In this document: one piece after another, positions 1 to 64,000 of the stretch
Position numbering within the stretch: the first letter of the stretch is position 1
Layout of the letters: each line of letters begins with the position of its first letter
Origin: Candidatus Nomurabacteria bacterium
GTDB taxonomy: Bacteria > Patescibacteriota > Minisyncoccia > Phycocordibacterales > UBA9973
Reading direction: 5' to 3'
NCBI GenBank assembly: GCA_023267375.1
Contig: JAHFNJ010000002.1
Location: 23,634 to 87,633 of the forward strand
Length of the DNA stretch: 64,000 bases
The notes under the pieces: generated by a model
Seen by the model: only the letters and a program-made list of their open reading frames with translations
Databases searched by the model: none
Told to the model about the DNA's origin: nothing
Made by a program: the position numbers and the translations under genes

Positions 1-9490: not shown

Positions 9491-9575
9491 CGGAGACGGT
9501 GAGATTCGAACTCACGAGGGCTTGCGCCCTGCCTCCTTAGCAAGGAGGTACGTTAGACCACTCCGACACGTCTCC
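9491..9575 (-). tRNA. tRNA-Ser (anticodon GCT), type II with a long variable arm
   Basis: The reverse complement folds into a cloverleaf. The acceptor stem is GGAGACG/CGTCTCC. The anticodon arm is CCTCC-TTGCTAA-GGAGG. The variable arm is 16 nt and the T-arm is GTGAG-TTCGAAT-CTCAC. CCA is not encoded. Confidence 0.7.
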
Positions 9576-9670
9576 ATATAATACTAACCCAATAAAACTA
9601 GCATATTTTAATTCTTTTCTCCACTTACCTATTTTGTTTTCGGGCTACTTTTTGCTATAACAGAGCCTAC

Positions 9671-9755
9671 GGAGGCGTGGATGAGTGGTTTAAATCAACG
9701 GTTTACTAAACCGTCGTTCCGCAAGGAACCGTGAGTTCGAATCTCACCGCCTCCG
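9671..9755 (+). tRNA. Type-II tRNA, Ser-like, with an apparent anticodon ACT
   Basis: The acceptor stem is GGAGGCG/CGCCTCC and the D-stem is GAT/ATC. The anticodon arm is ACGGT-TTACTAA-ACCGT. The variable arm is GTTCC-GCAA-GGAAC and the T-arm is GTGAG-TTCGAAT-CTCAC. The anticodon position is unusual (see findings). Confidence 0.55.
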
Positions 9756-9767
9756 CAAATGAAAATT

Positions 9768-9787
9768 GCCCCTTTTGGGGCTTTTTT
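9768..9787 (+). terminator. Rho-independent terminator, bidirectional-capable
   Basis: GCCCC-TTTT-GGGGC is followed by TTTTTT directly after the tRNA. Confidence 0.6.
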
Positions 9788-9942
9788 CATTTGGGTGGCG
9801 AGCGAAGTGCCTGCGCACTTCGCGAGTGAGATTCGAACGACGGAATGTCATTTTTTCAGCAGAAAAAATGCATGAGTCGGTGGCTAGACCAAAAATTTCT
9901 GACGAGAAATTTTTGAGTCGAAGCCGAACTCCCGCCTCCGCT

Positions 9943-10311
9943 CTAGAATGCACCCAACTGCTGATTGAGACTTTCTGTCGCTTTTTGTATGGCTTCTGTT
10001 GTCCACACGTACGCCAGTGTAAATGTCACAATAGTTGAGACAACAAGGAGTGCAATCGCAATTGTGCCGATCGTTCCGGCTTTTTTATCTTTTGATTTGA
10101 AATATTTTACCCCTTTCCAATGTCCGATTCCTAAATAACAAATAGATGGCAGAATAATACTCAGAAGATACATCCCAATTTGTGTTTGTACTGTGGTGGA
10201 GAGTGGTGGTTCGTTTAGTTGTTTTCCGCAGTTTGAACAAAAATATGCGCCAGGCAAAACTGGCTGATGACAGACGGGGCAGGTCGCTATTTGTTGAGTA
10301 GTATTTTCCAT
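9943..10311 (-). CDS. Zinc-ribbon membrane protein (hypothetical)
   Basis: It has an N-terminal CPVCHQ...CSNCGK zinc ribbon and two TM helices. Confidence 0.4.
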   Translation of the reverse strand: MENTTQQIATCPVCHQPVLPGAYFCSNCGKQLNEPPLSTTVQTQIGMYLLSIILPSICYLGIGHWKGVKYFKSKDKKAGTIGTIAIALLVVSTIVTFTLAYVWTTEAIQKATESLNQQLGAF

Positions 10312-10329
10312 TACTTTGAGTATAGCAGT

Positions 10330-11526
10330 TTAATTTATTTTTTTATCCCACAAATCCCAGATCATACCCGCGATATTTTTTGGTTTGCCTTCAAGTGCAA
10401 AATAGTGGAGGTCAATAAAGGGGAGTGTATTCGATTCGATGATGCCCCAGCGTTGCGTGCTCTCCTCTTTTGTTGGGTCAGGAACAATACAATCAAACCC
10501 GACAACGATAATGTTGAGCGTTCGTGCAGCTTGTTCAATGATGGGAATGAAGCTCGGGTGGAGTTCGTCGAGCATTTCTTTCGTGGTGCCTCCATAGAAG
10601 CGGCCCGTACGATGGGTAAGTGGGAGCACTTTGTCTTTTGGTAAAATACTTTCAAGCGAATAGCCAAAGCGGGTGATGTATTCTTTCATTTCGTCTGTCA
10701 CGACAATTGCTTCAATGCGTTCAGAGCGATTTTTGTTTTTCTCATCTATAAGTACGGCAATAGGTTGCACTCCATCACCAGTTATAAACGGTGTACTTGC
10801 ACGGTAAAATCCAGCAAGTTTTCCATCAATTACAGTGGCGCGGCATACGTCACCCAATAGGTGTTCTTCAATAGCGAGACGGGGAGCAATGATATGTCCA
10901 ACCTTAATTGCTGCATGGAGCATTTCTGGTGTTGTGATGTGTGTTGTTGTGTGGCGTCCACGTGACCCAGCTCGTGGTTTTACAATAAGTGTGTTTCCAA
11001 GTTCGTTAAATATACTCACTGCATCTATCTTTGAAAAGAGTGATATTTCTTTAAAACGTGGCACAGGGATATGCGCCGCATGAAGTACTCGTTTCATTAA
11101 AATTTTGTCGTCCCACTTCTCACTATCATCGGAGCGTTTTGGTGGAATAGGGAGACTTTGGAAATAGTGCCATTTTCCTTGTATTTTTGCGCGATAAAAT
11201 TCAAAGGGTTTACCGAGCAAGATACCTTGTTGCATGGGGATGCCACGGCGAAGTGCTTCTTCCCAAATAACTCGAGAACGATGAGTGAGTGTTTTTTCAG
11301 GATCATCTGAGAAGCGAGCGAGTCCAAGAAGAGAAAAGGAAGAAAAAATAGCACCAGGAATCCAGTCGACGAATCGTTCAAGTGGTGCGGGGGCAAGTTT
11401 GGCGAGTGGAAGCATGAAAGGCTCAATAATAGATCCAATGCAGGCTTCAGTAAAAGTGAGTCGGTGACTAATAGCAGCATCACCGCAGTATGTGCAATTA
11501 CTTTGTTTAGGTTTAGGTTCGTGCAT
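10330..11526 (-). CDS. ATP-grasp family enzyme with an N-terminal Cys-cluster domain
   Basis: It carries the ATP-grasp signatures DKILMKRVLHAAHIPVPRF and LIVKPRAGSRGRHTT, plus an N-terminal CTYCGD. Confidence 0.5.
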   Translation of the reverse strand: MHEPKPKQSNCTYCGDAAISHRLTFTEACIGSIIEPFMLPLAKLAPAPLERFVDWIPGAIFSSFSLLGLARFSDDPEKTLTHRSRVIWEEALRRGIPMQQGILLGKPFEFYRAKIQGKWHYFQSLPIPPKRSDDSEKWDDKILMKRVLHAAHIPVPRFKEISLFSKIDAVSIFNELGNTLIVKPRAGSRGRHTTTHITTPEMLHAAIKVGHIIAPRLAIEEHLLGDVCRATVIDGKLAGFYRASTPFITGDGVQPIAVLIDEKNKNRSERIEAIVVTDEMKEYITRFGYSLESILPKDKVLPLTHRTGRFYGGTTKEMLDELHPSFIPIIEQAARTLNIIVVGFDCIVPDPTKEESTQRWGIIESNTLPFIDLHYFALEGKPKNIAGMIWDLWDKKIN

Positions 11527-11670
11527 AAAGTTTTGAATCAGCGCATTTCTTCGTTGCTTCGCTCGTTTGCTTCCGCGCAGTAGGATTTACTACAGCTTGG
11601 TCGCAAGCCTCGCTTGCGCCTCGAACTGCATCCGATTCGAAGCTTTATGAAAATGCTTTTATTAATGGGA

Positions 11671-11695
11671 AACAAAAAGGCGGCTTGCGCCGTCT
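11671..11695 (-). terminator. Rho-independent terminator downstream of comFC (minus strand)
   Basis: On the minus strand GGCG-CAAGC-CGCC is followed by TTTTTGTTT. Confidence 0.45.
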
Positions 11696-11821
11696 CTTTG
11701 TGTAACCGGCAAAACCGATTAGTGGCCTCCGAGTATCATATGTTTTTGACTATGATGAAACTCATAAAACCGACCGAATATAGTATACCGCACAATTCCA
11801 TTTTTTAACAAAAGTAAAACG

Positions 11822-12472
11822 TTAATGTGCCACTGTAAGGGCTGTCACCGTTTTTGCCCCAGCTTCCTTTAAGACCCGTTTTGCCTCAATAAGTGTGGCA
11901 CCAGTAGTAACAATATCATCTATAAGTAGTATGTGTGCCCCGTAGACCGTGACTGGATTGATTACCGTAAATGAGCCATACACATTTCCTAAACGCTCAG
12001 TTCGACTTTTTGTTTCTGTTTGACTCTTGGTATGAATACTTTTTCTAAGAACAAGTGGCGTAAACATCAGTATTTTTTCTGTATCAGCTTCACAAATACC
12101 TTTTGCTAACAGGAGTGCTTGGTTGTAGCCGCGCTTTTTCTTTCGTGAGAGTGAAGCGGGGATGGGGATTACAAGCCAGCGTTTATTGTCGGCGAATAGT
12201 TTTTCTTCAGCAGCTTCTTCTAAAAAATGTTCATAGAGTAATTTGCCAAAAATGTTTCCAAGTAGTTTTCTATTTCCATACTTGAGTGCCCACAATGCCT
12301 TACGAACCTTCGGGTCTTTGTAGTAGTACAATGGAAGTATCCATTCCTTTGGGAACGGATCAGCGGGGGAGAACCCCTGTATGCATGTGTTACAGAGCGT
12401 CTCATCCTTTTTATTACAGGAAACACAACGTTCAGGAAAGAATAATGAAAGCAGATGCTGTAAAATGTTCAT
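11822..12472 (-). CDS. comFC: ComF family protein (ComFC-like phosphoribosyltransferase), competence-associated
   Basis: It has N-terminal CxxC...CxxC motifs, a C-terminal PRTase motif LLIDDIVTTGATL, and is 216 aa. Confidence 0.7.
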   Translation of the reverse strand: MNILQHLLSLFFPERCVSCNKKDETLCNTCIQGFSPADPFPKEWILPLYYYKDPKVRKALWALKYGNRKLLGNIFGKLLYEHFLEEAAEEKLFADNKRWLVIPIPASLSRKKKRGYNQALLLAKGICEADTEKILMFTPLVLRKSIHTKSQTETKSRTERLGNVYGSFTVINPVTVYGAHILLIDDIVTTGATLIEAKRVLKEAGAKTVTALTVAH

Positions 12473-12523
12473 TAGTTATATGATACAATATTACATACAG
12501 TAAGAAACGAAGAAAACTATTGC

Positions 12524-13663
12524 ATGGACAATCCATTTAAAACAATCTTAGATACTGGACTCAATCTTTTTAAGGGGGGCGCTGATCAAAGTGAAAGCGT
12601 TGTTGGTATTGATATTGGTACGTCTTCAATTAAAGTCGTCCAGCTCAAAAAGAAAAAAGGTAAGGCAGTACTTGAAACGTACGGTGCGATTGCGCTTGGT
12701 CCGTATGCGGGGCTTGATGTCGGTGCGGTTACCAACTTGCCGCTTGAAAAGGTAAGTCAGGCAATCAATGATGTGCTTCGTGAATCAAACATTACCACCA
12801 ACGATGGTGCGTTTTCGATTCCGTCATCAGCTAGTCTGATATTCGTGGCTGAGTTGCCGCCGCAAGTTTCAGAACAGGATTACGCAACAGTGGTACCGAC
12901 TGAAGCACGAAAGTATATCCCGGTACCCATTTCAGAAGTGTCACTCGATTGGTGGGCGATTCCGCGACCAGAACCAGAATTTGAAGGAAGTGCTGATCTT
13001 GATGTTGAAAAAGCATCATCGCGTATAAAAAAAGAAGTACTTATTGCAGCGATTCATAATGATGCCCTGACAAAATTTAAAGATATTTTAAAAACAATTC
13101 CTGTGCATGGGGGGTTGTTTGAAATTGAAGTATTCTCAAGTGTGCGCGCTACATTCGGTCATGAGCTTTCGTCGGTGCTGATCATGGACTTTGGGGCTTC
13201 TAAGACAAAAATTTCTATTGTTGAACATGGCATTATGCGTGAGTTTCATATTGTGAATCGCGGATCAGCAGATATAACCGTAGCACTTTCAAAATCGCTT
13301 GGCATACCATTTCCGAAAGCAGAAGAGACAAAGCGCAAGTGGGGATTGGCAGGAAGTCCTGACGATAAAAATATTGCCGAAATTACACGCATATCTGTCG
13401 ACTATATTTTTTCGGAAACAAATAGTGTGATTTTAAACTACGAACGCAAATATAATAAGAGCATAAATAAGATTATCTTAACTGGCGGCGGATCACTCTT
13501 GCGGGGGATACTCGATAATGCGAAAGCAAATTTCCGCTGCGAGGTATCACTTGGCAATCCATTTTCCAAAGTAGAAGCACCTGTGTTCCTCGGTCCGGTG
13601 CTTGAAAGCACTGGACCAGAGTTTGCAGTAGCCGTTGGGTTGGCGCTTAAGAAACTACAATAG
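12524..13663 (+). CDS. pilM: Type IV pilus assembly protein PilM (actin-like ATPase fold)
   Basis: It reads GIDIGTSSIKVVQL... and is the first gene of the pilMNO block. Confidence 0.8.
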   Translation: MDNPFKTILDTGLNLFKGGADQSESVVGIDIGTSSIKVVQLKKKKGKAVLETYGAIALGPYAGLDVGAVTNLPLEKVSQAINDVLRESNITTNDGAFSIPSSASLIFVAELPPQVSEQDYATVVPTEARKYIPVPISEVSLDWWAIPRPEPEFEGSADLDVEKASSRIKKEVLIAAIHNDALTKFKDILKTIPVHGGLFEIEVFSSVRATFGHELSSVLIMDFGASKTKISIVEHGIMREFHIVNRGSADITVALSKSLGIPFPKAEETKRKWGLAGSPDDKNIAEITRISVDYIFSETNSVILNYERKYNKSINKIILTGGGSLLRGILDNAKANFRCEVSLGNPFSKVEAPVFLGPVLESTGPEFAVAVGLALKKLQ

Positions 13664-13795
13664 ATGTGATTAATGGTTTTACACAGCTTTCACTGGCGTA
13701 AATATAAAGATATAATGATATAATAGACGTGTATAGTAGGTGAGAGTGTTCAGTTCATTTTCTCTGTACAGTAATATTTTGTGTGATGATTCATT

Positions 13796-14482
13796 ATGGA
13801 TCAAGAATTTCAAACCTCTTTCATACCAAAGAAGCCACTTGCTGAGACGCGCCTTCCAAAGGCTCGGCCAGTTAATATTATTTCGTTTTTAGGAACGATC
13901 ATTTTTTTTGCATCACTCGCATCACTCGCAGGAGTTTATTTCTATAAAGCGTATTTAGGTAAACAGGTAGATACAATGAGTGCCAAACTTGCCAGCGCAG
14001 AAGCTGCGTATGAGCCAACACTCATTGCTGATTTGGAAAATGTTGATCGACGTATCACTGACGCAAAGGATATTTTGAAAAACCACGTCATGACCTCGCC
14101 AATATTTGAAGCGCTTGAAGATATGACTCTTCAGTCAATTCGTTTCACAAAGTTTTCTTATGTATATAGCGCCGATGGAAAAAAGGTTGAAGTAAAGATG
14201 TCGGGACAAGCGAAAGATTATAACGCTATTGCTGCACAGTCCGATATTTTAGGTAAAAATAAATATATTGATAATCCAGTGTTTTCAAATTTGAATTTGG
14301 ATGACAAGGGTCGGGTCTCCTTTGATTTATTTTTCTCAGTTGATCCTCTCTTTGTAAGTTATCAAGATATTCTTGATCGAAACTCTGGCGGATCGCCGAC
14401 CGATAATCAATCACCTGCTGCAGGCGGGGCAACTGGTGATATTTTCCCAACAGATACTTCAGGGGGTGCAACCACACAATAA
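13796..14482 (+). CDS. pilN: PilN-like pilus assembly protein
   Basis: It has a single N-terminal TM helix and sits directly after pilM. The C-terminus is a low-complexity G/T/S-rich tail. Confidence 0.55.
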   Translation: MDQEFQTSFIPKKPLAETRLPKARPVNIISFLGTIIFFASLASLAGVYFYKAYLGKQVDTMSAKLASAEAAYEPTLIADLENVDRRITDAKDILKNHVMTSPIFEALEDMTLQSIRFTKFSYVYSADGKKVEVKMSGQAKDYNAIAAQSDILGKNKYIDNPVFSNLNLDDKGRVSFDLFFSVDPLFVSYQDILDRNSGGSPTDNQSPAAGGATGDIFPTDTSGGATTQ

Positions 14483-14483
14483 T

Positions 14484-15050
14484 ATGTTTAAATCACTTAC
14501 ACCAATCATCTTAATAGGAGTCGCGGTTGTCATATTTTTTATGTTCACAAACCCGATGTATGCGAAGGTTCAAGAATTGCAGAAGCAGGTTGCTGGCTTC
14601 AATGATGCAATTTCAAATGCACAAGACCTTCAATCAGTACGCGATGAACTTTCTGCAAAATATAATTCATTTCCACCTGAGAGTCTGAATCGTCTCGTGA
14701 AACTGTTGCCTGACAATGTAAACAATATTCGCCTCATCCTTGATATTAAAGGTATCGCTGATAAGTATGGACTACAGATTCAGAATGTGAAATTTGACCC
14801 CGCAGGAGAAGTAAATCCTACACAAGTACCACAGAGTTCAAAGGGACTTGCGGCACAAACTAAGGATTATGGGGTATTTAATTTTGAGTTTTCAACTACA
14901 GGTTCATATAATAGTTTTGTTAAGTTTGTTGCTGATATGGAGAAAAGTTTACGTATTATTGACATCAATTCTATTAATTTTGCTTCGAGTGATGCATCGA
15001 GTAATTATCGGTATGATTTTAAAATTACAACATATTGGTTAAAACATTAG
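14484..15050 (+). CDS. pilO: PilO-like pilus assembly protein
   Basis: It begins MFKSLTPIILIGVAVVIFFMF..., with an N-terminal TM helix and a coiled coil. Its ATG is 2 nt after the pilN stop. The ORF-track 5' extension to 14373 overlaps pilN and is rejected. Confidence 0.5.
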   Translation: MFKSLTPIILIGVAVVIFFMFTNPMYAKVQELQKQVAGFNDAISNAQDLQSVRDELSAKYNSFPPESLNRLVKLLPDNVNNIRLILDIKGIADKYGLQIQNVKFDPAGEVNPTQVPQSSKGLAAQTKDYGVFNFEFSTTGSYNSFVKFVADMEKSLRIIDINSINFASSDASSNYRYDFKITTYWLKH

Positions 15051-15051
15051 C

Positions 15052-15780
15052 ATGAAAAATCTACGTAAAATTTTACTCTTTGTCTTTATCTTTGCGATTT
15101 TGGTCGTAGGTTATATGTTTTTTTCAAAAAAAGACACTAATCAACCAGCTGCTTCTGGGACGCTTGGTTCGACTACTGGTGTTGCGAATGTTTCAGGGAG
15201 TGCCGGTCGGACGGGCGTAGGAAGCGATATTGGTCGTGAGTTTCTAACATCACTCCTTAATTTGAAGAATATTACCCTCGATGATTCACTCTTTACAGAA
15301 CCATCATTTACTAGTCTCCAAGATTTCAGCACAACAGTTGCGGCAACAAGCGCACAGGGCCGTCCCAACCCTTTTGCACCACTTGGTCTTGATTCTAGTA
15401 CCGCTACTAGTGCACTTGGTGGAGGGAATGGATTAGTAGTAGAACTTCCTCCTGTTTCGGGTGGGGCTAGTGGTGGAGCTGATACAGGCAACGGTTCTAT
15501 TCCGGCAGTAAATACACTCTCTGCAGATTTGATTACACGCACAACCGCGACGTTGCATGGTTCATTTAGTCAGTCGTCAGGAGGAGCAAGATTCTTTGAG
15601 TGGGGGACCTCTTCCTCTTTAGGTACGACAACAGCTGAAGAAACTCCAGTAGGAACTACATGGAGTAAAAAGATAACAGGATTAACACCAGCTACCACAT
15701 ATTCATTCCGTGCAAGTGCAAAAGTTGGAACGCTTACATTTTACGGACCAATTCTTACTTTTAAGACACTTGCTCAGTAA
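15052..15780 (+). CDS. Membrane-anchored protein of the pilus cluster (PilP-like?)
   Basis: It has an N-terminal TM helix and a Gly/Ser/Thr-rich region. The call rests on its position in the operon. Confidence 0.3.
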   Translation: MKNLRKILLFVFIFAILVVGYMFFSKKDTNQPAASGTLGSTTGVANVSGSAGRTGVGSDIGREFLTSLLNLKNITLDDSLFTEPSFTSLQDFSTTVAATSAQGRPNPFAPLGLDSSTATSALGGGNGLVVELPPVSGGASGGADTGNGSIPAVNTLSADLITRTTATLHGSFSQSSGGARFFEWGTSSSLGTTTAEETPVGTTWSKKITGLTPATTYSFRASAKVGTLTFYGPILTFKTLAQ

Positions 15781-15804
15781 GAAAGAAAAAATAATTATCT
15801 TTAT

Positions 15805-15830
15805 AAATCCGCCCTATGGCGGATTTATTT
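15805..15830 (+). terminator. Rho-independent terminator
   Basis: AAATCCGCC-CTAT-GGCGGATTT is followed by ATTT. Confidence 0.55.
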
Positions 15831-16004
15831 CGACAAGCGAGGAACGAATAAATGAGCATCTTCATTTATTACGTCCGAGTCCAAGTCGAAATATAAGGGT
15901 TCTCGGATCTACTGCGGACAAGTGCGAGTAACTTGAATTCTGCCAAATCCCATTTTCCCCTAGTAGATACCGCTTTTATAATTTAAAATGATATACTTAT
16001 TCAT

Positions 16005-17741
16005 ATGAGTTTTCTTGAAGAATTGGCAAGTAAAGGAGTGCTCCGCGAAAATCAGCTTCAGGAGATAACGCGACGCGCAGCGCAGAAATATAATGGCGAC
16101 ACTGACGAAGTACTCGTTGAGATGGGTTTTGATGAACAGGAACTTTTGAAAGCAAAGAGTCAGTACTTTAATATTCCCGCAAAGTCAGTTGATCAGAAGG
16201 CCGTGTCGTTTGATCTCTTAAAATATATTCCCGAGGATTCTGCAACCCATTACCAATTTGCGCCGATTGGTCTTGCGAGCAACGTACTTGAAGTTGGGGT
16301 AACCAATCCAGAAAATATTCAAGCCATGGATGCACTGCAATTTATTGCAGGAAAATTGGGGATACCGTACAAAATTTTTCTGATTTCAAAATCTGATTTC
16401 AAAAAGATAATGGCAAGCTACAAGGGTATTACTGGAGAAGTCGAACAGGCAATTTCTGAAATCAATGTTGATGATCTTGCCAATGTTTCGACTGATGATG
16501 TTTCAACCGAAGCAACAAAAGTACAAGGGAATTTGAAGCCGGGCGAGGAAGAAAAAATTGTTGAAGATGCACCGATTATTAAGATTGTGGCTGTCATTCT
16601 TCGTCATGCGGTAGAGGGGAGTGCTTCTGATATTCATATTGAAAATACTGGAGATAAGATTAAGGTTCGCTTTCGTGTTGACGGTGTGTTACATACAAGT
16701 CTTGTGTTGCCGCAGAATGTGTACGCTGGAGTAGTTGCGCGTATTAAAATTCTTTCAAAACTTCGTCTTGATGAAAAACGAAAACCGCAAGATGGCGGAT
16801 TTTCTGCGCGTATCGAAGGAAGAAAGATTGATTTCCGTGTTTCAACATTGCCTGCCTACTACGGTGAAAAAGTCGTGATGCGTATTTTGGACTCAACTCG
16901 TGGTGTTAAGCCGCTTGCTGAACTCGGGCTCTCAAAACGTAACTTAGAGCTTATTCAATCCGCACTCAAAAAACCGTATGGCCTTGTTCTCATTACTGGA
17001 CCAACAGGCTCCGGTAAGACTACAACGCTCTATTCAATGCTCAATGAACTTGATCGAGAGAAGGCAAATGTTGTGTCTCTAGAGGATCCGGTTGAGTACC
17101 ACATTCCTGACGTGAATCAATCCCAAATGATGCCAGAAATTGGGTATGATTTCTCGACTGGTCTTCGTAGTGTGCTCCGTCAAGACCCAGATATCATTAT
17201 GGTGGGAGAAATTCGTGACAAAGAAACCGCGCAGTTAGCTATTCAAGCTGCACTTACTGGACACCTCGTGCTTTCAACACTGCACACAAATAATGCCGTC
17301 GGTGTTATTCCGCGTCTTGTTGATATGGGAATTGATCCTTATTTGATTGCCCCGACGCTTATACTAGCAGTCGCGCAGCGCCTTTCTCGTGTTATTTGTC
17401 CATCATCCAAACACGCAGTCCCAATTGATGATTCACTCCATCAGATGATCGAAAAGGAGTTTACTGACCTCTCTGAAGAGTTCCGTAAAGATCTTCCTAT
17501 TGGAAACGAGCTTTCTGAGGCACTACCATCACCAGAATGCCCTTCAGGTACACGCGGGCGTATTGCTGTCTTTGAAATGTTTGAAGTAGATAAAGAGATG
17601 GAGGCAACTATTCTTAAAAATCCAACTGAACCAGAGATTTATAAGGCAGCACGTGCAAAGGGGATGCTCACTATGCGGGAGGATGCTATTATTAAAAGTG
17701 CAGAGGGGGTGGTTCCGCTTACTGAAGTGTATAACTTGTAG
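16005..17741 (+). CDS. pilB: Type IV pilus assembly ATPase PilB (GspE family)
   Basis: It has a Walker A motif (GPTGSGKTTTLYSML), Asp/His boxes and a C-terminal tetracysteine-like motif, and is 578 aa. Confidence 0.9.
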   Translation: MSFLEELASKGVLRENQLQEITRRAAQKYNGDTDEVLVEMGFDEQELLKAKSQYFNIPAKSVDQKAVSFDLLKYIPEDSATHYQFAPIGLASNVLEVGVTNPENIQAMDALQFIAGKLGIPYKIFLISKSDFKKIMASYKGITGEVEQAISEINVDDLANVSTDDVSTEATKVQGNLKPGEEEKIVEDAPIIKIVAVILRHAVEGSASDIHIENTGDKIKVRFRVDGVLHTSLVLPQNVYAGVVARIKILSKLRLDEKRKPQDGGFSARIEGRKIDFRVSTLPAYYGEKVVMRILDSTRGVKPLAELGLSKRNLELIQSALKKPYGLVLITGPTGSGKTTTLYSMLNELDREKANVVSLEDPVEYHIPDVNQSQMMPEIGYDFSTGLRSVLRQDPDIIMVGEIRDKETAQLAIQAALTGHLVLSTLHTNNAVGVIPRLVDMGIDPYLIAPTLILAVAQRLSRVICPSSKHAVPIDDSLHQMIEKEFTDLSEEFRKDLPIGNELSEALPSPECPSGTRGRIAVFEMFEVDKEMEATILKNPTEPEIYKAARAKGMLTMREDAIIKSAEGVVPLTEVYNL

Positions 17742-17809
17742 TAGCGCACTCTTTTCGGGCAGTGTATAATAAATGAAGCGTTAGCAATTAGTAACCTAAA
17801 AAAAATCTC

Positions 17810-18208
17810 ATGGCGGAAAATTCAAAACAAAAAGTGCTCATCATTGACGACGATAATTTTTTGCTCGACATGTATGCGCTCAAGTTTAATCAATCAGGAT
17901 ATGAAGTCTACACAGCTTCTGGGGCAGAGGATACGCTAAAAAAACTTCGTGAAGGGCTTACCCCAGATGTGATGCTTATCGATATTGTTATGCCGATCAT
18001 GAATGGTTTTGAATTGATTGAGGCAATAAATAAAGAAGGTCTCGTGAAAGATACTGTCAAGATAATATTATCCAATCGTGGGCAGCAATCTGATATTGAG
18101 CGAGGGCAAGAATTGGGGACTGATGGATATATTGTGAAAGCAAACACAACGCCGTCCGAAGTTATAACGAAAGTATCAGAGATTATGGGAGCGAAGAAAA
18201 AGAAGTAA
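17810..18208 (+). CDS. Single-domain response regulator (CheY-like receiver, PilH/PilG-like)
   Basis: It reads KVLIIDDDNFLLDMY...DVMLIDIVMPIMNGFEL...K with a conserved Asp pocket. Confidence 0.75.
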   Translation: MAENSKQKVLIIDDDNFLLDMYALKFNQSGYEVYTASGAEDTLKKLREGLTPDVMLIDIVMPIMNGFELIEAINKEGLVKDTVKIILSNRGQQSDIERGQELGTDGYIVKANTTPSEVITKVSEIMGAKKKK

Positions 18209-18294
18209 GATCCTAAAGTCTAAATACTAAATTCTAAATGCATTTCTCCAGATTTCTTTAGTATTTAGATTTTAGAGTTTAGTATTTTTCTATT

Positions 18295-19356
18295 ATGGAT
18301 CCAAAAAAAGAACTTGAAGAATTAATAGAGACCGTTATCCGCGAGGGCGGATCTGATTTACATATTTCAACGGGACGTTATCCCGCTATTCGTGTTTCAG
18401 GAGCACTCATTTTTCTGGTCAAACGGCAAATTTTTACCGGAGCTGATACTCTTGCGATTCTTAAAGAATTTCTCAATGATGAAAAGAAATTGAACCGGTT
18501 CCTTGATGAACAGGAAATTGATTTCTCATATGATCATAAGGGAGAAACTCGGCTTCGTGGCAATGCATATTTTCAAAAGGGTTTTATCAGTATTTCGCTT
18601 CGTCTCATCCCTAAAGTAAAGACGTTGTCAGAGTTGCGCTTACCGCAAGTGCTTGAAACATTTGCTCGCAAGAAACAAGGGTTCTTTCTTATTGTGGGGC
18701 CGGTTGGGCAGGGAAAATCAACTACTATGGCTGCAATGATCGACCTCATTAATGCCGAGCGTGCTGAGCGCATTATTACCATTGAAGATCCAGTTGAATA
18801 TTTATTTGAACCAAAACGTTCAATGGTAGATCAGCGTGAAGTTGGTATCGATACAAAAGATTTTAATAAAGCATTGAAATCGGTTTTCCGTGAGGATGTG
18901 AATGTTATCATGGTGGGTGAAATGCGAAGTCCAGACACTATTGCAACTGCTGTGACTGCCGCTGAAACGGGTCACTTTGTGCTTTCGACGCTCCACACGA
19001 ACAATGCATCACAAACAATCGATCGTATCATTGATGCGTTTCCTCCTGCACAACAAGATCAGATTCGTGCACAGCTTGCAGGGTCACTCTTAGGGATTTT
19101 CTCGCAGCGTCTTGTGCCACGTATTTCCGGAGGCCTCATACCTGCGTATGAACTCTTGATCAATAACAATGCCGTTTCAAACCTTATCCGTGAACGCCGA
19201 ACCCACGAGATTGATGTGGTTATTGAGACAGGATTTGAGCACGGTATGATTGATTTAAATAGAAGTCTTCTTGAGCTTGTTCGTATGGGGGAGATAACTA
19301 TCGAAAATGCCTATCTTACGTCACTTAATCCAAAAGCGTTGGAGCGACTTATCTAA
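18295..19356 (+). CDS. pilT: Twitching motility/retraction ATPase PilT
   Basis: It has a Walker A motif (GPVGQGKSTTMAAMID) and the PilT-type core AIRNLIRE-like ...NLIRERRTHEI. Confidence 0.9.
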   Translation: MDPKKELEELIETVIREGGSDLHISTGRYPAIRVSGALIFLVKRQIFTGADTLAILKEFLNDEKKLNRFLDEQEIDFSYDHKGETRLRGNAYFQKGFISISLRLIPKVKTLSELRLPQVLETFARKKQGFFLIVGPVGQGKSTTMAAMIDLINAERAERIITIEDPVEYLFEPKRSMVDQREVGIDTKDFNKALKSVFREDVNVIMVGEMRSPDTIATAVTAAETGHFVLSTLHTNNASQTIDRIIDAFPPAQQDQIRAQLAGSLLGIFSQRLVPRISGGLIPAYELLINNNAVSNLIRERRTHEIDVVIETGFEHGMIDLNRSLLELVRMGEITIENAYLTSLNPKALERLI

Positions 19357-19359
19357 ACT

Positions 19360-20565
19360 ATGAACTTTAAATACAAGGCACTTGCCGAGAATGGCGAAAA
19401 AAAAGAAGGAGTCATCGATGCCGCAAGCAAAGACTTAGCCATTTCGGCGTTGCAACGTCGCAATTATGTTGTTCTCTCAATGGAGGGAGATGAACCAAAG
19501 AAATCGCTTTTTAGTCGTTCGATATTTGAGAGTGTCCCACTGAAAGACGTTGTTATTCTTTCGCGTCAGATTGCCACGCTCTTTGAGGCGCAAGTATCAG
19601 CGCTCAAAGCGTTCACATTACTTTCATCAAATGCTGACAACCCATTACTTTCTCGAAAACTCTCGCAGGTTACCGATGATCTGCAGGCAGGTTTTTCTAT
19701 TTCGGGAGCACTCGCCAAACACCCAGATGTCTTTTCTGATTTCTACGTGAACATGGTAAAGGCCGGTGAAGAGTCAGGAAAACTGAATCAAACATTTGAG
19801 TATCTTGCAGATTATCTTGAACGCCAATATGAACTTACTTCAAAAACAAGAAATGCACTTATCTATCCAGCTTTTGTTGTATTTACTTTTATTGCGGTGA
19901 TGGTGCTTATGTTGACGATGGTGATCCCTAAACTTTCTCAGATTATTCTTGAGTCGGGACAGCAAGTGCCTATCTATACGACTATTGTCATCGGCATATC
20001 AGAATTTTTTGTTCATTACGGTATTTTTATTCTCATTCTTGTTATTATCGGCGGACTGTATCTTTGGCGTCTTTCTCGGGGGGAGCGTGGAAAAACATAT
20101 CTTGATACATTAAAACTCTCAGCTCCGATGTTTGGTCCACTTTTCTATAAACTCTACCTATCACGTATCGCTGACAACTTAGATACATTGCTCTCTGCGG
20201 GTATTTCGATTGTACGTTCGATTGAAATTACTGGTGATGTTGTAGGCAACAAAGTGTACGAAAATATTCTCAAAGAAACAGGGGAGATGGTGAAAGGCGG
20301 TAGTTCTCTTTCAGATGCGTTTGCCAAGCATCCAGAAATGCCCGGCATTATGGTACAGATGGTAAAAGTCGGCGAAGAGACCGGCGCGCTTGGTTCTATT
20401 TTGAAAACACTCGCACGTTTCTATAAACGTGAAGTGGATGGTGCTGTTGATACACTCGTTTCTTTGATTGAACCGCTCATGATTGTAGCGCTCGGTCTTG
20501 GTGTCGGCGTCCTTCTTGCTTCAGTGCTTGTGCCAATTTATAATCTTGCATCTTCAATTAGGTAG
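19360..20565 (+). CDS. pilC: Type IV pilus platform protein PilC (GspF family)
   Basis: It has two T2SS-F domains and three TM segments, and is 401 aa. Confidence 0.85.
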   Translation: MNFKYKALAENGEKKEGVIDAASKDLAISALQRRNYVVLSMEGDEPKKSLFSRSIFESVPLKDVVILSRQIATLFEAQVSALKAFTLLSSNADNPLLSRKLSQVTDDLQAGFSISGALAKHPDVFSDFYVNMVKAGEESGKLNQTFEYLADYLERQYELTSKTRNALIYPAFVVFTFIAVMVLMLTMVIPKLSQIILESGQQVPIYTTIVIGISEFFVHYGIFILILVIIGGLYLWRLSRGERGKTYLDTLKLSAPMFGPLFYKLYLSRIADNLDTLLSAGISIVRSIEITGDVVGNKVYENILKETGEMVKGGSSLSDAFAKHPEMPGIMVQMVKVGEETGALGSILKTLARFYKREVDGAVDTLVSLIEPLMIVALGLGVGVLLASVLVPIYNLASSIR

Positions 20566-20591
20566 TATTGAGAATTTAAGCATCTTCAATC

Positions 20592-20700
20592 GGAGCGAAC
20601 CTTGCAGATTTCAAAAGTCTTGGAAGCACTGGCGAGTGCGGACAGAGAGAATGTAAAGCTTTACATTCTCGTGCTTTTGAAATCTGCAAGGCGAGCGTAC
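20592..20700 (+). repeat. Structured element copy A, about 110 nt. It has an 18-bp outer stem enclosing two inner hairpins. It may be a small RNA or a terminator-like repeat.
   Basis: The outer arms are ccttgcagatttcaaaag (20600-20617) and cttttgaaatctgcaagg (20674-20691). One inner hairpin is gcac-tggcga-gtgc and the other is gagaatgtaaag/ctttacattctc. The element is preceded by ggagcgaacc. A second copy with covarying stems lies at 62127-62235. Confidence 0.5.
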
Positions 20701-20718
20701 TTTATACACACCCGCGCC

Positions 20719-20749
20719 TTGCGCGATGCTTGGCATGGGGTGGTATAAT
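20719..20749 (+). promoter_or_regulatory. Sigma70-like promoter upstream of the first pilin
   Basis: A -35-like TTGCGC is followed after 19 bp by an extended -10 TGgTATAAT at 20741-20749. A second -10-like gTAAAAT sits 5 nt before the pilin ATG. Confidence 0.35.
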
Positions 20750-20833
20750 GTATGCATTACAAGAATAGGTCGTTTTGGTTTGCGTCACCCTATCGACGCC
20801 AGCCAAAAAATTTACAAATTAGTAAAATTATTT

Positions 20834-21277
20834 ATGGTTAACAAATTTAAAAAAGGTTTTACCCTTATCGAATTGCTCGTTGTTATCGCTATCATCGGTA
20901 TTTTGGCAGCGATCATTATCGCAAACTTGGGTGGTGCTCGTAATGTTGCGAAGGACGGCGCAGTGAAGTCACAGCTTGCGAACATGCGCGCTCAGGCTGA
21001 GTTGTATGCGCAAGGCTATGGTAACGTATATTCTGATGGAGCAGTAAATAGTAGTAGTGACTGTGCTATTGCTGATAGTATGTTTGATTCAACACGAACT
21101 AATAGTGTTACCGCTCTTCTCGAGGGTATTGATGGTTCAGGTGGAGTTGCTACCTGTTTTGCGGGACCATCTGTGTGGGCTGTCTCCTCAACTCTTCCTT
21201 CAGGAGCAAATGCATGGTGTGTTGACTCTGCTGGACAATCAAAAGAGGGTACTGCTACTGCAACTGGTTGTAACTAG
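20834..21277 (+). CDS. Type IV major pilin, paralog 1
   Basis: It has the prepilin leader MVNKFKKG followed by FTLIELLVVIAIIGILAA (class III signal with Glu5). The ORF-track start at 20726 would give an implausible 36-aa leader. Confidence 0.8.
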   Translation: MVNKFKKGFTLIELLVVIAIIGILAAIIIANLGGARNVAKDGAVKSQLANMRAQAELYAQGYGNVYSDGAVNSSSDCAIADSMFDSTRTNSVTALLEGIDGSGGVATCFAGPSVWAVSSTLPSGANAWCVDSAGQSKEGTATATGCN

Positions 21278-21294
21278 TCGTTTAGGTATTTCAC

Positions 21295-21320
21295 AAAAAA
21301 GCCCTTCGGGGCTTTTTTGT
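21295..21320 (+). terminator. Rho-independent terminator
   Basis: AAAAAA-GCCC-TTCG-GGGC is followed by TTTTTTGTTTT. Confidence 0.65.
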
Positions 21321-21372
21321 TTTCCCCATGAATTTTAGGTTTTTTGGGGAATTGGGTGGTAAAATATGAAAT

Positions 21373-21810
21373 ATGTTGAAAAAAAATAAAGGTTTTACCC
21401 TTATCGAATTGCTCGTTGTTATCGCTATCATTGGTATTTTGGCAGCGGTAATTATCGCAAACTTAGGAGGCGCGCGTACTGCAGCTCGGGACGGCGCTGT
21501 GAAGGCCCAAATGGATAGCTTGCGCTCACAGATGGAATTGTACAATCTCTACAATGGCGGTTCCTACGGAACAGCTGCAAACTGTACAGTTGCTCCCTTT
21601 GTCGGGACTGCCAATAATGCTGCAGGCAATTTAATTTTGGGGATCAAGGATTCTGGGGTCACTGATTCTAATATATTCTGTGGAGCCAATGGAACAGCTT
21701 GGGCAGTCTCTGTCCACCTTCCTTCTGGTTCAGCAGGTGATTGGTGTGTTGATTCGAATGGTGCTTCTACTGCTGCTATCACTGCCAACGGAGGAACTGT
21801 CTGCCCATAA
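21373..21810 (+). CDS. Type IV major pilin, paralog 2
   Basis: It begins MLKKNKG|FTLIELLVVIAIIGILAAVIIANLGG. The C-terminus has a Cys pair (disulfide-bonded loop). Confidence 0.8.
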   Translation: MLKKNKGFTLIELLVVIAIIGILAAVIIANLGGARTAARDGAVKAQMDSLRSQMELYNLYNGGSYGTAANCTVAPFVGTANNAAGNLILGIKDSGVTDSNIFCGANGTAWAVSVHLPSGSAGDWCVDSNGASTAAITANGGTVCP

Positions 21811-21929
21811 AAAATACGTCTTGTGTATGAAAACAAAAAGCTGGAGCCATCCGGCTTTTTGTTTTCCCCATTCTCTGTCGAAGCGCCTTTCTGCTTAGTG
21901 GTCCTGATGATATAATAAAGCAAGCACGT

Positions 21930-22448
21930 ATGCATACTAGAAATAAAAAAGGGTTTACCCTCATTGAACTCCTCATCGTTATCGCTATCATCGGTATTTT
22001 GGCAGCGGTAATTTTGCCATCGCTTTCTGGTGCCCGAAGTAAAGCAAAAGATGCGGCGGTAGAATCGCAGCTCAAAGGCCTTACTACTGCCGCAGAACTA
22101 TTTGCGCAATCAAGCAGTAATAATGGTTACACAGTAACATCCAGATTTGGCAGTGGTAGTGGCTGTCAAAACAATACAACTATGTCGGGGAGTATGTTTG
22201 ATTCTACTCAGGTTGATAATGTCAGCACTATTATTACAGGAGTGGTGAGTGCTGGCGGGGTAGTCGAATGTCATGTATCAAGTGATGCTTGGGCGGTCGC
22301 TTCAAGTTTGCCTTCCGGTGGTTATTGGTGTGTTGATTCCCTTGGTATTTCACGCGGTTCAACAGCTGGCGGGACAACCTACACTGCGAAAAGTGGTTCT
22401 GCTACAGCAGCGTTTACTTCTTCATCTGCTGGTACTGCATGCAATTAA
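21930..22448 (+). CDS. Type IV major pilin, paralog 3
   Basis: It begins MHTRNKKG|FTLIELLIVIAIIGILAAVILP. An extended -10 TGaTATAAT ends 13 nt before the ATG. Confidence 0.8.
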   Translation: MHTRNKKGFTLIELLIVIAIIGILAAVILPSLSGARSKAKDAAVESQLKGLTTAAELFAQSSSNNGYTVTSRFGSGSGCQNNTTMSGSMFDSTQVDNVSTIITGVVSAGGVVECHVSSDAWAVASSLPSGGYWCVDSLGISRGSTAGGTTYTAKSGSATAAFTSSSAGTACN

Positions 22449-22474
22449 TAGTGCGATTGTAATCTCATATATCT

Positions 22475-23296
22475 ATGCTCATTTTTTTCATCATCATCTT
22501 TGTATACGGACTGCTCGTCGGATCATTCTTGAACGTCGTTATTTTCCGTTTGAACACTGGACGAAGTGTAGTTTCAGGGCGTTCGATGTGTCTTTCGTGT
22601 AGTAAAACACTTTCTTGGTATGAGCTTGTTCCATTGTTTAGTTTTCTTTTTTTGGGTGGACGGTGTCGTGGATGCAAGAGTAAGATTTCTGTACAGTATC
22701 CAATTGTTGAAGGTTTAACTGCTCTCTTTTTTATTCTCCTTTTCTTTCGTTATGGCTGGCTGTTGTTTGCGGGGCAGTCGCTCCTCTTTTTCGGTCTGAT
22801 GGGTTACCTTGTTCTTTCTTTTGCAATTCTCTTGATTATTGTTGTTTATGACTTCAAGCATAAAATTATTCCGGACTCACTTGTGTATGCATTCATATCG
22901 CTGTCTGTCTTCTCATATTTTTTTCATACGGGAGCTGCTCACTTATTCTCAGCAGGAACAGCCATGCATCTTTTAGCAGGAGTTGTCGCTTTCCTGCCGT
23001 TTGCGGCACTATGGTTCTTTTCGAGAGGACGGGCAATGGGTTTTGGTGATGCGAAATTGGCGCTTGGTATGGGATTTTTCTTGGGATTATCCCGTGTTGT
23101 CGCTGCGCTCGCGTTTTCCTTCTGGATCGGAGCAGTAGTGAGTTTAGCGCTGCTCGGATTTCAGAAGCTTTCAGTAAAGAAGAAGCATTTGACGCTCAAA
23201 AGCGAAATTCCTTTTGCTCCATTTTTGATCGCCGGTTTCTTTATTATCTATTTCTGCAATATTGATTTGTCAGTCATGGCTTCATGGTTTCAATAA
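22475..23296 (+). CDS. pilD: Prepilin peptidase PilD (A24 family)
   Basis: It has the N-terminal Cys tetrad CLSC...CRGC, the Asp-box GFGDAKL and multiple TM helices. Confidence 0.85.
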   Translation: MLIFFIIIFVYGLLVGSFLNVVIFRLNTGRSVVSGRSMCLSCSKTLSWYELVPLFSFLFLGGRCRGCKSKISVQYPIVEGLTALFFILLFFRYGWLLFAGQSLLFFGLMGYLVLSFAILLIIVVYDFKHKIIPDSLVYAFISLSVFSYFFHTGAAHLFSAGTAMHLLAGVVAFLPFAALWFFSRGRAMGFGDAKLALGMGFFLGLSRVVAALAFSFWIGAVVSLALLGFQKLSVKKKHLTLKSEIPFAPFLIAGFFIIYFCNIDLSVMASWFQ

Positions 23297-23300
23297 GAAG

Positions 23301-24098
23301 ATGCACAAAATTTTTTTACAAAACAAAAATATAACTACTTCTTGTCGCCCTGACCGGGAATCCAGCGTCCCTTTGGACGTGACGAAGCGTCAGAAGCGAA
23401 TTCGATCTTTTTTGAGGCAACGCTCCGCGTTCTCAAAAAAATCGAATTCGGGCTTCACCTTCGTCGAACTTATTATGGTTATTGCCATTTTTGGAATTCT
23501 CTCTTCAGTAGTACTTTTTAATTATGGTAATTTTACAAGCACTATCACACTTCAAAATCTCACACATGACATTGCTCTTCAGGTAAATCAAGCACAAAAG
23601 ACTGCTATTTCAGGTTTAGGAAATCGAATTACTGGATTTACGGGGGGCTACAAACCAACCTATGGAGTGTATTTTGAAAAAGGGGGAATGTCTCTAAATT
23701 TAAGAAGTGGGCAGAGTGGGGCGAAAGAATTTATTTATTTTACTGATAGTTTACAAGGAGAAGCTAATGGTGTTTATGATCATGGAAACTATTGCCCGGC
23801 TCCCTCAGCAACTGAATGTCTTGATGAAATTAATATTCAAACAGGGGATTCTATTGATCGACTCTGTGTGAATGTTGTTGCGCAGCTCGGAGCTTTTCCT
23901 GTCAAATGTGATCTTGATGATCTAAGTGTTACTTTTACTCGACCGTTTCCTGACGCGATTATTAAAATAAACTCTGATCCTACTACGTCTGAAGCTGATG
24001 CTGAAATTGTGGTGAAGTCGATTAAAGGTGATAAGAAGACGATTGTTGTAACAAAGTTAGGTCAGGTATATATTGAAGATAAGGATATTACGCCGTAA
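23301..24098 (+). CDS. Minor pilin/pseudopilin
   Basis: Its prepilin-type N-terminus is SNSG|FTFVELIMVIAIFGIL. The start is uncertain. The ATG at 23301 gives a 54-aa leader, and an in-frame TTG at 23412 would give a typical 15-aa leader. Confidence 0.55.
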   Translation: MHKIFLQNKNITTSCRPDRESSVPLDVTKRQKRIRSFLRQRSAFSKKSNSGFTFVELIMVIAIFGILSSVVLFNYGNFTSTITLQNLTHDIALQVNQAQKTAISGLGNRITGFTGGYKPTYGVYFEKGGMSLNLRSGQSGAKEFIYFTDSLQGEANGVYDHGNYCPAPSATECLDEINIQTGDSIDRLCVNVVAQLGAFPVKCDLDDLSVTFTRPFPDAIIKINSDPTTSEADAEIVVKSIKGDKKTIVVTKLGQVYIEDKDITP

Positions 24099-24104
24099 TA
24101 GAAA

Positions 24105-24728
24105 ATGCAGCAAAAAAAACAACAGTCGAATAAAGGGTTTACGCTTGTTGAGGTAATGATCGCTACTGCGATATTTGTTGTGATTATGGTTATGGGGATC
24201 GGGGCTGTTCTTGCAGCGAATTCTTCACACAAAGAGACACAATCTCTGCACACAATTGTAGATAATCTTAGTTTTGCAATGGAAGATATGTCTCGCAATT
24301 TACGTTTGGGTTATTCGTATCATTGTCAGTACGAAAGCTTGCCTGTGCCAATTGAAGAACCTCTTGATTGTGCATTAGGCGAAGGGGCGCTATCTCTCGC
24401 TTTCGAAAAACAGGGTGGCGATAGTGAAAACCCTCTAGATCAGGTTGTGTACCGTATAAATTCTTCTGATATAAAAAATGTATATATAGATAAATCAACC
24501 GATAGCGGGAATACTTTTTATCCTATTACCCCAAATATTTTGGGCGACGCTTCTATGGAAATTGACCCAATTCATTCTGGTTTTGTTGTTCTAGGAGCAG
24601 ATCCTGAAGATAAGATACAGCCAATGGTTGCTATTCGACTTAAAGGTAGTATTTCTATTCGAGGTACGGTAACGCCGTTTAATCTTGAGACAGTCGTCAG
24701 TCAACGAGCGATCGATTCGGGGATATAA
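24105..24728 (+). CDS. Minor pilin/pseudopilin
   Basis: It begins MQQKKQQSNKG|FTLVEVMIATAIFVVIM. Confidence 0.6.
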   Translation: MQQKKQQSNKGFTLVEVMIATAIFVVIMVMGIGAVLAANSSHKETQSLHTIVDNLSFAMEDMSRNLRLGYSYHCQYESLPVPIEEPLDCALGEGALSLAFEKQGGDSENPLDQVVYRINSSDIKNVYIDKSTDSGNTFYPITPNILGDASMEIDPIHSGFVVLGADPEDKIQPMVAIRLKGSISIRGTVTPFNLETVVSQRAIDSGI

Positions 24729-24755
24729 TACATGAGTTCATAAGAACATATAAAA

Positions 24756-25376
24756 ATGAGAAAAAAACTTTCAACTTTCAACTTTCAACTTAGGGCTCGC
24801 CCCGCCAAGGGACGGGGCGGTTTTACTCTCGTTGAGGTGCTTGTCTCCATCTCTATATTTATGGTAGCTATTGTTTCTATGGTTGTTGTTTCAGCACAAT
24901 CTATTACGAATTCTGGCCATGCAAAGAACCAGCTTACTGCTTCGTATCTTGCTCAGGAAGGGATTGAAATTGTTCGCAATGCTCGTGATAATGCAGTGAA
25001 TGTAAGTCCAACCGGGTGGAATGATTTTCTAAATGATTCAAATAATGTTGTCGTAAAGTGTGAAGGCCCTTATGGTTGTGAAATTGATCCGCTGGAAGTA
25101 TTTTTCCACGGGATAACAGATAATAATGCAGTTACTACGTGCACAGCTCTCTGTAACAATCGGCTGCTCTATAATGATACAGCGAGTTTTTATACCTACG
25201 CTACAAGCGGTAATCCGACCACGACTTTGTTTACTCGTACCGTTCATGTAGACACTTCTCGTGATACAACACGAGAAATACAAATTACTACCACTGTCTC
25301 ATGGCAAGAAGGTTCAACGACACAGCATGTTTCAATGACAGAAGACTTGTTCAACTGGCGTCTAGCCCCACAATGA
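24756..25376 (+). CDS. Minor pilin/pseudopilin (PilV/PilW-like)
   Basis: It reads ...AKGRGG|FTLVEVLVSISIFMVAIV. Confidence 0.6.
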   Translation: MRKKLSTFNFQLRARPAKGRGGFTLVEVLVSISIFMVAIVSMVVVSAQSITNSGHAKNQLTASYLAQEGIEIVRNARDNAVNVSPTGWNDFLNDSNNVVVKCEGPYGCEIDPLEVFFHGITDNNAVTTCTALCNNRLLYNDTASFYTYATSGNPTTTLFTRTVHVDTSRDTTREIQITTTVSWQEGSTTQHVSMTEDLFNWRLAPQ

Positions 25377-25385
25377 TAATTATTT

Positions 25386-25877
25386 ATGGATATTTTATTT
25401 AAAAAAAATACAAAAGGAGGGTTTGTGGTTCTCTTTACAGTACTTCTAACAAGTATTATTTTAGCGATTGTTGTTGGTGCATCAGGAATTGCATACAAAG
25501 AAGTAGTGCTTGCTTCTGCCGCAAAAGATTCAAGTGTTGCATTTTTTGCTGCTGATACCGGTCTTGAGTGCGCACTTCATTGGGATGTGTTGCAGACGAG
25601 CGTGTTTGATGGAGGGGGCATTATTATGTGTGACAGTAACGATGCTGATAGCCCTATTCCCATAAGCGTGAGTTATATTGGTAAGGTTTCAAATTTCCAA
25701 CTTTCTCTAGATAATAATCAGACATGTGCTAGCGTGACTGTCGAAAAAGAGGTAATCGGAGATAGTGGTAATTCTGAGACTCATATTACTTCACTCGGAT
25801 ACAACGTTCCCTGTACTGAGATTGGTACAAGTAATCGAGTAGTTGAGCGTGCTGTGGGTGTTATCTATGAAAATTAG
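25386..25877 (+). CDS. PilX-like minor pilin (no Glu5)
   Basis: It reads KGG|FVVLFTVLLTSIILAIVV and lacks the E5 residue, as in PilX N-terminal domain proteins. Confidence 0.45.
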   Translation: MDILFKKNTKGGFVVLFTVLLTSIILAIVVGASGIAYKEVVLASAAKDSSVAFFAADTGLECALHWDVLQTSVFDGGGIIMCDSNDADSPIPISVSYIGKVSNFQLSLDNNQTCASVTVEKEVIGDSGNSETHITSLGYNVPCTEIGTSNRVVERAVGVIYEN

Positions 25878-25900
25878 TCTTTCTTTATAAAACTCCATAA

Positions 25901-27961
<2,061 letters not shown>

Positions 27962-27976
27962 TGCTATTGTAGCCAT

Positions 27977-28255
27977 ATGACGATTGACGATGTGAATAAA
28001 TTGGCAACTTTGGCGCGGATTGATATGTCTGATGCCGAAAAACAGGAATTCCTTGGTAACATGGAGTCTATTTTGAAATATATCGGCCAAATACAGGAAG
28101 TTTCCACGGAAGTGCTAGAACGAAAGGTAGGGGATGTATATAATGTATTGCGTGAAGATGAAAATCCTACTGAGTCTGGAAAATATACCGAGAAAATCTT
28201 GGCTGAAGCGCCGGAAACGCAGGATGGATATTTTAAAGTTAAACAAATACTGTAA
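27977..28255 (+). CDS. gatC: Asp/Glu-tRNA amidotransferase subunit C
   Basis: It is 92 aa and reads LATLARIDMSDAEKQEF....IGQIQEV. Its stop overlaps the gatA start. Confidence 0.8.
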   Translation: MTIDDVNKLATLARIDMSDAEKQEFLGNMESILKYIGQIQEVSTEVLERKVGDVYNVLREDENPTESGKYTEKILAEAPETQDGYFKVKQIL

Positions 28256-29667
28256 TGATTGATTTGAAAACACTCACAATTGAAAAAGCGCACCAGGCTC
28301 TAAAGAGTGGTGAGTATTCATGCCGCGATCTTGCGCAGGCGTATCTGGATGTGATCAAAGAAAAAAATCAGGATATCAATGCGTATATTGAAATTTTTGA
28401 TGATGCACTTTTGCAAGCGGATAAGGCTCAAGAGAAATTTACTAATGGCACCGCTACGTTGTTGACGGGTATTCCGTTTGCAATGAAAGACAATATTTTA
28501 ATAGAAGGGAAGAAAGCAAGTAACGGTTCAAAATATTTAGAAAAGTACACCGCGGTATATGATTCAACGGTAACAAAAATATTAAAAAAAGAAGGCGCAG
28601 TATTTATCGGCCGAACTAATATGGACGATGCAGCGATGGGTTCCTCGACGCAGACTTCATATTACGGTCCGACAAAAAATCCTTGTGATACAGAACGGGT
28701 ACCTGGTGGATCTTCTGGTGGGTCAGCTGCGGCTGTTGCGGCCGATATGGCACTTGTGGCACTGGGATCGGAGACATGTGGTTCAATCCGGGAGCCTGCA
28801 GCTTTTTGTGGATTAGTTGGCTTGAAGCCTACCTATGGGGCCGTTTCTCGTCATGGTCTTATTGCTATGGGAAATTCTTTGGATCAGATTGCTCCGATTA
28901 CAAAAAACGTTCGTGATGCGGAACTCATTTTTGAAACTATTGCACAGTATGATCCAGCAGATTCAACTTCTAGACCTCAAGAAAAGCGTGTTATCAAAAA
29001 AGGCAATGCAAAACGTATTGGCATCCCATGGCATTTATTTGAAGAAGGAGTTGATCCGTTTGTACTCGATAATTTTAAACAATCAGTAGAGAAATTAAAG
29101 AGTGCCGGATACGATATTGTTGATATTGGTTTACCGTTTTCAAAGTATTCTCTGGCTGTGTATTACATTATTATGCCGGCTGAGGTTTCAACAAACCTTT
29201 CCCGATTCGATGGTATTCGTTACGGGTATTCTGACCAAAATGCGACAAATCTTTTGGAAGTTTATAAACGTTCACGCGGTATAGGTTTCGGGAAGGAGGT
29301 GCGTCGTCGTGTGCTTTTGGGCACATACATCCTTTCACATGGCTACTATGATGCATACTACAATAAAGCGATTCAGGTGCGTGAAAAAATTACACAAGAG
29401 TTAACAAAAGCATTTGAAACAGTAGACTTAATCGCAACACCAACAGCTCCTACACCGGCGTTTAAATTAGGAGAAAAAATGAACGATCCAGTCGCTATGT
29501 ATCTTATGGATATTTTTTCTGCACCGGCGAATCTTTCTGGTGTGCCATCTATTGCTGTTCCTTCAGGTACAACAGCAACTGGGCTACCGCTTTCAATCCA
29601 GTTCATGGCTCCACACTTTGCAGAGGCTACACTCTTTGAGATTGGTAAAAAATTTGAGACAATATAG
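28255..29667 (+). CDS. gatA: Asp/Glu-tRNA amidotransferase subunit A (amidase)
   Basis: It carries the amidase signature GGSSGGSAAAVAA and the catalytic Ser-cisSer-Lys context, and is 470 aa. Confidence 0.9.
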   Translation: MIDLKTLTIEKAHQALKSGEYSCRDLAQAYLDVIKEKNQDINAYIEIFDDALLQADKAQEKFTNGTATLLTGIPFAMKDNILIEGKKASNGSKYLEKYTAVYDSTVTKILKKEGAVFIGRTNMDDAAMGSSTQTSYYGPTKNPCDTERVPGGSSGGSAAAVAADMALVALGSETCGSIREPAAFCGLVGLKPTYGAVSRHGLIAMGNSLDQIAPITKNVRDAELIFETIAQYDPADSTSRPQEKRVIKKGNAKRIGIPWHLFEEGVDPFVLDNFKQSVEKLKSAGYDIVDIGLPFSKYSLAVYYIIMPAEVSTNLSRFDGIRYGYSDQNATNLLEVYKRSRGIGFGKEVRRRVLLGTYILSHGYYDAYYNKAIQVREKITQELTKAFETVDLIATPTAPTPAFKLGEKMNDPVAMYLMDIFSAPANLSGVPSIAVPSGTTATGLPLSIQFMAPHFAEATLFEIGKKFETI

Positions 29668-29690
29668 GAAAGTCTACGACTTTAGCCCCT

Positions 29691-30263
29691 ATGCCAACTG
29701 AACCAATTTTTCAGCCAACGTATATTAACCTTGAATACTTTTTCAATAAAATCCTCGATATCGTCGGATGGATTTTTAGCTTTTTCACGAGTAGTCATTC
29801 ATGGGGAATTGTTGATACGTTAGTAAAGCTTGGTATTATTTTTTTCCTCTCGATTATTTTTTACGCGTACATCCGTATTCTTGAAATCCGCAGAATGGAA
29901 AGAGATCACTTGGCTCATGCTGCACATGCGGCTATTGCCCCAGAACCGAAGAACCAGAAGTGGGAAGATGTCTTGACGCGTGTTTCTTCCGACAATCCTT
30001 CTGACTGGCGTTTGGCGATTATCGAAGCAGATACGATCCTCGATGAAATTTTGGCGGGGGTTGTGCCAGAAGGCGAGACATTGGGTGATCGACTCAAGAA
30101 GCTTTCACCTGGCGGTTTTCGTACGATCCAGAGCGCATGGGATGCACACACTGTTCGCAATAAGATTGCGCACCAGGGTTCTGATTTTGAAATTACTCGC
30201 CAAGAAGCTCGCCGCATCATCAACCTATACGAAGAAGTATTTCAGGAATTTAAATATATTTAG
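29691..30263 (+). CDS. Hypothetical membrane protein
   Basis: It has two N-terminal TM helices and a soluble C-terminal domain. No motif was recognised. Confidence 0.3.
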   Translation: MPTEPIFQPTYINLEYFFNKILDIVGWIFSFFTSSHSWGIVDTLVKLGIIFFLSIIFYAYIRILEIRRMERDHLAHAAHAAIAPEPKNQKWEDVLTRVSSDNPSDWRLAIIEADTILDEILAGVVPEGETLGDRLKKLSPGGFRTIQSAWDAHTVRNKIAHQGSDFEITRQEARRIINLYEEVFQEFKYI

Positions 30264-30265
30264 TA

Positions 30266-30651
30266 TGCAACCAGATGAAGAAAAAAGAATCCCACTTGTA
30301 AATGGGCATTCTGCTAGTTTGCAAATGTGTCGACAGTATCTCGGTAAGAAAGTAGCTATTATTATCGACCAAGCATACGGCACTGAGTATAAAGGCACAC
30401 GTTATGAGGCGAATTATGGGTACATTCCTAATACGATCGCTCCAGACGGTGAAGGTCTTGATGTCTATTTTCTAGGGCCAAAAGAACCTCTCGAACAAGC
30501 CCAAGGTATTTGTATTGCCGTTATCCACCGTTTAGAAGATGACGATGATAAGTTAATTCTAGTTCCCGAAGGAGTTGCTCTTTCTGATCAAGAAATAGAA
30601 AATGCGGTTAATTTTCGAGAGCAGTTTTTTAAACATGTCATTGTGCGGTAA
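30266..30651 (+). CDS. Inorganic pyrophosphatase-like protein, N-terminally short with an altered active-site motif
   Basis: YEANYGYIPNTIAPDGEGLDVYFLG...DDDDKLILVPEG matches the family I PPase core (Y.ADYGFIPNTL.EDGDPLDVLVL...DDKIIAVP). It is only about 128 aa, and the DGDPLDV motif is replaced by DGEGLDV. Confidence 0.45.
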
Positions 30652-30688
30652 ATAAAGCACTTAATTTCACTATGGTATAATCCTCCCT

Positions 30689-31579
30689 ATGCAGGAGGAT
30701 AAACAAAAGATTGAGACAGAAATACAGGAGCTTGAAGCCCGTATGGCTTCGGCTGATTTTTGGACAGATAAGACACAGGCTCAGTCAGTTATTAAGACTA
30801 TTGCCGAACTCAAAGAAAAGCTCTCGGGGATGGGGAAATATGATAAAGGGAACGCTATTATCACCATTTTTTCAGGGGCCGGCGGGGATGACGCTGAGGA
30901 TTTCTCCGCAATGCTCTTCCGAATGTATGAAAAATTCGCTGCACGGCGTAATTTCGAGCTTTCGATCCTGCATCGTAACCAAAATGACCACGGCGGGTTC
31001 CGAAACATCACTTTTGAGGTGGCGGGGAAGGGAGCGTATGGTATACTAAAAAACGAGTCCGGCGTGCATCGTCTTGTCCGGATCTCTCCGTTTAATGCAA
31101 AGAAGCTTCGCCACACTTCATTTTCGATGGTGGAAGTCATTCCGAAATTCGCGAAGACTGATGCAGCTGATATGGTGGTGCCTGAAAGCGATTTACGGAT
31201 AGAATTTTCACGTGCTGGCGGCCCTGGTGGGCAAAACGTGAACAAGCGTGAGACTGCGGTGCGTATTGTACATATCCCAACCAATATTGCCGTCCACGTA
31301 AATGCTGAGCGGTCACAGGAACAAAATCGCGAACAAGCAATGAACTTGCTCCGGGCAAAACTGTATAAGCGGAGCGAAGAGGAACGTCTCGCAAAGGAGA
31401 AGGGCATGTATATTTCCAAGACAACGGAGATTGAATGGGGGAACCAGATTCGTTCGTACGTCATTCATCCATACAAAATGGTGAAAGATCACCGAACAGA
31501 TGTCGAAACGGCGAATGTGAGTGCTGTTCTCGATGAAGGAGACCTTGATGCATTTATAGAAGCAGAAAGTAAGTTATAA
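30689..31579 (+). CDS. prfB: Peptide chain release factor 2
   Basis: It has the SPF tripeptide (RISPFNAKK), the GGQ motif (GGPGGQNVNK) and a single uninterrupted frame with no +1 frameshift site. Confidence 0.85.
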   Translation: MQEDKQKIETEIQELEARMASADFWTDKTQAQSVIKTIAELKEKLSGMGKYDKGNAIITIFSGAGGDDAEDFSAMLFRMYEKFAARRNFELSILHRNQNDHGGFRNITFEVAGKGAYGILKNESGVHRLVRISPFNAKKLRHTSFSMVEVIPKFAKTDAADMVVPESDLRIEFSRAGGPGGQNVNKRETAVRIVHIPTNIAVHVNAERSQEQNREQAMNLLRAKLYKRSEEERLAKEKGMYISKTTEIEWGNQIRSYVIHPYKMVKDHRTDVETANVSAVLDEGDLDAFIEAESKL

Positions 31580-31640
31580 AGTTCGTAAAGTAGAATTTAT
31601 TTCTCTAGAACCTAGCAGCTAGAACCTAAAACCTAACCCT

Positions 31641-32321
31641 ATGATTTATTTCAACAACGTATCAAAAATATATCCAAATAAATCAACATCACTTGCGGAT
31701 ATCAACCTCTCGATTTCTCCAGGTGAGTTCGTGTCTATTGTCGGACACTCAGGCGCCGGGAAAACCACGCTCATTAAATTGATTTTGGCTGAAGAGCGTC
31801 CAACTGCTGGTACTATCTTTTTTGAATCGATTGATATTCACAAATTGAACAGTCGCGACATCACGAAGCTTCGCAAGCGTATTGGTGTTGTTTTTCAAGA
31901 TTTTCGTCTTTTGCCAAACAAGAATGCATATGAAAATATTGCATTCGCTATGGAAGCAGCGGGTAAAAGCGATGAAGAAATTGCTTCAGATGTTCCGCAC
32001 GTTCTTGAATTAGTGGATCTTACATCGAAAATGTATCATTTCCCTCATCAGCTTTCTGGTGGGGAACGTCAGCGCCTTGCCATTGCTCGCGCCATCATCA
32101 ATCAGCCTGAGCTCATTATTGCCGATGAACCGACAGGAAACCTTGACCCTATCAATACCTACGAAGTAGTGCAGATTTTAAAGAAGATAAACGACTTAGG
32201 TACCACTATCATTCTCACGACACACAATCGTGGGGTTGTTGAATCTATTGGTAAACGGGTGGTAACACTCGATGGTGGGAAGGTTGTTCGCGATGACAAA
32301 GATGGGAAGTACAGTATTTAG
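31641..32321 (+). CDS. ftsE: Cell division ATP-binding protein FtsE
   Basis: It has the ABC motifs GHSGAGKTT, LSGGERQRLAIARA and IIADEPTGNLD, and is followed by ftsX. Confidence 0.85.
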   Translation: MIYFNNVSKIYPNKSTSLADINLSISPGEFVSIVGHSGAGKTTLIKLILAEERPTAGTIFFESIDIHKLNSRDITKLRKRIGVVFQDFRLLPNKNAYENIAFAMEAAGKSDEEIASDVPHVLELVDLTSKMYHFPHQLSGGERQRLAIARAIINQPELIIADEPTGNLDPINTYEVVQILKKINDLGTTIILTTHNRGVVESIGKRVVTLDGGKVVRDDKDGKYSI

Positions 32322-32373
32322 TAAAAAATGATAAGATAGAGAATCAGTAATTATTTATTTTTATATATCACAC

Positions 32374-33297
32374 ATGTTCTGGACTAGTACTAAAAGAGTT
32401 ATACGTGCAGGATTCATTAATTTCAGACGAAATGGCACAATTTCGACTGCCGCAGTATTAATCACCACTGTCACCCTCTCAGTCATTGCTGGTCTCATTC
32501 TTCTTCAAGCTGTCCTTCATTTTTCACTTGCTCAAATCAAGGATAAGGTAGACGTAACTATTTATTTCACCACAACTGCTAAAGAAGAGCAGATCATGAC
32601 ACTAAAGTCATCTCTTGAAAAATTGCCTGAGGTTGCGACAGTCTCATATATTTCTGCTGAACAAGCACTTACTGATTTTCGTGAGCGTCACCAAGATGAT
32701 TACCTTACTATTCAAGCGCTCGATGAGGTGGGGAGCAACCCGCTTGGCGCTGAGCTTGATATAAAAGCGAAAGATCCATCACAATATGAAAGTATCTCAA
32801 ATTTCCTTGAGGGGGATACCGATGTAGCGCAGAGCGCGAATACGGTGATCGAAAAAGTAAACTACCATCAGAACAAAGTTGTTATCGATCGTCTGAATGC
32901 AATTACTGCTGGAGCTGAGAAGCTTGGTTTTGGTATTACACTCGTGCTTGTTATCGTTTCTATTCTCATTATGTTCAATACCATTCGCTTAACAATCTTT
33001 ATTGCTCGAGAAGAGATCGGAGTGATGCGCTTAGTGGGAGCTGACAATCGCTATATTCGTGGACCGTTTTTGATGGAAGGAGTGATTTATGGTACTATCT
33101 CATCTGTTCTTGCCATGGCTCTCTATTATCCGCTGACACTCTACCTTGGCAAACACATGACAGACTTTTTTGGTATGAACGTGTTCGAGTATTACCTTTC
33201 GAATTTCTTCCAGATATTCTTGATCATTCTTGTTTCCGGTATCATCCTTGGTTCCATTTCAAGCTTTATTGCAGTTAAAAAGTATTTGAAAAAATAG
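32374..33297 (+). CDS. ftsX: Cell division permease-like protein FtsX
   Basis: It has four TM helices and a large periplasmic loop, and sits directly after ftsE. Confidence 0.7.
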   Translation: MFWTSTKRVIRAGFINFRRNGTISTAAVLITTVTLSVIAGLILLQAVLHFSLAQIKDKVDVTIYFTTTAKEEQIMTLKSSLEKLPEVATVSYISAEQALTDFRERHQDDYLTIQALDEVGSNPLGAELDIKAKDPSQYESISNFLEGDTDVAQSANTVIEKVNYHQNKVVIDRLNAITAGAEKLGFGITLVLVIVSILIMFNTIRLTIFIAREEIGVMRLVGADNRYIRGPFLMEGVIYGTISSVLAMALYYPLTLYLGKHMTDFFGMNVFEYYLSNFFQIFLIILVSGIILGSISSFIAVKKYLKK

Positions 33298-33304
33298 CTA
33301 TTAC

Positions 33305-34963
33305 ATGAAGAAACAAAACCCAAAATACATATTTGTGGTGGGAGGCGTTATTTCCGGAGTAGGGAAAGGCATTACCTCCTCCTCAATTGGGAAAATTCTT
33401 CAAGACCGCGGACTTACAGTAACCGCGATTAAAATAGATCCATATGTGAACGTTGATGCTGGTACCATGAACCCGACTGAACACGGCGAAGTTTTTGTGC
33501 TTGAAGACGGCGATGAGACCGATCAGGACATGGGTAACTACGAGCGCTTTTTAAACACGACACTCTCACGCATAAACTATATGACAACGGGCCGCGTCTA
33601 TCAGAGCGTGATTGAGGCTGAGCGCTCTATGGCATACGAAGGAAAATGTGTACAGGTAGTACCGCACATTCCGCTTGAGGTTGTTCGTCGCATTAAGCTT
33701 GCGCAGAAAAATGCCAAGGCTGATGTTGTGGTTATTGAAATTGGGGGGACGATCGGCGAGTACGAAAACATTCTGTTTTTGGAAGCTGCTCGCATGATGA
33801 AGATTGAAACTCCCGATGATGTCCTCTTTGTCATGGTGTCGTATCTTCCTGTTCCGTCGACAGTGGGAGAAATGAAGACAAAGCCAACTCAGCACGCCGT
33901 ACGTACCCTAAATGCTTCAGGTATTCAGCCAGATATTTTGATTGCACGAAGTGTTACTGCTCTCGATGAAAAGCGTAAAGAAAAAATCGCCTACTTCTGC
34001 AATGTGCCGATCAATCATATTATTTCTGCTCCGGACGTAGAGAGTGTCTATGATGTACCACTCAATTTCGAAAAAGAAAAACTTTCCGAACGGCTTTGCA
34101 ATCTACTCTCTACAAAGTGTGGCTCAAAAGTGGGGGAGAATGAAAAGAAGTGGAAACAGTTTGCTTCTAATGTGCATAATGCGAAGGATGAAGTAAAAAT
34201 CGCTATCATCGGCAAATATTTTGATACTGGCGATTTCACGCTCTCTGATTCGTATCTTTCTGTTATTGAAGCAGTGAAGTACTCTGCATTTTGGCAAAAG
34301 CGAAAGCCTGTATTGACCTGGCTGAATGCAATCGATTTCGAGAATGATCCGAAAAAAGTAAAAGAACTTGCAAAGTATGACGGTGTCATTGTTCCTGGCG
34401 GCTTCGGTAAGCGCGGTATTGAAGGGAAGATGAATGTCATCCGTTATGTGCGTGAGAATAAAATCCCATACTTCGGTCTCTGCTATGGTATGCAGCTTGC
34501 GGTCATTGAATATGCTCGTACTGTCGCAAAGATTACTGGCGCTATCACAAAAGAGGTAGATCCTACTGCTAAGAATCTTGTCATTACTACTATGGATGGT
34601 CAGGAAGAGAATTTGAAGAATAAGCGCTATGGCGGCAGTATGCGTTTGGGTGGCTATAAAGCGCTCCTAAAAGAAGGAACAATTGCTCGCAAGGCTTATG
34701 GCGCTAGTGAAGTCACCGAACGTCATCGCCACCGTTTTGAAGTGAATATGGACTATGTCAAAGAACTCACCGACAAAGGTCTTGTATTCTCTGGTGTTTC
34801 ACCAAGTAAAACGCTCATGGAAATCGCTGAACTGCCGAAGAGTGTGCATCCGTTTTTCTTGGGTACACAGTTTCATCCAGAATTCCTTGCTCGACCTCTC
34901 GCCCCGCATCCGCTCTTCACTGCATTTGTGAAAGCAGCAATTGAACAACGAAAAAAGAAATAG
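33305..34963 (+). CDS. pyrG: CTP synthase
   Basis: The N-terminus reads YIFVVGGVISGVGKGITSSSIG. The C-terminal glutamine amidotransferase domain reads GLCYGMQ...HRHRFE. Confidence 0.9.
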   Translation: MKKQNPKYIFVVGGVISGVGKGITSSSIGKILQDRGLTVTAIKIDPYVNVDAGTMNPTEHGEVFVLEDGDETDQDMGNYERFLNTTLSRINYMTTGRVYQSVIEAERSMAYEGKCVQVVPHIPLEVVRRIKLAQKNAKADVVVIEIGGTIGEYENILFLEAARMMKIETPDDVLFVMVSYLPVPSTVGEMKTKPTQHAVRTLNASGIQPDILIARSVTALDEKRKEKIAYFCNVPINHIISAPDVESVYDVPLNFEKEKLSERLCNLLSTKCGSKVGENEKKWKQFASNVHNAKDEVKIAIIGKYFDTGDFTLSDSYLSVIEAVKYSAFWQKRKPVLTWLNAIDFENDPKKVKELAKYDGVIVPGGFGKRGIEGKMNVIRYVRENKIPYFGLCYGMQLAVIEYARTVAKITGAITKEVDPTAKNLVITTMDGQEENLKNKRYGGSMRLGGYKALLKEGTIARKAYGASEVTERHRHRFEVNMDYVKELTDKGLVFSGVSPSKTLMEIAELPKSVHPFFLGTQFHPEFLARPLAPHPLFTAFVKAAIEQRKKK

Positions 34964-34966
34964 TTT

Positions 34967-35827
34967 ATGACACTTGGAATTATATTCGCACTGGTCGCCA
35001 TGCTCTCGTGGGGTTTTGGTGACTTTTTTATTCAGAAAGGAACGAGAAAAATAGGTGACGTAGAAACGCTCGCATGGATTGGGATTTTTGGATCCATTGG
35101 ACTTGTTCCATTTATATACAATGATCTTACCCTTGTATTAGAACGATCAAATTTTCTGATACTCCTTTCTTTGGGTGTGGTGACATTCTTGGTGGGTATT
35201 ATGAATTTTGAAGCGTTACGGAGAGGGAAGCTTTCTGTCGTAGAAGTACTTTTAGAGCTTGAGCTTCCCATCACCGTAATTCTCGGAATATTTTTTCTCC
35301 GAGAACATTTGACGCTTACGCAGGTCCTCATCCTCTGTTTTATTTTTGTGGGAATATTAATGATTGCCCTTAAACCTGGGCAGGTCAGGGGGAGACATTT
35401 TTTTGAAAAAGGCGCAGTGTTGGCACTTGGTGCTGCTATCGGCTATGGCCTCATAAATTTTTTGACAGCTGTCGGAGCAAAAGAAATAGCTCCACTGCTC
35501 ACTATTTGGTGTACCTGGGTAACATTTACCGTTATCTGTCTTGGCTATTTGTTTGCAAAGGGAAGAATAAAAAGCTTTGCACATCAGTTTAGCAAGTATA
35601 CAACCCTGATTATTGCGATGGGGGTCATTGATACTGTGGCATGGATCTTTTTTGCGCTTGCTTTAGAAAATAAAGAACTTGCTGTTACTATTGCTATCAC
35701 CGAAAGTTATCCGGCGGTTTCTCTCTTTTTAGGAAGTGTCGTCAATAAAGAAAAAATTGCAACTATTCAATTTTTTGGCGCGTTCCTGACCATTGTCGCC
35801 AGTATTGTTATGGCGTTACTCTATTAG
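34967..35827 (+). CDS. EamA/DMT family transporter
   Basis: It has 10 predicted TM helices arranged as two EamA-like repeats. Confidence 0.6.
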   Translation: MTLGIIFALVAMLSWGFGDFFIQKGTRKIGDVETLAWIGIFGSIGLVPFIYNDLTLVLERSNFLILLSLGVVTFLVGIMNFEALRRGKLSVVEVLLELELPITVILGIFFLREHLTLTQVLILCFIFVGILMIALKPGQVRGRHFFEKGAVLALGAAIGYGLINFLTAVGAKEIAPLLTIWCTWVTFTVICLGYLFAKGRIKSFAHQFSKYTTLIIAMGVIDTVAWIFFALALENKELAVTIAITESYPAVSLFLGSVVNKEKIATIQFFGAFLTIVASIVMALLY

Positions 35828-35836
35828 TAGTCTGGG

Positions 35837-36607
35837 CTATTGTTTCTTAAGGATGTCCTTCTTGAAGTGTTTTAAATAGGCAACCAAGATAAAGCTGATT
35901 ATAACCATCAGAAACCACGAGGTTATTTTATTTGTTGAAACAATGTTCCATGCATGAATTTGGTCGGGGTATTTCCAAGCACCAAGATAGGTAGAAATAT
36001 TCTCAGCAATCCAAATAAAGAAGGCAATTAAAAGAAAGGCAATATTCAACGGCATGGAGCGGCGAACAGTTGTTACGGTAAAATACACTTTTACTTTGAA
36101 GAATAGTATAAAGACAGCCGCTATGAGAAAAATACGAAAATCATACATAAAATGATTAGTAAAAAAGTTAAGGTAAATCAAGAAGCAAAGCAAAACGCTC
36201 CAGATATATCGCCCGTAGTGTACTAATTCCAGTTTAAATATTTTCCAAGCCTGACTCAAATAGCTCCCGATTGCTGCGTACATGAATCCGCTGTAAAGAG
36301 GCACGGTAGCAATTTTTAAAAATCCAGCCTCCGGGTAGCTCCACGAGCCAACTCCGGGACTTGTTTTGTAGAGCTCTAAAACAAGTCCAATGATGTGAAA
36401 TAAGAAAATAACTTTTACTTCATCTTTTGTTTCAAGTTTGGTGAAGTAGAGAATGGCTTGTATCAGAACGGCGGTGATGAAAAGAAAATCATACCGAGCC
36501 AGTCCAAAAAGGGGAATATGGTTTGAAAGAAAAAGAAGCAGAAAAAAAGACCCCGCAAATATCGCGGCTCGAGCCTGTTTGACGCCGAAAACGAGGAATT
36601 CTTTCAT
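35837..36607 (-). CDS. Polytopic membrane protein (hypothetical)
   Basis: It has 7-8 hydrophobic helices and no recognised motif. Confidence 0.3.
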   Translation of the reverse strand: MKEFLVFGVKQARAAIFAGSFFLLLFLSNHIPLFGLARYDFLFITAVLIQAILYFTKLETKDEVKVIFLFHIIGLVLELYKTSPGVGSWSYPEAGFLKIATVPLYSGFMYAAIGSYLSQAWKIFKLELVHYGRYIWSVLLCFLIYLNFFTNHFMYDFRIFLIAAVFILFFKVKVYFTVTTVRRSMPLNIAFLLIAFFIWIAENISTYLGAWKYPDQIHAWNIVSTNKITSWFLMVIISFILVAYLKHFKKDILKKQ

Positions 36608-36613
36608 CTATAA

Positions 36614-37207
36614 CTAAATCGCTGCCCCATCACCGAGACCCATCTGTGCTTTGTAGTGTTTGATCACCTCCGGGTGTTTGCCTTCCTTGCACTCTGCAAT
36701 AAATGTGTCAGCACTCGCGGAATCAGGGAATGTCATATACGCCAGGGCGGATTCGCAGACAACAGTAATATTGAGTTTGCCACTGCTTACAGGAGCTGGT
36801 TCGATCATCTTTGTAATAGTAAAGATTCCCTTCATATTGTATTTTGCCCAATGATCTGAGCTTAGTGCTTCCTTGATAACGACAAAACCCTCTGCGGTTA
36901 TGTGTTCATTCGCTTGAAATTGTTCCATTACACTTGCTGATTCACCGAAATTCACCGCATAGTAGAGGCCATCATCCGTCTTAAGCCCAAAGGCGCATTC
37001 GTCAGTTTGTGGTCCGCTTGTGTCTGTATGTGGAAGACACACATAGGTGCCAGAGAGGGTGGTATTTTGAGGAGTCGAATCAAGGGGAGCTTTTTCGGGA
37101 GAATTGATAATAAGGTATCCAGCGATGCCAGCAACGATAATAATTAAAATAGCAATAATATTTTTATTCATGAGTAAAGTATACACCTTTTGAGAACTTC
37201 GAAGCAA
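36614..37207 (-). CDS. Secreted/membrane-anchored hypothetical protein
   Basis: It has an N-terminal signal/anchor (IIAILIIIVAGIAGYLII) and multiple Cys residues. Confidence 0.3.
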   Translation of the reverse strand: MLRSSQKVYTLLMNKNIIAILIIIVAGIAGYLIINSPEKAPLDSTPQNTTLSGTYVCLPHTDTSGPQTDECAFGLKTDDGLYYAVNFGESASVMEQFQANEHITAEGFVVIKEALSSDHWAKYNMKGIFTITKMIEPAPVSSGKLNITVVCESALAYMTFPDSASADTFIAECKEGKHPEVIKHYKAQMGLGDGAAI

Positions 37208-37216
37208 AAGAGTGTT

Positions 37217-37705
37217 TTAGAGAGGAAATTCTGTTATCACCTCATATTCTTGAGAAGGGGGATTGTAGTCTGGCGAAGCTTCTTCAAAAATTTTGTGTTC
37301 TACACGATACGACTTTTCTCCCTTGGTTATTTTAAAAAGATCTCCGATGCCAGCGGCGTAACACTGAACAGTTGCTGAACCCGGGACGCTATCTTTATCC
37401 GCATCGGGGAGTTCGTTGCAGCTACCAGGCACTGTCGCAATTAGTTTGTTGATGATTTCTTCGTTGGAATATTGCGCCTGAAGAAAAATACGAGTCTCAG
37501 GAAGGCCATCTAAATTCAATGTCGAAGCCTCCTCGAATTTCCATGTGAAGACTGGGGGTTCTTCACTTTCATTTTCTACCGGAGTAACTGCTTTTGAAGG
37601 TTCTATGCGAGAGAGATAAGCTTGATATGCAAAAATACCCCCGCCAACGATGACTAATAAAACAAAAATGAGGGTTCTACCTGTAAAGAATGTTTTTAAT
37701 GTCAT
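37217..37705 (-). CDS. Secreted/membrane-anchored hypothetical protein
   Basis: It has an N-terminal TM anchor and no recognised motif. Confidence 0.3.
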   Translation of the reverse strand: MTLKTFFTGRTLIFVLLVIVGGGIFAYQAYLSRIEPSKAVTPVENESEEPPVFTWKFEEASTLNLDGLPETRIFLQAQYSNEEIINKLIATVPGSCNELPDADKDSVPGSATVQCYAAGIGDLFKITKGEKSYRVEHKIFEEASPDYNPPSQEYEVITEFPL

Positions 37706-37746
37706 TGTAATCAGATTGGAACAAGAGAGTTATTAAATATCTTAAC

Positions 37747-37763
37747 TTGCTGCCAGACTTGGA
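37747..37763 (-). repeat. 17-bp direct repeat of the tRNA-Gln 3' end (ttgctgccagacttgga), an att-like scar
   Basis: The 17-mer is identical at 37747-37763 and again at 37930-37946, where it forms the 3' end of the tRNA-Gln. A T-arm-like fragment (ccgttcgaatccaagac) lies between the copies in inverted orientation. Confidence 0.6.
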
Positions 37764-37932
37764 CCACGAGTACGTTTTTCTCCTTCGACTCAAAATTTGC
37801 CAGTCGCAAATTTTGGTCTAGGCACCGGCTCGAATTTTTCTCTGGTGAGAAAAATATACTCCGCCGTTCGAATCCAAGACAAAAGCGCGTTCAGCGCTTT
37901 TTTCCGGCAGCATTCCTCGCTGAGTTCGTTTG

Positions 37933-38003
37933 CTGCCAGACTTGGATTCGAACCAAGATGACGACTTTCAGAGAGTCGCATCCTACCATTAGATGATCTG
38001 GCA
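37933..38003 (-). tRNA. tRNA-Gln (anticodon CTG)
   Basis: The reverse complement is TGCCAGA-TC-ATCT-AATGGTA-GGAT-G-CGACT-CTCTGAA-AGTCG-TCAT-CTTGG-TTCGAAT-CCAAG-TCTGGCA-G. It has a U1:A72 pair, typical of bacterial tRNA-Gln, and CCA is not encoded. Confidence 0.75.
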
Positions 38004-38097
38004 ATAGGAGTAGAATATAGCTTTTTAAGCAAAAAGTAAACCATGAATACCGCTCGACTCTTTTCTTTGCCACATCTCAGCATAAGTGGAACTCCTT

Positions 38098-39561
38098 TTA
38101 TTTTTTCAGTAGTTCCATTTTAATTTGTGCTTTTATTTCCTCGAATTCTTTTTTGAGTTTTGGTTCAATAATAGAATGCGCCTCATATTCTAAAGTAGTA
38201 GGATTGGAGTACATATCTAGTTGTGCTTCGTCGTAGGTTACTCCCTCGGCTTTAGCAACTGAGTCTGTGTGATGGTAGTCTTTATTATGCCAATCCTGGT
38301 ATTTCTTTTTGTCAGTTGCATATTGCGCTGCATGGCTCAATTCAGCAATGTAATCTTCGAGTTTAAAACTACCGGTATAACTTGGTAAATGCATGGTGTT
38401 CCCAAATGAGCTATATGATGCTCTGTCATGGAAACGAGGGAATTGGCCATATACTGCCTTTGGTTTACCGTATCGTTCATTTATTCGTAAAAGGGCGACA
38501 TAGTTTAGTTTGCTCTCAAAATCGGAAATGATACCAGTGGGTTCTCCCTCACCATTTTGGAGATAGTCTTCTCGTAATGATGCTATAAAGAACTCACTAC
38601 TGTCTTCTCTTGCTAAGAATTCACGCCACTCTTTAGGTAGTTTTTTGTCTCCTGCAATAGAATGAAAAATAATAGTAGTAGTTGAATCTACCGGCTCATT
38701 CTGTAAAGCATTATTATAAACACTATCCATTTTAGACCCTAAAAATGTATCCATTTTTAGTTCTCCTCCTTTTTGAGTGGCCCAAGATAGTGCTGTAATA
38801 GAAAATGCCCAGACGGCAGTTCTGGTTGCCCATTTTTTGAACTGGGACGCCAGAGCGTCCATTATTAAGAGTTGTTTCGCAATAACGTTTTTACCAGATT
38901 GCATGTTCTCTGGCGTGAAAACTCCCAGTGCTTTCAGTCCATCTGAAAGTTTTGTGTTAAGCTGCATTTTTCTTTTTTCTTGGTACTCTCGTACGGTATC
39001 AAGAAATGCGTTTACACCATCTTCGTATCGAGCTCCCTCTAATTCCTCGTATTTTTTCCAAGCTTCAGTATACTTTTCATACACCGGATTATTATTTTCA
39101 TTCAAGAAAGTGCGCCTTGCTTCTGATGCTTGTAGGTAGGTTTCCCGTTTTCTGTCTACAACAGCATCTTCTTCAGGAAATTTTTCACGCACTAGACGAT
39201 AGAGTTCCCACTCTGCTTTGTCGTACTCATTTCTCTTCTCTCCATAGCTATTGTATAAAACCTGTGCCTCATCATGATCTTCACCAACCTCTTCTCTTTT
39301 GTCGTAATAATTATTCCAACGAGTATTTTTTTCTTCTTCCAGTATTTTTAGGGCCTGGTATTCAGTAGGGAATCGTTGCTGTAATTTCTCTTCTTCTGCG
39401 CGATATTCGTTGTATAAGAGATTAGTTTCGACGTCTAATTTTTCATAATGGCTGTTGACCATTGCCAATTGTTCTTTTGCTATCTCCAAACGAGTATGTG
39501 CCAAGCGTTCATTTGTTGGCTCAAGAACTCCTTTTGCATTTTCTGGTTTACCTTCAAGCAT
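38098..39561 (-). CDS. Hypothetical 487-aa protein, E/K/Y/W-rich coiled-coil N-half with a central TM helix
   Basis: No motif was recognised. It contains a TM helix (TAVWAFSITALSWA). Its start overlaps the stop of an upstream 48-aa ORF. Confidence 0.4.
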   Translation of the reverse strand: MLEGKPENAKGVLEPTNERLAHTRLEIAKEQLAMVNSHYEKLDVETNLLYNEYRAEEEKLQQRFPTEYQALKILEEEKNTRWNNYYDKREEVGEDHDEAQVLYNSYGEKRNEYDKAEWELYRLVREKFPEEDAVVDRKRETYLQASEARRTFLNENNNPVYEKYTEAWKKYEELEGARYEDGVNAFLDTVREYQEKRKMQLNTKLSDGLKALGVFTPENMQSGKNVIAKQLLIMDALASQFKKWATRTAVWAFSITALSWATQKGGELKMDTFLGSKMDSVYNNALQNEPVDSTTTIIFHSIAGDKKLPKEWREFLAREDSSEFFIASLREDYLQNGEGEPTGIISDFESKLNYVALLRINERYGKPKAVYGQFPRFHDRASYSSFGNTMHLPSYTGSFKLEDYIAELSHAAQYATDKKKYQDWHNKDYHHTDSVAKAEGVTYDEAQLDMYSNPTTLEYEAHSIIEPKLKKEFEEIKAQIKMELLKK

Positions 39562-39700
39562 TGGTATTTCTCTGTTTTTCTAAAAATATATCGATTTCTT
39601 TCTCGGCTTGTGCGTAAGTATCATCAATCTGTTCTAGCCAGTTTTTTTTAACCACATCCATCTCTTGTAAGAGTTCTTTTATTCTTGTTTTTTCGTCCAT
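39554..39700 (-). CDS. Small 48-aa ORF overlapping the start of the 487-aa gene (speculative; could be a leader peptide or a frameshifted N-terminus)
   Basis: It reads MDEKTRIKELLQEMDVVKKNWLEQIDDTYAQAEKEIDIFLEKQRNTNA. Its TGA lies within the ATGCTTGA of the downstream start. Confidence 0.2.
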   Translation of the reverse strand: MDEKTRIKELLQEMDVVKKNWLEQIDDTYAQAEKEIDIFLEKQRNTNA

Positions 39701-39823
39701 ATAAAAAGTATATCATATTGAGCAGAGTCCTAATTTAGGGTACCTCAGGGTTATTTTAGAGCCTCTCCTGAGGTGATATACTAAGCTTGTTTTTGAGGAT
39801 TAAAAAATACCTAAAATTACTTA

Positions 39824-41263
39824 ATGTTTTCTAAAAAAACTTTTATTATTGTCACTATATTCTTTATTACGGCAACTTTACTCACGCCACTCTTTTTAGT
39901 TTCGGCTGTTGACGAGGGGAGTGTTCCACCAGCAGATGATGGTTCGGGAAGCGTTACTCCTCCTGCGGATCCCAAAACAGTCGATCCTGTCCCGTCTGAC
40001 CCAGGTGGATCAGGATCGACTGACCCTACTCCCGCACCCATTGTTACTGATCCTGCTCCACCAGCCAGTGATCCGGTCCAACCAGCTCCTTCACCAAAGG
40101 AGACAAGTACTCCTCCCTCTACGCCAGTTTTTACTACTGGGGGATCGACACAGCCAACTATTGCTCCCGAGGTATCAACTGAAGACTTTTCTGCAGTTAA
40201 TCCTACGACTCAAAATCCAGACTCATCAAAAAATAATCTTGCGTTGATTATTGGGGCGCTCGCGCTTTTTGGTGGAGGAGTATTTGCATTTAAGGCGAAT
40301 CAGAAAAAGAATGATGGCCCATGCGATACAATAAAAACAAAGCTTGAGCAGAAGAAGACTGAATTGGCAAACGTTGATCAAAAACTTTCCCTGCAAGAGA
40401 TTGCTAAACAAAAATTGGCAGAAGAGATTGAGAATAAAAAAGAAAGTCTTAAAGAAAAAGCAATTACCAAAGTGAAAGATAAGACGCTCGAAAAGATAAA
40501 TAGTGAAATTCTCAAAAAGACTATTGAAAAAGCTGAGAAGGGGAAAGAACTATATGACACGCTGGTTGAAAAGAAAGATGAAGCCGAGAAGTTGATTGAA
40601 GTTTTAAAAGCAAAACGGCAAGGACTTTCAAGTGAAGTGCAGAAACTCGAATCGGAATATAAGGTGTGTGTGGCTGGCGTAACGAGTGCCTCAGTTGTTA
40701 AAAAAGGGGGAATAGTACTTCCGTTACTGGGAAGTATGCCAAAAAAAATCTATATCACGGGTGTTTCTGGAACAGGGAAATCTAGTATAGCTTTAAAACT
40801 AGCAGAAAAAGGAATTCCCTCAATTGATATAGATGAAATAAAAGATTTATGCAAATGGGTACACAAGGACACAAAAGAAATTACTCATTGGTATCCTGGG
40901 GTCGGCGGTCAGTTCTTTGAGTCCTATAAGTATATTTGTGATAAAGAAAAATTGATTAGTTTAATGGGAGAACATAAAAATGAAACTGTTGTAGTTGTAG
41001 GACTCGCAGATAATCAATCAGAATTTTTTGATTTATTTGATACGGTATTTCTATTTCAGTGTAAACCAGATGTTTTTTTGAAAAGAATTACCGATAGAAC
41101 AAATCATGATTTTGGAAAACATGATTCCGAAAAGAAAATGATTTTGGGTTGGTACAAGGATTTTGAAAAAGAAGTGTTAGAAAAGAAAGCAATCCCAATA
41201 GATACTGAAGCTCCACTTGAGAAAGTGCTCAAAGTTGTTATTTCTGAGATTGGAAAACTATGA
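39824..41263 (+). CDS. Single-pass membrane protein: signal peptide, Pro/Thr-rich extracellular region, TM helix, coiled coil and a cytoplasmic P-loop kinase-like (AAA_18/shikimate-kinase-like) domain
   Basis: The signal reads MFSKKTFIIVTIFFITATLLTPLFLVSA. The P/T/D/S-rich low-complexity stretch is about 110 aa. The TM helix is LALIIGALALFGGGVFAF. The Walker A motif is KIYITGVSGTGKSSIALKL, and a Walker B-like hhhhD motif is VVVVGLAD. Confidence 0.5.
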   Translation: MFSKKTFIIVTIFFITATLLTPLFLVSAVDEGSVPPADDGSGSVTPPADPKTVDPVPSDPGGSGSTDPTPAPIVTDPAPPASDPVQPAPSPKETSTPPSTPVFTTGGSTQPTIAPEVSTEDFSAVNPTTQNPDSSKNNLALIIGALALFGGGVFAFKANQKKNDGPCDTIKTKLEQKKTELANVDQKLSLQEIAKQKLAEEIENKKESLKEKAITKVKDKTLEKINSEILKKTIEKAEKGKELYDTLVEKKDEAEKLIEVLKAKRQGLSSEVQKLESEYKVCVAGVTSASVVKKGGIVLPLLGSMPKKIYITGVSGTGKSSIALKLAEKGIPSIDIDEIKDLCKWVHKDTKEITHWYPGVGGQFFESYKYICDKEKLISLMGEHKNETVVVVGLADNQSEFFDLFDTVFLFQCKPDVFLKRITDRTNHDFGKHDSEKKMILGWYKDFEKEVLEKKAIPIDTEAPLEKVLKVVISEIGKL

Positions 41264-41505
41264 CCTTTTTCATTTATATTCTCGAATGCGTTGACGCGAC
41301 ATTGTATGTCGGCTCTACGAATGATCTTGAAAAGAGAGTGCATGCGCATAATCACTTAAAGAGTGGTGCGCACTATACCAAAATTCGCCGGCCGGTGGTG
41401 TTGAAATATTCTGAAAAAGTACGAACGTATGCAAAAGCTCGAAGCAGGGAAGCAGAATTGAAGAGATTGAGTCGGGGAGAGAAACTCAAGTTAATAAAAA
41501 AATAA
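41260..41505 (+). CDS. Small GIY-YIG nuclease-superfamily protein (UPF0213/YhbQ-like)
   Basis: It reads IYILECVDATLYVGSTNDLEKRVHAHN...YTKIRRPVVLKY.E..R..A..RE...K, the GIY-YIG motifs. Its ATG overlaps the upstream stop (ATGA). Confidence 0.7.
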   Translation: MTFFIYILECVDATLYVGSTNDLEKRVHAHNHLKSGAHYTKIRRPVVLKYSEKVRTYAKARSREAELKRLSRGEKLKLIKK

Positions 41506-41508
41506 GGA

Positions 41509-42297
41509 CTATTCTTTATACGGTTTCGCAGTGCTCCATAATCCTTCAAAGAGTGCCGAGATAGTATCGTTGTGCTCCTTTGAGGTGACTAAAATCGCGT
41601 AGCAGTTCTCGTATGAAGAAATGTAGAGTGTTTTATCATCAAAGAGAAAGATGGTCGTTTTAAATTTTCCCTTCATGACGTCTGGGAGCATGCGAATTCT
41701 TGAAAACGTTGCGTAGTATTTTTTAAAATCGGATGGTTTTATTTTTGCTTCCCATAAATTGCGGGTAGTGATATTTCGCTGGCGACGCTCCTCCACATAC
41801 TTTCGGATGAATTCTTCACCGAATCCCCAGAAAAATGTATGTTCGGGTACGATCAGATCAACTTTTTTACTTTTTGCATACATCACATCCATTACGACAT
41901 GTTTTACCGCATCGACTCCTTCAAAAAAAGAGACCATTGGCTTTTCAATCTTTGATGCTGATGATGAAACCAGGCTTGGCAGAAGCTCGCCGATTTGTTC
42001 AGTGAGATTTACCGCTTCATCTTCTTTTTCGCGGGCGATAGCAACCAGGCGTTCAAAAGGGGAAAGGGTAAACGTAAAGTCCGACTGCTTGCCCGATTTT
42101 GAAACCAGCCCTCTCTTCTCAAGCGAGTTCAATGCATAGTAAATAGTCGGCCGTTTCATCTTGGTCGTCTTCATGAGATCGTGCGCAGTTCGAGCACCAG
42201 CCACCATGCGCAAGTAGACGGTGATTTCGGATTCCGTCAGTCCCAATTTTTGCAGTTGTTTCTCTGGTTGATTCATCCGGTTAGTGAGAAATGGCAT
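41509..42297 (-). CDS. TrmB-family transcriptional regulator
   Basis: The N-terminal wHTH reads LQKLGLTESEITVYLRMVAGARTAHDLMKTTKMKRPTIYYALNSLEKRGLV, followed by a C-terminal TrmB-type domain. The true start may be the second ATG at 42276 (see findings). Confidence 0.65.
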   Translation of the reverse strand: MPFLTNRMNQPEKQLQKLGLTESEITVYLRMVAGARTAHDLMKTTKMKRPTIYYALNSLEKRGLVSKSGKQSDFTFTLSPFERLVAIAREKEDEAVNLTEQIGELLPSLVSSSASKIEKPMVSFFEGVDAVKHVVMDVMYAKSKKVDLIVPEHTFFWGFGEEFIRKYVEERRQRNITTRNLWEAKIKPSDFKKYYATFSRIRMLPDVMKGKFKTTIFLFDDKTLYISSYENCYAILVTSKEHNDTISALFEGLWSTAKPYKE

Positions 42298-42513
42298 TAT
42301 TGGTTTTTGCCGTCTTTTATTAAGTTGTAATTAGTAATTATCATTTTGCAATATGTATATCTTCAACCAATGCCTCACTACCGCTCGGCGATGCCATTTT
42401 CTACTACGGGATTCATTTGTCTAATGGCTATTATACACTATTAAACAAAATGTCACAAGGGGGTAGAGTTGAGAAAACGTTATTTCACATTCTAATCCTT
42501 AAATATAAAGCTT

Positions 42514-43101
42514 ATGACAACTGTTCTTATTCAAGCACTTGAGCCCCTGTGGTTCGTGCTACAACTCTTCCTCTTATGGCTCGCTGCGGACTTTATTACC
42601 GGTGTGGTGCACTGGTGGCAAGATGCCTATGGCAATCCGAAATGGCCGATTATCGGCAAGTTCGTTATTGAGCCAAATCTGATTCATCATCAAAATCCGC
42701 GTCACATGTTGCAAGGGAATTACTGGTATCGGGTGAATACCTCGGTGTTTACCGCTGTTATTCTTTCCGTAACATTTTGGTTGCTCGGTTGGCATTCATG
42801 GCAGATGGTGGTGTGTCTTATGTTCTGCAGTCAGGGAAATGAAATCCATGCCATGGGACATCGTACTGATAAAGAAAATGGAAAGTTTATCTGTGCACTT
42901 CAGAAAATCGGCATTATTCAGACAAGGAGAACACATGGTTGGCACCATAAGGCGCCGTATGATACAAACTTTTGTGTCATGACGGAGTTCTTGAATCCAG
43001 CGCTCAACTGGATCGGATTTTGGAATAAGGTAGAATGGTCTTTGCAAAAATTTTTCAAGATAAAAGTCTTGCGAGGGTCTGCTGTCCGTCAAGGAATCTA
43101 A
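42514..43101 (+). CDS. His-box polytopic membrane protein, CarF/TMEM189 (Kua domain, lipid desaturase-like) family
   Basis: Four TM segments carry the His-rich motifs HWWQDAYG, IHHQNPRH, HAMGHR and HGWHHKAPYD. Confidence 0.4.
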   Translation: MTTVLIQALEPLWFVLQLFLLWLAADFITGVVHWWQDAYGNPKWPIIGKFVIEPNLIHHQNPRHMLQGNYWYRVNTSVFTAVILSVTFWLLGWHSWQMVVCLMFCSQGNEIHAMGHRTDKENGKFICALQKIGIIQTRRTHGWHHKAPYDTNFCVMTEFLNPALNWIGFWNKVEWSLQKFFKIKVLRGSAVRQGI

Positions 43102-43200
43102 AATGAATTTAAAATCTCCGGTTGAAAGACTGGAGATTTTTGTATGTACCTTGGAGTGCTTTGATGTGCTAGAATCAGGCCTGTTAGCATATCTATCGCA

Positions 43201-44451
43201 ATGGAAAACAAAAACCAAAAATTTGATGTCATTGTTGTCGGGGGAGGAGCCTCGGGGATGATGGCGGCTGGGCGAGCGGCAGAACTTGGCAAAAAAGTAT
43301 TGCTCCTTGAGAAGAATAAGAAGCTCGGCGAGAAACTCAAAATTTCTGGCGGTGGCAGATGTAACATTACAAATGCCGAAGAAGATGAGCGGATTTTTTT
43401 GCAAAAATATGGAACCAATGAGCAGTTTCTCTACTCAGCTTTTTCACAGTTTGGAATGAAGGATACATTCTCTTTTTTTGAGAAAAAAGGTTTGCCACTC
43501 GTGGTACAGGCGCGCAAGCGTGCCTTTCCGCATACCGAGAAAGCGCTCGATGTTTACGCGACCCTTTTGAAGTATCTGCAATCAGGTAATGTAACTATTA
43601 TGCCGAATGTTTCGGTGACAAAAATAAATAGTGAAGATAAAAAAATTGTTTCAGTCATGTGTGGTCGGCAAGAATATAAAGCAGCGTCGTATATTATTGC
43701 GACGGGTGGTGTGTCGCATCCCGAAACTGGTTCAACAGGGGATGGCTTTTTGTGGCTTAAAAAAATGGGACACACGGTGGCCGACCCAACACCGACCATC
43801 GTACCGATTGCCGTAGCTGATGAATGGATCAAAGTGCTCGCGGGGACGTCGCTCTCGTTCATGAAAATCACCTTCTTTTCTGAAGGTAAAAAAAAGTTTT
43901 CAAAAACAGGGAAAGTACTCTTTACCCATTTTGGCCTCTCTGGACCGCTCATTTTAAATAGTGCGAGTCAGGTGGCGGATTTATTGCACAGCGGAGCGGT
44001 GACGGCGACCATTGACGCATATCCAGATACTGACCTTGGGGCGCTTGAGAAGAAAATTATTGCAGTGTTTGATGCAAACAAAAACAAAATGCTCAAGAAT
44101 ATTTTCAAAGAGATTACGCCGCCCGGAACAGCGGAAAGTATTTTGTCGCTCTTGAAAGAGAAGATCGTTCCTGAAACAAAAGTGCATAGCGTGACCAAAG
44201 AGCAACGCAAAATAATTGTGCATTTATTGAAAGCATTGCCAGTGACTGTTACGGGGCTCATGGGTTTTGATCGGGCGGTGGTGGCCGATGGAGGTGTGCC
44301 ACTTTCAGAAATAGATACGAAAACAATGCGTTCGAAGAAAATCGAAAATCTTTTTATTACTGGCGATCTACTACATATTAATCGTCCCTCTGGTGGCTAC
44401 TCGCTTCAGCTTTGCTGGACCACGGGCTTTGTAGCGGGGAGCAATGCGTAA
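43201..44451 (+). CDS. FAD-dependent flavoprotein of the HI0933/BaiN (aminoacetone oxidase-like) family
   Basis: It has the Rossmann motif FDVIVVGGGASGMMAAGRAAELG and ISGGGRCNITN, and is 416 aa. Confidence 0.8.
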   Translation: MENKNQKFDVIVVGGGASGMMAAGRAAELGKKVLLLEKNKKLGEKLKISGGGRCNITNAEEDERIFLQKYGTNEQFLYSAFSQFGMKDTFSFFEKKGLPLVVQARKRAFPHTEKALDVYATLLKYLQSGNVTIMPNVSVTKINSEDKKIVSVMCGRQEYKAASYIIATGGVSHPETGSTGDGFLWLKKMGHTVADPTPTIVPIAVADEWIKVLAGTSLSFMKITFFSEGKKKFSKTGKVLFTHFGLSGPLILNSASQVADLLHSGAVTATIDAYPDTDLGALEKKIIAVFDANKNKMLKNIFKEITPPGTAESILSLLKEKIVPETKVHSVTKEQRKIIVHLLKALPVTVTGLMGFDRAVVADGGVPLSEIDTKTMRSKKIENLFITGDLLHINRPSGGYSLQLCWTTGFVAGSNA

Positions 44452-44475
44452 AAATATGCTATACTCCCTCATCTA

Positions 44476-45948
44476 ATGTCTAAAAACGAAACGATCGTCA
44501 GATTTGAGAAAGTCTCATTTGAATACGGAGTGAACAAGCCCATCTTAGACGAGGTGGATTTTTCGATTCGCCGAGGCGCAAAAATAACCCTGATGGGTCA
44601 GAACGGCGCAGGGAAAAGTACCATCTTCGGGCTCATTACAGGCACACTTGAACCAGAAAACGGTACGGTCAATATTGTAAATGGTGTGACAATTGCCATT
44701 GGCCGACAGGTCATTCCACGCGAGGATCTGGGGCTCACGGTTCGCGAATTTTTCCAGAAATGTTTTCCGAAAAAAGTGTATGATATCGATCCGAAAATCG
44801 ATGATGTGCTCGAAGTTGTACATCTCGTCGGTCACGAAAAAGTGCACGACCGCGTTATTAAAACATTTTCTGGAGGACAGCAGGCGCGACTACTTCTTGC
44901 ATCGGCACTGATTCAAAATCCGGATGTGTTGTTGCTCGACGAGCCGACGAACAATTTAGATAAAGCTGGCATTGCACACCTCACGCAATTTTTGATTGAT
45001 TATCAGAAGACCGTACTTGTCATTTCTCACGATGCAGAATTTTTGAATGCCTTTACCGAAGGCGTGCTCTACCTCGACATCTACACCAGAAAAATTGAAA
45101 GCTATACCGGCAACTACCACAACGTAGTGAAAGATATCGCGGCGCGTATTGAAAAGGAAAATATGAAGAATGCACAGCTTTCTAAAGAGATTCAGGCAAA
45201 GAAGGATCAAGCAAACAAATTTGCTATGAAAGGAGGAAACTTGCGCGCGGTTGCCAAACGGATGCGTACACTTGCAGCAGAATTGGAAGAAGAGCAGGTA
45301 GATGTGCGAAAGGAAGATAAAGTCATTCGACCGTTTACCATTCCCATGCAAGAGGATGTGATGGGTGAACTCATCAATATTTCGTCGTTCACCATGATGA
45401 AGAATCACAAAGTGGTCAGTCGTACCGCAAATATTTCCCTCAAGAAAAATACAAGGCTCTTGCTCCGTGGACCAAATGGTATTGGTAAAAGTACGCTTTT
45501 GGAAACACTGGCCAGTGGAAAATCTGCCGGCGCAAAAATCAAAGAGGGAATTCGTGTGGGCTACTACCGCCAAGATTTTTCAACACTCAATTTTGAAGAT
45601 ACCGTATATCAGTCACTCGCTGAAGCGCTAACGAGTACCGGGCATAAGCTTGACGAGCAATTTATGCGCAGTGTTGCGGCAGGGTTTTTAATCACCGGCG
45701 AAATGATTTATACAAAAGTGGGAAGTTTGTCAGAAGGGCAGAAGGGCCTCGTGGCGTTTGCGCGACTCGTACTACAGCGACCAGGACTTTTGATTCTCGA
45801 TGAGCCGACCAACCATATCAATTTCCGCCATCTGCCGATCATTGCGAAAGCCCTCGATCAATACCAAGGCGCGATGATTCTTGTTTCGCACGTGCCAGAA
45901 TTTGTGGCACAAATTCGCATTGATGAGACTTTTGATCTCGATAAGTAA
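44476..45948 (+). CDS. ABC-F type ATPase (two ABC cassettes, no TM domain)
   Basis: The Walker A motifs are GQNGAGKST and GPNGIGKST. The signatures are FSGGQQARLLLA and LSEGQKGLVAFA. Confidence 0.8.
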   Translation: MSKNETIVRFEKVSFEYGVNKPILDEVDFSIRRGAKITLMGQNGAGKSTIFGLITGTLEPENGTVNIVNGVTIAIGRQVIPREDLGLTVREFFQKCFPKKVYDIDPKIDDVLEVVHLVGHEKVHDRVIKTFSGGQQARLLLASALIQNPDVLLLDEPTNNLDKAGIAHLTQFLIDYQKTVLVISHDAEFLNAFTEGVLYLDIYTRKIESYTGNYHNVVKDIAARIEKENMKNAQLSKEIQAKKDQANKFAMKGGNLRAVAKRMRTLAAELEEEQVDVRKEDKVIRPFTIPMQEDVMGELINISSFTMMKNHKVVSRTANISLKKNTRLLLRGPNGIGKSTLLETLASGKSAGAKIKEGIRVGYYRQDFSTLNFEDTVYQSLAEALTSTGHKLDEQFMRSVAAGFLITGEMIYTKVGSLSEGQKGLVAFARLVLQRPGLLILDEPTNHINFRHLPIIAKALDQYQGAMILVSHVPEFVAQIRIDETFDLDK

Positions 45949-46003
45949 AAGATCTCCACACCTACCAAGTGAAATAACAATGGATATTTAGTACAATATC
46001 CAT

Positions 46004-46696
46004 ATGAAAAAATATCATATATTCCTCATCTGTGCTTTTTTAGCAGTATGGATTTGGGCGGCGATTAATCCAGTCTTTCCTCATGACTGGCTCCTCGAGA
46101 ATTATCTCGTCTTTATTTTTGTTCCGGTTATTCTTTTACTTGGGCATTACTTCAAACTTTCAAAAGTATCGTATACGTTGATTACAATTTTTATGATTTT
46201 GCATGTCATCGGTTCGCACTATACCTACGAGCATGTGCCGTTTGGTGACACGCTCGAACGATGGTTCGGTGCGGATCGAAATATGTATGATCGACTCGTC
46301 CATTTCTCATGTGGATTTCTTATGTTCTATCCGATTCGTGAAGTGTTCATGCGCCTCGCGCATGTTCGTGGCTTCTGGTCCTACCTTTTGCCGATTGATT
46401 TATGGGGATCGTTTTCTGCTATTTATGAAATATTAGAATGGCAAGCTGCAAAGAACGTTGATCCTGCCGCTGGGATTGCCTTTTTGGGTAGCCAGGGAGA
46501 TGTGTGGGATGCGCAAAAGGATATGTTTATGGCGCTTATCGGTGCGGTTGTTGCAGCGCTCATTGTTGCTACCATTAATATGATATACAAGAAAGATTTT
46601 TGGAAAGATATGCGTGAGAGCTTTAAACTCGATAGAAAAGATCATCCACTCGGAGAAGAAGAATTGACTAGAATGTCACACACAACAACCCAATAA
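46004..46696 (+). CDS. YjdF/DUF2238-like inner membrane protein
   Basis: It has 6 TM helices and the YTYEHVPFGD...YDRLVHF pattern. Confidence 0.45.
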   Translation: MKKYHIFLICAFLAVWIWAAINPVFPHDWLLENYLVFIFVPVILLLGHYFKLSKVSYTLITIFMILHVIGSHYTYEHVPFGDTLERWFGADRNMYDRLVHFSCGFLMFYPIREVFMRLAHVRGFWSYLLPIDLWGSFSAIYEILEWQAAKNVDPAAGIAFLGSQGDVWDAQKDMFMALIGAVVAALIVATINMIYKKDFWKDMRESFKLDRKDHPLGEEELTRMSHTTTQ

Positions 46697-46720
46697 ATAG
46701 TACTTTGCAATTATGCCCTT

Positions 46721-47500
46721 TTGCTCTATAGTACCCATTACATGAAATCAGACAAAATATTTATTTACGGCAAACATGCACTCATAGAGGCGCTTTCGAA
46801 TAATCCCAAGGCCATCAAGAAAGTCTATCTTTCGCCGAAACAGAATGATCCAACACTTCGTGATCTTATTCGAAAGGTAGGTGTTTCCATGGCGCCGCTT
46901 GAACAGAAACAAGTTCATGGTATTGAGGGGCAGGCGACACATCAAGGAGTGATTGGCGTCACTTCTACCTCCGACTTAGTCCGACCATTTAAAGATTTTT
47001 TGGCTACACTTAAAGTAGGTGACAATACTGCACTCGTGCTTTTGGGTGAGCTCGAAGATCCGCACAATGTCGGTGCTATTATTCGGAGCGCCGCAGCTTT
47101 TGGGATTTCTGGCGTCCTCATTCCGGAACACAATCAAGCGCCAGTTACTGGGGCGGTTATCAAAGTATCTGCGGGTATGGCATTTCGCGTCCCGCTTGTC
47201 TCAATCGGTAACATTAATCAAACACTTCGCGAACTCAAAGATGCTGGATTTACGGTATACGGTCTGGCGGGTGAAGCAGGAGCAAAATCAATTACCGAAA
47301 AATCATTCGATACGCCATCAGTATTTGTCGTCGGCAACGAAGGGGATGGTATTCGCCAAAAAACACGTGAGTACTGTGATGAGCTCGTGGCAATCCCGAT
47401 GCATCCAAAATGTGAATCATTGAACGCTGCAGCGTCTGCATCGATCGCTTTATATGCATGGAGTGCGAAACATCCGGAAGCGCTTAAGAAAAAAAATTAA
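46721..47500 (+). CDS. TrmH/SpoU family rRNA 2'-O-methyltransferase (RlmB-like)
   Basis: It has the SPOUT motifs LVLLGELEDPHNVGAIIRSAAAFG, VVGNEGDGI and ESLNAAASASIALY. Confidence 0.8.
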   Translation: MLYSTHYMKSDKIFIYGKHALIEALSNNPKAIKKVYLSPKQNDPTLRDLIRKVGVSMAPLEQKQVHGIEGQATHQGVIGVTSTSDLVRPFKDFLATLKVGDNTALVLLGELEDPHNVGAIIRSAAAFGISGVLIPEHNQAPVTGAVIKVSAGMAFRVPLVSIGNINQTLRELKDAGFTVYGLAGEAGAKSITEKSFDTPSVFVVGNEGDGIRQKTREYCDELVAIPMHPKCESLNAAASASIALYAWSAKHPEALKKKN

Positions 47501-47514
47501 ATTCAGACGAGGGC

Positions 47515-48162
47515 TTAGATCCCTCCGTGGACTAGAAAGAATCCATAGAGTAGAGCGCAAAAATTGAGTACTGCGTGAGAGAGCACAATGAGCGGTAGGC
47601 TTGGATAGCGTATATACATTGTGGCAAAACCGATTCCTCCTATAAAAGCGAGGGGTAACCCTACTTGCGGGTTTTGGAAGAGCATATGCATAAAGGTAAA
47701 GATAATCGTGTTGCAGAGAATGACCACAGCTGTTTCATTGAGTAGTTTTTGTAGCGCGGGGATGAGGTATCCGCGGTAGAGGATTTCCTGGAAAAGGGAC
47801 ACCACAAAGAAAAGGTAGAGGAAATGAGGGTATGTCCACCAGCGCGCGATTTCTTCTTTGCCCAAATTCTCTCCAAGGACACTGATCATGACGACACCAA
47901 CCACGGTGAATAAAATATACTGTGGGTAGTATTTTTTGACGCTCTGCATATCTACGTGGAACATGTTCAATGTCCATTTTTCTTTAATGAGAACAAAGAG
48001 GGTGAGTGCTGCAACTGCGACAAGGACTGGTATGCGCATCGAGATAGGAATAATCCCAAACTTAATGAGTGCGACGGGTAGGATAAAAATGAGTAGTATT
48101 TGCAGAATGAGCTCTGTTTTACTGGTTGTAACCCTGTCTTTTTTGACCAATGAATACTGCAT
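47515..48162 (-). CDS. CPBP family intramembrane metalloprotease (CAAX protease-like)
   Basis: It has the motifs EEIARWW/FQEILYRGYL, FTFMH and HAVLNF across 6 TM helices. Confidence 0.7.
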   Translation of the reverse strand: MQYSLVKKDRVTTSKTELILQILLIFILPVALIKFGIIPISMRIPVLVAVAALTLFVLIKEKWTLNMFHVDMQSVKKYYPQYILFTVVGVVMISVLGENLGKEEIARWWTYPHFLYLFFVVSLFQEILYRGYLIPALQKLLNETAVVILCNTIIFTFMHMLFQNPQVGLPLAFIGGIGFATMYIRYPSLPLIVLSHAVLNFCALLYGFFLVHGGI

Positions 48163-48518
48163 TCTCGTTATTTTAGCATAGTAATCTTATTTCCTTGGTT
48201 TAGTAGATTTTTTTTGTTTTCTTTGGATTTGGACTTTTCCACACGTTAAGCACCTGTTTTCACCAGTTGGAGGTTTCCTTTTTTTGACATTTCATATCAA
48301 AATGGAATCATGAGGGGTTCGCTGTCATGTTTTTTGGCTGCGAACGGCTGGTTTAGGGCATAAAGATAGAGGAAAGGTTCTCTTCTGTTTTAGTTGAGTC
48401 GTATGTGAAAACAAATTATGTAGACTTTTTCGTGGTGGGCTACATTTTATGGGAACACGAGGTCGTGGGTAATTTTAGTAAGTTATGTTTTTATAAGCTA
48501 AATTTAATTTTTAAAAAT

Positions 48519-51500
48519 ATGAAAAAAAATATATTCGAAAGTATAAAAAAATATGTGTCCTTTGTTTTTGTTCTCGCATTTTTTGTAGCGATAGTTGGTT
48601 TTGTGTCATTTCAGACCGTTAAGGCAGATGACACCGATACGGGCACAGACATCACTGTTCCCACTGATCCAGTAATTCTACCTTCAGTAGAAGATCAAGC
48701 TCCGTCGACGGATCCAGTGGTTCCACTAGTAGAGGATCCCGCGCCGACAATTGATGATGGCTCTGTGCAGACAGATACTGATATTGATATTGATAGCGTG
48801 CCGCAAACTGATGTTGTGCCATCTGAAGATTCCGCTCCAGCGCCTTCAGTTCCTGTTATGGCTCCAGAGCTCTCAAGCGACAAAGGCGACTATCATCCAG
48901 GAGAGACCGCAACTATTTTTGGAAAATACTTTGGCGCACTTGGTGATTTTATTTTGAAGATTTTCGGAAGCGATGATAATGATAATAATTACACCGAGTC
49001 TATTCAAACAGTAACGGCTGATGCAAATGGGGAATTTACTTCTTCCTATAATCTCGATGATCTTTACAGACCGTTTTATCAGATGACTGCATCAGCGCTT
49101 GATGGCACGATACTCGCAGAGGGAATGTTTCGTGATTCTGCAATTGGTACCTATGACCAATGTTCAAACGATCTTGGTTCTGGTTATGGTTCAGGAGATA
49201 CGGGGTGTCGTTGGACGAATGGTAACTTACAAGCAAACAATTCTACATATATAGAAGGCGACTCAACTGTTCAGCGTCTTTGGATTGAAGGATATGCTCC
49301 AGGCTCAACTCACACTGTTACATTCCAATACGGAACAACAAAACAAGGGAAGCGCGCATATGATTTTCTTACATCATGGGATGCGTCTGAAAATTGGGTG
49401 ACTGTCGCTGATCGTTGTCAGGATATTGCCGGATGTACAACCGCCTCTGAGACAACACTTCCAATTCCTTCTGATACAAACGGTTCAGGACAATTTGAAA
49501 CAGGAACAAGAAACTTTACGCTTCGTGGCGGAACATTAAATAGTGCAACTTCCCCAGCTATCGTTTCTGGAACATATACTGGTGACAGTGAGACTGCTAT
49601 CACGGTTACTTTTACCGTTGGTCCATCAAATGGAGCAATGTGTAAAACGAAATCAAATGTAACGAGTTGCGGTATCGCAATCTGGTTCGGAGCTCACATC
49701 GCAAAAACGTCACAGTGGAATCCGTTTGACGGTACTACAGGGGCTGGTTCAATCTCTGGTTCTCCTTATCACGTAGCACTTGCTGAAGAAGATGGAGCGT
49801 CTGTTGGACAGCGCGATAACCAAATGCAGGCAAACGCGATTATTCCAGCAAGTACAATCACTATTCACAAGGTGACAAGTCCTGATGCTGCTGATCCAAC
49901 TGTATTTAATTTTACGACCTCTGGAACAGGCTATGGCAACTTTACACTCACTGGTGGAAACCAAAATCAACAAATAGTAACTGGTACGGGAAATTTCTCA
50001 GTAACCGAAACTGTTCCTGCTGCTTGGAGTAACACTGGTTTGACTTGTACTTCATCTGGTACAGGATCTTCTGCTACACCAAATCTTGTAAATCACTCAG
50101 TAGCGATCACCATTGGTGCTGCTGGAGGTGCGACAATTGATTGTATTTATACAAACACTCTACAACAGGCCCATCTTACACTTGTAAAAACAGTTACGAA
50201 TGATAACGGTGGCACAGCAGCGACAACTGCATGGACGCTTTCTGCTTCAGGTCCAACTCCGATTTCTGGAGCAACTGGTAGTGGAACTGTAACGAATGCT
50301 TCAGTCAATGCCGGTCAGTACTCACTTTCCGAAAGTGGTGGACCATCTGGCTACACTGCGGGGACTTGGAGTTGTGTCGGTGGAACACAAAATGGTTCAA
50401 ACGTCACGCTTACTGCAGGACAAAGTGCAACTTGTACAATAAACAACAATGATAACGCTGCTCATCTTATTGTTATTAAAAATGTGATTAATGATAATGG
50501 TGGCACTAAAGTTGCTGGTGATTTCTCAGGAACTATTTCTGGTGTGACTGCAGTTGGTGGAAATACTTGGACTGGAACAATTTCTCCTGGTTTGGATAAG
50601 ACACTCGCAACTGTTGGCGCATACAATGTGACTGAAAACGCAGATGCTGGATATAACACTACATACTCAACTGATTGTGTAGGAACGATTGCGCTCGGCG
50701 AGACTAAAACATGTACAGTAACAAACAATGACAAGCCGGCTCATTTGATCGTTATCAAACACGTTATTAATGACAATGGTGGAACAAAAACTGCTTCTGA
50801 TTTCACTATGACAATTGGCGGTGTTACAGCGGTCGGAGGTAATTCATTTGCTGGTGCTGAAAATCCTGGTATTGACAAGACACTTTCAACCGTTGGTGCA
50901 TACACTGTTACCGAGGGTGCAGTTTCTGGTTACACTCAAACTTCTGCTTCAACTGATTGCTCTGGAACAATTGCACTCGGGGAAACAAAAACTTGTACGA
51001 TTACGAACGACGATATCTCACCAAAACTCACTGTCACTAAGATTGTCATCAATGATAACGGTGGAACAAAAGTAGTTTCTGATTTCCCACTCTTCGTTGG
51101 AAACACAGGAGTAACTTCAGGTGTACAGAATAATTTCAACGCAGGTGCATATGTTGTTTCTGAAACAACTGACGCAGGCTATACAAGTACAATCTCAGGC
51201 GATTGTGATGCACAAGGGAATGTCTCACTTGCACTTGCTGATGTAAAAGCATGTACCATCACCAACAACGACATCGCTCCTACACTTAAAATCGTAAAAA
51301 CTGTTATCAACGATAATGGTGGTACAAAAGTAGCATCTGATTTCCAAGGTAAAATTGATGGAAACAATACTGCATGGAACGTAGCACAAACAGTGTCTGC
51401 CGGTTCACATACTGCATCTGAAACAAATCTCCCAGGATACACAGCTGGCGTATGGGGAGGTGATTGTGCAGCTGATGGATCAGTTACACTTGGTTTAGCA

Positions 51501-54173
51501 GAAAACAAAACTTGTACAATTACAAATGATGATCAGCAGGCATACATCATCGTAGACAAGACAGTAATCAACGATAATGGTGGGACAGCAGCACCAAATG
51601 ATTTCTTGCTCACTGTTGATGGAAATGCAGTTTCTGATGAAGTGGCGTATCCTGTAAATCCAGGCGTACACACTGCAGGCGAAACACTTCTTTCTGGATA
51701 TCAAGCAGGTGCATGGGGAGGTGATTGTAATCAAAATGCATCAGTAACTGTTGCTCTTGGTGAAACAAAGACTTGTACGATCACCAACAACGATATTCAG
51801 CCAACACTTAAACTGATCAAGCATGTTGTGAACGATAATGGCGGAACGAAAGTAGTTTCTGATTTCCCATTGTTTGTTGATGCAACTCCTGTTGTATCTG
51901 GAGTAGTTAATGGATTCAATGCAGGATCATACACTGCTTCTGAAACAAATCAGACAGGTTACCAAGCTTCATCATGGAGTGGCGACTGTGCAGCTGATGG
52001 ATCAGTAACACTTGGAATTGGCGAGAATAAAGTATGTGAAATTACGAACGACGATATCTCACCAAAACTCACTGTTACTAAGATTGTCATCAATCATGGC
52101 GGAAACAAACAAGTCTCTGATTTCCCACTCTTCGTCGGAAACACAGGAGTAACTTCAGGTGTACAGAATAATTTCAACGCAGGTGCATATGTTGTTTCTG
52201 AAACAGGTGATTCAAATTACACTGCAACAATTTCTGGTGACTGTGACACACAAGGAAACGTAACTCTTGCTCTCGCCGACGTTAAAGCATGCACGATTAC
52301 AAACGAAGAAAAACCAGCGAAAGTTATTGTTCATAAAATTGTGATTAACCATGGCTTAACAAACGACGCGACACATTTCGCACCGTACAAGGTTGGTACC
52401 ACGACTGTTACTTTGGACACTGAAACAACCATGAACTCTGGTTCATACGTTGTCTCTGAAGCGACTGACACCAACTACAATGCAACATTTACCGCTGGTG
52501 ATTGTGATGCAAATGGAAATATTACACTTACCCCAGGAACAACAAAATCTTGCACGATTACAAACGAAGAAAAACCTTCAACTCTCAAATTAGTTAAGAC
52601 AGTCATCAATGATAACGGTGGAACAAAAGTAGTTTCAGATTTCGTATTGAAAATTGACTCAACCCCAGTCACTTCAGGTGTAGCAAATTCTGTAAATTCT
52701 GGATCGTACACTGCAAGTGAGATAAATCTCCCAGGATACACAGCTGGCGCTTGGGGAGGAGATTGTGCAGCTGATGGATCAGTGACTGTTCCATCAGGTA
52801 CAAACAAGGTGTGTACCATCACCAACAACGACATCGCTCCTACACTTAAAATCGTAAAAACTGTTATCAACGATAATGGTGGTACAAAAGTAGCATCTGA
52901 TTTCCAAGGTAAAATTGATGGAAACAATACTGCATGGAACGTAGCACAAACAGTGTCTGCCGGTTCACATACTGCATCTGAAACAAATCTCCCAGGATAC
53001 ACAGCTGGCGTATGGGGAGGTGATTGTGCAGCTGATGGATCAGTTACACTTGGTTTAGCAGAAAACAAAACTTGTACAATTACAAATGATGATCAAGTAG
53101 CTCATCTTATTGTTATCAAGCATGTTATTAATCATGGCGGATCGGCTGTAGCGGGGAACTTCACTATGAATGTGACTGGTACGAACGTTTCAAACCCTTC
53201 ATTTGCTGGAGCAGAAAATCCAGGTACAAATGTTACTCTTAATGCCGGAAGTTATTCTGCTGATGAATCATTAAATGCAAATTATACGAAAACTCTCGGC
53301 GCAAATTGTTCTGGCACGATCGCAAATGGTGAGACCAAGACCTGTACAATTACCAACGAAGAGAAAACTGCAAAAATTACTATCATCAAAGATGCGCAGC
53401 CAAATGACTGTCAGGACTTCGCTTTCACAGCGACCGGTCAGAGTGGTTTCTCTCTCGATGATGACAATAACGATGCTTCATGTACCGATACGAACCAGCC
53501 TGTTTCTAAATCATTTACGAATGTGAATACAGGAAATATGACGATCACTGAAACACAGCCGAACTCATTCTGGAAGCTCTCTGGCGCGACTTGTGTGAAT
53601 ACGGTTGGTGGGGGAACATACGCTTCTTCACTTGCGGGCACTTCACTGACGGTAAATCTTACACCGGGGGCAGATGTGACTTGTACCTTTGTTAACTACA
53701 AAGCAAGTCCAACCAGAACACAGGGTTTCTGGCAGACTCATACAACGTACACAACTTCCGTGTTCAATGCCGCTCCACTTTCTGGCTCAATGTTCATCGG
53801 CAATGGCACGACGCATAAGGGTCCAGTTGATACGATCGGCAAAGTGTTCGGTGCTTTCTACTCAAACATTGCGAAGAAAACTGTCGGTGGAAATCGCACA
53901 TCGATTGATAAGGCCCGCATGCAACTTCTGCAACAACTCGTTGCTGCGAAGTTAAACTGCGCAAACTTCGGCTGTTCAGCATCTGTACAAACAATGATTA
54001 CTGCAGCTGATGCTGCCTACGCAGGCACGTCAGAAGCAGCTATCTTGAGTTTTGTTGGACAGGTTGACGCGTACAACAACTCAGGTGATACGCTTACTAT
54101 CGGCAACGCCGGAAGTGCGACACCTCAGACTTCAAAGACGCTTGCCAACATGGCTTTCTGGGATCTTCCGTAA
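48519..54173 (+). CDS. Giant repetitive cell-surface protein, about 1880 aa. It has a signal peptide, an acidic Pro-rich stalk and about 14 tandem beta-sandwich repeats of about 85 aa each.
   Basis: The start is taken at MKKNIFESIKKYVSFVFVLAFFVAIVGFVSF. The repeat unit is L.[IL]VK.VINDNGGTK..SDF....G.......G.Y..SE....GY.......C.....V.L..G..K.C[TE]ITN[DNE][DE]. The ORF-track start at 48405 carries a poorly supported N-terminal extension. Confidence 0.7.
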   Translation: MKKNIFESIKKYVSFVFVLAFFVAIVGFVSFQTVKADDTDTGTDITVPTDPVILPSVEDQAPSTDPVVPLVEDPAPTIDDGSVQTDTDIDIDSVPQTDVVPSEDSAPAPSVPVMAPELSSDKGDYHPGETATIFGKYFGALGDFILKIFGSDDNDNNYTESIQTVTADANGEFTSSYNLDDLYRPFYQMTASALDGTILAEGMFRDSAIGTYDQCSNDLGSGYGSGDTGCRWTNGNLQANNSTYIEGDSTVQRLWIEGYAPGSTHTVTFQYGTTKQGKRAYDFLTSWDASENWVTVADRCQDIAGCTTASETTLPIPSDTNGSGQFETGTRNFTLRGGTLNSATSPAIVSGTYTGDSETAITVTFTVGPSNGAMCKTKSNVTSCGIAIWFGAHIAKTSQWNPFDGTTGAGSISGSPYHVALAEEDGASVGQRDNQMQANAIIPASTITIHKVTSPDAADPTVFNFTTSGTGYGNFTLTGGNQNQQIVTGTGNFSVTETVPAAWSNTGLTCTSSGTGSSATPNLVNHSVAITIGAAGGATIDCIYTNTLQQAHLTLVKTVTNDNGGTAATTAWTLSASGPTPISGATGSGTVTNASVNAGQYSLSESGGPSGYTAGTWSCVGGTQNGSNVTLTAGQSATCTINNNDNAAHLIVIKNVINDNGGTKVAGDFSGTISGVTAVGGNTWTGTISPGLDKTLATVGAYNVTENADAGYNTTYSTDCVGTIALGETKTCTVTNNDKPAHLIVIKHVINDNGGTKTASDFTMTIGGVTAVGGNSFAGAENPGIDKTLSTVGAYTVTEGAVSGYTQTSASTDCSGTIALGETKTCTITNDDISPKLTVTKIVINDNGGTKVVSDFPLFVGNTGVTSGVQNNFNAGAYVVSETTDAGYTSTISGDCDAQGNVSLALADVKACTITNNDIAPTLKIVKTVINDNGGTKVASDFQGKIDGNNTAWNVAQTVSAGSHTASETNLPGYTAGVWGGDCAADGSVTLGLAENKTCTITNDDQQAYIIVDKTVINDNGGTAAPNDFLLTVDGNAVSDEVAYPVNPGVHTAGETLLSGYQAGAWGGDCNQNASVTVALGETKTCTITNNDIQPTLKLIKHVVNDNGGTKVVSDFPLFVDATPVVSGVVNGFNAGSYTASETNQTGYQASSWSGDCAADGSVTLGIGENKVCEITNDDISPKLTVTKIVINHGGNKQVSDFPLFVGNTGVTSGVQNNFNAGAYVVSETGDSNYTATISGDCDTQGNVTLALADVKACTITNEEKPAKVIVHKIVINHGLTNDATHFAPYKVGTTTVTLDTETTMNSGSYVVSEATDTNYNATFTAGDCDANGNITLTPGTTKSCTITNEEKPSTLKLVKTVINDNGGTKVVSDFVLKIDSTPVTSGVANSVNSGSYTASEINLPGYTAGAWGGDCAADGSVTVPSGTNKVCTITNNDIAPTLKIVKTVINDNGGTKVASDFQGKIDGNNTAWNVAQTVSAGSHTASETNLPGYTAGVWGGDCAADGSVTLGLAENKTCTITNDDQVAHLIVIKHVINHGGSAVAGNFTMNVTGTNVSNPSFAGAENPGTNVTLNAGSYSADESLNANYTKTLGANCSGTIANGETKTCTITNEEKTAKITIIKDAQPNDCQDFAFTATGQSGFSLDDDNNDASCTDTNQPVSKSFTNVNTGNMTITETQPNSFWKLSGATCVNTVGGGTYASSLAGTSLTVNLTPGADVTCTFVNYKASPTRTQGFWQTHTTYTTSVFNAAPLSGSMFIGNGTTHKGPVDTIGKVFGAFYSNIAKKTVGGNRTSIDKARMQLLQQLVAAKLNCANFGCSASVQTMITAADAAYAGTSEAAILSFVGQVDAYNNSGDTLTIGNAGSATPQTSKTLANMAFWDLP
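51252..51535 (+). repeat. 284-bp segment 100% identical to 52812-53095 (intragenic direct repeat, copy 1)
   Basis: Checked base by base from tgtaccatcaccaacaacgacatcgctcc... to ...caattacaaatgatgatca. The offset between copies is 1560 bp. Confidence 0.9.
52812..53095 (+). repeat. 284-bp intragenic direct repeat, copy 2
   Basis: Identical to 51252-51535. The flanking repeats, for example 51001-51240 versus 52041-52280, are similar but diverged. Confidence 0.9.
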
Positions 54174-54193
54174 AGAAAAGCCTCTCTAAAAAC

Positions 54194-54226
54194 AAAACCC
54201 CTCCCGCGTGGAGGGGTTTTGTTTTT
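54194..54226 (+). terminator. Strong rho-independent terminator
   Basis: AAAACCCCTCC-CGCGT-GGAGGGGTTTT is followed by GTTTTTG. Confidence 0.75.
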
Positions 54227-54259
54227 GTGGGGAAGTATCTATATATACATATGTCATAA

Positions 54260-54300
54260 GCATAGAATCATAAAGGACACTGTCCTTTATGATTCTATGC
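54260..54300. promoter_or_regulatory. Perfect 20-1-20 palindrome (candidate operator for a dimeric regulator)
   Basis: gcatagaatcataaaggaca c tgtcctttatgattctatgc. It lies in the 370-bp spacer upstream of the second giant surface gene. A direct repeat ttctattgac occurs twice at 54415-54437. Confidence 0.4.
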
Positions 54301-54600
54301 GAGAGCAACAGGAGAACGTTTCTAAAGATAGGGAAGAGCGTAATAATCTTGTTCTTCCTACGGCCCCTATTAATAGAAAGATCTATGGCATGTGTCAGTC
54401 GTTTTTGTGGGGTGTTCTATTGACTGATTCTATTGACAATTGTCTATTAAAAGGTGTAGAATAGGCGCAGATTAAGTACCGCCACATTTGTGGTTTTTAA
54501 GTGCTTCAAAGCGCTTGTTTATCAATTTTATTTTAGTATTTTTAGGGTCGCGTGAGTCTTATAAGGACTCATACCATTATAAGTTTTACTATTTTATTTT

Positions 54601-57600
54601 ATGTATAAGAAACTTCTAGGTTTTGTTTCAGTCGGAGTAATACTTGGTTTTTTACTACCAACACTCGCTCTTGCTGATGGAAATGTGCAGATTCTCACTA
54701 TCAATGGTCAGGATTTGAATGGAGGACCGCTTCCTTGTATTGCTGGTCCTATTTCTATTACTGGAGACGGAATTACCGGACAACAGGGTGGCACTTGGCA
54801 CGTAGATGTCAATTGGGGAGATGGAGTCATTAATCCTGTAGTTATAACTTCTGGAACATTAGGTGGTAAAAATTCAGTTTTTGCCTTTTCTGCTTCACAT
54901 ACACCAGTTGGTTCCAGTACTGGTTTGACACTTACCTTGTATCACAGCCAGCCATCAGGTGAGGATGGTAAGGTTATTATCATCAATCAATGTGTAGCTC
55001 CTCCGACTACCGCAGTTCTTACTGTAAAAAAACATGTTGAGAACGATAATCTTTTCCCGGGCACAGCCGTTGCATCGGATTTCATGATTCATGTCAAAAA
55101 TGGTTCAAATGAAGTGCCAAACGGCGGCAATGGTGTTTTCAGTCCGACTACAGGTTCTGAGACAGGAAAGGATTTCATTATTACTCCAGCTGCAGGCAAT
55201 TATGTACTAAGTGAAGATGCTTTCTCTGGATATACACAAAAAAGTATTGTTTGTGCAAACACATCTGACAACATTTCTCTTCCGGGTACCGGTTTCCCGC
55301 TTACGGTAGGGAAGAACTATCTTTGTACTATTACAAACAACGACGACGTTGTTAAAGTAACTCCAACACTTTCAGTTACAAACTCTCCAGTAACCTACAA
55401 CGGTTCTGCACAAGCAGCAGCTGTTTCAGGTTCAGTTTCTGGTGTGGTTACTGATGTAAAGTACGGTGGCTCTTCTACTGTGCCGACGAATGCTGGTACA
55501 TATGCGATAACTGCAGACTTCGCACCAACAGATGCAGTCAATTACAACAGTTTGAACGATGCTTCCGCTGGAAATTTCGTTATCAATAAAGCAGATTCAA
55601 CAACAACGGTTACCTGCTCTGATGTGACCTACACTGGCAGTGCGCAAACTCCTTGTATGGCATCAGTTACCGGTGCTGGCGGTTTATCATTGAACCCAAC
55701 GCCTATCTATACGGACAATACAAATGCTGGAACTGGACATGCGAGTTACACGTACGCAGGTGATGCAAACCACAACGGCAGCAGTGATTCCGATACCTTC
55801 ACTATTTCTAAGGCTGATGCAGCAACAATTACCGTTACACCATACGCAGTAACGTACAATGGCAATTCTCATACCGCTACCGCTACCGCTTTCGGTATTC
55901 TCGGTGAAGATTTGAGTTCGCTCTTTGATCTTTCTGGTACCACTCATACGGATGCAGGAAGTTATATCGATGGATGGAGTTTTGCTGGCAATGATAATTA
56001 CAACAGTGCTACTGGCGATGTTGATGACGAAATCGCAAAAGCTGACCAGACGATTACCTTTACGGTCGGTGACCACATCTTTGGTGATGCTGACTTCGCT
56101 ATCTCTGCAACTGCAACATCCGGACTTCCAGTTTCATTTGCTGTGGTGAGTGGCGACTGTGAGCTTGTTGGGAATACGACAGTTCACATTACTGGCGCGG
56201 GCGATTGTAAAATTGTTGCTACACAAGGCGGAAATGAGAATTATAATCCAGCACCGGATGTAACACGCACATTTAACATTGATAAAGCTGACCAGGCGAT
56301 CACCTTTGATCCGCTTGCTGATATGACCTATGGCGATGCTGACTTCACTGTCTCAGCCACTGCTGATTCTGGACTCGATGTTACTTTCAGTGCAGCAGGG
56401 GATTGTACGGTAACCGGCACTACGGTTCACATTACCGGCGCTGGTTCATGCACGATTACTGCTTCACAAGAAGGCAACGATGATTACAATCCGGCTTCAG
56501 ACGTTGAACAGACGTTCACTATCAATAAATCAACCGCAGTTACTATTACAGTAACCCCTTACTCTGTTACCTACGATGGTATTGCTCACACCGCGACCGC
56601 TAGTGCAACCGGCTTTTTCGGCGAAGACTTGAGTTCACTCTTCGATCTTACTGGTACTACGCATACTGATGCAGGAAGCTACAGTGATACATGGATTTTT
56701 AATGGCAATGATAACTATGAAAGTGCAACTGACGTAGTTACTGACGAAATCGCAAAAGCTGACCAGACCATTACGTTTGACCCACTGACTGACAAAGTTA
56801 TGGGCGATGCAGACTTTGATGTTGCAGCGACTGCAACATCAGGACTTCCAGTCACCTTCACGGTGGGCGATGGAAGTACCTGCACTATTTCTGGCACCAC
56901 TGTACATTTGACTGGAGTAGGTTCATGCACGATTATTGCAAATCAAGATGGAGATGATAACTATAATGCAGCAGATCCCGTATCTCAAACATTCACTATT
57001 GCAACACTTCTCCATACTATTACTGCCTCTGCGGGTACTCATGGAGCAATCTCTCCTCTAGGTTTTGTAACTGTTGCTGATGGCACTGATCAATCATTCA
57101 CAATGACTTCAGACAGCGGTTACCACATCGCAGACGTTTTGGTTGATGGTTCATCAGTTGGTGCAGTTAGTACCTATAACTTTACCGCTGTTACTGCTGA
57201 TCATACGATTGCTGTATCGTTTGAAATTGATGCAGCAAAACCTGCATGTTCCGATGGTATCGATAACGATAACGACAATAAGACAGATTACTCAGATCCA
57301 GGTTGTCACACAGATGGAAATGTAAACAACGAAGGTTCATACAATCCAAATGGCAACAGTGAAGTAGATCCAGTCATGCCTGAATGTTCTGATGGTATTG
57401 ATAACGATGGTGATCATAAAACAGATATACAAGATCCAGGTTGTCACACTGATGGTAAAGCAAATAATCCTGACTCATACGATCCAAGTGACAATAAAGA
57501 GAAAACTGGTGGACAGTCTACCAGTGGTGGCGGTCACTGGAGTGGCGGGGGATCACCAGCAGGAGAAGTTTTGGGTGCCTCAAACATCTGCGGCGTCTAC

Positions 57601-57906
57601 CTTGATAAATACCTCCGCATGGGATCTGATAACAACCCAGTAGCTGTTGAAGCTCTCCAGAAATTCCTCAATCAATTTATGAATGCCGGACTTACTGTTG
57701 ATGGAAAGTTTGGTGGGTTGACCGACAAGTTCGTTCGCCTCTTCCAGACTGCTCATGCTGATAAGATTTTGACTCCATGGGGTCTTCCAGCAAACAAGCC
57801 AACAGGTATTGTGTACCTCACAACTACGACTGAAATAAACAACATCATGTGTCCTGAATTGCAGTTGCCAATCCCTACGAACCTTGTTCCATGGGGTAAG
57901 CAATAA
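54601..57906 (+). CDS. Large secreted surface protein of 1101 aa. It has a signal peptide, tandem Ig-like (YDG/MBG-type) repeats, two Cys-bracketed Asp-rich motifs and a C-terminal peptidoglycan-binding-like domain.
   Basis: The signal reads MYKKLLGFVSVGVILGFLLPTLALA. The repeated modules read KADQTITF...GDADF.VSATA.SGL.VTF....G.CT..GTTVH.TG.GSCTI.A.Q.G.D.YN.A and TVTPY.VTY[ND]G..HTATA. The Asp-rich motifs are CSDGIDNDNDNKTDYSDPGCHTDG and CSDGIDNDGDHKTDIQDPGCHTDG. The C-terminal PG_binding_1-like segment reads AVEALQKFLNQFMNAGLTVDGKFGGLTDKFVRLFQ. Confidence 0.65.
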   Translation: MYKKLLGFVSVGVILGFLLPTLALADGNVQILTINGQDLNGGPLPCIAGPISITGDGITGQQGGTWHVDVNWGDGVINPVVITSGTLGGKNSVFAFSASHTPVGSSTGLTLTLYHSQPSGEDGKVIIINQCVAPPTTAVLTVKKHVENDNLFPGTAVASDFMIHVKNGSNEVPNGGNGVFSPTTGSETGKDFIITPAAGNYVLSEDAFSGYTQKSIVCANTSDNISLPGTGFPLTVGKNYLCTITNNDDVVKVTPTLSVTNSPVTYNGSAQAAAVSGSVSGVVTDVKYGGSSTVPTNAGTYAITADFAPTDAVNYNSLNDASAGNFVINKADSTTTVTCSDVTYTGSAQTPCMASVTGAGGLSLNPTPIYTDNTNAGTGHASYTYAGDANHNGSSDSDTFTISKADAATITVTPYAVTYNGNSHTATATAFGILGEDLSSLFDLSGTTHTDAGSYIDGWSFAGNDNYNSATGDVDDEIAKADQTITFTVGDHIFGDADFAISATATSGLPVSFAVVSGDCELVGNTTVHITGAGDCKIVATQGGNENYNPAPDVTRTFNIDKADQAITFDPLADMTYGDADFTVSATADSGLDVTFSAAGDCTVTGTTVHITGAGSCTITASQEGNDDYNPASDVEQTFTINKSTAVTITVTPYSVTYDGIAHTATASATGFFGEDLSSLFDLTGTTHTDAGSYSDTWIFNGNDNYESATDVVTDEIAKADQTITFDPLTDKVMGDADFDVAATATSGLPVTFTVGDGSTCTISGTTVHLTGVGSCTIIANQDGDDNYNAADPVSQTFTIATLLHTITASAGTHGAISPLGFVTVADGTDQSFTMTSDSGYHIADVLVDGSSVGAVSTYNFTAVTADHTIAVSFEIDAAKPACSDGIDNDNDNKTDYSDPGCHTDGNVNNEGSYNPNGNSEVDPVMPECSDGIDNDGDHKTDIQDPGCHTDGKANNPDSYDPSDNKEKTGGQSTSGGGHWSGGGSPAGEVLGASNICGVYLDKYLRMGSDNNPVAVEALQKFLNQFMNAGLTVDGKFGGLTDKFVRLFQTAHADKILTPWGLPANKPTGIVYLTTTTEINNIMCPELQLPIPTNLVPWGKQ

Positions 57907-58141
57907 GAGCAATCAAACACCTTCTGTAAGAAGCAAAAAATCACCTTATTCTATAAGGTGATTTTTTGTTGACGTTTTGCGACTTGTGTTTTGTAATGTT
58001 TCATGATATAATTGGGGCACCTTTATGAATCCGGTAGTAGACAATGGCATTGCCGAGTGATAGCGAGGTATTGGTAGAAAATATTTATTTTGCAAATTAT
58101 GAACACTAATTATCATATAAAGAAAACGGCAGAAACCAATA

Positions 58142-64000: not shown

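Follow-up and report, generated by a model that had tools for sequence, protein, structure and literature searches.

The locus at 20592-20700 raises the question of whether a short sequence that is present twice in the 64-kb window (by which we mean the whole stretch of DNA analyzed) is a selected structure and, if so, whether it operates as RNA or as DNA. The first-pass annotation had placed two copies of ~110 nt with a common architecture at 20592-20700 (copy A) and 62127-62235 (copy B), and we located them there with the same three-helix fold. They are one element occurring twice, both times between genes and 41.5 kb apart, in a window that carries a type IV pilus cluster and housekeeping genes (ligA, gatCA, prfB, ftsEX, and pyrG). 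We conclude that they belong to a family of structured elements that is real, under selection, narrowly distributed, and so far undescribed, and in which the fold is kept by compensatory evolution while the helix sequences change freely. As for function, our tentative reading, to which we assign a probability of about 45%, is that the element could be an independently expressed, protein-binding small RNA of ~105-115 nt read from the plus strand.

Architecture of the two copies

Copies A and B are 83% identical over 118 aligned columns, and both open with GGAGCGAACC and close with GAGCGTA. Each carries a pair of perfect inverted arms, which are 18 nt long and 56 nt apart in copy A (20600-20617/20674-20691) and 17 nt long and 54 nt apart in copy B (62137-62153/62208-62224). 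These are the only long-loop perfect palindromes of the window, the other inverted repeats of which are short-loop, terminator-like hairpins. The parts of both copies are given below; L055 and L056 denote related contigs that carry one further copy each.

Copy A
20592-20601, plus strand: 5′ flank GGAGCGAACC, identical in copies A, B, and L055
G20595-C20596 with 20695-20696, plus strand: helix P0, 2 bp; a G-C pair becomes A-U in L056
20597-20599, plus strand: GAA, one side of a G·A-type internal loop
20600-20618, plus strand: P1 5′ arm CCTTGCAGATTTCAAAAGT (inverted repeat; compensatory changes)
20619-20646, plus strand: arm P2, with junction CUU-G and junction base A20646 (RNAalifold consensus, per-pair counts)
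UUG 20620-20622 with CAG 20643-20645, plus strand: helix P2a (RNAalifold consensus)
20626-20639, plus strand: P2b hairpin GCACU-GGCG-AGUGC, all pairs of which covary, separated from P2a by the internal loop GAA/GGA
20647-20670, plus strand: arm P3, a 10-bp hairpin with loop AGCU (fold and covariation)
20671-20691, plus strand: junction GUG (20671-20673) and P1 3′ arm CTTTTGAAATCTGCAAGG; CGUG is invariant in 4/4 copies
20692-20699, plus strand: 3′ flank CGAGCGTA, in which CGA (20692-20694) is the other side of the loop and G20695-C20696 the 3′ strand of P0

Copy B
62127-62136, plus strand: 5′ flank GGAGCGAACC (alignment with copy A)
62137-62153, plus strand: P1 5′ arm TAGAGCTTTTGAAAAGC, a perfect 17-nt inverted repeat with 62208-62224
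62154-62180, plus strand: arm P2, with CUU-G, P2a (UUGC/GCAG), and internal loop GCA/GA
62162-62173, plus strand: P2b hairpin GACU-GACG-AGUC (fold, RNAalifold consensus)
62181-62205, plus strand: arm P3, 10 bp with one bulged A, one U·G pair, and loop AGCA
62206-62224, plus strand: junction GUG and P1 3′ arm (inverted repeat, consensus)
62225-62234, plus strand: 3′ flank AACTGAGCGTA, ending 2 nt before the stop codon of the pseudouridine synthase gene (62237-62239, minus strand)

Both copies are predicted to fold stably against shuffled controls (copy A, -50.9 kcal/mol, z = -6.1; copy B, -38.8 kcal/mol, z = -3.3). The consensus is a Y-shaped three-way junction in which a closing helix of 16-19 bp (P1), the sequence of which is free to vary, meets a two-part arm (P2) and an arm of 10 bp (P3). 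Within P2, a G-N-A/G-(N)-A internal loop divides P2a from P2b and a GRCR tetraloop forms the cap, while outside P1 the conserved flanks GAGCGAA and GAGCG pair (P0) across another G·A-type loop. RNAalifold, run on the four-copy alignment, contributed the P2a helix (UUG with CAG), a closing pair of P2b which turns the hexaloop into the GRCR tetraloop, and the 2-bp P0, which is separated from P1 by a GAA/YRA loop. Judging by sequence, the internal loops at P0/P1 and P2a/P2b could each form tandem G·A pairs. The invariant bases are concentrated in the flanks, at the junction (CUUG, CA-A, and CGUG), and in the two internal loops. A kink-turn of the box C/D kind was considered and rejected, as both G·A-type loops are, by sequence, symmetric or nearly so (GAA/CGA; GNA/G(N)A) and the required one-sided 3-nt bulge is absent.

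Two details of the initial description need revision. Its complementary outer arms of 16-18 bp hold as perfect arms of 18 and 17 nt, but the loop TGRCGA, which it regarded as conserved, is so within this genome only; in the relatives, a covarying pair closes a GRCR tetraloop at the end of the hairpin. The T-rich sequence which it appended to the element is not part of it. In copy A, this stretch belongs to a DnaA-box-like sequence (TTATACACA) that is found also at an element-free site in a relative, and in copy B it overlaps the stop codon of the convergent pseudouridine synthase gene.

Further copies in related genomes

The proteins flanking copies A and B are unchanged in the MAG GCA_023267615.1 and in ENA and Logan assemblies, and their homologues are annotated as Candidatus Paceibacterota, Pacebacteria, or Minisyncoccia (a lineage of the candidate phyla radiation, CPR). 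Relatives were reached by synteny via PilC, the RluB-like pseudouridine synthase, and the CTP synthase PyrG, yielding ~190 kb of related DNA in total, and a covariance model built from copies A and B was run on the window and on the contigs of the relatives. In the window, this two-copy model returned copies A and B only, even with filters off. The first annotator had proposed a search for additional copies, and two were indeed found in related Paceibacteria metagenome contigs: one at L055:3945-4061 (minus strand, 98.6 bits), in a contig with a PilC 90% identical to that of the window, and another at L056:11280-11396 (plus strand, 76.6 bits), where PilC is 81% identical. Taken together, the four copies from three genomes score 76-139 bits with E-values of 1e-18 to 1e-35. 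The model found no copy in contigs L178, L180, L181, L184, L185, L186, and L187 (~150 kb).

Searches in databases returned nothing comparable. Rfam 15, applied to the whole window at gathering thresholds, reported a LOOT RNA and three tRNAs and nothing at the element; at E up to 10, the element region gave only miRNA-type long-hairpin noise of 12-16 bits, with no family reaching E = 1, and nothing was reported at the elements of L055 and L056 when the related loci were scanned. An exact-pattern scan of species-representative genome contigs gave 29 matches, all GC-rich chance hits lacking the long helix, although this is a weak negative because the pattern required CTGRCGAG, which later proved not to be conserved and was therefore too strict. 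The same type of scan in JGI metagenome contigs gave two matches, which were chance as checked by folding or model, and two pattern scans of viral contigs and one protein scan with PilC yielded chance matches or nothing. BLAST against phage and plasmid collections gave no match to the element, and literature searches did not turn up a description of the motif. As far as could be seen, the family is restricted to one Paceibacteria lineage. The P1 arms were also considered as guides to other loci and rejected, as neither matches elsewhere in the window with three or fewer mismatches.

Compensatory evolution of the fold

Between copies A and B, 10 predicted pairs have changed on both sides and still pair. 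In the four-copy alignment (A, B, L055, and L056; 29 pairs, 114 pair cells), 113 of the cells form standard pairs (99.1%) and 23 of the 29 pairs show compensatory double changes, whereas none of 500 shuffles reached any of the five covariation measures and a slid control, with partners moved by 1-3 columns, lowered pairing to 36-53%. Double-changed pairs are found in every helix (14/16 in P1, 3/3 in P2b, and 6/10 in P3). RNAalifold recovered 38 pairs from the same copies, 24 of them with compensatory changes, including a flank-flank pair which goes from G-C to A-U. Pairing is kept even though paired columns diverge by 32-59%; the P1 arms have just 5-11/16 positions in common between copies, and conservation in the unpaired columns exceeds that in the paired ones only slightly (63% vs 56% identity). 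The covariation of all three helices is a constraint that a plain terminator or palindrome would not need. The original view that the covariation marks a selected RNA or DNA structure, and not a fossil repeat, is thus supported by four copies and 500 shuffles, and the signal became stronger, not weaker, as copies were added to the alignment.

Genomic context and inheritance

All four copies are located between two co-directional genes, 0-80 nt past the upstream stop codon and ahead of the next promoter. Copies A and L056 are in sense orientation between pilC and the pilin gene, whereas copy B is antisense between the pseudouridine synthase gene and a lipoprotein gene, and the L055 copy is antisense, with a Big_7 gene and pilN as its neighbors, and lies on the strand opposite to the syntenic pilus genes. 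That three of the four copies belong to the pilus cluster is largely a sampling effect, from which we draw nothing. In L056, pilC and the element are separated by a canonical terminator, which lies directly upstream of the latter.

Copies A and L056 occupy the same pilC-pilin site, ~45 nt upstream of a conserved extended -10 box, and their P1 arms agree at 5/16 positions with every pair kept; the same site, diverged arms, and intact pairing together are indicative of long-term selection on the structure. The corresponding site of L055, the nearer relative, is without the hairpin and keeps ACC/GCCGAG (the slash marks the joint), which corresponds at 8/9 positions to the joined flanks of A and L056 and is followed by a DnaA-box-like sequence (TTATCCACA) common to all three genomes. 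We read this as ancestral presence with later loss of the palindrome, on the strength of a short match found post hoc. In L185, site B is empty and lacks the adjacent lipoprotein gene as well; in L184 it holds an IS200-like gene with unrelated flanking repeats. No target-site duplications were seen in the flanks outside the conserved 117 nt of the four copies, nor are there near-identical copies among the four. One site appears, from sequence comparison, to have been inherited vertically. Taken together, these findings make an active mobile element less likely and suggest that each copy has been under long-term selection. Among the 40 ORFs of the window compared with Pfam, there is no reverse transcriptase, Y1 transposase, or integron integrase, and the only recombinase is a serine recombinase at 3535-4854.

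The pilC-pilin region has other features of its own. The DnaA-box-like sequence (TTATACACA; TTATCCACA in both relatives) is present with or without the structured element and lies ~30 nt upstream of TGGTATAAT, which is the extended -10 box conserved before the major pilin gene (window 20702-20710 and 20741-20749; L055:11225-11233; L056 about 11390-11398). The pilin gene probably starts at 20835 rather than at the called 20726, and in its 5′ leader the block AAGAATAGGTCGTTT (window 20761-20775) is kept in all three genomes while the surrounding spacer is not, so it may be a leader or regulatory motif. Elsewhere, ~150 nt upstream of the L055 copy and on the same strand (L055:4190-4275, minus), GGAGCGAAGC is followed by two other hairpins; it resembles the 5′ flank of the element, differs from it in architecture, is unscored by the models, and may be due to chance.

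Strand preference

The features that favor one functional strand are the purine skew, the excess of G·U over A·C cells, and the folding of the plus strand. On the plus strand, 76% of the unpaired positions (97/128) are purines compared with 49% of the paired ones, and purine-rich junctions are typical of RNA. Of 152 pair cells, 142 are Watson-Crick, five G·U, and two A·C. Fold energy is better for the plus strand in 3/4 copies. The exception is the L055 copy, the gene-sense (reverse) strand of which folds better (-55.3 vs -51.3 kcal/mol). The reverse strand forms a mirror fold that is nearly as stable, as DNA too, and both DNA strands fold with z = -3.6 to -8.7. Two further points complicate a strand-specific RNA: G·U accounts for only 5/152 cells, which is low for RNA and speaks against that reading, and both C·A cells, readable as U·G on the opposite strand, fall in the two antisense copies. 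Across the four copies, no promoter or terminator is found at a fixed distance; the only candidate is a promoter-like TTGACT-16-GATATT (9/12) on the plus strand, 18 nt upstream of copy B.

Proposed function and alternatives

Under the small-RNA reading, copies A and B would be paralogous genes, or transcribed domains, for one structured non-coding RNA, in which a long closing rod (P0, the G·A-type loop, and a P1 of 16-19 bp) would bear the arms P2 and P3. The purine-rich unpaired bases might serve as the recognition surface for a protein partner, and the rod might protect the RNA ends or offer a double-strand processing site. The RNA would presumably act as an independent unit and not as a regulator of the adjacent gene, because neither the neighbors nor the orientation is conserved; two sense and two antisense copies beside differing genes fit a free-standing gene. 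The position 0-80 nt past a stop codon, between co-directional genes, would also suit an element of transcript ends. Of the three functions that the first-pass annotation had offered, a small RNA is the best supported, and the other two are not supported. A strand-specific terminator or attenuator conflicts with the two antisense copies and with the lack of a U-tract after the closing helix, and a miniature mobile element with the lack of conserved terminal repeats, target duplications, and near-identical copies as well as with the one site of apparently vertical descent.

Several specific candidates were rejected along with these. A riboswitch or attenuator does not fit two copies that are antisense to both neighbors, neighbors that differ, and the placement of copies A and L056 upstream of the pilin extended -10 box; as position and orientation relative to neighboring genes are not conserved, any strand-specific leader is excluded as well. 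Intrinsic termination by P1 is not called on either strand; the one terminator-like call, P3 plus GUGCUUUU in copy A, is not repeated in copy B or L056. A hammerhead ribozyme, whose three-way junction has the successive joiners CUGANGA, GAA, and a single H, is rejected because CUGACGA is found in copy B only (CUGGCGA in A; absent from L055 and L056) and lies inside P2b, not in a joiner, the joiners of the element being CUUG..., CA-A, and GUG, and there is no Rfam match either; twister-sister, hatchet, and pistol ribozymes are rejected solely on the absent Rfam match. A MITE is contradicted by arms that are not conserved, flanks that are not duplicated, and within-genome copies that are only 83% identical. 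As for coding sequence, copy B has a stop codon directly after a ribosome-binding-like GGAG, and the copies differ by compensating 1-nt indels. Attachment sites of a 41.5-kb island are not credible with ligA, gatCA, prfB, ftsEX, and pyrG in the interval. The 162-aa gene beside copy B, considered as a transposase, is lipoprotein-like and has no Pfam match, and a link to the Y1 transposase gene of L184 is not borne out, since the repeats that flank the gene are unrelated to the element.

An unlikely but substantial alternative is that the element works as DNA, where an exposed single strand or a cruciform would form the Y hairpin and be read by an HUH/Y1 transposase, a recombinase, or a primase, much as in REP/REPIN, integron attC sites, or single-strand origins. 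The almost purely Watson-Crick helices (142/152 cells, with five G·T in DNA terms) and the stable folding of both strands would suit such a role, as would a structure kept while its sequence varies, since conserved structure with variable sequence is a hallmark of attC sites. The flanks are direct GAGCG repeats that would be brought together on extrusion of the hairpin, the ACC/GCCGAG of L055 at the pilC-pilin site is what a palindrome lost or gained as a unit would leave, and the purine-rich strand of copies A and B lies on the positive-GC-skew strand, i.e., the lagging-strand template. A Y1 transposase gene is present in the sample from which L055 derives. This gene, however, is flanked by unrelated ACTCTTTAGG repeats, which occur nowhere near the elements; none of the copies has a transposase, integrase, or Rep gene nearby, the core sites of attC are missing, and neither target-site duplications nor near-identical copies are seen. 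The L055 copy lies on the opposite strand relative to the syntenic pilus genes, and the purine-rich unpaired regions are of the kind typical of RNA. If the element did act as DNA, it would join the few examples beyond integrons of a structure conserved without its sequence.

We consider it just as doubtful that the element is an orientation-independent hairpin of transcript ends, which would stop transcription or block 3′ exonucleases in the manner of REP, ERIC, or Correia sequences. Every copy does lie 0-80 nt past a stop codon and before the next promoter, in either orientation, and both strands fold stably; moreover, the two antisense copies contain the two C·A cells, which would become U·G in the complementary strand, and in L055 the gene-sense strand folds better by the energies given above. 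Such a barrier needs P1 only, yet P2b and P3 are compensatorily kept and the junction bases are invariant, with unpaired bases that are strongly strand-asymmetric. There is no U-tract after P1 on either strand, the pilC gene of L056 is already followed by a canonical terminator ahead of the element, and the ordinary terminators of these genomes are short GC-rich hairpins followed by U runs.

Returning to RNA, it is conceivable, albeit improbable, that the element is the RNA part of an undescribed ribonucleoprotein of CPR bacteria, e.g., a re-wired single-unit descendant of TIGR guides, the freely varying closing helix of which would carry specificity, or a self-processing RNA with a catalytic conserved junction. 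Very improbable in our estimation is a solitary divergent relative of the stem-loop guide RNAs of TIGR-Tas systems (tigRNAs) as such. This idea draws on a P1 that is variable except for an inner AAAAG/CUUUU in 3/4 copies, on CUU after the 5′ arm in 3/4 copies, and on UG before the 3′ arm in 4/4; it runs against an interior filled by the covarying P2 and P3, leaving no room for two single-stranded spacers of 8-12 nt, and against single copies 41.5 kb apart instead of an array. Inspection of the sequences revealed no second conserved box C/box D pair, the 40 window ORFs gave no match to a Nop-domain family in Pfam, and a PDB sequence search gave no Tas match for three window ORFs that lack Pfam assignments. 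Scarcely credible is a miniature transposable element in decay, or two palindromes alike by chance, now functionless: although the copies are dispersed, multiple, exclusively intergenic, and patchy among close relatives, neutral decay would have broken pairs that are intact in 113/114 cells despite 32-59% divergence of paired columns, conserved terminal repeats and target duplications are lacking, and the covariance-model E-values are 1e-18 to 1e-35.

CPR bacteria have tiny genomes with scant intergenic DNA, and almost nothing is known of the non-coding RNAs that they make. An element of ~110 nt that is compensatorily kept in several genomes with so little spare DNA is likely to do something useful, and the covariance model (R2) offers a concrete target for mapping metatranscriptomes and for co-occurrence searches for partner proteins.

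Other features of the window and its relatives

The LOOT RNA of the window (RF03000, 78 bits; 3250-3368, minus strand) lies between a bacterial-PH-domain gene and the large serine recombinase gene. The surrounding genes (668-6841) include a T5orf172 gene, a terminase-like gene, and an ADP-ribosyltransferase toxin gene, because of which the region looks like an integrated element. A second LOOT RNA, at L186:19748-19864 (plus strand), is ~3 kb from another serine recombinase. The IS200-like Y1 transposase gene of L184 (2893-3636; 223 aa), a weak match to REP-associated tyrosine transposases, is flanked by inverted copies of ACTCTTTAGG and inserted after the pseudouridine synthase gene, at the point where the window has copy B and the lipoprotein gene and L185 has nothing.

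A 16-nt motif, ATGCCATTNNNNACTA, occurs four times in the window compared with 0.42 expected, as two divergent pairs ~95-110 nt apart, and two of the four sites are the start codons of the annotated ORFs 41509-42297 and 58142-59212.

42282-42297, minus strand: ATGCCATTNNNNACTA (motif count)
42391-42406, plus strand: ATGCCATTNNNNACTA (motif count)
58035-58050, minus strand: ATGCCATTNNNNACTA (motif count)
58142-58157, plus strand: ATGCCATTNNNNACTA (motif count)

A tRNA-Ser(GCU) gene adjoins a divergent tRNA-Ser-like gene with the unusual anticodon ACU (window 9490-9575, minus strand, and 9671-9756, plus strand). Isolated inverted copies of a tRNA T-arm lie beside this pair (9826-9838) and beside tRNA-Gln at 37932-38003 (37866-37878), and may be remnants of integration sites. 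In L178, the PilC of which is 85% identical, pilC precedes a gene (4439-4687) for a 23S-rRNA-intervening-sequence protein (PF05635), at which the contig ends; this family includes accessory proteins of diversity-generating retroelements.

Comparison with known systems

REP/REPIN sequences (associated with RAYT/Y1 transposases), ERIC, and Correia elements are likewise dispersed intergenic hairpins of ~100 nt that follow genes in either orientation, and elements of this type can end or stabilize transcripts. They conserve the sequence of their arms, whereas the present copies have completely different arms and keep nothing but their pairing; accordingly, a test for a REP-like consensus found no common palindrome sequence (5-11/16 P1 arm positions the same, 14/16 pairs double-changed). 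In the window and the related contigs, no RAYT gene is flanked by the element, and the Y1_Tnp gene of L184, a contig of the L055 sample, reaches 45 bits with the model for REP-associated transposases, below its cut-off of 80 bits.

Integron attC sites, at 60-140 nt, also conserve structure over sequence, long sites are branched at the tip, and it is the folded single strand that is recognized. The element differs in lacking the core sites RYYYAAC/GTTRRRY, its ends being GGAGCGAACC and GAGCGTA, and in having flanks that are direct rather than inverted GAGCG repeats, between which two base pairs form. It also comes without integrase or cassette array, its copies lying among housekeeping genes at a distance of 41.5 kb. 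The T-shaped terminal hairpins of parvoviruses carry a GAGC-repeat Rep-binding element and form the termini of linear genomes of eukaryotic viruses; the present element is chromosomal, bacterial, and without a Rep gene, and its GAGCG motifs lie outside the stem, so that the likeness is a lead only. LOOT RNA (RF03000), an orphan structured motif from metagenomic bacteria, is similar in being ~120 nt long, multi-helix, supported by covariation, confined to uncultured lineages, and of a function that is not known, but it has no sequence or model similarity to the element.

TIGR-Tas systems are known from CPR bacteria, including Minisyncoccota (Faure et al. 2025, PMC12045711; Xu et al. 2026 preprint, doi 10.64898/2026.09.09.750476). 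In their stem-loop tigRNAs, the palindromic stem varies between units apart from a few bases beside the box motifs. In PateTasR units, the 5′ arm is followed directly by CUU and the 3′ arm directly preceded by UG, and the loop of CPR units can hold an extra hairpin (doi 10.64898/2026.09.09.750476; PMC12045711). The units form arrays beside or within a tas gene with a Nop domain (PMC12045711; doi 10.64898/2026.09.09.750476), and each tigRNA has two unpaired spacers of 8-12 nt, each between a box C (CNA or CUU) and a box D (YG) (doi 10.64898/2026.09.09.750476). In the element, a second box C is present in copy A only, by chance, and inspection of the alignment showed no CNA-N9-YG interval; no Nop-domain match was found in the 40 window ORFs, for a protein (Tas) which Pfam covers poorly. 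The element thus differs in an interior made of two covarying hairpins, in solitary copies, and in the lack of a detected tas gene in the window, and it is alike in the bacterial group, in a variable palindromic stem with a conserved inner core, in CUU/UG at the inner base, and in the presence of hairpins within the loop, as seen in CPR units. Judged on these points, tigRNAs are the closest architectural parallel that we found, with a likeness to the element that is superficial only.

Follow-up and report, generated by a model that had tools for sequence, protein, structure and literature searches.

The window, as we call the whole stretch of 64,000 nucleotides analysed here, is chromosomal DNA of a Patescibacteria (Paceibacteria) bacterium and carries on its minus strand a complete tRNA-Gln(CUG) gene without an encoded CCA, followed by CAA. 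A 17-mer (TTGCTGCCAGACTTGGA on the plus strand) is found there in two exact copies, at 37747-37763 and at 37930-37946, 183 nt apart from start to start and with 166 nt in between. The copy at 37930-37946 comprises the last 14 nt of the tRNA, that is the 3' strand of the T-stem, the 3' strand of the acceptor stem and the discriminator G, together with the trailing CAA. No third copy is present in the window with up to two mismatches allowed, and none of 100 dinucleotide shuffles contained a 17-mer match, which places the exact repeat beyond chance. The duplication of the tRNA 3' end described by the original prediction is thus confirmed, as is the inverted T-arm fragment that it had noticed between the copies: gttcgaatccaag at 37866-37878 (plus strand) is the exact 13-nt reverse complement of tRNA positions 53-65.

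The same arrangement occurs in four independent assemblies of the organism, which excludes an assembly artefact. All same-species contigs are occupied, with no empty site and no presence/absence polymorphism found among them; an empty version of the site would read from the tRNA end directly into GTTAAGATATTT. Two apparent exceptions were rejected. A strain difference at L003 proved to be a gene-calling artefact at a contig end (L003 and the window are 99.98% identical in sequence), and breaks of Logan contigs inside the tRNA, which might have indicated an empty-site variant, are explained by a tRNA 3' half common to several species in the sample.

A Pfam scan of the genes around the site identified an unremarkable set, with CTP synthase, EamA, DUF817, a TrmB regulator, a lipid desaturase and hypothetical proteins, and no integrase near the repeats. 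Homologues of a 162-aa neighbour are found in unrelated contexts and were uninformative about synteny. The window also holds an 81-aa GIY-YIG gene at 41260-41505. Public annotations of the same contig call a 97-aa ORF at 37790-38083 (minus strand), overlapping both the tRNA and the region between the repeats; this ORF is almost certainly spurious, the non-coding element having been mis-annotated as a protein by gene callers. The suggestion that the surrounding 35.8-42.3 kb form an island was not borne out, as the interval has no further repeat copies, shows a mild GC dip and is arranged identically in same-species contigs.

In the orientation of the tRNA, the parts of the locus follow in the order a (tRNA 3' end), b (spacer), a' (inverted copy), c (structured core) and a (direct copy):

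37933-38003, minus strand: complete tRNA-Gln(CUG) gene (Rfam tRNA model, 56.7 bits; ARAGORN, 37932-38003)
37930-37946, minus strand: a1, first 17-mer copy (14 terminal nt of the tRNA and the trailing CAA) and left boundary of the insert, read from the sequence
37912-37929, minus strand: b, spacer from the tRNA end to the inverted arm, in relatives often with a terminator-like hairpin
37903-37911, minus strand: a'-left, GCTGCCGGA, complementary to the acceptor 3' strand plus GC (TCTGGCAGC), 5' strand of helix P1 (alifold, pair counts)
37881-37901, minus strand: hairpin hpA, AAAAGCGC-TGAAC-GCGCTTTT, which splits the inverted arm into two halves (7 of 7 pairs compensatory across 19 elements)
37866-37878, minus strand: a'-right, CTTGGATTCGAAC, exact reverse complement of tRNA positions 53-65 (T-loop and T-stem 3' strand), 5' strand of helix P2
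37835-37854, minus strand: core hairpin P3, TTTTTCTC-ACCA-GAGAAAAA (6 of 6 pairs compensatory; MFE structure)
37791-37815, minus strand: core hairpin P4, CAAAATTTGC-GACTG-GCAAATTTTG (MFE structure)
37764-37791, minus strand: conserved 3' segment of the core, GAGTCGAAGGAGAAAAACGTACTCGTGG (alignments A1-A3)
37747-37763, minus strand: a2, second copy of the 17-mer, 3' strand of P2 and P1 and right boundary of the insert
37749-37912, minus strand: whole element a'-c-a, as matched by covariance model R1 (150.3 bits, this sequence being in the training set)

The core of the window copy belongs to one type (type A), and a common fold emerges from nineteen elements of this type. P1 pairs the left half of the inverted arm with the acceptor segment of the downstream copy, and P2 the right half with the T-stem segment of that copy; hpA comes next after P1, and P1 and P2 together enclose the hairpin-bearing core. 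The two helices mimic the acceptor and T stems on a continuous 3' strand, and in a single strand the a':a helix is predicted to reproduce the acceptor stem of the neighbouring tRNA stacked on its T-stem, thereby closing the core. Across the type-A set (n = 19), the share of paired cells is 94.8%, and both sides have changed in 18 of 35 pairs; for the a':a pairing in P1 and P2, where the stem has the sequence of the tRNA gene, the paired cells amount to 94-97%. The type-A covariation score is 0.313, compared with 0.149 for shuffles (0 of 500 reach 0.313) and 0.04-0.09 for slid partners. P4 shows compensatory changes relative to loci L080 and L091 and to a further copy next to a tRNA-Ser gene (below), and hpA is terminator-like in appearance on both strands. 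The minus strand of the element (37749-37911) folds with a minimum free energy of -68.1 kcal/mol (z = -6.7), its opposite strand with -60.9 kcal/mol (z = -5.5). Non-Watson-Crick pairs on the tRNA-sense strand comprise 41 G.T against 5 A.C, or 14 against 5 once two conserved U.G pairs are set aside, a wobble bias that is compatible with RNA as well as with single-stranded DNA. No Rfam family matched any element at E-values up to 5-10, the only matches being to true tRNAs, and ARAGORN reported no tmRNA. The interval 37747-37929 is an intact non-coding structured module of ~165-185 nt and not a decayed scar.

To determine how widely this arrangement recurs, we compared the 22-nt tRNA 3' end with one genome per species and obtained 101 loci, nearly all bearing titles of Patescibacteria lineages (three are labelled otherwise). 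Many of the loci carry, 3' of tRNA-Gln(CUG), an inverted copy at +17 to +59 followed by a direct copy of 15-22 nt at ~+100 to +190. A uniform test for an inverted and then a direct copy within 330 nt was applied to all tRNAs of the fetched loci. Both copies in this order were present at 21 of the 98 evaluable tRNA-Gln(CUG) genes, an inverted copy only at 7 and a direct copy only at 8, whereas 25 other tRNA genes in those loci (Thr, Ala, Trp, Gln(UUG), Ser(GCU)) yielded both copies in no case and a direct copy only in two, every locus except the window having been chosen via tRNA-Gln. A metagenome scan added 19 further loci, arrays included, of which two are false positives. At least three sequence families (A, B and C) can be told apart among the cores between the copies; they have the closing helix in common, and type B combines it with a covarying internal hairpin. 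The length of the repeat differs by core type, from 15 to 22 nt.

Several loci showed further peculiarities around the tRNA. In L033, L054 and L084, a copy of the tRNA-Gln's own 3' half, starting from the anticodon loop (42-49 nt), follows 23-48 nt after the gene, and in the half-copy of L084 a type-C core replaces the 5' part of the T-arm. L099, on a contig labelled Opitutaceae, has a row of T-arm and 3'-end fragments resembling several different tRNAs at ~0-230 nt past the pattern match. The tRNA-Gln of L067 has 9 nt of leader that pair with the trailer and lengthen the acceptor stem (GCCCATCGC ... GCGATGGGC). Lastly, L050, L107, L056 and L079 share a non-coding motif 3' of the tRNA-Gln or of the element (ATGCTAAGTCAGG.GACTGACA.GCATA ... 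GGCATACCGGCTGAGAGCGG), which in L050 had no Rfam match at E up to 5.

Occupied and empty versions of the site could be compared in four pairs of species: L034/L041 (insert of 166 nt), L050/L107 (145 nt), L033/L083 (73 nt) and L056/L079 (193 nt). In each pair, the flank that follows the second copy in the occupied locus and the flank that follows the tRNA in the empty one are homologous from equal offsets, which indicates that the repeat marks the exact ends of the insert. The tRNA-Gln site is used repeatedly. L133 contains two elements in tandem, L121 a type-B element followed by a DHFR-like ORF (+140 to +680 from the tRNA end) and a type-A element, and L136 a type-A element, a GHKL-ATPase gene together with a C5 methyltransferase gene (450-3470) and then a type-C element; in L134, too, cargo lies between elements. 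Different core types thus co-occur in a single locus or array. In arrays, decay has spared only the last ~10 nt of the upstream tRNA-end copy, and the inverted arm and the downstream copy are intact. A small GIY-YIG protein is encoded as cargo between repeat copies in L060 (tRNA end to +428). Given the occupied/empty pairs and the reused site, the part of the original prediction that saw an integration footprint at the tRNA 3' end stands; its attribution to a lost or reduced tyrosine-integrase element does not, as the family is intact and covarying and no integrase was found.

The arms of the element in L134 form a mosaic. Its T-stem arm agrees with the downstream copy, both being unlike the local tRNA variant, and its acceptor arm follows the local tRNA. 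This agreement of arm and copy against the local tRNA indicates that the arms are part of the element and move along with it.

The covariance model R1, built from type A, was run on the 64-kb window and gave two element-grade matches, each directly 3' of a tRNA; two marginal matches (11.7 and 8.4 bits) both fall on the tRNA-Gln gene itself. The second element-grade match, at 9796-9936 on the plus strand (45.9 bits, E ~1e-11), lies behind a tRNA-Ser gene:

9671-9756, plus strand: tRNA-Ser, anticodon ACU (ARAGORN; alignment)
9757-9941, plus strand: second element, whole (R1; sequence)
9768-9787, plus strand: terminator GCCCCttttGGGGCTTTTTT within the spacer
9794-9800, plus strand: a'-left, GGTGGCG, with one mismatch to the tRNA-Ser acceptor strand
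9801-9823, plus strand: hpA, at the junction where the Gln copy also has it
9824-9838, plus strand: a'-right, GAGTGAGATTCGAAC
9850-9869 and 9890-9915, plus strand: P3 and P4, with compensatory changes relative to the Gln copy
9929-9941, plus strand: direct copy, CTC-CCGCCTCCGC, equal to the tRNA-Ser end (10 of 10)

Within the right half of the inverted arm, GTGAGATTCGAAC (9826-9838, 13 nt) is the exact reverse complement of the T-loop and T-stem of tRNA-Ser (13 of 13), and the core is ~75-80% identical to the Gln copy, as judged by eye over the aligned core. The core is therefore conserved while both arms appear to follow the adjacent tRNA, Gln or Ser, as suggested by this one clear second tRNA and by the L134 mosaic. 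A search for further copies linked to tRNA-Ser, via homologues of an ATP-grasp neighbour, returned relatives with a canonical tRNA-Ser(GCU) alone and without an element.

The tRNA-Ser(ACU) at 9671-9756 is itself unusual for bacteria in having A34. Compared with the canonical tRNA-Ser(GCU), which lies head-to-head with it at 9490-9575 (minus strand), it is divergent in the D arm, the anticodon stem and the variable arm, and related genomes have the GCU gene alone, without tRNA-Ser(ACU). Beside this tRNA pair, ~300-9400 of the window is a probable genomic island with genes for a T5orf172-domain protein (2121-2732, minus strand), a large serine recombinase (3535-4854, plus strand) and an ADP-ribosyltransferase-toxin-like protein (5090-6841, plus strand); the GC content is 0.32-0.36 at 4-8 kb and ~0.42 elsewhere.

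A motif screen detected no tyrosine recombinase motif in the window or in ~120 related loci, and no integrase motif lies within ~2.6 kb downstream of the 101 tRNA-Gln genes. The only recombinases seen are large serine recombinases, one in L053 and the one at 3535-4854 of the window; the two proteins are 28% identical and neither is associated with the element, so that a link between them and the element was rejected. The L053 gene (1207-2760) runs into tRNA-Gln(CUG) from the opposite strand and ends within its 3' part. The a'..a pattern had no matches in viral contigs, and BLAST comparison of the element with phages and plasmids gave no match. The 17-mer, proposed earlier as an attP to be sought on circular elements or phages, had 16 matches in viral contigs, all of them chance matches inside coding sequences of a few phage groups, and none extends past the 17-mer. 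In ~1 Mb searched with the covariance model, no copies were located away from tRNA 3' ends or arrays there. Neither was a larger element with the same core present in ~1 Mb of related loci or in viral, phage and plasmid collections, a limited search space, and no excised or circular form of the element was seen.

Taking these results together, we give about even chances to the reading that in Patescibacteria (Paceibacteria) the element is a non-autonomous insertion module, specific to tRNA 3' ends and moved in trans. Under this proposal, recombination at the 3' boundary of the tRNA gene would fall within the 15-22 bp that element and tRNA gene share and would be catalysed by a recombinase supplied in trans, and the tRNA would stay intact because the element brings its own copy of the tRNA end. 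By analogy with integron attC and CTX phage attP sites, the folded a':a helix, which copies the target as a hairpin, may act as the recombination site, and the order a-b-a'-c-a may be what integration of such a folded site leaves behind. Against the proposal stand the failure to link any recombinase to the family or to see an excised form, the lack of copies in viral, phage and plasmid data and the occupancy of all same-species contigs. A further point against it is that a double-stranded circle of ~180 bp is an awkward recombination substrate; by the same analogy, this size would suit a single-stranded intermediate better than a double-stranded one.

A different reading, possible but on the unlikely side, is that of a structured tRNA-like small RNA gene whose a':a helix imitates the acceptor/T-stem minihelix for RNase P, RNase Z or the CCA-adding enzyme. 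A read-through transcript would then be cut or processed, the repeat would be needed as a tRNA-like 3' end, and mobility would be secondary or absent, although such a function and mobility of the element can hold together. The strong covariation of the stems, the continuous 3' strand on which P1 and P2 mimic the acceptor and T stems, the better folding of the sense than of the antisense strand (by the energies given above) and the enrichment of G.U-type pairs on the tRNA-sense strand, with the two conserved U.G pairs of P2 alternating with U-A, are all in line with an RNA. However, no Rfam family matches, and in many copies the terminator in the spacer immediately precedes a', a position at which a promoter would not fit in and which also argues against simple co-transcription with the tRNA. 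Moreover, several core types share one locus or array, the element occupies only about one third of the tRNA-Gln loci, and the empty sites are precise, all of which are features of insertion and unlike a housekeeping RNA.

We consider it improbable that the element is what an integrase-borne island or prophage has left behind, namely attL, attR and attP-arm fragments of a tyrosine-integrase element after near-total loss of its DNA. The direct repeat of the tRNA 3' end does begin in or next to the T-loop, which is reportedly a classic sublocation for integrases, and both the duplications of 42-49 nt from the anticodon loop in L033, L054 and L084 and the cargo-bearing intervals between repeat copies would suit such an origin. 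Independent decay, however, would not yield one architecture of 165-185 nt with compensatory stems in dozens of species; in addition, the loci lack an integrase motif, the viral, phage and plasmid data lack an attP, and the only recombinases seen are the unrelated large serine recombinases.

Even less probable is a transposon-like origin in which staggered cutting, in the style of casposons or CRISPR-repeat integration, duplicated the target site, so that the long repeat would not be a recombination core. While the repeat flanks the insert exactly and arrays with a repeated 'a' look like repeat-spacer arrays, the copies in L134 differ and the right one matches the inverted arm of the element, which means that it is borne by the element and not copied from the target; furthermore, the length of the repeat varies with core type between 15 and 22 nt, and the neighbourhood showed neither a Cas1-like nor a transposase gene.

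A chance repeat or a decayed tandem tRNA duplicate (pseudo-tRNA), to which TGCCTAGA (37816-37826) and GCGACT...AGTCG lend a weak resemblance to the 5' acceptor strand and the anticodon stem of a tRNA, has a negligible probability and is refuted by membership of the region in a conserved family, by the shuffles for the 17-mer, by the silence of the Rfam tRNA model there at E up to 10 and by a non-significant alignment of the tRNA 5' part with the spacer (56 of 2,000 shuffles gave an equal score).

Returning to the insertion module moved in trans, a bolder version of it, which we regard as speculative and rather unlikely, would make the hairpin-forming elements the boundary sites of an integron-like cassette platform at the tRNA genes of CPR bacteria. 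The arms would then serve as a re-writable guide to, or mimic of, the target, the folded strand (DNA or RNA) would be read by a putative recombinase, and the core would have been retargeted from Gln to Ser by a change of both arms.

tRNA genes are classic landing sites of mobile DNA, and to our knowledge the known users carry an integrase. The elements described here form a widespread, integrase-less structured family of ~180 nt in the little-studied Patescibacteria, which copies the end of the adjacent tRNA in both orientations, with arms matched to two different tRNAs within one genome and with arrays that include cargo genes. If the arms determine the target, the element would be a compact site of insertion with natural retargeting and would hint at how the streamlined CPR genomes acquire genes. 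On a conservative reading, it is still a new structured non-coding family absent from Rfam, and we found no description of such elements in the literature.

Compared with known systems, MITEs and REP-type palindromes are similarly small and non-coding with inverted ends and strong hairpin potential, but the elements here are, in the ~1 Mb searched, found at tRNA 3' ends only and not dispersed, and they are flanked by a tRNA segment of 15-22 nt instead of a short fixed target duplication. With tRNA mimics, such as the tRNA-like domain of tmRNA, viral tRNA-like structures and tRNA-derived SINEs, they share an acceptor and T-stem helix built from the two ends of the unit and a GGAUUCGA-type motif beside the T-stem strand. 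They differ from these mimics in having no Rfam or ARAGORN match, in the replacement of the T-loop by ~100 nt, in the exact copying of the neighbouring tRNA and in being site-specific, not dispersed. The attP of CTX phage and of IMEX likewise has two inverted target-like sites tens of nucleotides apart that can fold into a hairpin imitating the target, and these elements carry no integrase either; their target, however, is dif and their recombinase XerCD, whereas the elements here target a tRNA 3' end and come without an attached phage genome, and for them a single-stranded intermediate is suggested by analogy.

Parallels also exist to CIMEs and other att-flanked non-autonomous elements, which are also non-coding, have att direct repeats at the 3' end of a gene, lack a recombinase of their own, accrete in tandem and reuse their site. 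CIMEs are deletion derivatives of known ICEs without a conserved fold, whereas for the ~180-bp elements here no parent was found, their hairpins covary and they also carry the target in inverted form. Integron attC sites undergo recombination in the form of folded single strands. Like the elements here, they are imperfect palindromes (60-140 nt for attC) with structure conserved over sequence, which form cassette boundaries and arrays with promoterless cargo and 'empty' units. The differences lie in the anchor, which here is a tRNA gene and not attI, in arms set by the adjacent tRNA, in a multi-hairpin core, and in the absence of both IntI and the R''/R' consensus (RYYYAAC / GTTRRRY), since the arms consist of tRNA sequence, in which GTTCGAA has C at the first R position. 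We place the elements among att-flanked non-autonomous insertion elements or attC-like sites.

Follow-up and report, generated by a model that had tools for sequence, protein, structure and literature searches.

A predicted membrane-tethered P-loop kinase and a generic GIY-YIG nuclease encoded by overlapping, probably independent genes

Two overlapping genes in the window, i.e. the whole stretch of 64,000 nucleotides that was analysed, are probably functionally independent of each other and merely packed together in a compact genome of the Patescibacteria type. The first encodes a kinase with a predicted membrane tether, the second a generic nuclease. In none of the other genomes covered do the two occur as partners, and they do not form a conserved system. 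Both open reading frames are present as claimed by an earlier sequence-only reading, namely the kinase gene at 39824..41263 (479 aa) and the GIY-YIG gene at 41260..41505 (81 aa), both on the + strand like all further protein segments given below. The assignment of the former as a membrane-tethered AAA_18-type P-loop kinase is based on the ORF list, Pfam and an AlphaFold model, and that of the latter as a stand-alone UPF0213 / prokaryotic Slx1-like protein on Pfam, PDB matches and its varied gene contexts.

The stop codon TGA of the kinase gene (41261-41263) overlaps the ATG of the GIY-YIG gene (41260-41262), so that the proposed 4-nt overlap ATGA (41260..41263, +) could be confirmed. No terminator-like site was found between the genes in a site scan. 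Close packing is common in the window, where 12 of 45 same-strand gene pairs overlap or lie at most 10 nt apart. As part of the explanation that we consider probable, the overlap would be a mark of co-transcription and of a compacted genome rather than of a two-component system. Upstream of the kinase gene, a divergent intergenic region of 262 bp contains a TG-extended promoter-like site TTTAGA-16-TATACT (39755..39782, +), which is weak, as the number of sites in the consensus scan does not exceed the shuffled expectation. This site overlaps the 3' arm of an inverted repeat, ACCTCAGG-N17-CCTGAGGT (39742-39774). A second copy of either gene was not found in the window. The gene pair recurs with an identical 479-aa ORF in the independent Logan assembly L002, and the short ENA contig L003 carries the GIY-YIG gene behind the 3' part of this upstream ORF. 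An assembly artefact of the window is thereby ruled out.

The 479-aa protein consists of an N-terminal module of 304 aa and a C-terminal kinase domain. The module starts with a signal-peptide-like or anchor helix (aa 1-29, 39824..39910; MFSKK, a hydrophobic core and VSA/VD) with a hydropathy maximum of 2.49 and a modelled helix at residues 4-19; this helix may be cleaved. It is followed by a Pro/Thr/Ser/Asp-rich segment of about 105 aa (aa 30-135, 39911..40228), predicted to be extracytoplasmic from composition (23 % P, 14 % S, 14 % T and 10 % D over aa 30-139) and pLDDT. In the AlphaFold model the stretch 20-135 is disordered (pLDDT about 30-45), and aa 30-135 are devoid of secondary structure at pLDDT values of 29-47. 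A single transmembrane (TM) helix (aa 136-159, 40229..40300; LALIIGALALFGGGVFAF) comes next, assigned by hydropathy and by the model, in which the helix covers aa 136-148. Hydropathy analysis revealed two hydrophobic segments in the protein, aa 5-30 and aa 137-159. The TM helix leads into a basic KANQKK stretch, from which a cytoplasmic location of the C-terminal part follows by the positive-inside rule. We infer a membrane topology in which the signal-like helix and the single TM helix would place the disordered Pro/Thr-rich sequence outside the cell. The signal-like helix, the Pro/Thr-rich segment and the single TM helix of the sequence-only reading are borne out by hydropathy, composition and the model. 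A weak Pfam match to Gram_pos_anchor (E 0.012) covers profile positions 15-43 only, corresponding to the TM helix and its tail. A sortase-anchored surface protein is ruled out, as the sequence lacks an LPXTG motif and continues for 320 aa beyond the TM helix.

On the predicted cytoplasmic side, a K/E/L-rich stalk (aa 166-290, 40319..40693; 21 % K, 15 % E and 11 % L over aa 166-300) is modelled as two long helices (166-220 and 227-290) with pLDDT 75-94. A crude heptad count gave no 28-residue window in the stalk region with at least six of eight a/d positions occupied by L, I, V or M. Where the earlier description had a coiled coil of some 150 aa, the model shows a stalk of two long helices, about 120 aa together, and the heptad count lends no support to a canonical coiled coil. 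The stalk may form a hairpin or an intermolecular coiled coil. A flexible linker (aa 291-304, 40694..40735), delimited by pLDDT, alignment and a codon check, ends just before Met305; its residues 291-302 are disordered, with pLDDT below 50. Through this stalk and the linker, the kinase domain, which is intact, would be held on the cytoplasmic face of the membrane. The module is best read as a tether for localisation or oligomerisation, which would replace the sensor-kinase-style layout suggested before. As Met305 lies at the start of stand-alone homologues, part or all of the kinase could also be produced untethered.

The kinase domain (aa 305-479, 40736..41260) is of the P-loop nucleoside/nucleotide-kinase-like type and is modelled with confidence. 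It matches Pfam AAA_18 (PF13238) over aa 309-436 with 39.9 bits against a cut-off of 29.4 (E 6.9e-10), i.e. above the gathering score. The Walker A motif GVSGTGKS (40760-40783) is of the form GxxGxGK[ST] and, together with the lid arginine, is embedded in a three-layer alpha/beta fold similar to that of NMP kinases. Further motifs are the DxD motif IDIDE, the strand VVVGLADNQ, the lid RxxxR and FGK. All invariant residues are kept, comprising G/G/G/K of Walker A, the second Asp of DxD, the strand Gly, the lid Arg and a Trp, so that the P-loop kinase domain stands as proposed, with its catalytic residues intact. The polynucleotide-kinase fold suggested for it does not hold, as Pnk ranks only 46th among the structural neighbours; dephospho-CoA kinase and AK6 are the closest folds. 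A PDB search with the single sequence gave nothing significant, and a PDB profile search gave matches at superfamily level only.

A search with the full-length protein against a database of 5.8 billion proteins returned a single relative, P0001, as low-complexity words filled the candidate list. It was repeated with the kinase domain alone for this reason. A phmmer search of 1.84 billion representatives then yielded 1126 matches at E<=1e-3. Nearly all of the best 150 of these are 160-180 aa long, with the match beginning at residue 2. The closest relatives are stand-alone proteins of 170-184 aa with 64-69 % identity. The domain therefore belongs to a large family of stand-alone AAA_18 kinases of about 170 aa, mostly from Patescibacteria, of which no experimentally characterised member was found in the literature.

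For its substrate we rely on structural relatives. The nearest of them (dephospho-CoA kinase, AK6, nicotinamide riboside kinase and NMP kinases) phosphorylate nucleosides, nucleotides or cofactors, and the domain would accordingly most likely transfer the gamma-phosphate of ATP to a hydroxyl group of a small substrate of this presumed class. The match to CoaE (PF01121) is confined to the P-loop (15.7 bits against a cut-off of 27, E 0.012; 16-19 bits for homologues), and with no full-length match above the gathering score an identity as dephospho-CoA kinase was rejected. Sequence identity to CoaE structures (PDB 8dv0, 2if2 and 1jjv) is about 20 %, and the stretch between strands 2 and 3 forms a small beta-hairpin element in which C-x-W and C-D motifs are conserved. 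The substrate therefore probably differs from that of CoaE. The neighbourhoods of 80 loci were searched for a conserved operon as a clue to the substrate and proved heterogeneous: dnaK lies directly downstream in 6 of 80, a PaaX-like regulator occurs in 6-7 and GrpB in 3, too few to fix a substrate. A macromolecular substrate is conceivable for the family, which weighs against the explanation preferred here. The member P0160 has a 2H/LigT-type phosphoesterase as fusion partner, which recalls RNA-end-healing enzymes.

The 81-aa protein encoded by the second gene is a minimal GIY-YIG protein (PF01541; 55.1 bits against a cut-off of 22.6, E 9.3e-15). It aligns end to end (aa 1-80) with the NMR structures of EF2693 (PDB 1ywl, E 2.8e-11) and BH0048 (PDB 1zg2, E 5.3e-09), and the catalytic residues FIY, LYVG, R26 and E64 coincide with those of both structures. 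The pattern Y..YxG..R..H.N..YT..E is kept and no auxiliary domain is present, in agreement with a stand-alone UPF0213 / prokaryotic Slx1-like protein. This family, which we take to be COG2827, is very widespread: more than 4000 homologue clusters were found, and the best 120 relatives are 72-85 % identical. Across the kinase-family loci sampled, such a gene occurs about once per 140 kb, and 8 of 160 loci have one within their flanks. The GIY-YIG gene itself was followed through eight distinct gene contexts, none of which includes the kinase as neighbour. As in the window, homologues overlap their neighbours by 4 nt in L004, L006 and L099, and there the neighbours are unrelated genes. The protein is thus the generic UPF0213 type found next to varied genes, as the sequence-only reading had named as an objection to its own proposal. 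It would be a housekeeping or selfish minimal nuclease abutting whatever gene it lands beside.

The kinase and the nuclease had been proposed to act as a translationally coupled pair with a role in nucleic-acid end-processing at the membrane, DNA uptake or repair being named as examples. Such a function would agree with the ATGA overlap and probable co-transcription, with the catalytic residues kept in both proteins, with the fusion of P0160 to a 2H phosphoesterase, and with a GIY-YIG gene located 2.3 kb from the kinase gene of P0001; the latter, on the opposite strand, is itself a weak coincidence. However, no GIY-YIG gene adjoins the kinase gene in any of 160 loci, 80 from genomes and 80 from metagenomes, and the reciprocal count, of GIY-YIG contexts with the kinase, is zero of eight. 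Together with the remote rank of Pnk, the generic type of the nuclease and its 4-nt overlaps with unrelated genes, this largely refutes a coupled pair, which we regard as highly improbable. A toxin/antitoxin or anti-phage defence pair, composed of a zeta-toxin-like kinase and a nuclease effector, is hardly credible. GIY-YIG nucleases do occur in some defence systems, and in the PDB profile search Zeta_1 toxin was matched in part, over 62 residues (E 7.8e-05). There is, however, no Pfam Zeta_toxin match, and a PADLOC scan returned noise only, so that this assignment was rejected. In total, the ORFs, domains, layout and overlap described at first stand, and the kinase-nuclease system falls: two of the three observations named in advance as contradicting it were made (varied neighbours and a generic nuclease), the third, a loss of catalytic residues in the kinase, was not. 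No new nucleic-acid-processing or defence pathway follows, and the main use of the result is to keep the pair from being annotated as a system.

The membrane-anchored architecture itself is rare. Of the 160 other family loci examined, only that of P0001, a protein of 415 aa with a GtrA-like gene downstream, encodes a fusion with an N-terminal module of this kind. P0001 keeps the same four-part layout over 97 % of the 479-aa query, including a similar TM sequence. Correspondingly, a tblastn search with aa 1-304 among the 80 genome kinase loci matched only L034, which is the P0001 locus, and a regular-expression search for the TM motif gave no match beyond the window, the copy in L002 and P0001. 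No synteny was found between the two membrane-anchored loci. Their kinase domains are 47 % identical to each other, in comparison to 69 % between the window and P0273 and 71 % between P0001 and P0315. With low-complexity sequence masked, the homology of the two N-terminal modules is marginal (E 0.006 and 0.067), and we therefore do not claim a single origin of the fusion. In our reading, the 479-aa protein is a localisation variant, specific to its lineage, of a small-molecule kinase that is as yet uncharacterised.

The fusion might instead be a recent and largely neutral read-through, in which an upstream gene encoding a small surface or membrane protein lost its stop codon and ran into the kinase gene. 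The functional product would then be a soluble kinase of about 175 aa starting at Met305, and the 479-aa product would have no special role. In the alignment, Met305 falls exactly on the initiator Met of stand-alone homologues (MKK[IF]YITG), the linker directly before it is disordered, and the two fused forms, so few among the loci, nest among stand-alone relatives. Against this, P0001 contains no ATG, GTG or TTG at the junction, so that its kinase can be made only as a fusion and at least one lineage must express it. Upstream of Met305 there is no good Shine-Dalgarno sequence at a suitable spacing, with GGGAAG 1 nt from the ATG and AAGGGGGAA beginning about 30 nt upstream. No upstream neighbour of a stand-alone kinase unites Pro/Thr-rich and K/E-rich sequence with a TM helix, which leaves no evidence of a pre-existing gene, and the ORF is unchanged in the independent assembly. 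We consider such a read-through rather unlikely. That the tether is adaptive, a soluble salvage-type kinase being held at the inner membrane face in a few Patescibacteria, is a doubtful reading as well. Here, a nucleoside- or cofactor-like metabolite would be phosphorylated as it is imported from the host and thereby trapped; the helical stalk would possibly dimerise the kinase and the Pro/Thr-rich ectodomain would set it in the envelope. In a bolder version, the disordered ectodomain might pass envelope or contact signals to the kinase. Trapping of this kind, if true, would amount to an 'uptake-coupled' architecture not described before for an enzyme with an NMP-kinase fold.

Should the tether be functional, the protein would represent a rare enzyme of the nucleoside/nucleotide-kinase fold built as a type-I membrane protein, which would be a pointer to localised salvage metabolism in bacteria that are ultra-small and depend on a host. 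It would then also offer a way into the large, uncharacterised and mostly Patescibacterial kinase family (1126 representative clusters).

In comparison with known systems, the nuclease shows nothing notable: it is a typical member of the minimal prokaryotic Slx1-like nucleases without auxiliary domain, the class of the EF2693 / BH0048 type (PMC1564403). Pnk enzymes (T4 Pnk and the kinase domain of Clostridium Pnkp) share the broad P-loop kinase superfamily with the kinase domain. The combination of a kinase with a 2H/LigT phosphoesterase, as in P0160, occurs in RNA repair enzymes. BY kinases of the Wzc/CapAB type hold a Walker-A domain at the cytoplasmic membrane face by a TM module with an extracytoplasmic segment, and the 479-aa protein resembles them in this layout, by analogy only. 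The domain of a BY kinase is MinD/SIMIBI-like and carries Walker A', Walker B and a Tyr cluster at its C-terminus, and its membrane module comprises two TM helices together with a periplasmic domain that is folded. In contrast, the present protein has an NMP-kinase-like fold without a Tyr cluster, one TM helix after a signal-like helix and a disordered outside segment. The closest comparison is provided by the stand-alone AAA_18 kinases of Patescibacteria, annotated as 'AAA family ATPase', 'dephospho-CoA kinase' or 'broad-specificity NMP kinase', which have all invariant residues in common with the kinase domain, whereas the 479-aa protein carries the 304-aa N-terminal module in addition.

The two open reading frames and the overlap of their stop and start codons, as proposed by the sequence-only reading, were confirmed. 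The kinase gene (39824-41263, forward strand, 479 aa) and the GIY-YIG gene (41260-41505, forward strand, 81 aa) both begin with ATG, and in the overlap GGAAAACTATGACC the TGA stop of the former (41261-41263) and the ATG of the latter (41260-41262) have three bases in common. The same pair occurs in an independent Logan assembly (L002), and on a short ENA contig (L003) the GIY-YIG gene follows the 3' part of this kinase ORF. In Pfam, residues 309-436 of the 479-aa protein match the P-loop kinase domain AAA_18 (E 6.9e-10, above the gathering score), and a GIY-YIG domain spans the 81-aa protein (E 9.3e-15). The best matches of both are Patescibacteria MAGs (Nomurabacteria, Paceibacterota, Saccharibacteria). 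A site scan of the window found no terminator-like site between the genes, which are probably co-transcribed. Since this genome (GC about 42 %) is tightly packed, with 12 of 45 same-strand neighbouring gene pairs in the window overlapping or at most 10 nt apart, co-transcription alone says little about function.

The divergent intergenic region contains a perfect 8-nt inverted repeat, ACCTCAGG-N17-CCTGAGGT (39742-39774, forward strand), which could be an operator because the sole promoter-like site ahead of the kinase gene overlaps its 3' arm. The divergent ORF opposite the kinase gene (38098-39561, reverse strand, 487 aa) is Glu/Lys-rich in its N-terminal half and gave no match in Pfam, NCBIfam or PADLOC; a homologue near other kinase loci was sought and not found. 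On the other side, a TrmB-family regulator gene (41509-42297, reverse strand) ends 3 nt past the GIY-YIG stop. Elsewhere the window contains a very large ORF (48405-54173, forward strand, 1922 aa, GTG start), the sRNA motif LOOT (RF03000; 3250-3368, reverse strand) as a full-length Rfam match (78.4 bits, gathering score 46.4, E 4.4e-13), and two divergent tRNA-Ser genes 95 nt apart (9671-9756, forward strand, and 9490-9575, reverse strand; 85 % mean column identity). One has the anticodon GCT, the other ACT (A34), and ARAGORN and Rfam each call the latter a tRNA. An unmodified-type A34 tRNA-Ser(ACU) is unusual for bacteria.

Kyte-Doolittle analysis of the kinase gene product revealed two hydrophobic segments (aa 5-30 and 137-159), a stretch rich in Pro, Ser, Thr and Asp (aa 30-139, P 23 %) and a Lys/Glu/Leu-rich region (aa 166-300). 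In the AlphaFold model of the whole protein a helix (4-19) is followed by aa 20-135 without structure (pLDDT about 30-45), a helix at 136-148 and, with confidence, two long helices (166-220 and 227-290); residues 291-302 form a disordered linker to the kinase domain, which is again confidently modelled. From the basic KANQKK past the TM helix and the need of the kinase for ATP we infer an N-out/C-in orientation. In place of the cytoplasmic coiled coil of about 150 aa that had been suggested, the model has these two long helices. A crude count detected no canonical heptad pattern, and we therefore call the stalk a pair of long helices, not a proven coiled coil. No folded domain was found in the predicted extracytoplasmic part, and the module is accordingly read as a tether or spacer, not a sensor. 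A sortase-type anchor was rejected, as the weak Gram_pos_anchor match covers the TM helix and basic tail alone and an LPXTG motif is absent.

With aa 295-479 as query, exhaustive phmmer searching of 1.84 billion cluster representatives returned 1126 proteins at E<=1e-3; among the best 150 nearly all are 160-180 aa long, with the match starting at their residue 2. A word-indexed search gave stand-alone relatives of 170-184 aa with 64-69 % identity. By size and identity the kinase domain is a new but ordinary member of the small soluble kinases that make up this large, known and uncharacterised family. Loss of catalytic residues would have spoken against the original idea, yet every family-invariant position is kept, among others Walker A G313, G316, G318 and K319, the IDIDE Asp, G393, W345 and, in the lid RxxxR motif, R421 (R425 is likewise invariant in alignment A2). 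Judged from these residues the catalytic machinery is intact, and the kinase looks active. By fold the domain is nearest to dephospho-CoA kinase and AK6; the comparison gave 14.4 for AK6/hCINAP, 13.9 for archaeal adenylate kinase, 13.8 for both nicotinamide riboside kinase and UMP kinase, 13.1 for gluconate kinase and 13.0 for shikimate kinase, with no zeta toxin among the best 60 fold matches; Foldseek concurs with NMP and nucleoside kinases (TM about 0.6-0.66). The family profile matched PDB sequences at superfamily level only: DPCK (9.6e-06), uridine kinase (9.8e-06), Zeta_1 toxin (7.8e-05 over 62 residues) and shikimate kinase (1e-04). In fold and profile searches no known subfamily claims the domain. 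The predicted fold points to a kinase of small molecules (ribose/sugar hydroxyl, or NMP), not to the Pnk- or zeta-like enzyme first considered.

The GIY-YIG gene is of an already known kind. Its product aligns end to end with the two solved UPF0213 proteins (1ywl, E 2.8e-11; 1zg2, E 5.3e-09), and Dunin-Horkawicz et al. (PMC1564403) describe the prokaryotic Slx1-like group as the minimal GIY-YIG form, typically without auxiliary domains. Homologues form at least 4083 clusters, every one significant. The best 120 of these are 72-85 % identical, which is high for genomes so divergent, and come from many different MAGs, one labelled Bacteroidota; the gene may be present in several copies per genome or horizontally mobile. 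The contexts sampled, those of seven close relatives and of the copy near P0001, the other membrane-anchored kinase, all differ from one another: response regulator/GIY-YIG/Exo_endo_phos, ABC transporter/GIY-YIG/61-aa ORF, ABC-F ... GIY-YIG/cation ATPase, TspO/GIY-YIG/aldo-keto reductase, ABC/GIY-YIG/HI0933-like, GIY-YIG/His_Phos_1, GIY-YIG/VIT1 and M23 peptidase ... GIY-YIG. Overlaps of 4 nt with unrelated neighbours recur (L004, L006, L099).

We consider it likely that the first gene encodes a membrane-tethered, salvage-type small-molecule kinase and the second an independent minimal GIY-YIG nuclease. That both form a true kinase-nuclease pair is very improbable: a GIY-YIG gene adjoins the kinase in none of 160 family loci (80 genome, 80 metagenome), tblastn found no kinase in the close-relative loci L004-L010 and L091-L099, the supposed special partner is the ubiquitous UPF0213 type found beside unrelated genes, and the kinase fold is not Pnk-like. 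A toxin or defence pair is more improbable still, given a fold that is not zeta-like and the lack of a defence signature by PADLOC. Taken together, these results speak against the proposed system, and the adjacency is best explained as chance juxtaposition in a compact genome. GIY-YIG homologues lie within 5 of the 80 genome and 3 of the 80 metagenome kinase loci (L013, L034, L038, L067, L068, L128/L129, L169), about one per 140 kb sampled, so that any given gene should now and then have one as its neighbour by chance.

A different objection concerns the tether itself: the fusion might be a neutral read-through, in which translation from Met305 yields the kinase. The stand-alone homologues begin at the position of this residue, and an internal start there is conceivable. 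We regard this explanation as unlikely, since the junction of P0001 contains no ATG, GTG or TTG and the fusion must be the form expressed there; moreover, no upstream neighbour of the stand-alone kinases resembles the N-terminal module. P0001 (415 aa, 'Saccharibacteria' MAG, 34 % identity over 97 % of the query) is the sole other protein found with the same layout, and none of the other members in the 160 family loci has a long N-terminal extension of membrane type. It shows, in order, a signal-like helix, EGSVP, a Pro-rich stretch, a TM helix very similar to that of the window protein (LAIIAGALALMGVGAF vs LALIIGALALFGGGVF), a K/E-rich helical stretch and the kinase domain. The kinase domains of both are 47 % identical; that of the window protein shares 69 % with stand-alone P0273, that of P0001 71 % with stand-alone P0315. 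With low-complexity masking the N-terminal modules are marginally alike (E 0.006 and 0.067). Represented by two proteins, the membrane-tethered architecture counts as a rare and new variant, mildly curious to specialists and opening no long-standing question.

In the favoured reading of a tethered salvage kinase, the first gene would encode a membrane-bound form of a soluble enzyme type. After Sec-dependent insertion the disordered Pro/Thr-rich segment would stay in the envelope, and TM helix and helical stalk would keep the ATP-dependent kinase domain under the membrane. Its substrate there may be a small molecule resembling a nucleoside, nucleotide or cofactor; the nuclease would act independently. 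Coupling of such a kinase to uptake in host-dependent ultra-small bacteria is a speculative and rather doubtful extension.

Gene context gives sparse clues to the family. Among the 80 genome loci, dnaK directly follows the kinase in six. The gap between the stand-alone kinase and a downstream dnaK is 11-17 nt in six Patescibacterial genomes (kinase at about 4998-5520 in L016, L018, L020 and L022; 1940-2458 in L019; 3852-4376 in L023), which suggests that the kinase belongs to the chaperone operon in one lineage. In L016 grpE is immediately upstream; a PaaX-like regulator (Cas2-like domain) lies upstream in divergent orientation in L018, L020, L022 and L023. PaaX-like regulators neighbour the kinase in six of 80 genome loci and one metagenome contig, GrpB in three of 80 (stand-alone genes in L027, L038 and L063). 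Two family proteins are fusions, P0133 with GrpB and P0160 (L055, 3901-4992) with a 2H/LigT phosphoesterase; these partners are possible clues to the kinase substrate. CoaE-GrpB fusions occur in mycobacteria, and the kinase-GrpB association parallels them in agreement with the DPCK-like fold of the domain, which nevertheless misses the Pfam CoaE cut-off (15.7 bits vs 27).

Follow-up and report, generated by a model that had tools for sequence, protein, structure and literature searches.

A probable MITE-like mobile element at the start codons of unrelated genes in a Nomurabacteria genome

Introduction

Several bacterial MITEs are co-transcribed with their neighbours, among them the Correia elements of Neisseria, the enterobacterial ERIC, and the pneumococcal RUP. 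They share many traits with the element described here: a length of about 100-150 bp, the lack of an ORF, terminal inverted repeats that give the transcript a long hairpin, short direct repeats, a presence at many unrelated loci, empty sites, and a division into sub-families. They differ from it in that they are scattered in intergenic regions, in both orientations, and use simple targets such as TA, whereas the present element occupies a 5-bp RTGRR target that coincides with a start codon at about 20 out of 20 sites, always in the same orientation, and resides in a CPR host. The palindromic elements of Rickettsia (RPE; Ogata et al. 2000) reportedly lie in frame inside coding regions and are translated with the protein. 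Like our element, they are palindromic sequences of about 100-150 bp that are mobile, are tolerated at essential genes of a reduced genome, and can add residues to a protein. Our element differs in its position, because all its copies lie at the first codon and not inside an ORF with the frame preserved, in its length, which is not constrained to multiples of three, and in the regeneration of the native start codon downstream.

Members of the IS492/IS110 family carry a 5-bp target on both sides, form circular junctions, and have a fixed orientation, and those of the IS110/IS621 type also encode a bridge RNA. The short asymmetric target present as a direct repeat, the fixed orientation, and a repeat type that is seemingly inherited with the lineage are common to them and to our element. 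However, IS110-family elements are 1.2-1.5 kb long, carry the gene for a DEDD recombinase, and mostly have no terminal inverted repeats, and we saw neither a recombinase nor guide-like complementarity to the target flanks in the element. Non-autonomous hairpin repeats of the REPIN/RAYT system and the PATEs derived from IS200/IS605 have a conserved GTAG-containing foot, as does the element, and in all of them a strand-specific biology is plausible. They have no flanking duplication and insert beside, not within, a tetra- or pentanucleotide; in the element, by contrast, a 5-mer is duplicated on both sides with the two copies varying together, the arms pair mutually, and the orientation follows the gene and not the direction of replication. 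Finally, hairpin inserts that are bypassed by the ribosome are known in gene 60 of phage T4 and as the 'byps' of Magnusiomyces mitochondria. They offer a functional analogy only: a mobile hairpin, identical short flanks resulting from insertion, and a gene that still works. These inserts have 27-55 nt, lie inside ORFs, and rely on take-off and landing codons and a stop, whereas the element has about 130 nt, lies at the initiation codon, and lacks an adjacent stop. The genomes of CPR bacteria (Patescibacteria) are small and generally thought to be poor in transposable elements.

Results

Two copies of one block precede unrelated genes

We analysed a stretch of 64,000 nt from a Candidatus Nomurabacteria genome, hereafter the window. 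An earlier note on this DNA had described a module of about 80 bp shared by the 5' ends of two unrelated genes, one encoding a TrmB-like regulator and the other a CAP/SCP-domain protein. The 80-nt string that it quoted is present (reverse complement of 42272-42351) and matches the region upstream of the CAP gene. The module is real, but its true length is about 143-145 nt per copy, the 5' 60 nt (85% identical between the window copies) having been missed (Table 1). Similarly, the two mismatches that had been placed in the final 48 nt exist, but they fall within the last 42 nt. The 3' 34-mer of the block occurs exactly twice in the window, with 0 occurrences expected from 100 shuffles, and nhmmer found just these two copies (E about 1e-51), which lie on opposite strands, 16 kb apart. 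There were no further copies in the ~10 kb of the same genome past the window ends. Copy 2 is also present in an independent assembly (L100).

Within each block, an element proper (81% identical between the copies overall and 76% in the interior) lies between the promoter of the gene (with a -10 box at 58007-58012 in the case of copy 2) and its native start codon. It is flanked by the 5-bp repeat ATGAA, one occurrence of which stands behind the promoter and the other on the coding sequence. In copy 1, the 3' arm of the element includes a TAA located 4 nt upstream of the native ATG, in a different frame.

Table 1. Positions of the two element copies, of the genes that carry them, and of the putative operator in the window
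Feature	Position	Strand	Remarks
Promoter/putative operator palindrome	42418..42437	-	TGTATAAT-agcc-ATTAGACA; outside the element; spans the -10 box 42435-42430
Shared block, copy 1	42416..42272	-	runs from ATGAATCC to CCGGATGAA
Left ATGAA, copy 1	42412..42416	-	ancestral start-codon position, 13 nt past the -10 box
uORF opened by the left ATGAA, copy 1	42416..42378	-	12 codons, MNPVVENGIAER*
Element proper, copy 1	42277..42411	-	135 nt, TCCCGTAGTAGAAAATGGCAT ... AATGCCATTTCTCACTAACCGG; family HMM E 9e-20
5' arm (terminal inverted repeat), copy 1	42391..42411	-	pairs with the 3' arm in MFE and centroid folds
3' arm, copy 1	42277..42298	-	holds the internal ATG 42297-42295, in frame with the native start
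Right ATGAA, copy 1	42272..42276	-	42276-42274 is the native TrmB-like start codon
TrmB-like gene, native CDS	41509-42276	-	
Shared block, copy 2	58025..58167	+	runs from ATGAATCC to CCGGATGAA
Left ATGAA, copy 2	58025..58029	+	opens the uORF MNPVVDNGIAE* (58025-58060)
Element proper, copy 2	58030..58162	+	133 nt; HMM E 1e-20; sequence and fold
5' arm, copy 2	58030-58050	+	
3' arm, copy 2	58141-58162	+	internal in-frame ATG 58142-58144
Right ATGAA, copy 2	58163..58167	+	58163-58165 is the native CAP-domain start codon
CAP-domain gene, native CDS	58163-59212	+	

The sites are empty in orthologues, which start at the second ATG

The annotated first ATG of both genes and the codons for MPF[LF]TNRM lie inside the block, as had been noted, and the suggestion that translation natively starts at the second ATG is borne out by homologues of both proteins. 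Of the 80 N-termini of TrmB homologues that we inspected, about 75 begin at the counterpart of the second ATG, reading M[NQT][EQ]P..., and most of these proteins have 252-258 aa; the Pfam TrmB domain begins at residue 15 of the long ORF. The CAP homologues begin with MK[LP]..ALKHYF or similar, again at the second ATG, the closest ones reading MKLKEALRHYF and MKLHHALKHYF. The peptide MPF[LF]TNR is confined to the window's own proteins, in agreement with the view that the block is not native coding sequence. Since nearly all orthologues start at the second ATG, we regard this peptide as a read-through from the ATG inside the element.

The block itself is also missing from related loci. A search with nhmmer, using a profile of the two copies, did not find it upstream of 75 loci of TrmB orthologues or paralogues, and there is no copy of the element in about 750 kb of orthologue loci. 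The TrmB orthologues are up to 84% identical, and the site of copy 1 is empty in L002, L004, L005, and L096; that of copy 2 is empty in two syntenic CAP orthologues (L097 and L098), where the sequence reads ...GATATAAT-N15-ATGAAATTG. The TrmB and syntenic CAP orthologues keep the promoters, which are followed directly by one ATGAA start. Alleles with an empty site, in which the native ATG would be the annotated start of the very same TrmB or CAP protein, are not on record. An insertion-free junction in the window would join the promoter straight to ATGAATCAACC or ATGAAGCCTCA, and the circular junction would read ..AACCGG-ATGAA-TCCGG...

A family of elements at the start codons of unrelated genes

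The earlier note had proposed a search for more copies, and such a search was fruitful. We scanned metagenomes without flanks, using the 3' arm as the sole query, and obtained 20 loci, all with a complete element. Together with the window pair, this makes 24 copies (22 more than in the window), at about 20 independent sites. All 24 lie at the start codon of a gene, in a target of the form RTGRR, and all point the same way with respect to that gene. The flanking 5-mers on the left and on the right are identical in 20 of the 22 full copies; they are of the types ATGAA, ATGGA, ATGAG, and GTGGA, and both sides vary together. Besides the two window genes, about 18 unrelated genes of other genomes carry the element at their start codon. 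The downstream genes encode L22, L2, a class II aldolase, TsaE, PilC, PilB, DnaE, an RNase J-like protein, GltX, an M50 protease, a PAP2 protein, DnaG, and a DksA-like protein, and the Pfam domains of the downstream ORFs begin at residues 1-10 in most cases.

Copies at different genes can be very similar, with up to 93% identity in the interior. Two sub-families occur on a single contig (L078 and L087), and one start codon carries a tandem pair of elements (L076). In the variant L076b, the 3' arm has an in-frame TGA where the others have an in-frame ATG, and L090 has an intact gene but a decayed left ATG. Paceibacteria-type CPR bacteria are the native hosts of the element.

The absence from orthologues, the recurrence at unrelated start codons, and the 5-nt direct repeats are hallmarks of mobile insertions, whereas an operator would not show them. 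In the window, the TrmB-like gene and the CAP gene have thus each received an independent insertion at the start codon. The element stays below the upper size of MITEs, about 300-500 bp, is non-coding, has conserved terminal inverted repeats and varying flanking direct repeats, and occupies many unrelated loci that are empty in relatives, as expected for MITEs, and we conclude that it is very probably a non-autonomous MITE-like mobile element. MITEs mobilised by DDE enzymes typically insert in either orientation, whereas the 24 copies all have the same one, and for this reason we consider the element a variant of MITEs and not a plain member.

In the 1.04 Mb of loci that we collected, there was no autonomous parent, no transposase with the same termini, and no solo or widely spaced arms; a family profile run over the same loci revealed no extra or diverged copies. 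A scan of viral contigs with the 5' arm gave 0 matches, and blastn against annotated plasmids and phages gave one chance match of 41 nt and nothing else. The searchable literature on MITEs, palindromic repeats, and start codons and on CPR, Patescibacteria, or Parcubacteria holds no description of such an element that we could find, and the family is apparently undescribed.

Architecture and folding

The element has 122-137 nt. Its outer termini are fixed, reading (T/C)CC(G/C)GTAGTAGA ... TCTCA(C/T)TAACCGG, and are followed inwards by an inner helix, in most cases AAATGGCAT/ATGCCATTT. The interior varies between copies, is AT-rich, and has just short, non-conserved ORFs of 9-46 codons, with no capacity for a transposase. 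The terminal arms, of about 21-22 nt, pair with each other and do not form separate subterminal hairpins. They give a helix of 19 bp that is 98.8% paired across 22 copies, in which the outer 11 bp are invariant and five pairs show double changes, all within the inner helix. The fold has conserved bulges. The sense and antisense strands have similar folding energies (-33.5 vs. -32.8 kcal/mol), as expected for an inverted repeat in DNA, which leaves a strand-specific RNA structure unsupported. A box AAATGG[CT] is frequent about 12 nt upstream of the 3' arm (in L082b it reads AAATGAT, and the arm ATGTCATTT); in sub-family B, it does not match the 3' arm. Promoter-like hexamers occur inside both window copies at non-homologous positions, and we discarded the idea of an internal outward promoter.

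Targets, orientation, and mode of movement

The restriction of the element to start codons goes beyond what its target sequence predicts. The window contains 532 sites of the form ATG[AA/GA/AG], of which 20 are crude gene starts and 60 are intergenic. That about 20 out of 20 independent sites should all be starts is an outcome with a probability of the order of 1e-12, even if all insertions within genes were purged. A target sequence combined with such purging thus fails to explain the lack of intergenic copies away from starts. The flanks of the targets show no conserved recombinase-binding arms or guide-complementary positions.

The type of the repeat tracks the sub-family: it is GA, GA, AG, and GA in type A, and AA at all four sites of type B. 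This association holds even on one contig, although it is post hoc and concerns a small sample (Fisher p about 0.014). It suggests a core carried along from the donor site, which a simple duplication by staggered cuts does not predict.

How the element may move can be outlined from these features. An enzyme supplied in trans would recognise the fixed 11-bp termini and would either make a 5-bp staggered cut or recombine via the 5-bp core. A hairpin or cruciform form may matter for the element, since compensatory changes keep the inner helix. DDE transposases normally insert in either orientation, and an asymmetric 5-bp target with a strict orientation is unusual for them.

A variant that keeps mobility itself, and which we regard as possible though on the unlikely side, replaces DDE cut-and-paste by an oriented site-specific recombination via the 5-bp core (of the IS492/IS110 type or the tyrosine-recombinase type) or by the movement of a single-stranded hairpin. 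The apparent duplication would then be the shared core of the donor junction and the target and not a repaired staggered cut. The strict orientation of the 24 copies, the asymmetry of the target, and the repeat types that follow the sub-families even within one contig are all consistent with this. Moreover, the joined ends would read ..TCACTAACCGG-ATGRR-TCCGGTAGTAGA.., i.e., inverted 11-bp sites around an asymmetric 5-bp spacer, much like the core site of a recombinase, and the compensatory changes, like the conserved bulges, suggest a folded strand. Yet the target flanks lack the binding arms or guide-complementary positions mentioned above, one copy of sub-family A has AG in place of GA, no recombinase is linked to the element, and the association between repeat type and sub-family has the limits of a small sample analysed a posteriori.

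Is the element a regulatory RNA?

The element could also be primarily a cis-regulatory RNA (a riboswitch-like or protein-binding leader, an RNA thermometer, or an RNase III site) that was spread or retained for regulation, with mobility being secondary, as in a domesticated module. It invariably occupies the 5' end of a gene and its transcribed strand, an ATG lies within its closing helix, which borders on the native one, compensatory changes preserve the pairing of the inner helix, and pairing between the AAATGG[CT] box and the 3' arm could replace the long-range helix. Such a function would also account for the exclusive location at start codons, which is otherwise unexplained. However, riboswitches and leaders are recognised by their orthologous positions at related genes, by a multi-helix covarying core, and by membership in a curated family, and the element departs from this pattern throughout. 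The downstream genes are functionally incoherent, and orthologous sites lack the element. There is much variation in the interior, which has no conserved loops or junctions that could make a ligand pocket, the closing helix alone being conserved, and the outer helix is conserved as sequence and not as structure alone. Both strands fold equally well, and the AAATGG[CT] box mismatches the 3' arm in sub-family B. Rfam has no family at either copy, be it at the gathering thresholds over the whole window or at E<=5 for copy 2; the only match, snoR10, was put down to chance. We therefore consider a primarily regulatory RNA improbable, and retain the mobile element as the explanation.

The TrmB-like regulator has another candidate operator

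The earlier note had interpreted the block as a shared promoter, leader, or operator, possibly the site of the TrmB-family regulator itself, present also at a member of its regulon, the CAP gene. The two copies ahead of two genes of one genome, one of which encodes a transcription factor, and the inverted repeat within the block lend themselves to this reading, which the comparative data nevertheless make very improbable. The block lies downstream of both -10 boxes. It is missing from every orthologous TrmB promoter, including that of the gene for the 84%-identical protein, even though the regulator is conserved, and it is missing in the syntenic CAP orthologues. Other genomes carry it, together with direct repeats, at about 18 more genes, all unrelated.

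A different palindrome shows what is expected of an operator, namely conservation in the promoters of orthologues and a location at promoter elements, in contrast to the block. It has an 8-4-8 structure, TGTATAAT-N4-ATTA[GT]ACA (TGTATAAT-N4-ATTATACA), and is conserved in about 30 orthologue promoters. A scan of the promoter of the TrmB-like gene gave TTGTGA-17-TATAAT, and the palindrome overlaps its -10 box. It occurs a single time in the window and is missing at the CAP gene. Judging from the sequence, it is probably the autoregulatory operator of the TrmB-like regulator.

Expression and translation of the carrying genes

SD-like motifs precede only five of 57 crude genes, and -10-like boxes peak 6-7 nt upstream of start codons. 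At no fewer than seven element sites, i.e., at least seven, a -10 box lies 6-8 nt upstream of the left ATG. We found no account of SD or leaderless usage in Patescibacteria in the searchable literature. Transcribed along with the gene, the element would form a new 5' leader of about 140 nt, closed by the 19-bp helix, which would hold the internal ATG and abut the native one. Expression could survive this in several ways. First, no spacing between SD and ATG would be broken, because the host hardly uses SD motifs and has many starts of the leaderless type. Second, the duplicated start codon would keep the original initiation context, and ribosomes starting there would translate through the open 5' arm (M-x-PVVENGI...), which should open the helix so that the 3' arm becomes accessible. 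Third, the 3' arm would provide an A-rich in-frame ATG (MPFxTNR-M...). This arm would also offer a TAA at a distance of 4 nt from the native ATG, on its upstream side, and in many cases a TGA that overlaps this ATG, placing stops or an in-frame ATG within 21 nt, and (re-)initiation at or near the native start may therefore be possible. None of these routes is universal, since the uORF stops after 9-31 codons, far from the native ATG, in most copies, the left ATG of L090 has decayed, and L076b lacks the in-frame ATG.

Two other routes were rejected. A frame-dependent read-through or bypass does not fit the element length plus 5, which is not constant modulo 3. RNA splicing or a BHB-type intron seems excluded as well, because the flanks are unrelated and cannot form the exon helices needed. 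MPF[LF]TNR might instead be a real N-terminus with a role of its own, for instance in targeting or regulation. In the main family, the ATG of the 3' arm invariably shares the frame of the native ATG; the sequence before it is A-rich (..AAATA ATG..), which could favour SD-independent initiation, and gene callers use it, but the peptide is missing in the orthologues of both proteins (the opposite of the conserved translated N-terminus that would have spoken against the earlier note), its nucleotides are invariant with no synonymous variation, the same seven codons precede unrelated proteins from ribosomal ones to DnaE within an inverted repeat, and L076b has an in-frame TGA there, all of which makes a functional tag hardly credible.

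Discussion

A family that occupies, in a fixed orientation, the start codons of essential genes such as those for L2, L22, DnaE, DnaG, and GltX implies either an unusual, oriented recognition of the target or an unusually strong functional filter. Beyond the mobility of the element, one may tentatively envisage, as a conjecture that we would not put forward as the probable one, that it is directed to start codons by a directional reading of RTGRR (as a core, or as an unwound or single strand at leaderless starts) and has an architecture that is neutral for expression. If true, we would be dealing with a transposon that has adapted to life on the first codon of essential genes, in CPR genomes that are poor in SD motifs and rich in leaderless starts, and with a natural, portable device for translational coupling. 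The insertions provide a natural experiment on the way in which the ribosomes of SD-poor hosts reach a start codon that a hairpin of about -33 kcal/mol precedes.

There are also practical consequences for genome annotation. Gene callers extend the affected proteins by MPF[LF]TNR, as happened with both proteins of the window, and the repeat can pass for a regulatory motif or a shared signal. In the case of the TrmB-like regulator, the probable operator is placed elsewhere, in the palindrome over the -10 box.

Two insertions at native start codons

The block at the start of the TrmB-like regulator gene (copy 1) and that at the start of the CAP/SCP-domain gene (copy 2) are very probably mobile insertions. 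The promoters of TrmB orthologues, including that of the 84%-identical L096, read ...tgtttaatagtgTATAATaacNATTAGACAAAT, followed immediately by ATGAAxCAxCC. The window gene has kept both this promoter and ATGAATCAACCAGAG, with 140 nt between them. Syntenic CAP orthologues, which lie between an upstream gene for a surface protein and a downstream one for an HhH-GPD glycosylase, read ...catGATATAATt-N15 and then contain only one ATGAAATTG. In both window copies, ATGAA is found on each side of the inserted DNA. The element sequence is absent from all 75 TrmB-orthologue/paralogue loci (~750 kb).

The similarity between the two regions was confirmed by alignment and is longer than the earlier note gave. 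It ends abruptly at both edges of each copy, with 81% identity over the element proper (the hairpin-forming insert between two 5-nt repeats) and 76% over its interior. The 3' 34-mer of the block occurs in the window only in these two copies (0 expected from shuffles), and a profile search of the window revealed no third one. Since both blocks begin 12-13 nt past a TATAAT box, they are best read as transcribed leaders, not promoters.

The homologues' N-termini bear out the earlier note's reading that translation natively starts at the second ATG. Among the TrmB homologues inspected, ~75/80 start with M[NQT][EQ]P... (mostly 252-258 aa), and CAP-domain homologues start with MK[LP]..ALKHYF or similar; both match the second ATG of the corresponding window gene. 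Of the proteins inspected, the window pair alone carried MPF[LF]TNR, which supports the view that this peptide is not native.

Coordinates of the element copies and of associated features (window positions unless a locus is given)
Feature	Position	Strand	Sequence or remark
Copy 1 block	42416..42272	minus	from ATGAATCC to CCGGATGAA
Copy 2 block	58025..58167	plus	motif boundaries as in copy 1
8-4-8 palindrome	42418-42437	minus	TGTATAAT-N4-ATTA[GT]ACA; intact, upstream of insertion
Second ATG, TrmB-like gene	42276-42274		
Second ATG, CAP gene	58163-58165		
uORF, copy 1	42416-42378		MNPVVENGIAER, stop
uORF, copy 2	58025-58060		MNPVVDNGIAE, stop
Small ORF, copy 1	42324-42371	minus	MIITNYNLIKDGKNQ, stop; ends in TAATG overlapping internal in-frame ATG
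Small ORF, copy 2	58097-58156	plus	MNTNYHIKKTAETNNAIFH, stop; ends at TAA 4 nt before native ATG
Box before 3' arm, copy 2	58126-58131		
Tandem pair at one start codon	L076:257-530		ATGGA-el1-GTGGA-el2-GTGGA, then M50 protease gene
32-nt mini-hairpin	L078:10039-10070	plus	CCCAGTAGTAGAGCAAAGCTCACTACGGG[AG]CAGG
32-nt mini-hairpin	L082:7085-7116	reverse complement	identical to that in L078
Different insertion at a TrmB orthologue	L001:5940-6015		~30 nt, agctaaaaaccagcagtttgcaacaaaacat; upstream of protein P0003
GIY-YIG nuclease-domain gene	41260-41505	plus	81 aa, stand-alone
LOOT RNA	3250-3368	minus	Rfam RF03000, 78 bits
Large serine recombinase gene	3535-4854		adjoins LOOT RNA
Neighbours of LOOT RNA	2121-4854 and past window start (L099)		

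The likely operator lies outside the block

The earlier note had suggested that the block might be an operator of the TrmB-family regulator shared with a member of its regulon. The promoters of TrmB orthologues (L002-L034, L096), whose proteins are 44-84% identical, have in common an 8-4-8 palindrome immediately upstream of the gene; the -10 box falls within it, and its end is usually 3 nt short of the ATG. It is this palindrome rather than the block that probably serves the TrmB-like family as its autoregulatory operator, and the transcript is probably leaderless or has a very short leader. The palindrome has no other occurrence in the window and none at the CAP gene, for which we found no link to the regulator, so the shared-operator reading is not borne out.

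The spot between the palindrome and the start codon holds a different insertion in L001, which creates another spurious N-terminal extension (MIRQTAENQQFATKH), and 15-30 extra nt in L012, L019, L021-L025, and L031. The position thus seems insertion-prone.

A family of hairpin elements

We scanned metagenome contigs with the 3' arm alone (AATGCCATTTNTCACTAACCGG), leaving the flanks unspecified, and obtained 20 loci. Every match with enough sequence contained the whole element, i.e., (T)CCGGTAGTAGAAAATGGCAT, ~90 nt of AT-rich variable interior, and AATGCCATTTYTCACTAACCGG, over 122-135 nt. A mismatch-tolerant arm search gave a second copy in L082; a tandem variant in L076 came to light through a query of the outer termini alone and through direct reading. 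The total is 24 copies at ~20 independent sites, with three pairs of orthologous sites (L076a/L087, L077/L088, L089/L095). Interiors are up to 93% identical between copies at different genes, and the two sub-families occur together on one contig (L078 + L087). The second element of the L076 tandem has unchanged outer termini and a wholly different yet complementary inner helix, and lacks the in-frame ATG. This tandem shows that a filled site can be hit again and that the target may be a GTG start.

The closing helix was the only structure found by RNAalifold. In the 22 full copies, its 19 bp are 98.8% paired, and the outer 11 bp and three conserved bulges are invariant in sequence. Double changes affect five pairs of the inner helix only and come from L082b (GAC/GTC) and L076b (ATTTCAAATT/AATTTGAAAT). 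Either strand folds equally well (sense -33.5, antisense -32.8 kcal/mol), and no Rfam family matches the element. Many copies carry a box, AAATGG[CT] or ACGGCA, ~12 nt before the 3' arm ('GAAATGGCTAAC' in L077). Being a repeat of the inner 5' arm, it offers GCCATTT a possible local pairing partner, as an alternative to the long-range helix. In L082b the box is AAATGAT, in agreement with the altered arms of this copy; the pattern does not fit sub-family B.

The identical 32-nt mini-hairpins of L078 and L082, contigs from different samples, have GTAGTAGA and TCACTAC in common with the outer stem of the element. That of L078 lengthens the ORF of the L29 gene at its 3' end rather than occupying a start codon. 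The hairpin may represent a related mini-element or else a footprint.

Targets and orientation

The left and right 5-mers are identical in 20 of the 22 full copies. The repeats are ATGAA (13), ATGGA (6, the L076 tandem being ATGGA/GTGGA/GTGGA), and ATGAG (2), with truncated L092 and L093 each scored by the right-hand 5-mer. On the left the sixth base is always the T of the element; on the right it is free. The right-hand ATG begins a real gene every time: ribosomal proteins L22 and L2, class II aldolase, TsaE, PilC, PilB, DnaE, RNase J-like, GltX, M50 protease, PAP2, DnaG, and DksA-like proteins. Most of their Pfam domains start at residues 1-10.

This apparent start-codon habit is striking. 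The window has 532 ATG[AA/GA/AG] sites (20 at crude gene starts, 60 intergenic, 452 within genes), and the 5-mer is present at just ~35% of its gene starts. By rough calculations, finding 20/20 independent sites at starts has p ~1e-12, even if all in-gene insertions were lethal, 20/20 RR targets p ~1e-9, and 20/20 copies in the same orientation p ~1e-6. The orientation relative to the gene is one and the same in 24/24 copies. The window copies, 16 kb from each other, lie on different strands, so orientation follows the gene, not the direction of replication.

Translation of the affected genes

In both window genes the left ATGAA retains the ancestral initiation context, and opens a short uORF that runs through the 5' arm. 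In the 3' arm, one ATG shares the frame of the native start and gives rise to the annotated MPF[LF]TNR; a TAA stands 4 nt ahead of the native ATG in the second frame, and, where the repeat is ATGA[AG], a TGA overlaps it in the third. The host uses Shine-Dalgarno sequences rarely (SD-like motifs before 5/57 crude genes of the whole window). Hexamers like the -10 box peak at 6-7 nt ahead of start codons (8/57 crude genes), which suggests that leaderless mRNAs are frequent in this Paceibacteria-type organism. At least 7 element sites outside the window have a -10 box 6-8 nt ahead of the left ATG, and so are leaderless-type starts. Ribosomes loaded at the old start would melt the helix, so that translation could begin, or begin anew, at either the internal ATG or the native one. 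Most uORFs end early, the left ATG is lost in L090, and the in-frame ATG is absent from L076b, which argues against any single translation route. The small ORFs of copies 1 and 2 could be relay ORFs for re-initiation or chance occurrences in AT-rich sequence.

Comparison with known elements

The element belongs with the bacterial MITEs, of which Correia, ERIC, and RUP are examples, by its size, its inverted-repeat ends and flanking repeats, its distribution over many loci, and the empty sites. Unlike these, it has a 5-bp RTGRR target that is a start codon every time, is strictly oriented, and has no known parent, no autonomous one being seen in 1.04 Mb of loci, viral contigs, and plasmid and phage records. 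Repeat type is associated with sub-family (GA, GA, AG, GA for type A; AA at all 4 sites for type B; Fisher p ~0.014, post hoc). The fixed orientation, asymmetric target, and this association recall the IS492/IS110-type or tyrosine-recombinase sites with a short common core, and also single-strand hairpin substrates, suggesting that in these features the element may be closer to one of these systems. RPE-, PATE-, and REPIN-type elements were rejected because their defining features were lacking. The searchable literature yielded no description of such an element, and this small mobile hairpin appears to be undescribed so far.

Other observations in the window

The GIY-YIG gene is convergent with and directly downstream of the TrmB-like gene; we found no link between it and the element. 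The LOOT RNA has as neighbours an ADP-ribosylating-toxin-domain protein, T5orf172/MUG113 and bPH_2 proteins, an N6/N4 methyltransferase, and an AbiV-HEPN protein. With this gene content and the serine recombinase, the region resembles an integrated mobile/defence island.
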